A stretch of 16,279 nucleotides of DNA from an uncultured Gammaproteobacteria bacterium (GTDB lineage Bacteria > Patescibacteriota > Microgenomatia > Daviesbacterales > UBA10151): contig CAYHYM010000012.1 of NCBI GenBank assembly GCA_964360965.1, forward strand, positions 1 to 16,279, read 5' to 3'. Numbering within the stretch: position 1 is the first letter of the stretch; every line of letters starts with the position of its first letter. Positions 1 to 16,279 of this stretch are shown here, one piece after another. The notes beneath the pieces were generated by a model, which did no database searches, was not told where the DNA came from, and saw only the letters and a list, made by a program, of their open reading frames with translations. The position numbers were made by a program, and so were the translations under genes.

Positions 1-9
1 GTCGGCCCC

Positions 10-43
10 GCCACGTTCAGTTCACTACGTTCATGAACGTGGC
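10..43. repeat. Imperfect palindrome: 10-bp arms gccacgttca (10-19) and tgaacgtggc (34-43), containing the perfect 14-nt palindrome acgttcatgaacgt (27-40)
   Basis: Read directly from the sequence; the arms are exact reverse complements and the motif acgttca occurs three times. Confidence 0.6.
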
Positions 44-99
44 AGGCCTCATTTTCTATCCATAGTAACATCTCTATTAAATCCTCATTTAATTAAGAA

Positions 100-121
100 C
101 ATGAACGTGGACCGCATTTTC
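100..121. repeat. Partial direct copy of the right half of the 10-43 element: catgaacgtgg...cattttc, compare 32-56
   Basis: The 11-mer catgaacgtgg is identical at 32-42 and 100-110. The tail cattttc is shared at 50-56 and 115-121. Confidence 0.5.
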
Positions 122-131
122 GTTATTAAGT

Positions 132-137
132 TATAAT
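132..137 (+). promoter_or_regulatory. Candidate -10 box TATAAT, 9 nt upstream of the GIY-YIG start codon
   Basis: Consensus hexamer with no Shine-Dalgarno between it and ATG 147. AT-rich background makes chance matches common. Confidence 0.25.
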
Positions 138-146
138 AAATTTAGA

Positions 147-410
147 ATGTTCTACTACTTCTATATTCTTCAGAGTCAGAAGAATGGAAAGTTATATCTT
201 GGCCATACCTCTGATCTTAACGAAAGACTAAAATCTCATAATGCCGGTGAAAACAATGCAACAAAACCAAATATTCCATATGAGTTGATTTTCTTTTCAG
301 GTTTTAAAAACGAGAGAGATGCTATAAATTGTGAGAAATATTTTAAAACAACTGCGGGGTGGAAAAGACTTCATAAAATGCTAGAAAATTATCTAGCTTC
401 TATTGAGTAA
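147..410 (+). CDS. GIY-YIG nuclease family protein (small stand-alone UPF0213/YhbQ-like type)
   Basis: N-terminal FYYFYIL...GKLYLGHTSDL..RL..HN matches the GIY...YIG...R..H.N pattern. The 87-aa size is typical of stand-alone GIY-YIG proteins. Confidence 0.85.
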   Translation: MFYYFYILQSQKNGKLYLGHTSDLNERLKSHNAGENNATKPNIPYELIFFSGFKNERDAINCEKYFKTTAGWKRLHKMLENYLASIE

Positions 411-459
411 ATTTATTTATCATATAAATATCTTAATGCCTATAAACAGAAGTATCTTA

Positions 460-1026
460 TTATTTTGCAGCCTGGATCAAAAGTAAGTATTCTTTATTCC
501 CTTTACCTAGTGAACCTAAAATTGGAGATTCAATTCGGTTGATAATTACAAATCCAAGTTGCGTTACATTTTCAATTACGCTGTTGCTAATTTTTTCTAC
601 CAACTCTGATTTCACTACGCCCTTAATTAAATTCCCTTTATCTGTTTCGTAATGAGGTTTCAAAAGAGCTATCATGTGTCCTCCCGGTTTTAGGAATTTC
701 TTAGCTACTAGTAAAACCAATTCTAATTTTGTCCACCCAGCGTCTATAGTTACTAAATCTACCTGCTCGGGAAGATTTTCTAGATGTAGTATGTTGGTTC
801 TCTCCATTACTACTACTCGGGGATCATTTCTAAGTTTCCAAGCCAGCTCACCATAAGCCGTATCTACGGAATAAACTTTACTAGCTCCATTTTGAAGCAA
901 ACAATCAACAAATCCACCTGTAGAAGAACCCACATCTAATACGATTTTTCCTGTAATTCCAATTTGGAAACTATCTATAGCTGCTTGAAGTTTAACACCA
1001 CCCCTAGAAACATATTGTTTATCCAT
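460..1026 (-). CDS. tlyA: TlyA-family rRNA (cytidine-2'-O)-methyltransferase, FtsJ/RrmJ fold, without the N-terminal S4 domain
   Basis: YVSRGGVKL, LDVGSSTGGFVDCLLQNGA (SAM-binding motif), VDTAYGELAWKLRNDPRVVVMERTN. In-frame stop five codons upstream of the ATG. Confidence 0.8.
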   Translation of the reverse strand: MDKQYVSRGGVKLQAAIDSFQIGITGKIVLDVGSSTGGFVDCLLQNGASKVYSVDTAYGELAWKLRNDPRVVVMERTNILHLENLPEQVDLVTIDAGWTKLELVLLVAKKFLKPGGHMIALLKPHYETDKGNLIKGVVKSELVEKISNSVIENVTQLGFVIINRIESPILGSLGKGNKEYLLLIQAAK

Positions 1027-1199
1027 ATATGGACTATATTATAATTTTTGATCGTCTCAACCACAACTTATATACAAATATACAAAATTTATGTCTAGTC
1101 CTTCTATATTTGGATTCCTAACTGTTGCATGGTTCTATACTGATATACTAAACTTTGATACAGGTGTTCAAGATTTTTACCCTTCAAGCCCGCTTAATG

Positions 1200-1208
1200 T
1201 GCTATTAT
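1200..1208 (+). promoter_or_regulatory. Candidate extended -10 (TGcTATTAT), 7 nt upstream of polX ATG 1216
   Basis: TGn plus a near-consensus hexamer; no Shine-Dalgarno follows it. Confidence 0.25.
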
Positions 1209-1215
1209 TTAGTTG

Positions 1216-2991
1216 ATGAGTTTTTCCAACCAACAGATTGCCAAACTCCTCCGTAATGTAGCTGCAGCTTATACTATCAAAGGAATTGGTAATATTTTTC
1301 AGATCCGTGCTTATGAGAATGCTGCTGATTCAATAGAGCGCTCAACTGTCGAGATTAGGGATTTATGGGAAGAGGGAAAAATGGATGAGGTTCCCGGTTT
1401 AGGAGAAAGCCTGCGTGGCTACCTTCAAGAACTTTTTAAAACCGGCAAGGTAAAGCATTTTGAAAGTGTGGAAAAAGGCCTTCCTAAAGTGGTATTTGAC
1501 CTTTTGGATATTCCCGGGGTTGGTCCAAAAACAGCTTTGGAGATAGCAAACTTCGGCGTAAATAGTATTGATGATCTAAAAAAACAGATTAAATCAGGTA
1601 CTCTGGTTCAAAAAGGATTTTCCGACAAACTGGCAGAAAAAATCATATCAGCAATTGTGGAATTGGGTAGCCGTAATAGAAGAATGCTTCTTCCATATGC
1701 TCAGGCTCAAGCTGATAAAATTTTAATATTTTTGAAAAAAAGCGCAGATGTCATAGAAGCTCACCCTCTGGGTTCTTTAAGAAGAATGTTGGCTACAGTA
1801 GGAGACCTGGATTTTTCAGCCAGCTCCAAAAATCCCCCCAAAGTAATAGAATATTTTTGTAAAATGCCGGGAATTGTCAGAATAATTGATAAGGGAGAAA
1901 ACAAGGCCTCGGTAAGAGTGCAAAGCGGTATTCAGGTCGATTTACTGGTTGGTGGACTTAAGTCATATGGAGCTCTTCTGCAGCATTTCACAGGCTCAAA
2001 GAACCACAATATTAAGTTAAGAACATTTGCTAAAGAAAAAGGATATTCTTTATCAGAGTATGGTCTTAAACGGATGAAAGATGAAAAAATAATTGAGACC
2101 AGGACTGAGGAAGAATTTTATCATTTATTAGGGATGCAGGCTCCTCCGCCAGAGATTAGAGAAGATACAGGTGAAATTGAGGCTGCCCTTCGACAAGCTC
2201 AGGGTAAACCAGGTGGTTTACCGGATTTGGTTAAGTTTAAGGATATAAAAGGGGATTTACATCTTCACTCCAATTATCCCATCAAAAGTCCTTCTCACGG
2301 ACCTGGGGTTGATTCAATTGAGGAAATTGTTAAGAAGGCTCAACAGCTGGGTTATGAATTTGTTGGTATATCTGATCATCCTCCCGGATTCACCACCAGT
2401 AGTAAGAATGAGACTATTGAGTGGGTTCAAAAGAGGACAAAAAGTATTCAAAATATTCAAAAGGGTATAAAAAGTATTCGAGTACTAAATGGACTCGAAA
2501 TAGATATATTAGGAGATGGGAGATTGAGTGTGCCTGATGAGATATTGGCAACTTTAGATTACTGTATAGCCGGAATCCATTCCGGCCATAGAGGTCATAA
2601 GGATGAAATTACCAAAAGATTAGTGGCTGCTTTAAATAATCCTCATGTAGATATTATTTCTCATCCCACCAACAGATTGTTAAACGAGAGAGAATCTTCT
2701 GATGCAGATTGGGAACAAATTTTTAAATTAGCTGCCAAAAACCATAAATTACTGGAGATTAATGCTTATCCTAACAGGCTGGATTTAAGAGATGATCTGG
2801 TTAGAAAAGCGCTGGAATATGGGGGGAAATTTATTATTAATACTGATGCTCACCAGGTTATACAAATGGACAATATGTTGTTTGGAGTATCTGTAGCCCG
2901 TAGGGGCTGGGCACAGGATAAAGATATTGTTAATACTTGGGACTGGACAAAATTTAAAAATTGGTTTAATATAAAAAATGATGTCTCTTAA
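1216..2991 (+). CDS. polX: Family X DNA polymerase with C-terminal PHP phosphoesterase domain (PolX)
   Basis: HhH motifs (IPGVGPKTA), catalytic GDLDF and VDLL aspartates, PHP GDLHLHS and GISDH motifs. ATG 1216 is preferred over the track's TTG 1213. Confidence 0.9.
2186..2222. repeat. GC-rich element in the polX core-PHP linker: ccct/aggg stem around loop tcgacaagctc, then the perfect hairpin ggtaaacc-aggt-ggtttacc
   Basis: Read directly. The 17-mer ccttcgacaagctcagg recurs with one mismatch at 5988-6004 in gatA. In polX it is translated in frame as [10 protein letters not shown]. Confidence 0.65.
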
Positions 2992-3532
2992 TATAATTGT
3001 TATAGCAGTTATAATCATTATAGTTTTATGGCTACTTTTTACCTACAATAGCCTAATAACTCTACGTAATCGCGTCCGTGAAGCTTGGTCACAAATAGAT
3101 GTTCAGTTAAAAAGAAGGTCTTCTTTAATTCCCAATCTGGTAGAGGCGGTTAAAGGTTATGCCAAACATGAAAGAGCTGTATTTAATGAGGTGACCAAAG
3201 CAAGGACAACTCTGGTAAATGCCAAAACCCCTCCTCAAAAAGCTGTTGCTAATGATATGCTAACAGGCGCCTTAAAATCTTTATTTGCTGTAGCAGAGGC
3301 TTATCCTAATCTTCGGGCCTCGGAAAATTTTAAACAGCTTCAAGAAGAATTATCTGACACGGAAACAAAAGTGGCTGCCTCAAGGCAGTTTTATAATACC
3401 AATGTGTTGGATTTAAATAATTCCTTAGAAACAGTTCCCTCTGCCTGGATTGCCAATATGTTTAGTTTTACCAAAGAAGACTTCTTTAAAGCCTCAGAAG
3501 AAGAAAAAAAGGATATTGAAGTTAAATTCTAA
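2978..3532 (+). CDS. lemA: LemA family membrane protein
   Basis: N-terminal TM helix followed by [34 protein letters not shown] and [16 protein letters not shown], typical LemA motifs. Overlaps the polX stop by 14 nt. Confidence 0.85.
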
Positions 3533-3537
3533 CCACT

Positions 3538-4494
3538 ATGGCAACGGTTAATACTGCTTGGGATCATGTTGGATCAAATGTTTTTAAGACCTGGTTGATC
3601 ATGTTAATCTTCAGCCTTTTTACTGTGGCAGTAATTTATATCATAGCTAGAGGGTTTGGATATGGCTCGCCTCGCTTCGCGGGCGAAGCGGGAGAAATAG
3701 GAGGGTTAGGGATAGTAGGTTTTTCCTTGATCATGGCAGGAATAATGAACTTTGTTTCATATTTTTGGTCAGATAAGATTGTACTGGGTGTTTCAGGCGC
3801 AAAACCAATAAAAAAAGTGGATAACCCCGAAGTCTACAGAATAGTGGAAAATTTATGTATTGCTGCAGGTCTGCCCATCCCTAAAATTTATATTATTGAT
3901 GATACTGCCACCAATGCTTTTGCCACAGGCAGGGATCCCAAACATGCGGCTATTGCCTATACCAAAGGTATTTTACAAAAGCTTAACAAACAGGAGCTGG
4001 AGGGAGTTACGGCCCATGAGCTTTCTCATGTGGGAAATAGGGATACTCTGGTGATGGCGGTTGTTTCTGTTTTGGTGGGAACCATAGCCTTACTTTCTGA
4101 TTTCTTTATGCGGTCAATGTGGTATGGAAGCCATGGTGGTGATAGAGATAGCAAAGGAAATACCATGTTTATGGTTATTGCCATTGTGGCTGCCATTTTG
4201 GCTCCAATAATTGCTACTTTAATCCAGCTGGCAGTATCCCGCAGAAGAGAGTTTTTGGCAGATGCCTCAGGAGTACTTTTAACCAGATATCCTCAAGGTT
4301 TGGCTAATGCTTTGCTTAAGATATCCAGCGATCGTGAAGCCTTGGAAGTGGCCAACCGCGGTACAGCACATCTTTATATAGTCAATCCTCTTAAAGGTAA
4401 AGAAGCCAAACAGTGGCTGGCAGGACTTTTTAACACCCATCCTCCGATCGAGACCCGCATCAAAGCCCTCCAGGAAATGGAAGGAAAAATTTAG
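3538..4494 (+). CDS. htpX: Zinc metalloprotease HtpX (peptidase M48)
   Basis: HEXXH motif (AHELSHVGNRD), downstream REFLADASG, four hydrophobic segments, and the conserved lemA-htpX gene pairing. Confidence 0.9.
   Translation: MATVNTAWDHVGSNVFKTWLIMLIFSLFTVAVIYIIARGFGYGSPRFAGEAGEIGGLGIVGFSLIMAGIMNFVSYFWSDKIVLGVSGAKPIKKVDNPEVYRIVENLCIAAGLPIPKIYIIDDTATNAFATGRDPKHAAIAYTKGILQKLNKQELEGVTAHELSHVGNRDTLVMAVVSVLVGTIALLSDFFMRSMWYGSHGGDRDSKGNTMFMVIAIVAAILAPIIATLIQLAVSRRREFLADASGVLLTRYPQGLANALLKISSDREALEVANRGTAHLYIVNPLKGKEAKQWLAGLFNTHPPIETRIKALQEMEGKI
3665..3694. repeat. GC-rich palindromic element inside htpX: gctcgcctcgcttcgcgggcgaagcgggag, with 7-bp stem cgcttcg/cgaagcg and loop cggg
   Basis: 23 of 30 nt are G/C in an AT-rich gene. 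The blocks gctcgcctcgc and ggcgaagcggg are identical to gatC 4811-4821 and 4822-4832. Confidence 0.75.
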
Positions 4495-4519
4495 AGACTC
4501 TCTATCTTGTTTAAACTTC

Positions 4520-4528
4520 TGATATAAT
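4520..4528 (+). promoter_or_regulatory. Perfect extended -10 promoter element TGATATAAT, 6 nt upstream of gatC ATG 4535
   Basis: Exact TGnTATAAT match. Its position predicts a transcription start at or next to the A of the ATG. No Shine-Dalgarno. Confidence 0.4.
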
Positions 4529-4534
4529 TCTAGT

Positions 4535-4879
4535 ATGAGAAAGCCAAAGATTATTGGTTTTTTTGATTCGAAAAAAGTCGCTCGCCTTGCTAATCTGCCA
4601 CTTACTTCTGAAGAAGAAGAGAAATATTCTGAACAGCTTTCTAAGATTTTAGATTACATAGAACAACTCAATAAGGTCGATACCAAAGATGTGGAACCAA
4701 CTTTTAATGTTAGTGGTCAGGCTAATGTAATGAGAAAAGATACTATGGATGTTTGTTTACCCCAAGAAGATGCTTTATCAAACGCCCCACAAAAGAAAAA
4801 TGCCGTGCCTGCTCGCCTCGCGGCGAAGCGGGCCGTCAGGCAGGGATTTTTTGTGACAAAAGGAGTTTTTAAGGTGTAA
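4535..4879 (+). CDS. gatC: Asp/Glu-tRNA(Asn/Gln) amidotransferase subunit C
   Basis: [41 protein letters not shown] plus NAP...GFFVTKGV at the C-terminus. Sits directly upstream of gatA and gatB. Confidence 0.9.
4802..4845. repeat. Composite GC-rich palindromic element inside gatC, translated in frame as [15 protein letters not shown]
   Basis: 35 of 44 nt are G/C. Outer arms tgcctg (4806-4811) and caggca (4837-4842). Flanks match the gatA copy at 5634-5657 and the core matches the htpX copy. Confidence 0.8.
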
Positions 4880-4895
4880 CCTTAACAGACGAGTT

Positions 4896-6317
4896 ATGGA
4901 TATCACCGGCTTAACATTAGCAGAGACTTTGAAAGCTCTTAAGAACAAAGAGTTTTCTCTAGAAGAGCTTAATAAAGCTTATTTTGTGAGGATTGATAAA
5001 TATAATACTGAGCTTAACGCTTATTTAAATATAAACAGAGGCAATTCTAAAATTCCTGCTGCCATAAAAGATGTAATCTCCACTAGGGGAATTCCCACCA
5101 CTGCCGCTTCGAAAATTCTGGAGGGATTTATCCCTCCTTATGATGCCACGGTGATAGGGAAGTTAACAGAACAAGGTATAGGGGTAATTGGTAAAACCAA
5201 CTGTGATGAGTTTGCCATGGGATCATCAGGTGAGAATTCGGCTTTTGGCCCCACAAAAAATCCATGGGATTTAAATAAAGTTCCCGGAGGATCTTCATCC
5301 GGTTCTGCTGCAGCAGTATCTGCTGATCTTTGTGTATTTGCACTTGGATCTGATACCGGAGGTTCTATCAGGCAACCTGCATCTTTATGTGGAATTGTTG
5401 GGTTAAAACCAACTTATGGCAGGGTCTCCAGATACGGCCTGATGGCCATGGCTTCATCTTTAGATCAAATTGGACCAATAACTAAATCTGTGGAGGATGC
5501 AACTCTAGTTTTAGATTGGATATCAGGTTCTGATGGATACGACTCAAATGTGTCCAAAAAGTTTACCTATTCAGAAGATAAATTAAAATCTGGGGTCAAA
5601 GGACTTAAAGTTGGCGTGCCTAAAGAGTATTTTGCCGTGCCTGCCGGCAGGCAGGGAGGGGGTTTGGATCCAAAAATTAAGAAAGTTATTGAAGAGGCAA
5701 TTAAAAAATTGGAAGAATTAGGTGCAGAAATAGTTGAAGTCAGTCTACCACACAGCAAGTATGCTTTGGCTGCTTATTATATTATTGTGCCGTCTGAAGT
5801 TTCTTCTAACATGGCCCGCTATGATGGGATAAGGTTCGGATTAGGGAGAGAAAATATAGGAGCTGAAGTTAAAAGAAGAATCATGCTCGGTACATTTGCG
5901 CTATCTTCCGGATATTATGATGAATACTATACAAAAGCGGCCAGAATAAGAACCTTAGTTAAGCAGGATTTTGAAAAAGCTTTTGATCCTTCGACAGGCT
6001 CAGGAGTAGATGTGATAGTTGGTCCGGTCTCCCCCACCACAGCATGGAATATAGGAGAAAAAATAGATGATCCTTTAACTATGTATCTGCAGGATGTTTA
6101 CACAATTTCTGCTAATTTGGCAGGAATTCCAGGGTTATCTGTACCTTGTGGTTTTGCCCACGCGCCAGACGGCGCAGGGTTATTGCCTGTGGGCCTGCAG
6201 ATTTTGGGAAAACAATGGGACGAAGAGACTATTTTAAGAGTTGGTTATGCTTATGAACAATCAACAGATTGGAGAAAAGAGAAACCTTCCTTGTCATCCC
6301 GTACTTGCCCGCCCTGA
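4896..6317 (+). CDS. gatA: Asp/Glu-tRNA(Asn/Gln) amidotransferase subunit A
   Basis: Amidase signature [11 protein letters not shown] and [13 protein letters not shown]; PVGLQILGK near the C-terminus. Confidence 0.95.
5634..5656. repeat. GC-rich palindrome inside gatA, containing the perfect 16-nt palindrome tgcctgccggcaggca (5638-5653), translated as AVPAGRQG
   Basis: 19 of 23 nt are G/C. gccgtgcctgc and caggcaggga are identical to the flanks of the gatC element and lie in the same reading frame. Confidence 0.8.
5987..6005. repeat. Short GC-rich element inside gatA (tcct/agga stem, loop tcgacaggctc), translated as PSTGSG
   Basis: Same architecture as polX 2186-2204, and the 17-mer matches with one mismatch. 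Confidence 0.55.
6157..6179. repeat. GC-rich hairpin inside gatA (gcgcc-agac-ggcgc flanked by ccc/ggg), translated as AHAPDGAG
   Basis: Read directly. It coincides with extra residues between the conserved PCGF and LPVGLQ motifs. Confidence 0.45.
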
Positions 6318-6342
6318 ACGAGGCCGCAGGGATACGGGATCC
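6293..6342. repeat. GC-rich palindromic element spanning the gatA 3' end (arms atcccgta 6296-6303 and tacgggat 6333-6340; inner ccctg/caggg)
   Basis: Exact 8-bp and 5-bp inverted repeats. The gatA stop TGA (6315-6317) lies inside the element. Confidence 0.7.
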
Positions 6343-6362
6343 ATAGATAATGTTTTTAATTG

Positions 6363-6419
6363 GATTCCCGCTCCTCGAGTCTGAGCGACCTCGGAGTCGA
6401 TGACTTTCGCGGGAATGAC
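6363..6419. repeat. GC-rich palindromic element in the gatA-gatB spacer (arms attcccgc 6364-6371 and gcgggaat 6409-6416, 37-nt interior holding the direct repeat cctcgagtc / cctcggagtc)
   Basis: Exact 8-bp inverted repeat read from the sequence. It ends in the same ...aatgac motif as the element at 7836-7858. Confidence 0.7.
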
Positions 6420-6437
6420 GAAAGGGTAGACAGAATT

Positions 6438-7760
6438 ATGAATAAATATGAACCAGTAATTGGGCTTGAGGTACATGTAGAGTTGAATACCAAAAGTAAG
6501 ATGTTTTGCAGATGCAGCGCTGATTATTTCGGTAAAGAACCAAATACTCATACTTGCCCTGTATGTCTGGGCCTTCCCGGAGCTTTACCTTATATTAATG
6601 AGCAAGCAATAAATGATTGTATAAAAATAGGCCTGGCCTTAAATTGCAAAATTAGTAAAATTTCTCTATTTGAAAGAAAAAATTATTTTTATCCGGATTT
6701 GCCAAAAGGGTATCAGATTTCCCAATACAGATGGCCATTGTGTGTTAATGGCTGGATTAATGTAGAAGGTAAAGATGGTGAAGAAGTAAAGATCAGAATA
6801 AATAGAGCGCATCAGGAAGAGGATACCGGTAAGTTAACTCACAAAGGTGCAGATACACTGATTGATTTTAATAGATCCGGGGTGCCTTTGGTCGAAATAG
6901 TCACTGAACCGGATTTTAGAGATGTAGCAGAAATAAGAGATTATGCCAAGAAGTTGCAACAACTCTTTAGGTATTTAGGGGTCTCCAATGCTGATATGGA
7001 GCGGGGTGACATGAGATTGGAGGCGAACGTTTCCGTTCGTCCTGAAGGTACTGAAGGGCTACCTAACTATAGAGTAGAGCTTAAAAACATAAACTCTTTT
7101 CGGTTTATGGTAGCTGCTGTGGAATATGAAATAAAAAGGCAGACAGAGGCGCATGATGCAGGTGAAAAGCTTAGTCTGGAAACAAGAGGTTGGGATGAGG
7201 ACAAAAAGTGTACATATTTACAAAGAAGTAAAGAAGAAGCTCATGATTACCGCTATTTTCCCGAACCTGATTTACGGGAGATTCGAATTGACACTTCCGA
7301 TGTGGAAAAACTACAGGTTCAATTGCCTGAATTACCCCGGGTAAAGGGTAACAGATTTGAGGAAAAGTATAGTTTATCAAAACAGCAAGCAGTAATTTTA
7401 ACAGAATCAAGGCAATTGGCTGCTTTTTTTGAGGAAGCTGTTAAAGACGGCAAAGATCATGGGCTAGAAGCTAAGACTGTGGCCAATTATATTATTAACA
7501 GGAAAATTAATATTAAAGAAGTTTTACCGGCTCAAGTGGTAATAGAGATAAGGGATAGAGGAATGGGGGTAATTGAGGATTTAGGGGAGTTAGAAAAAAT
7601 GGCAAAAGAGGCTGTGGAGGAAAATCCCAGAGTAGTAGAGGATTACCAAAAGGGAAAAAAAACAGCTATTCAAGCCTTAATTGGATCAGTAATGAAAAAA
7701 TCTCAAGGGAAAGCAGAACCAGAAAAAATAAAAAAAATCTTAGAAAGGTTATTAAAATGA
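6438..7760 (+). CDS. gatB: Asp/Glu-tRNA(Asn/Gln) amidotransferase subunit B
   Basis: MNKYEPVIGLEVHVELNTKSKMFC, CPVCLGLPGALP, KNYFYPDLPKGYQISQ, DYRYFPEPDL. Start moved from the track's TTG 6360 to ATG 6438 because the conserved N-terminus begins there. Confidence 0.92.
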   Translation: MNKYEPVIGLEVHVELNTKSKMFCRCSADYFGKEPNTHTCPVCLGLPGALPYINEQAINDCIKIGLALNCKISKISLFERKNYFYPDLPKGYQISQYRWPLCVNGWINVEGKDGEEVKIRINRAHQEEDTGKLTHKGADTLIDFNRSGVPLVEIVTEPDFRDVAEIRDYAKKLQQLFRYLGVSNADMERGDMRLEANVSVRPEGTEGLPNYRVELKNINSFRFMVAAVEYEIKRQTEAHDAGEKLSLETRGWDEDKKCTYLQRSKEEAHDYRYFPEPDLREIRIDTSDVEKLQVQLPELPRVKGNRFEEKYSLSKQQAVILTESRQLAAFFEEAVKDGKDHGLEAKTVANYIINRKINIKEVLPAQVVIEIRDRGMGVIEDLGELEKMAKEAVEENPRVVEDYQKGKKTAIQALIGSVMKKSQGKAEPEKIKKILERLLK

Positions 7761-7788
7761 CAATTGAAATTAAAAGTAATTTACCCAC

Positions 7789-7819
7789 TTGAAATGCCTC
7801 TTCATAGTGCTGGTAAAAT
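7789..7819 (+). promoter_or_regulatory. Candidate dnaE promoter: -35 TTGAAA (7789-7794), 19-nt spacer, extended -10 TGgTAAAAT (7811-7819)
   Basis: Hexamer matches read from the sequence. The spacer is longer than the optimal 17 nt. Confidence 0.3.
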
Positions 7820-7835
7820 AACATAAGTAAAAGCA

Positions 7836-7858
7836 GTCATTCCGAGCGAAGCAATGAC
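7836..7858. repeat. Hairpin element gtcatt-ccgagcgaagc-aatgac in the dnaE leader
   Basis: Exact 6-bp inverted repeat. The loop gagcgaagc resembles the ggcgaagcg core of the htpX and gatC copies. The right arm creates the decoy ATG at 7854. Confidence 0.6.
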
Positions 7859-7868
7859 AGGAAGAAAT

Positions 7869-10800
7869 ATGGCAAAGTTTGTTCATCTACATGGTCATAG
7901 CGAATACTCTCTTTTAGATGGAATATCCAAGATTTCCAAACTGGTAAAAACCATCAAAGATTTGGGGATGGATGCGCTGGCTTTAACCGATCATGGAGTG
8001 ATGTATGGGGCAATTGAGTTTTATAAAGCCTGCAAGGCATACAACATTAAACCAATTATTGGGGTGGAAATGTATGTAGCCAAAAGATCACATAAGGATA
8101 AAGAAGCAAATGTGGATAATGAACCATATCATTTAACAATTCTGGCCAAAAATTATCAGGGTTATTTAAATTTAATGAAACTTGTTTCAATTTCACACCT
8201 GCAAGGTTATTATTACCGCCCCAGGGTAGATAAAGATCTACTGCGACAATATCATGAAGGTTTAATAGCTTTATCAGGTTGTCCGTCAGGTGAGTTTGTC
8301 AAAAATTTAAATGTTCAAAGCATGAAAGATGCAAGAGGGGTGGCAGAGCAATATTTACAAATATTTGGGGAGGGAAATTATTATTTTGAGCTACAAAACC
8401 ATAATTGGTTAAAACATGCAGAAAATGTTCAGGATCAAGTAATCAAACAAGAATTGGAAAGAATGGGTAAGCTCCAGGATTTAACTTTTAAAACAGTCAA
8501 AGAATTATCCAAAAAAATAGGGATACCAGTGGTTGCCACCAAAGATTTTCATTATATAGAAAAGCAGGATGCCGAAGCTCATGATGCGGTACTTTGTGTC
8601 CAGACAGGAAAGCTGATCACTGACACCAGGAGGTTAAGGATGATTGATACCCCGGAATTTTATGTAAAATCCGCAGAGGAGATGGCGGAAGATTTTGCGG
8701 ACTTGCCGGAAGCTTTAAAAAATACCGTAAAAATAGCGGCTCGAATCAATGTTGAAATAGAGCTGGGGAAAGCCATATTTCCCATCTTTCAAACCCCGGC
8801 AAATATGCCATCCATGGAATATTTAAGAGAGCTGACTTATCAAAAAGCAACAGAAAAAGTTGAGATGACAGAGGAAATAAAAAAAAGATTGGATTATGAG
8901 CTGGATATTATAGAACATAAAAAATATGCGGACTACTTCCTGATTGTGGCGGATTTTATAGATTGGGCTCACCAGAGGGGAATAATCACCAATACCAGAG
9001 GTTCAGCGGCAGGTTCTTTAGTGCTTTATTGTCTGGGAGTGACTAATTTAAGTCCACTGGACTATTTGCTGCCTTTTGAAAGATTTTTAACAAAAGACAG
9101 GCCCACCATGCCTGATATTGATGCGGACCTGGCAGATGACAGAAGAGATGATGTGATCCGTTACCTGATGAGTAAATATGGGGAAGATAAGGTAACTCAC
9201 ATTGTCACTTTTGGAACCATGATGGGCAGGGCAGCCATTCGGGATATAGGGAGAGTTTTAGGGGTATCTTATGGGGAGGTAGATCGAATTGCTAAACTGG
9301 TTCCTCCACCCAAGCAAGGTTTCCATGTACCTTTATCAAAACATATAAGGGAAATACCGGAGTTGACTGATGCATATAAATCCAGTCCCCAATTTAAAAA
9401 AATGCTTGATTTGGCAGTTAAAATAGAAGGGACAATCAGACATGCCTCTGTTCATGCCGCCGGTATTTTAATATCACCGGTGGATATCACAAATTATACT
9501 CCTGTTCAAAAAGAAACCAGTGGAGATAAAGTTGTTTCACAATATGACATGTTTTCTACGGTTGATGAATATGGAGGAATTGGTCTGGTTAAGTTGGATC
9601 TTTTGGGAATAAGAAATTTATCAATATTAGGCAGAGCTGTTGAGTTTGTGAAAAATAATCAGGGAAAAGAAGTTGATATTGAAAAAATTCCTTTTGACGA
9701 TAAGAAAACTTTTGAACTGCTATCAAGGGGAGAAACTATGGGAGTATTTCAGCTTTCCTCCAGCGGTATAACCAGATATTTAATGGATTTAAAACCCACC
9801 AATATCTTTGATATCCAGGCCATGGTGGCTTTATACAGACCAGGACCGCTGAGCGTAATCCCCGAGTATATCTTAAGAAAACACAACCCCAAAAAGATTA
9901 CTTATTTTGATCTAAGAATGAAGGAATATACAGAACAATCACTGGGACTTTTGGTTTATCAGGATGATGTAATTTTAACGGCCACCAATATTGCCGGGTA
10001 CTCCTGGCCGCAAGCGGATAAATTAAGAAAAGCCATGGGGAAGAAAAAACCGGAAGAGATGGTAAAAGAAAAAGATCATTTTGTAGAAGGCTGTGTTGAA
10101 AATGGTATGAAAAGAGAGAAAGCAGAAGAACTTTTTAAGCTGATAGAGACTTTTGCCGCATATGGATTTAATAAAGCGCATGCTGCCTCCTATGCCATAG
10201 TTTCCTATCAAACAGCATATATGAAAGCTAATTTCCCGGTTGAGTATATGGCTGCTGTTATGACTGCTGAATATGGAGACACTGAAAAAATTGCCCAGGC
10301 TATTGAGGAATGTAAAAAGATGGGGATAGTGGTACTACCTCCTGATATCAATTTTTCCGGCATAGGTTTTACTGCGGGAGGGAACATCCGGTTTGGCTTG
10401 TCTGCTATCAAAAATGTGGGAGTATCCGCAATAGAGTCAATTTTAAAAGCAAGGGAGGATGGCGAGTTTAAATCATTATCCGACCTTTGTTCACGGGTAG
10501 ATACCAGACTGGTTAACAGAAAGACTTTGGAAAGTTTAATAAAGGTAGGGGCATTTGATAATTTTTCATCCCGCGCGGCCCAGCTTTTGATTTTGGATTC
10601 CTGTTTGGAACTAAGCCATAAAAATAGCAGGAGGGAAGCTATGGGACAGGTTCAGCTTTTTGAGGATGATACATTTTCCTCTTTGGATTTAAAATTACCT
10701 AATGTGGAGGAAATGCCGCTGGAACAGTTATTGCTTTTTGAATATGAACTGTTGGGTTTTTATTTGCATGAACCTCCCTATTACCAAAAGCTAAAGTTGC

Positions 10801-11327
10801 TGCCCGATTATGTTTCCGTTGAAATTTCTGATTTGGCAGAAGAACATGTGGGGGGAAAACTTACCATTGGCGGGGTAATAGTCAATGTTAAAAAAGTTTT
10901 TACCAAAAAAACAAACAGGGAAATGGCTTTTTTAACTATTTCAGACGGAATTACCACTTTGGAACTGGTAGTTTTTCCTAAAATATATGACGAGTCAAAA
11001 TCTTTTTTGCAAAAAGATGCTGTTGTCATTATAGATGGAAGAGTAGAAAAAAGGGATGAGGTAATATCTGCTATTGCGGAAAATATTTCTTTATTTGATC
11101 CTCAAAATTTTGAAAAAATTGCCCAGGCTTTTGAAATAAATGTGCCGGCAGGAACCGATGTCAGAGTGCTAAACGCAGTTAATAAAACCTTGCGCCAAAA
11201 TCCCGGCAGTACGAAAGTGTCGCTGCTGCTGCCAAATGGTGACCGCCCTAAAAAAATGATTTTGCCTTTTAAGGTTTTTATAAATCCACAATTGGTTTTT
11301 GAAATAAAACAGCTACTGCATCAGTAG
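7869..11327 (+). CDS. dnaE: DNA polymerase III alpha subunit (DnaE)
   Basis: PHP N-terminus FVHLHGHSEYSLLDG, MPDIDADL catalytic aspartates, YRPGP, ADKLRKAMGKKK, GFNKAHAASYA, C-terminal OB region. Start at MAKFVHLH (7869), preceded by a GGAAG Shine-Dalgarno-like sequence. Confidence 0.95.
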   Translation: MAKFVHLHGHSEYSLLDGISKISKLVKTIKDLGMDALALTDHGVMYGAIEFYKACKAYNIKPIIGVEMYVAKRSHKDKEANVDNEPYHLTILAKNYQGYLNLMKLVSISHLQGYYYRPRVDKDLLRQYHEGLIALSGCPSGEFVKNLNVQSMKDARGVAEQYLQIFGEGNYYFELQNHNWLKHAENVQDQVIKQELERMGKLQDLTFKTVKELSKKIGIPVVATKDFHYIEKQDAEAHDAVLCVQTGKLITDTRRLRMIDTPEFYVKSAEEMAEDFADLPEALKNTVKIAARINVEIELGKAIFPIFQTPANMPSMEYLRELTYQKATEKVEMTEEIKKRLDYELDIIEHKKYADYFLIVADFIDWAHQRGIITNTRGSAAGSLVLYCLGVTNLSPLDYLLPFERFLTKDRPTMPDIDADLADDRRDDVIRYLMSKYGEDKVTHIVTFGTMMGRAAIRDIGRVLGVSYGEVDRIAKLVPPPKQGFHVPLSKHIREIPELTDAYKSSPQFKKMLDLAVKIEGTIRHASVHAAGILISPVDITNYTPVQKETSGDKVVSQYDMFSTVDEYGGIGLVKLDLLGIRNLSILGRAVEFVKNNQGKEVDIEKIPFDDKKTFELLSRGETMGVFQLSSSGITRYLMDLKPTNIFDIQAMVALYRPGPLSVIPEYILRKHNPKKITYFDLRMKEYTEQSLGLLVYQDDVILTATNIAGYSWPQADKLRKAMGKKKPEEMVKEKDHFVEGCVENGMKREKAEELFKLIETFAAYGFNKAHAASYAIVSYQTAYMKANFPVEYMAAVMTAEYGDTEKIAQAIEECKKMGIVVLPPDINFSGIGFTAGGNIRFGLSAIKNVGVSAIESILKAREDGEFKSLSDLCSRVDTRLVNRKTLESLIKVGAFDNFSSRAAQLLILDSCLELSHKNSRREAMGQVQLFEDDTFSSLDLKLPNVEEMPLEQLLLFEYELLGFYLHEPPYYQKLKLLPDYVSVEISDLAEEHVGGKLTIGGVIVNVKKVFTKKTNREMAFLTISDGITTLELVVFPKIYDESKSFLQKDAVVIIDGRVEKRDEVISAIAENISLFDPQNFEKIAQAFEINVPAGTDVRVLNAVNKTLRQNPGSTKVSLLLPNGDRPKKMILPFKVFINPQLVFEIKQLLHQ

Positions 11328-11349
11328 ACTTTTCTAATTTTCTAAAATA

Positions 11350-11358
11350 TGTTATATT
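11350..11358 (+). promoter_or_regulatory. Candidate extended -10 (TGtTATATT), 9 nt upstream of rplS ATG
   Basis: TGn plus a near-consensus hexamer, with no Shine-Dalgarno in between. Confidence 0.3.
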
Positions 11359-11367
11359 TTAGCTGTC

Positions 11368-11682
11368 ATGATCTCAAAGAAGATTCAATCCTCAACTATT
11401 CATATAGGTGATCAATTGCGGGTGCATATTCGGGTTAAAGAAGGAGAGAGAACCCGCGTACAAGTTTTTGAAGGTATTTTAATAAGACTTCGGGGTAGGG
11501 GAGAAAATTGTACTTTTACTGTTAGAAAAATTGGTGCTTTGCACATAGGGGTGGAAAGGAGTTGGCCTTTGGATTCAAATTCCATAGTTAAAATTGAAGT
11601 TAAAAGGAAAACTACCGGCGTGAGAAGGTCTAAGCTTTATTATCTGCGTGATCTTATTGGAAAAGAAGCAGTAAGAGTTTAG
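11368..11682 (+). CDS. rplS: 50S ribosomal protein L19
   Basis: [26 protein letters not shown]...[19 protein letters not shown] is the L19 signature region. Confidence 0.93.
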
Positions 11683-11697
11683 GGATCGATCAAAGTA

Positions 11698-12315
11698 ATG
11701 ATAACCCCCACTTTAAATTTAGAAAAACAGCTTTGGCAAAAAGGCTATTCATATATTTGTGGACTTGACGAAGTTGGTAGAGGCTCATTTGCCGGGCCTG
11801 TTTGCGCGGGAGCTGTTATTTTTCCCCAAAAATTCCAAATTATAGAAGGTTTAGCTGACTCAAAACTTCTAAAGCCTCGCCAGCGAGAGCATTTGGCTGA
11901 AGAAATCAAAAGGGAAGCTTTAGGATGGTCAGTGGCGGAAGTTGGTGTGGGACCCATTAATAAGGTGGGAATAGGTAAAGCAACTCAAATGGCCTTCCGC
12001 AAAGCTATTAAATCCCTTAGTAAATCTCCAGACTTTATCTTAATTGATGCCTTTTACATTAAACATTTAAATCGTAATAAACAACAGGCTGTTAAAGATG
12101 GGGATAAGATTTGTGCCTCAATTTCCGCTGCTTCCATTATTGCCAAAGTACATCGGGATAAACTGATGAAAAAGCTACATTTTAAATACCCTAAGTATGA
12201 TTTTGGTAAGCACAAGGGTTATGGAACAAAAAGACACCGGGAAGCCCTTAAAAAATATGGCCTATCAAAAGTTCACAGAACATCATTTAATTTACAGAAA
12301 TTTTTAACTTTTTAA
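11698..12315 (+). CDS. rnhB: Ribonuclease HII
   Basis: GLDEVGRGSFAGPV, ADSKLL, SAASIIAKV.RD, KGYGT; sits in the usual rplS-rnhB-yraN neighbourhood. Confidence 0.9.
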   Translation: MITPTLNLEKQLWQKGYSYICGLDEVGRGSFAGPVCAGAVIFPQKFQIIEGLADSKLLKPRQREHLAEEIKREALGWSVAEVGVGPINKVGIGKATQMAFRKAIKSLSKSPDFILIDAFYIKHLNRNKQQAVKDGDKICASISAASIIAKVHRDKLMKKLHFKYPKYDFGKHKGYGTKRHREALKKYGLSKVHRTSFNLQKFLTF

Positions 12316-12345
12316 ATCACACCTCCGAGGTGAAATGAAGGAGTT

Positions 12346-12705
12346 ATGAACAATACACTGACTGGAAATAAAGGTGAAGATTTGGCTTGTGAATACCTTA
12401 AAAAGAATAGATACAAGATTTTGGAAAGAAATTTTAGGATAAGGGGAGGGGAGATAGATATCGTAGCAAGAGATGGGGAATATTTAGTTTTTGTGGAAGT
12501 TAAGGCAAGGCACTCTCATGAATATGGACCACCCGCTGAATCAATTACACCCTGGAAAATCAGAGCGCTTAAAAAAACCGCCCTTTTTTATATTATGAAA
12601 ACTAAATGGAATGATAGAGGATACAGATTTGATTTTATGGGAGTAGATTTTACTGATGATATGGAGAATCCCAAAATTGAGTTAATTAAAAATATTACTG
12701 GTTGA
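12346..12705 (+). CDS. yraN: YraN family (UPF0102) predicted endonuclease
   Basis: GNKGEDLACEYLKKNRYKILERNFRIRGGEIDIVA....LVFVEVKAR matches the YraN pattern. AAGGAG lies upstream. Confidence 0.85.
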   Translation: MNNTLTGNKGEDLACEYLKKNRYKILERNFRIRGGEIDIVARDGEYLVFVEVKARHSHEYGPPAESITPWKIRALKKTALFYIMKTKWNDRGYRFDFMGVDFTDDMENPKIELIKNITG

Positions 12706-12730
12706 CTTATTTCAGATTTTTGTTTAAATT
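12702..12730 (+). promoter_or_regulatory. Candidate purQ promoter: -35 TTGACT (12702-12707), 17-nt spacer, -10 TAAATT (12725-12730), 6 nt before GTG 12737
   Basis: Near-consensus -35 at optimal spacing, overlapping the yraN stop codon. Confidence 0.35.
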
Positions 12731-12736
12731 AAAGTA

Positions 12737-13417
12737 GTGCCTCAAGAGAGAGTAAAAAACCCTTTAGATGTAGCAATTGTTAGATTTCCAGGATCAAATT
12801 GTGATTTTGATACCTTAAGATTTTTTCAAAGAAGAGGCCACAATCCTCAATTTTTATGGCATGAAGAGAGTGAGACTCCCAAAGCAGACTTATTGGTTTT
12901 GCCTGGTGGTTTTGCTAATGGTGACAGAGTTTTTAACAGGGCTACTGAATCTTACTCTATAGATCCAGGAGTTCAGGCACTAAAAGCTCCTGTGATGAAA
13001 ACTGTTTATAGGTGGGCAAAAGCAGAGTTACCTATCCTAGGTATTTGTAATGGTTTCCAAATTTTAGTGCACGCTGGGCTTTTGCCAGGAGCTCTGCTTC
13101 GAAATGAACAAGAGAAATTTTTCTGTGATGATGTTGACGTTAGGGTTGAGGGTAAGTCCTTTTTTGGTGCCCAGTTTATGACTGGGAATGTTTATAGAAT
13201 AAATGTAGCCCATGGTTTTGGTAGGTATAGTGGTGATGGTCACGAAAATGTTTTTTTAAGATATTATGGCTTTAATCCCAATGGCTCCTTTGAGGATGTG
13301 GCTGGAATTTGTAATGAAGATGGAAATATTTTTGGAATGATGCCACATCCAGAGAGAGCTGATCCGGCAACCAGAATATTATTTTTGGAGGCTATAGAAA
13401 AATATGTCAGAGATTGA
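12737..13417 (+). CDS. purQ: Phosphoribosylformylglycinamidine (FGAM) synthase, glutamine amidotransferase subunit PurQ
   Basis: [16 protein letters not shown], nucleophile [22 protein letters not shown]...AGI, MMPHPER. GTG start. Confidence 0.85.
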
Positions 13418-14960
13418 AGACCAAGGTTTGAGGGAAACAATTTTAGAGGTAATGCACTCTGAGCATTGTAGCTATAAGAGTACCAGAAGATATCTGGCAG
13501 GTCTTTATACAGAAGGTGAGCATGTTATCCAAGGACCTGGTGAGAATGCTGGCATTGTTAGTTTGGGTGGAGGGCTGGCTTTAGCTCTTCGGATGGAAAG
13601 TCATAATCACCCCTCTGCTATAGACCCTTACCAAGGAGCTGCTACAGGGGTTGGGGGGATAATTAGGGATATTTTTACCATGGGAGCAAGACCAATTGCC
13701 CTGGTAGATCTGCTAAGGTTTGGTACAGCCCACAACTCATCTTATTTATTGGAAGGAGTAGTTAGGGGCATCTCTGATTATGGAAACTGTGTGGGTGTGC
13801 CAGTGGTAGGCGGGGAAGTCTTTTTTGATAAGGCATATAATGAAAATCCACTTGTAAATGTAGCTTGTATGGGGTTAGTAGAGGAAAAGAATATCATCTA
13901 TGGGCATGCTCTAACGCCTGGTAATGATTTAATCTATGTGGGTGCTAGAACAGGTAGAGATGGAATTCATGGTGCCACCATGGCTTCACAAGTGTTTGAT
14001 GCTAATTTACCAGATAAGAGTACTGTTCAAAGTGGTGATCCCTTTCTAGAAAAACTATTAGTAGAAGCGTGTGTTGAACTGGTTGAGACTGACTATTTAG
14101 AGGGAATGCAGGATATGGGAGCTGCAGGACTGCTTTGTGCTAGCACAGAGGTGGCTTGGAGGGGTCAGAAAAGAACTGCTTTGCCTATTGGAGCTAGAAT
14201 TTACTTAGACAGGATACCCATAAAGGCTGAGAATATGACCCCGAGAGAGTTTATGTTATCAGAATCTCAAGAAAGAATGATGATTGTGGGTAAGAGAGGA
14301 TATAGAGATAAGATTCTCTCTTTATTTAAGAAATGGGATTTGGAAGCTGTAGTAGTGGGAGAGGTTACTTGTGATGGAAATTATACTGTGGTGTTTACAG
14401 AAGATGGAGAGGAGAGGCAGGAAGTTATGGGTTTAGCAGAGATTTGTGGTGATTTGGAGGAAGATTGGCCACTAAACAGCTGGCAAACACAGGGTGGATC
14501 ATACATCAAAGCCTCTGATGCTACTTTAAGAGGAATCTGGCAGCAATATGATTGGAGGGTGGGAACAAGAACAATTAAAGGTCCAAATATGCCAGGTCAT
14601 TTTGCTATTCTAGATATTGAGGAAATTGATAAAGAGCTGGTAGTTTCCTGGTCATCTGATGAAGGTAAATCTGATATAGATCCAGCTGTTGGTGTTAACT
14701 ATGCTTTTAAAAAAGCCCTAGCTTATCAAAGATATTTAAATGCTCATCCCTTAGGATTAACAAATTGCTTAAACTTTGGTTATCCTGAGGATTCCATGGG
14801 TGCATTTGCTCAAACTACAGAAGAGTTAGCAAAGGTTTGCAAAAAATATCAGGTGCCTGTAGTTAGTGGAAATGTTTCTTTATATAATGGAGTATCACAT
14901 GGTCCTTCTATTAAACCAACCCCTATTTTAGTAATGGTAGGCTTAAGAAATAAAATCTAG
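13404..14960 (+). CDS. purL: FGAM synthase subunit PurL, short form that appears to lack the C-terminal subdomain
   Basis: [75 protein letters not shown], and a second-half GNVSLYN about 25 aa before the stop. Overlaps purQ by 14 nt. Confidence 0.8.
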
Positions 14961-15012
14961 ACGCGTAAAGGCTATTTTAAAGAGTCTCGACCTGTCCTAG
15001 GCCACTATTTCT

Positions 15013-15089
15013 TGGCGGCGCCAGCGGGAGTCGAACCCGCGATTTCCGGGATGAAAGCCCGATGTCCTAGACCACTAGACGATGGCGCC
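15013..15089 (-). tRNA. tRNA-Glu (anticodon UUC) with encoded CCA
   Basis: Folded by hand: 7-bp acceptor GGCGCCA/TGGCGCC, D arm GTCT/GGAC, anticodon stem TCGGG/CCCGG with loop CTTTCAT, 5-nt variable loop, T arm GCGGG-TTCGACT-CCCGC, discriminator G, CCA. Confidence 0.95.
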
Positions 15090-15171
15090 AATTCAGAGTT
15101 CCAGATGATATCTTACACAGACTGGAGGAGTTTTTCAAATCATTTCTACAGGAAGGTCTAAACTCTGAATT
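15090..15171. repeat. 11-bp inverted repeat aattcagagtt (15090-15100) / aactctgaatt (15161-15171) abutting the 5' end of tRNA-Glu
   Basis: Exact reverse complements separated by 60 nt. The proximal arm begins at tRNA position -1. Confidence 0.55.
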
Positions 15172-15194
15172 TGCTTATACATTTGGGCTAAAAA

Positions 15195-15210
15195 ATGCAT
15201 AATTATGCAT
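15195..15210. promoter_or_regulatory. Perfect 16-bp palindrome ATGCATAATTATGCAT in the spacer between the orphan gene and tRNA-Glu; candidate dimeric protein binding site
   Basis: Exact palindrome read from the sequence; intergenic, upstream of the tRNA on the - strand. Confidence 0.35.
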
Positions 15211-15253
15211 AGCTCCCCCTGAAACTCATAAAGTTTTTAGTTAAATTAAGGGA

Positions 15254-16279
15254 TTAATCTGTACGAGCGGGACCCGAAATTTCCTTCCAATTCATCCACT
15301 GAGGATCTATCTTAGCTTTCCTTATTGACTCCTGTCCAGCTAAAATTAGCCGGGAAGGAACATGGCCTTTTTTTACCCTTGCTTTAGTTTCTTTAAGCAG
15401 TACCAGAGTTAATTTTTCTTCTACCTCTTCTCTTGGCAAGCTGTCTAAAGGAATTCTATTAATAGCCATTACTCCAACGGGTACATCACCAAAACCTACC
15501 ATCCATCGATAACCTTCCCATACATACGGTCCGTGCACCCAATCTACCCTATGGTCATCATTATTCCTATAGACTCCCCATCGTATTTGATCTGTTACTT
15601 TCTCCCACTTTTCTTCTATTAGACTGGTAGAAATTACATCGAGATACCTTCCCTTATTCATATTCACAGAATGAACGCATACCTGCAGAGATGTTGTTTC
15701 AGTTGTGAGAGCAAACCTATACGAATATCCCCCATGGTGACCTTGCCGGTCTTGCCTTTGGGCTGATTGATAAGAGAATTTTAGTTCAAAAGCTGCTTGT
15801 GGATTATAGTCAGGAGGAAAAGTAGAATCCAAACCACTATAAGCAGATTTTGGATCAGTAGAAATCTCACGAATTACACCTTTTCCCTCCCAAACGGTAG
15901 CATTTATATATCCTAGCCTATCACGTATTCTGAGATCTTCTGCAATTTGTTTTATTTCCCCAAGTGTTTGTAGTCTACCCTCTATGAGTTGACGCCCTTG
16001 TTGCTCTCTAGCTTCTTTTTCTCTCTTACTTCTTTCTACCAATTGTTTCTCCCGTTCAATCCGCTGAAGTTCTGTTTTTCTTGCCATATCTAATTCATCC
16101 TCTATTCCTTTATTGAGTCTGATAGCAAAATCTGATAGCTCGGGTGGAAGTTGCACAATCTTTGATGGTGGTTGTTGAGTTGGTTGTATCTCAGGTGGTA
16201 ACCCGAAGAATCTATTTAAAAATCCCAAAAAACCACTTTTAGGTTCCTGTGGAGGAAGTGGTTCTCCTGTGCCACTATT
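15254..16279 (-). CDS. Hypothetical protein: proline-rich N-terminal region, charged coiled-coil-like segment, Trp-rich C-terminal domain; probably 5'-partial
   Basis: A 324-codon ORF in AT-rich DNA. The first in-window start candidate is TTG at 16228 with no convincing Shine-Dalgarno, and the frame stays open to the window edge. I recognise no family motif. Confidence 0.6.
   Translation of the reverse strand, partial: NSGTGEPLPPQEPKSGFLGFLNRFFGLPPEIQPTQQPPSKIVQLPPELSDFAIRLNKGIEDELDMARKTELQRIEREKQLVERSKREKEAREQQGRQLIEGRLQTLGEIKQIAEDLRIRDRLGYINATVWEGKGVIREISTDPKSAYSGLDSTFPPDYNPQAAFELKFSYQSAQRQDRQGHHGGYSYRFALTTETTSLQVCVHSVNMNKGRYLDVISTSLIEEKWEKVTDQIRWGVYRNNDDHRVDWVHGPYVWEGYRWMVGFGDVPVGVMAINRIPLDSLPREEVEEKLTLVLLKETKARVKKGHVPSRLILAGQESIRKAKIDPQWMNWKEISGPARTD

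Follow-up and report, generated by a model that had tools for sequence, protein, structure and literature searches.

In-frame GC-rich repeats in essential genes of a Candidatus Daviesbacteria genome and their likeness to the SRM/NTS hairpins of Ssn nucleases

The closest described system for the repeats reported here is that of the Ssn, which are small single-domain GIY-YIG nucleases, with their SRM/NTS hairpins (PMC11893778). SRM are inverted repeats of 20-50 nt with an oriented GTCAY flank (Chenal 2025, PMC11893778). In single-stranded form SRM fold into hairpins that Ssn recognise, with the cut falling immediately upstream of them; cleavage of single-stranded DNA (ssDNA), which is the substrate rather than RNA, and an effect on transformation have both been demonstrated (PMC11893778). 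SRM are arranged around the ssn genes like insertion sequences (i.e. GTCAY> gene <RTGAC), and Rickettsia is among the SRM-rich genera (PMC11893778). The main text of that paper contains no Patescibacteria or 'Candidatus' taxa, whereas the host studied here belongs to the Candidate Phyla Radiation (CPR). Members of the Ssn nuclease family (CDD cd10448) are single-domain proteins of about 94 amino acids (aa) that act on ssDNA only, with sequence-specific binding and cleavage. No Ssn nuclease is known to carry out transposition.

Several other short repeats share traits with those described below. Rickettsia palindromic elements (RPE) are likewise in-frame repeats that are tolerated in unrelated housekeeping genes of a reduced genome (PMC10969869), but they have a length of about 100-150 bp and code for one conserved peptide, whereas the elements found here measure 15-42 nt (composites up to about 60 nt) and are read in various frames. 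Yeast and fungal mitochondrial GC clusters (e.g. GC42) are GC palindromes of about 20-50 nt in AT-rich compact genomes; they are present only sporadically, give rise to new elements when they merge or nest, and are exchanged horizontally (PMC4478555). They differ in being organellar and mostly intergenic, with an AG target site and no known partner enzyme. REP/BIME and REPIN-RAYT systems are similar in their short hairpin repeats, inverted doublets, insertions into hairpin loops, and a domesticated nuclease gene with its own repeats. However, they combine GTAG with an HUH Y1 fold instead of GTCAY with GIY-YIG, and REPs are extragenic by definition. Finally, the small dispersed repeats (SDR) of Nostoc/Anabaena, from work by Elhai et al. 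of 2008 in Genome Res (ref. 43 of PMC3116915), are reportedly mobile, 21-27 nt long, able to form hairpins and nested within copies of themselves, and are said to be perhaps the smallest known mobile elements. SDR are confined to a cyanobacterial subgroup, have other sequences and are not known to be linked to GIY-YIG.

We analysed a stretch of 16,279 nt (hereafter the window) from a groundwater CPR bacterium, Candidatus Daviesbacteria. The initial annotation had described nine GC-rich islands in an AT-rich background as a single family of related palindromes. A motif search of the window confirmed every block quoted there together with its position: CCTTCGACARGCTCAGG at 2187-2203 and 5988-6004 (two matches, 0.01 expected), GCCGTGCCTGC...CAGGCAGGGA at 4802-4846 and 5634-5657 (0 expected), and GCTCGCCTCGC...GGCGAAGCGGG at 3665-3692 and 4811-4832 (0 expected). 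The compositional claim was confirmed as well. The islands have a G+C content of 79-83%, compared with 38.8% for the window, and seven islands scored ≥12, an 8-fold excess over the 0.87 obtained in first-order Markov simulations (300 simulations, with a maximum of 4 such islands). Five of these seven strong islands lie within 3664-6331; of the others, one is a tRNA and one a motif conserved in DnaE.

The idea of one related family had to be abandoned, however. The islands, labelled below as types A to G, fall into at least five sequence families, and the blocks they have in common stem from the gatC island, in which gatA-type and htpX-type elements are combined. Their palindromic nature stood for most islands: types A, C, G, E and F and the gatC composite folded at -15 to -28 kcal/mol (z -1.0 to -3.4), with types A, C and G being bare palindromes without a conserved flank. 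It did not stand for the two TTCGACARGCTCA (B-type) copies, which folded at -6.8 and -4.5 kcal/mol (z about 0), i.e. without a significant hairpin. Folding of the D type was weak. At the gathering and E-value thresholds, Rfam searches of the window and of 16 loci with full-length B-type elements returned tRNAs only.

The genes had been assigned correctly (PolX, LemA, HtpX, GatC, GatA and GatB), and no island introduces a stop codon or a frameshift. Seven of the nine islands touch coding sequence, six of them in frame inside essential genes, whereas few NTS lie within genes (2% in N. meningitidis). On the plus strand, a B-type unit CC-TTCGACAAGCTCA-GG at 2186-2204 occupies the linker between the PolX thumb and PHP, where codon alignment with four syntenic genomes gave a net insert of 18 nt, read as LRQAQG. 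A C-type palindrome at 3664-3690 (plus strand, -14.9 kcal/mol) lies between two N-terminal hydrophobic segments of HtpX, and its 27 nt, read as GSPRFAGEA, are missing in all four syntenic orthologues. Near the GatC C-terminus, a composite insert of 42 nt at 4802-4843 (plus strand, -26.2 kcal/mol) consists of an A-type palindrome (4802-4812 and 4834-4843) whose centre holds a nested C-type element of 21 nt (4813-4833). Three further inserts lie on the plus strand within GatA. The first is an A-type palindrome of 21 nt at 5634-5654, read as AVPAGRQ (-18.4 kcal/mol, z -2.6), which is absent in relatives L086 and L087. The second is a B-type unit at 5986-6004 (net +15 nt), read as PSTGSG in a frame that differs from that of the polX copy; among 120 orthologues, 11-14 have such a unit, at scattered places in the tree. 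The third, at 6156-6180, is a G-type hairpin GCGCC-AGAC-GGCGC in the turn of a beta-hairpin (net +18 nt, read as HAPDGAG; -15.2 kcal/mol, z -3.4), a site where other orthologues hold different elements, including the B type.

For the comparison with orthologues, Aquifex GatA was used alongside four syntenic Daviesbacteria genomes; scanning metagenomes with GatA yielded only four close relatives, and exact-protein look-ups proved more productive. The islands are insertions relative to these orthologues, and they are in frame. The six intragenic islands are lineage-specific inserts of 18, 27, 42, 21, 15 and 18 nt, all multiples of three without a stop codon and all in linkers or loops, and their residues are missing in orthologues that are 70-80% identical. 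In an alignment to the solved structure of Aquifex GatA (3H0L), gaps fall exactly at the sites of the three GatA inserts, which lie in coil between secondary-structure elements of an AlphaFold model that is itself poor (mean pLDDT 55). At least one internal insert is present in 36 of 121 GatA orthologues, and G, A, P and R make up 47% of the GatA insert residues compared with 26% elsewhere in the protein. The absence of counterpart residues, the divisibility of the lengths by three, the varied sites of the elements, their nesting and the nucleotide identity of one 21-nt element in three genomes uphold the core reading of the initial annotation, namely that short GC-rich repeats have been inserted and are tolerated in frame within essential genes, in analogy to RPE and REP. 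The parallel it drew with RPE is valid for in-frame insertion into housekeeping genes, but not for size (about 150 bp versus 15-60 nt), and is therefore an analogy only.

The elements occupy different positions in different genomes. The B-type unit in GatA lies at aa 366 in the window, compared with aa 421-427 in L087 and P0107; an A-type copy is present in polX of L084, and L004 has C-type copies at a different position in htpX and between genes. Elements also nest (in the gatC island and in the loops of the E-type and F-type elements), and some sites are hot spots. In L417 and L448, a different insert occupies the same loop position of the E-type element. One element, the A type in GatA, is conserved at the DNA level. 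No target-site duplication was definable at the insertions. Three A/C-type insertions fall on glycine codons, at T|GGA or G|GGT, for which targeting and selection are both possible explanations. When the inserts were mapped for gain versus loss on a neighbour-joining tree of GatA, the mapping was not decisive because the tree was star-like and poorly resolved; the scattered inserts could reflect recombination or precise loss instead of repeated insertion.

Three islands, all at gene ends, carry the hallmarks of SRM, and relatives carry SRM-ssn-SRM cassettes and in-frame SRMs. A GTCAT flank was found in the F-type (6293), E-type (minus strand, 6419) and D-type (7836) elements. The F-type element at 6293-6344 (plus strand, -21.6 kcal/mol) is SRM-like, with the structure cttGTCAT-CCCGTA-(29-nt loop insert)-TACGGG-ATCCAT, and its flanks match those of the SRM cttGTCATCCCTGCGAAAGCAGGGATCCAG in the Daviesbacteria-like L005. 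It supplies the last seven codons of GatA and the stop codon at 6315-6317, in line with the earlier suggestion that the gatA C-terminus and stop lie inside an element. The E-type element at 6362-6420 on the minus strand is a canonical NTS/SRM-like element (-28 kcal/mol, z -3.1) whose loop is interrupted by a nested element of 33 nt (6372-6404), and is nearly identical to the Neisseria dRS3/NTS repeat (CGTCATTCCCGCGAAAGCGGGAATCC). With the insert removed, its minus strand reads CGTCATTCCCGCGAAAGCGGGAATCCAA and is identical at 27 of 28 positions to an SRM of L454, a figure that rests on our reconstruction in which the 33-nt nested insert was deleted. This L454 counterpart fits the published search string. 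The D-type element GTCATTCCGAGCGAAGCAATGAC lies at 7836-7858 (plus strand, from the window sequence), just upstream of the dnaE ribosome-binding site; its 17-mer recurs in 15 viral-contig stretches, with GAGGAATCTC as the consensus continuation.

The F-type and E-type elements form an inverted doublet with a 17-nt spacer. This doublet has the topology of SRM-ssn-SRM cassettes, but is gene-less in the window. In L005, the interval between gatC and gatA contains an Ssn-type gene with a GTCAT-SRM on one side and an inverted SRM on the other, and L006, also Daviesbacteria-like, has a similar cassette. The gatA genes of L003 and L005 contain canonical GTCAT-SRMs in frame, and NTS-like repeats are located on both sides of the GIY-YIG genes of L454 and L418. 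Nesting in loops and gene-less doublets set the window apart from the described Ssn/SRM system. The six intragenic copies of types A, B, C and G, which are outside the published search string, were without a GTCAY flank when H-GTC-W-Y was sought. The string itself, HGTCWYN(0-2)YYVSBRHN(0-5)WNVSBRGN(0-2)RNCYNB, gave no match in the window, four in L454 and two in L418.

B-type repeats are associated with one GIY-YIG subfamily. The TTCGACAAGCTCA motif is found in many bacterial phyla, in hosts with a G+C content of 31-72%, and is mostly intergenic there; a wide phylogenetic spread is likewise a trait of SRM/NTS. In these other genomes, GGGTGAC or GGATGAC commonly borders the units. In L360, a GIY-YIG gene is flanked by inverted B-type arrays, and 41 of 120 homologues of its product (34%) end in B-encoded peptides (PSTSSG*, ALRQAQ, PFDKLRVT). 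In the stem around the B-type core, only the third pair showed clear covariation (WC 0.80 versus 0.47 when shuffled), and the population is heterogeneous beyond it. For the A type, a link to a GIY-YIG gene was found at one locus only (L266), and for the C and G types none was found. Overall, three islands have a strong link to Ssn, two a moderate one and four a weak one.

The window itself encodes an Ssn-like GIY-YIG protein of 87 aa at 147-410 (plus strand), with PF01541 as its only Pfam domain. The gene is syntenic beside tRNA-Asp, whose 3' end, cut by the window edge, lies at 1-13 (plus strand) and is identical to that of the ARAGORN-called tRNA-Asp at syntenic loci L083 and L084. Directly after it, and upstream of the GIY-YIG gene, lies a hairpin CCACGTTCA...TGAACGTGG at 12-42 (plus strand, -10.2 kcal/mol, z -1.8) that, like this gene, was absent from the initial annotation. 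It has a partial second copy at 97-113 and is also present in L084 and, with a nested palindrome in the loop, in L083. Many GIY-YIG homologues have N-terminal extensions, MNVAR or MNVAC, that are read from hairpins of this type. The protein is 33-36% identical (E 1e-8 to 1e-13) to the SRM/NTS-flanked GIY-YIG proteins of L454, L418 and L005 and to the B-type-flanked protein of L360, but belongs to a sister subfamily apart from the canonical group, within which pairwise identities are 43-58%. A canonical Ssn-type gene was not found in these 16 kb. NCBIfam contained no family for this protein or for the open reading frame at 15254-16228, and a GIY-YIG alignment search of viral contigs returned only the already-known locus. 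Judged from its sequence, the protein is a candidate partner enzyme of the repeats. However, since it is separate, very conserved (67-87% across Microgenomates), syntenic and without flanking GC-rich repeats, it may have another role.

We consider it somewhat more probable than the opposite that the islands are copies or fragments of several miniature GC-rich repeat families, belonging or close to SRM/NTS, that are mobile in Daviesbacteria. SRM-ssn cassettes and their gene-less derivatives would move around the genome in this lineage, and the moving copies would frequently insert into hairpin loops that are already there. Because the genome is almost devoid of spacer DNA, many copies would land in coding sequence. 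Only those that are multiples of three, stop-free and situated in a surface loop or linker would survive, and these would be translated as G/A/P/R-rich peptides. We infer that the repeats are mobilised by a GIY-YIG nuclease, and that types A, C and G belong to the same system as SRM and Ssn. A different explanation is that of enzyme-less palindromes of the GC-cluster type, spread by recombination, gene conversion or hairpin template switching, as has been proposed for yeast mitochondrial GC clusters, and with no functional tie to GIY-YIG. In its favour, types A, C and G are bare, the genome is AT-rich, target-site duplications are lacking and the distribution is patchy, while the nesting and merging recall the merger of GC clusters (PMC4478555). 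This explanation is nevertheless unlikely in view of the SRM hallmarks on three islands, the complete SRM-ssn-SRM cassettes in the same operon of relatives, and the B-type repeats that adjoin a GIY-YIG subfamily in about a third of its members.

Mobility might also be only the origin of the elements, with retention at the RNA level through operon mRNA stability, processing or ribosome pausing. REP elements stabilise upstream mRNA, and such a role would suit the hairpins upstream of dnaE and in the gatA-gatB interval, which are stable (-15 to -28 kcal/mol), as would the 120 nt of hairpins that separate gatA from gatB here, where these genes overlap or are about 25 nt apart in relatives. Yet the B-type units do not fold, covariation and positional conservation across genomes are lacking, presence is patchy, and the target of Ssn is ssDNA rather than RNA, which makes retention for an RNA function quite improbable. 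A smaller chance still is given to REP/REPIN-type elements mobilised by RAYT, an IS200/IS605-family Y1 transposase. The hairpin repeats, the REPIN-like inverted doublet of F and E, and the nesting in hairpin loops recall the REPIN concept (PMC3116915), but the flank is GTCAY with the GTAG 5' tetranucleotide absent, the genes flanked by these repeats encode GIY-YIG proteins, and neither the window nor the gene tables of syntenic Daviesbacteria loci, about 150 kb in all, contain a Y1_Tnp gene.

If the islands were ordinary protein loops of this lineage, under selection for the peptide that they encode, they would also be in frame and in loops or linkers. This reading is strongly disfavoured. The same B-type DNA motif is read in different frames as LRQAQG, PSTGSG and FDKLR, and is therefore not a selected peptide; the same sequences are intergenic and present in unrelated genes and phyla. 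Furthermore, the window, L083 and L084 share every nucleotide of the 21-nt A element while its flanks show saturated synonymous divergence, with codons for identical residues only about 50% identical. GC-rich inserts in AT-rich Magnusiomyces mitochondrial genes are bypassed, but skipping or removal of the present elements (byp-like, intron-like or intein-like), like assembly artefacts, is highly improbable: byp inserts are frame-unconstrained and often contain stops, whereas all six intragenic loci are stop-free and divisible by three, for which the chance is (1/3)^6 or about 0.001 and which is therefore a signature of translation, and the same sequence occurs in two independent assemblies and the motifs in isolate genomes and many separate studies.

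Literature searches for CPR with palindromic in-frame repeats gave no match, and full-text searches with the element sequences and peptides (FDKLR, FRGND, PAGRQ and others) gave nothing relevant. CPR cells are thought to rely on natural transformation. It is conceivable, though we hold this only tentatively, that pairs of small single-domain GIY-YIG nucleases and repeats form a super-family across phyla that extends far beyond the SRM definition, including CC-TTCGACAAGCTCA-GG with its own subfamily, and that they are a major ongoing source of protein loops in CPR essential genes (an internal insert is present in about 30% of Daviesbacteria GatA orthologues), perhaps even serving as ssDNA 'restriction marks' that control core-gene replacement in natural transformation. 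If our favoured reading of the islands as mobile SRM/NTS-related repeats is true, the Ssn/SRM system would reach the CPR and further repeat families, and SRM-type repeats would occur in frame inside translation and replication genes and not merely beside genes. Such repeats would then parallel, in bacteria, the RPEs and the GC clusters of mitochondria, and would come with a candidate enzyme. The E-, F-, D- and B-type elements and the proteins provide concrete material for tests of new ssDNA-nuclease specificities, and the reading suggests a measurable route from selfish DNA to protein loops in minimal genomes.

The sequence derives from Candidatus Daviesbacteria (CPR, Microgenomates) sampled from Hainich groundwater. 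Its GatA is encoded as an identical protein in two replicate ENA assemblies, and the closest GatA homologues are annotated as Daviesbacteria. The G+C content of the window is 38.8%. The gene order begins with the 3' end of tRNA-Asp, a GIY-YIG ORF (147-410), FtsJ (minus strand), PolX, LemA and HtpX, and continues with GatC, GatA, GatB, DnaE, L19, RNase HII, YraN, PurQ, PurL and a tRNA. An ORF of 324 aa on the minus strand (15254-16228) was without Pfam or NCBIfam match. In relatives, the spacers between LemA, HtpX and GatC tend to take up insertions; they contain a HicAB toxin-antitoxin pair in the syntenic locus L084 (7915-8417), and an Obg-like GTPase and a small ORF in the syntenic locus L087 (8240-9590).

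The GC-rich islands are genuine miniature repeats inserted in frame. All sequence blocks that the initial annotation had described as shared among islands were recovered at their positions, where none were expected by chance. Seven GC islands scoring ≥12 occurred in the window versus 0.87 in Markov simulations, and five of these seven fall within 3664-6331. Insertions were defined by codon-by-codon alignment against four syntenic Daviesbacteria loci (L083, L084, L086, L087), and this alignment bore out the earlier view that the intragenic islands occupy places where orthologous proteins have no residues. The inserts measured 18 nt in polX (CCTTCGACAAGCTCAGGG, in the thumb-PHP linker), 27 nt in htpX, 42 nt in gatC, and 21, 15 and 18 nt in gatA. 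Another element spans the gatA stop codon, extending GatA by 7 residues. Alignment with Aquifex GatA (solved structure 3H0L) left gaps exactly at the three internal GatA insert sites, and in a low-confidence model these three inserts are predicted to lie in coil between secondary-structure elements. The lengths of all six inserts are multiples of three (chance probability ~0.001), which favours translation, with the frame under selection, over bypass or splicing of the inserts.

The islands had been interpreted as one related palindrome family. The shared blocks are real, but the elements belong to at least five families, and the islands looked related because the gatC island combines two of them: a 21-nt C-type element interrupts an A-type element one base away from the latter's centre. 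The A-type is a near-perfect palindrome of 20 nt (CCTGCCTGCCGGCAGGCAGG), found in gatA at 5634 and in polX of L084. The C-type, GCTCGCCTCGC..GGCGAAGCGGG, has its window copy in htpX, and in the locus L004 it occupies a different htpX site and one intergenic region. The B-type, CC-TTCGACARGCTCA-GG, is without a stable hairpin; it encodes LRQAQG in PolX and PSTGSG in GatA, and in L087 it encodes PSTSSGQAR at a different GatA site. The G-type is a small hairpin whose GatA site carries differing inserts in other orthologues. Types D (7836-7858, plus strand), E (6362-6420, minus strand) and F (6293-6344, plus strand) all lie at gene ends and all start with GTCAT. The loop of the E-type holds a 33-nt element in the window, and a different element at the same position in two further loci (L417 and L448). 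In addition, an AT-richer palindromic family, TCTAGAGTC...GACTCTAGA, is inserted in frame in relatives as the peptides SRVESQESR or TRVKSLES (L087 at ~5600 in polX and at 11380-11440 at the gatA C-terminus; proteins P0016 and P0026), and hence the phenomenon extends beyond GC-rich elements.

At least one internal insert was present in 36 of 121 GatA orthologues with 70-80% identity. These inserts were enriched in G, A, P and R residues, and their presence was dispersed across the tree. The window, L083 and L084 share the 21-nt A element without a single difference, whereas only 50-52% of identical residues are encoded by identical codons. Between the two replicate assemblies, both of which come from one well, five positions differ in 9.7 kb (3292, 6334, 6360, 6405 and 6407), four of which fall at 6334-6407, within the F/E element pair. 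These F/E differences could reflect errors at roughly 5x coverage, hairpin hypermutability or strain heterogeneity. Together, the scattered inserts, the identical A element, the recurrent nesting and the differences between assemblies provide evidence that the elements are mobile entities at the DNA level.

The B-type 17-mer gave at least 120 matches in GTDB genomes. Among the matches listed, hosts had 31-72% G+C and belonged to Bacteroidota, Cyanobacteria, Chloroflexota, Proteobacteria, Actinobacteria, Nitrospirota, Planctomycetota, Acidobacteriota, Verrucomicrobiota, Eremiobacterota and several CPR groups; the flanks in these matches were non-random, with complementary bases beside CC/GG and, downstream, GCGAACGG, GTGAC or ATGAC. 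In low-GC genomes, 5 of 33 copies lay inside long ORFs, versus 81% of sequence covered by such ORFs, and the B-type is thus mostly intergenic elsewhere. In various bacteria (L185, L140, L382, L360, L285), B-type copies are often arranged in tandem, with periods of 24-37 nt, or show partial internal duplication, which suggests slippage besides dispersal. The A-type was found in 62 viral-contig stretches, mostly as a perfect palindrome, the D-type in 15 stretches and the C-type in three; the E-type search also returned matches, their number being a lower bound.

The 120 nt of nested hairpins between gatA and gatB (6318-6437) occupy a junction at which the two genes overlap or lie ~25 nt apart in relatives, so that any translational coupling has probably been lost in the window. 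The likelier gatB start is the ATG at 6438 behind AAAGGG, rather than the TTG at 6360 inside the element that appears in the ORF listing. The D-type element introduces an ATG (7854) through its 3' end, AATGAC. This ATG is in frame with dnaE and precedes the likely start of that gene at 7869 (MAKFVHLH; region 7854-7871), and ORF callers may therefore add five spurious N-terminal residues to DnaE.

Reverse-complementing the E-type consensus, CTGGATTCCCGCTTTCGCGGGAATGAC, gives the Neisseria NTS/dRS3 repeat. According to Chenal et al. (2025, PMC11893778), NTS and the broader class of 'Ssn-related motifs' (SRMs) form hairpins of 20-50 nt that carry a conserved, oriented flank; the search string for them starts with HGTCWY. 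The nuclease Ssn (~94 aa, a single GIY-YIG domain) binds these motifs single-stranded and cleaves on their upstream side; among ssn homologues, 71% have SRM flanks, in an insertion-sequence-like layout, intragenic NTS are rare (2%), and SRM-rich genera include Rickettsia, Wolbachia and Sphingomonas (PMC11893778). Without its loop insert, the E copy of the window is identical at 27 of 28 positions to an SRM matching the published string, and the outer flanks of F are those of the SRM in L005, a Daviesbacteria-like relative. F and E together make up an inverted doublet (GTCAT>...<ATGAC) whose spacer is 17 nt long; this doublet is a cassette without a gene. L005 carries a complete SRM-ssn-SRM cassette of ~360 nt (1840-2198) between gatC and gatA; the window, L083, L084, L086 and L087 have the site without an insertion. 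Another such cassette occurs in the relative L006, gatA of L003 and L005 contains canonical GTCAT-SRMs in frame, and two further loci (L454 and L418) show the textbook SRM-flanked GIY-YIG arrangement. Membership of D, E and F in the SRM class is well supported.

B-type repeats also accompany GIY-YIG genes. Inverted B-type arrays, GTCAYCCTGAGCTTGTCGAAGGG ... CCCTTCGACAAGCTCAGGGTGAC, lie on both sides of the GIY-YIG gene in L360 (Eremiobacterota), and 41 of 120 homologues of its protein have B-encoded C-terminal peptides, the stop codon coming from the GGGTGAC flank; one homologue also begins with the reverse-strand peptide LSLSKG. In L266 (region 505-843), from the viral contig IMGVR_UViG_3300035537_000177, a GIY-YIG gene has an A-type palindrome 22 nt upstream. 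The gene stands between two copies of a tRNA-like 5' segment, one partial and the second longer (ttccccggtagctcagttggta ... gagcggttggct), with the palindrome in the D-loop of the partial copy. ARAGORN called no tRNA in L266; the arrangement resembles the outcome of an integration with duplication of the tRNA target.

The window's own GIY-YIG protein (147-410, 87 aa) shares 33-36% identity with the canonical SRM-flanked group, the L360 group and L266, and is unusually conserved across Davies-, Levy-, Gottesman-, Roizman- and Cerribacteria (Microgenomates; 67-87% identity). In three of three loci (window, 1-146 and 147-410; L083, 2917-3315; L084, 4318-4688) the gene lies 3' of tRNA-Asp and an ACGTTCA..TGAACGT hairpin, whose loop contains an additional nested palindrome in L083. 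MNVAR-type N-terminal extensions read from this hairpin are recurrent among homologues. These features seem to fit a domesticated gene better than a homing endonuclease.

By its association elsewhere, assignment of the B-type to the SRM class is supported as well, while for the A, C and G types it is only a plausible extension. By analogy, we infer that a GIY-YIG nuclease would be the driver of repeat spread.

Follow-up and report, generated by a model that had tools for sequence, protein, structure and literature searches.

Two small palindromic repeats, one nested within the other, in gatC of a Daviesbacteria-like groundwater bacterium

The gatC locus and its in-frame insertion

The window, by which is meant the whole 16,279-nt stretch of DNA analysed here, has a G+C content of 38.8% and is a Daviesbacteria-like (CPR/Microgenomates) groundwater contig, with Candidatus Daviesbacteria supplying the nearest named relatives of its GatC. 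Its genes, along with those parts of gatC upon which this study is centred, are as follows.

First in gene order, minus strand: FtsJ-like methyltransferase.
Following it, in this order: PolX-PHP, LemA, HtpX (M48 peptidase), GatC, GatA and GatB.
After GatB, as read from ORF translations: DnaE, ribosomal protein L19, RNase HII, a YraN-like protein, PurQ and PurL.
Also encoded in the window: tRNA-Glu.
4535..4879, plus strand: gatC, the host gene, 114 aa (Pfam GatC, 80 bits).
4802..4843, plus strand: composite insertion, in frame, 42 nt or 14 residues, from DNA alignment with an empty site (L006) and a solo-bearing site (L005).
4802..4810, plus strand: left part of the outer element (GCCGTGCCT), the same as gatA 5634-5642 and as the solo in gatC of L007.
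4811..4831, plus strand: inner element, 21-nt short form GCTCGCCTCGCGGCGAAGCGG, from a pattern match, with a boundary movable by at most 2 nt.
4832..4843, plus strand: right part of the outer element (GCCGTCAGGCAG), differing from the solo form GCCGGCAGGCAG by one G>T change.

Among the ORFs downstream of GatB, those for DnaE, L19 and RNase HII are backed by Pfam. An Rfam scan of the window returned the tRNA-Glu alone, the hairpins described below thus being not explained by any known RNA family.

The relatives of this GatC are mostly of 94-97 aa, versus 114 aa here. An identical 114-aa GatC is found on four contigs, each assembled separately and each from a different sequencing data set (Hainich groundwater), and for this reason the insert is not an assembly artefact. 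Translation bears out what the initial annotation of this DNA had proposed, i.e., a 15-residue in-frame segment lying between NAPQKKN and FFVTKGVF, a position which in GatC is a loop-forming stretch directly before the C-terminal strand. The DNA at 4802-4846 reads GCCGTGCCTGC-TCGCCTCGCGGCGAAGCGGGCCGT-CAGGCAGGGA, and the size of the insert proper, 42 nt, is set by comparison with empty orthologous sites of the form AAAAAT^GGATTT (carets here and below marking junctions), with a boundary that is ambiguous by 1 nt.

Approximately 100 of 120 GatC relatives are empty at this site, typically reading ...NAPKKKx^GFFVTKGVF; 15 of the 120 possess a 7-aa solo insert there, and several more have other long forms. 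Consistent with the initial claim of an insertion, the segment is not present in unrelated lineages as aligned. Solved GatC chains, that is, those of A. aeolicus (94 aa) and S. aureus (100 aa), align only to NAPxxK, at residue ~88-90, past which they retain only ~10-15 residues, and there is therefore no room in them for the insert, in agreement with the initial annotation, which had taken GatC of B. subtilis to have nothing at this point.

At the level of DNA the empty site, AAAAAT^GGNTTT, is seen in L006 and in 17 species-representative loci. The outer palindrome stands alone, also as initially proposed, at exactly the same codon boundary of gatC in three further loci, as a 21-nt solo: L005 (GCCCTGCCTGCCGGCAGGCAA), L007 (GCCGTGCCTGCCGGCAGGCAA) and L009 (GGCCTGCCTGCCGGTCAGGCA). 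There is, that is, a series of steps at this one site, going from empty (L006 and the 17 loci), to plus 21 nt (L005, L007 and L009), to plus 42 nt (the window). Still other GC-rich hairpin alleles occupy the site, these being GCCCGCCTGCCGAGCGGGCAG in L248, GGCCCGCCTGTTGGCGAGGCA in L249 and a 36-nt form in L008, and the allele of L012 looks, in its sequence, like an L248-type solo with a different 21-nt inner hairpin replacing its central 3 nt. The nearest neighbours of insert-bearing GatC proteins are mostly empty-site proteins, e.g., P0008 versus P0099 at 93% identity, and therefore the gatC site has gained or lost its inserts repeatedly, bearing in mind that a protein as short as GatC does not allow a firm tree. 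The ancestral state of the site is empty. Most likely the insert is translated and tolerated rather than useful.

As read from these alignments, the composite consists of 21 + 21 nt, i.e., of an L007-type insert plus 21 bases at CCTGCCT^GCCGG plus the one G>T change, with the inner element placed 1-3 nt 5' of the centre of the outer palindrome. In keeping with the nesting that had been annotated, a nested hairpin is predicted for the composite both as DNA (-16.2 kcal/mol, z -2.3) and as RNA (-28.0 kcal/mol, z -2.45).

The repeat families and their nesting elsewhere

Beyond gatC, the window carries the following repeat-bearing segments, which together with the one in gatC make seven segments with such modules in 16 kb, found in four housekeeping genes and one intergenic spacer.

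3665..3691, plus strand: solo inner-type element in htpX, 27-nt long form, the insert adding GSPRFAGEA.
5634..5654, plus strand: solo outer element GCCGTGCCTGCCGGCAGGCAG in gatA, in frame as AVPAGRQ.
6362..6419, plus strand: second nested composite, in the gatA-gatB spacer, with hairpin GGATTCCCGC..TTTCGCGGGAATGAC.
2187..2203, plus strand: third repeat family, CCTTCGACAAGCTCAGG, in polX, read LRQAQG in a 6-aa insertion relative to L009.
5988..6004, plus strand: third repeat family, CCTTCGACAGGCTCAGG, in gatA, in a different frame, PSTGSG, in a 5-aa insertion.
6156..6182, plus strand: GatA loop segment, 27 nt, AHAPDGAGL, replacing the usual 9-nt, 3-residue segment, for a net gain of 18 nt.

The outer flanks in gatC are, as first annotated, those of the gatA-type palindrome, with 11 nt on the left and 10 nt on the right being identical to gatA 5634-5657, where only CGG separates the two. 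For the gatA solo a hairpin of -10 kcal/mol (z -3.0) is predicted. Its site is empty, GAGTATTTT^GGAGA, in 12 orthologues and filled in L025 and L034, with the 21-mer GCCGTGCCTGCCGGCAGGCAG identical between the window and L025 and with L034 bearing at the same site the variant GCCTTGCCTGCCGGCAGCCAG. The same GCCGTGCCTGCCGGCAGGCAG occurs in the C-terminal region of HtpX in L020, and near-identical copies are found in Obg (L016), PolX (L025, L063), GatB (L049) and HtpX (L051); the first set of loci has 13 matches within 3 mismatches. Four empty sites all read W^GG(A/T), ahead of a glycine codon.

The outer element may be written as (N)CCTGCCTGCCGGCAGGCAG(G). It is dispersed through other genes, almost always being read LPAGRQ, and in the 15 solo-bearing GatC relatives the 21-mer follows the pattern G[CG]C[CG]TGCCTGCCGGCAGGCA[AG], read [AG][LV]PAGRQ. 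The LPAGRQ-type frame is used by 9 of 10 outer copies examined, in addition to the gatA and gatC copies. The palindrome is stop-free in all frames, yet its coding copies are nearly all of this one type, which suggests that selection acts on the encoded peptide, that the target correlates with codon phase, or both. The exact 20-mer CCTGCCTGCCGGCAGGCAGG is present as well in 35 stretches of IMG/VR contigs, mostly of 55-68% G+C, with the three phases equally used there, that is, with no reading-frame bias. The outer palindrome therefore is not confined to this lineage, and it could originate or be propagated by routes that this analysis does not explain.

The inner family is defined by GCTCGCCTCGC-N(0-8)-GGCGAAGCGG, a pattern matched within the window only by the gatC interior (4811-4831) and by htpX (3665-3691), and by nothing at all in 200 shuffles of the window. 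The htpX site is empty, TAT^GGRGA, in eight orthologues, and therefore the htpX insert is 27 nt long. The gatC interior differs from the htpX element solely by 6 nt, TTCGCG. The initial annotation had viewed it as an htpX-type core with a short internal deletion; the family membership stands, as the two share termini, whereas the supposed deletion is instead a common subfamily trait. Particularly, a metagenome scan for GCTCGCCTCGC-N(0-8)-GGCGRAGCKGG returned at least 119 stretches, and in contigs of less than 45% G+C, among the matches listed, the prevailing forms are the 0-gap one, with 23 copies, and the 6-nt-gap one, with 21. Since the one is about as common as the other, the interior in gatC is a copy of the usual short form rather than a privately deleted htpX copy. 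The inner element, whether read CTCGCC...GCGGG or GCTCGCC...GCGG (a 2-nt ambiguity), has the same two ends at htpX as it has inside the palindrome. It lies within genes in both orientations (23 sense and 8 antisense, counting clear cases, ORF length being the sole basis for coding calls in metagenome contigs). Coding copies are mainly in the GSPR..GEAG and PASP..GEP frames, a preference that points to a filter on the peptide.

Nesting of the one family within the other is not peculiar to the window. A search turned up solo outers, solo inners and further composites, as would follow from the element's being composite in the sense first annotated. In seven other contigs the inner element lies at the same junction in the outer palindrome, CCTGCCT^GCTCGCC...GCGGG^CCGGCAGG, with a short inner element in L130, L134, L174, L199 and L243 and a long one in L232 and L148. 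The outer arms of these composites match differing solo variants, that of L049 (CAAGGCAGG) and that of L005 (GGCAAGG). Over 1.78 Mb of loci of at most 50% G+C, the spacing between CCTGCCT and AGGCAGG is either 3-8 nt (19 cases) or 26-33 nt (6 cases), with none in between, and complementary flanks of at least 5 bp surround 13 of 72 inner copies, whereas re-paired controls averaged 5 and never exceeded 11; the loci used for such counts were picked in part because they contain the inner element, making enrichment figures and frequencies rough ones.

A second series of steps is seen in polX, where at orthologous sites the window is empty, L025 carries a solo, and L045 carries the solo plus a 21-nt inner element of its own type. 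Concentric self-nesting is found also in L195, in which three left halves of the inner family are followed by four right halves, an order expected from repeated central insertion and not from tandem duplication. The GatC protein P0003, which is ~64-73% identical to that of the window, reads GLPA[RLAAKRA]GQA, this peptide being the exact translation of an L009-type solo with a short inner element at the same junction; on protein sequence alone, this suggests that nesting in gatC may have occurred independently a second time. The DNA junction expected in P0003 under independent nesting is GGCCTGCCT^GCTCGCC...GCGG^GCCGGTCAGGCA.

In the spacer composite a 33-nt inner piece (6372-6404) sits at the 5' edge of the hairpin loop, with a predicted fold of -15.5 kcal/mol (z -2.7), and the solo form of the same hairpin is present in L205 as GGATTCCCGCtttcGCGGGAATGAC, i.e., GGATTCCCGC-TTTC-GCGGGAATGAC. 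In L009 there is no such spacer, gatA and gatB overlapping instead. The third family has 23 copies in low-GC loci. The GatA loop segment at 6156..6182 holds a GC-rich palindrome (core CGCGCC..GGCGC) and lies at a hot spot, PCGF^..^LPVG, which is short in the other 40 matched loci (3 residues in 37 of them, 4 in three); L016 and L011 bear the third family at this same spot.

Competing readings of the nested insertion

Judged by comparison of sequences, the repeats behave as discrete elements with fixed ends, for which the same sites can be encountered empty, singly filled or filled with a composite, with nesting at a fixed point and with filtering within genes for frame and length. The reading that we favour, at a probability of about 65%, is that of two tiny, GC-rich, stop-free, REP/SDR-like hairpin repeats, one nested in the other, which are mobile in trans and for which hairpin loops are preferred targets. 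Such elements would be non-autonomous mobile DNA, copied in trans into new sites, with the exposed centre of an existing hairpin presumably serving as the preferred point of integration. Of those copies landing in coding regions, only ones with a length divisible by three, and with a frame giving peptides rich in Gly, Pro, Ser and Ala, would be expected to survive. The initial annotation had similarly raised successive insertions, or palindromes as preferred targets, and this idea gains from the series of steps at gatC and polX, from the junction CCTGCCT^GCTCGCC that is common to eight composites, and from P0003. Its further suggestion of recent or ongoing mobility has fared less evenly: current activity we infer only from the patchy distribution of inserts among relatives at 80-93% identity, and within-population polymorphism was not seen.

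A fixed junction across mixed variants fits either point-specific integration or composites that spread as units. By the latter account the composite arrived in gatC in one step, or it replaced a solo there by gene conversion or template switching via the palindrome arms, which would supply 7-10 nt of homology per side. The junction indeed is identical in all eight composites, and L134 and L174, which are different loci, have in common both an outer variant (CAAGGCAGG) and an inner form. The outer arms in the window, however, are of the local GCCGTGCC variant, i.e., that of its own gatA solo and of the gatC solo of L007, rather than of the generic CCTGCCT composites, and this resemblance favours nesting in place. 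Several outer variants, moreover, are paired with both short and long inner forms, and for P0003 the best reading is that an inner element has been added to an L009-type solo. Spread as a unit is consequently a reading we hold to be unlikely. Somewhat less likely again is an instability of palindrome centres, with the tip of a hairpin being cut or stalling replication and repair then copying some other GC-rich hairpin by microhomology-mediated template switching. Palindromes of other organisms are known to undergo revision at their centres, insertion here is at or adjoining the centre of dyad symmetry, there are 1-2 nt of ambiguous (microhomologous) bases per junction, and a repair polymerase, PolX-PHP, is encoded 1.5 kb upstream. 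The same two termini, however, are found at the non-palindromic htpX site, inside of the palindrome, and in dozens of unrelated contexts, and such fixity of ends is expected of a discrete element but not of filler DNA of arbitrary extent.

It could be asked as well whether any preference in integration is required, since an earlier insert marks a stretch that is tolerant of added residues, in which later, random insertions might simply be kept. All coding copies are stop-free and have lengths that are multiples of three, with frames biased towards Gly/Pro/Ser/Ala-rich peptides, and certain loops (the C-terminal linker of GatC, the PCGF^LPVG loop of GatA) have been struck by different families, all of which survival filtering by itself might give rise to. 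A tolerant 21-nt stretch nevertheless has many points of insertion, of which all eight composites use one; composites and concentric self-nested copies occur also where no long ORF spans them, and one composite is in the gatA-gatB spacer of the window. A survival filter acting alone is accordingly improbable in our estimation. Hardly credible at all is that GatC has in this segment an old, functional extension, or that the segment is an assembly artefact. It does keep the frame and lies within an essential operon, as an old extension might, but it is missing from most close relatives as well as from the solved structures, the same DNA is found in unrelated genes, and the frame in which related families are read is not constant; an artefact, for its part, is contradicted by identity across four independent assemblies.

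Two ideas on targeting were tried and set aside. The AT-rich inverted repeat at the empty gatC site (AAAAAT-GG-ATTTTT), taken as the primary target, is not conserved at other sites, and for cutting by a restriction enzyme at a central CCGG or GCCGGC, no CCGG duplication flanks the inner element. A search of protein databases with the repeated peptide yielded no candidate and was uninformative. Viral contigs contain no composite and only 3 inner copies, and carriage by phages therefore is not supported.

Known small repeats and a candidate mobilising activity

The closest analogue, going by comparison of described properties, would be the small dispersed repeats (SDRs) of heterocyst-forming cyanobacteria, which Elhai and colleagues reportedly described in 2008 as hairpin modules of 21-27 nt. 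Some SDRs lie inside of their own copies, with SDR5 found precisely within the HIP1 palindrome (PMC4390886). Units here are likewise of 21 and 27 nt, with predicted hairpins, and there are nested as well as self-nested copies, a 21/27-nt module being found at a fixed, off-centre point of a 20-nt palindrome. The host in our case, however, belongs to CPR/Microgenomates rather than to the cyanobacteria, many copies are in frame inside of housekeeping genes, and the target is a dispersed 20-nt palindrome that is itself an insertion, instead of an over-represented 8-nt motif.

With REPs and REPINs there is a shared build, i.e., GC-rich imperfect palindromes of 20-40 nt in many dispersed copies. REPs can occur inside of ORFs, apparently tolerated in loops, and their hairpins bear a conserved tetranucleotide, GTAG or CGTC, at one foot (PMC3733652). 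That tag is absent from both strands of the solo outer GCCGTGCCTGCCGGCAGGCAG and of the inner GCTCGCCTCGC..GGCGAAGCGG, and the CGTC in the window composite stems from a single G>T change. REPs, furthermore, are mainly extragenic, whereas all three copies on which the present finding is built, along with most outer copies in the loci, are in frame within genes; the gatC families do not adjoin RAYT-like genes in the loci examined; and nesting in each other's loops is not a described property of REPs.

Rickettsia palindromic elements (RPEs) are of ~100-150 bp and are not known outside Rickettsia. They are in-frame palindromic repeats, the genes receiving them most likely still encoding working proteins (PMC3733652). 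In-frame insertion into ORFs is thus a shared feature, but the units here are of 21-27 nt and they nest, with even the composite coming to just 42 nt. Nor do the elements qualify as MITEs, being far shorter and, as seen from filled versus empty sites, lacking duplication beyond 1-2 ambiguous bases. The mobile G+C clusters and 'byp' elements of yeast mitochondria are also short, GC-rich hairpins in an AT-rich genome, and can be coding, tandem or nested. Both are organellar, and byp elements, which derive from such clusters, are bypassed during translation and so can do without a preserved reading frame. Coding inserts here, of 21, 27, 36, 39 and 42 nt, are all in frame and stop-free, and therefore, unlike with byp elements, plain translation is the simplest reading. 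The repeats are best described as belonging to the class of small palindromic repeats, what is new in them being an unusually clear nesting rule. Nothing was found on palindromic or in-frame insertions in CPR bacteria, or on the encoded peptides, in a literature of which coverage was incomplete, and this provides a weak hint that such elements are novel in these organisms.

Should the nesting rule be real, then it would supply a simple target preference, namely for hairpin centres, for the smallest class of mobile DNA, and it would do so in candidate-phyla bacteria, whose tiny genomes have been thought to be stripped of mobile DNA. It would represent as well a source of short peptide insertions in conserved proteins. 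For annotation and phylogenetics it would constitute a warning, as such inserts give rise to spurious ORFs and shared motifs and leave indels in marker genes. In addition, a widespread and well-conserved RAYT-like gene of Microgenomates becomes linked to possible substrates.

That gene bears on how the elements might be moved. Single-strand mobilisation of the HUH type is the leading candidate mechanism, with template switching at hairpin centres as the main alternative to it. No gene of the window encodes a transposase or any other enzyme that would be a candidate. Scanning the loci for motifs, however, identified six proteins of ~230 aa that have both the HUH and the tyrosine motif known from IS200-like transposases (Y1_Tnp), three representatives of which score 31-47 bits versus a Pfam cut-off of 23; their best NCBIfam match is the REP-associated tyrosine transposase model, at 36-43 bits and so below its cut-off of 80. 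These proteins have more than 7,000 homologues, the best 120 of which are 65-100% identical over nearly their full length, with those having a named source being from Daviesbacteria or Levybacteria. We regard this RAYT-like Y1 transposase, widespread in Microgenomates, as the best candidate, in the sense of a lead rather than a demonstrated link. To our knowledge, RAYTs cut beside hairpins and not in their loops. A bolder proposal is that of an undescribed class of 21-27 nt mobile hairpin modules, found in many uncultivated low-GC bacteria, which insert site-specifically into single-stranded hairpin centres, their own included, and so build concentric composites in essential genes, by a mechanism other than the classical REP/RAYT one and either of a new HUH type or RNA-mediated. 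This we would put forward only tentatively.

The ten ORFs scanned beside the element-rich L192 and on L195 are ordinary CPR genes, the RAYT-like gene on L195 having come from the motif scan. Neither the outer nor the inner gatC family was found flanking RAYT-like genes in related loci, L195 included. What does flank those genes, on both sides, are matching hairpins of a different family, TTGCAAGGCGTCCCC, and the lineage thereby appears to have a REP/RAYT-like system with hairpins that can land in frame within genes. This family is itself dispersed, and an inverted doublet of it is located inside of the gatA of L039.

Repeats in gatA and the gatA-gatB spacer

The loop of GatA lying between PCGF and LPVG is a hot spot, one which otherwise is short, 3-4 residues, in 40 loci (3 residues in 37 of these and 4 in three). 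In the window this loop holds a GC-rich palindromic segment (6156-6182; net +18 nt), and in two of the compared loci, L016 (L016:11505) and L011 (L011:2343), it is occupied by a third repeat family, that is, one distinct from both the outer and inner elements. Across low-GC loci this third family numbers 23 copies. Two copies lie in the window:

2187-2203, in polX: CCTTCGACA[AG]GCTCAGG
5988-6004, in gatA: CCTTCGACA[AG]GCTCAGG

Both are insertions relative to the compared locus L009, and the two are read in different frames, LRQAQG and PSTGSG.

In L009, gatA and gatB overlap, whereas in the window these genes are set apart by approximately 140 nt of GC-rich hairpin material (6296-6437). GatA is made longer by this spacer by seven codons (SSRTCPP), while the gatB ORF gains from it a spurious upstream extension, reading DSR[SSSLSDLGVDD]FRGNDE. 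Two features lie within:

6296-6335: second spacer hairpin, ATCCCGTA..TACGGGAT
6362-6419: nested composite

RAYT-like genes and their hairpins

Genes for RAYT-like Y1 (HUH) transposases, i.e., ones resembling REP-associated tyrosine transposases, of about 230 aa, are found in six loci and are flanked by matching hairpins:

L011:7612-8310
L033:16610-17311
L039:16497-17234
L041:9027-9752
L156:2108-2860
L195:9554-10234

Hairpins of the family TTGCA[AG]GG..CC[CT]TG also seem to sit in frame within the transposase gene itself in the four Daviesbacteria copies, there directly following the motif YIHKQ and giving the peptide ALALQG... The L156 and L195 transposases retain instead, at this position, the canonical YIHLNP. 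One further occurrence of the flanking hairpin is within gatA, as an inverted doublet with 11-bp arms, which resembles a REPIN that has entered coding sequence:

L039:10926-10961: AAGGCGTCCCC..GGGGACGCCTT

Layered arrays and other loop occupants

Concentric arrays of the inner family, consisting of left halves and then right halves, lie centrally within a CCCTGAGCTT^GTCGAAGGG element in two loci, such that three families or layers are present at one spot:

L195: ~11500-11600
L192: ~7640-7700 (a locus with ordinary CPR genes: S1, RadA-like, T4SS pilins)

In a MAG labelled Omnitrophota (L077:6781-6820), the loop of the outer palindrome is filled by a different, AT-rich 20-nt piece, TTAAACATAACTGACGTGCG. 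If that binning is right, then loop occupancy thereby extends beyond one inner family and one phylum.

Other features and outer copies elsewhere

Toward the window's ends are two additional features:

1-45: conserved hairpin, GGCCCCGCCACGT..ACGTGGC, also at L018:5755 and L025:4655
15254-16228, minus strand: 324-aa ORF, adjoining tRNA-Glu

The hairpin, which adjoins a small GIY-YIG domain ORF (147-410), is without an Rfam match, and the 324-aa ORF is without a Pfam match. From the window's own sample, a PNPase-like protein (L140:2782-4413) has an RGG-rich C-terminal tail carrying, closely spaced, one LPAGRQ and two GSPRFAG[EG]AG modules. On a 29-kb GC-rich ‘viral’ IMG/VR contig, 3300037242_000417 (L111, L118, L119), the outer 20-mer occurs six times without mismatch, and two of these copies have GTAG in front of them, the arrangement known from tagged REPs.
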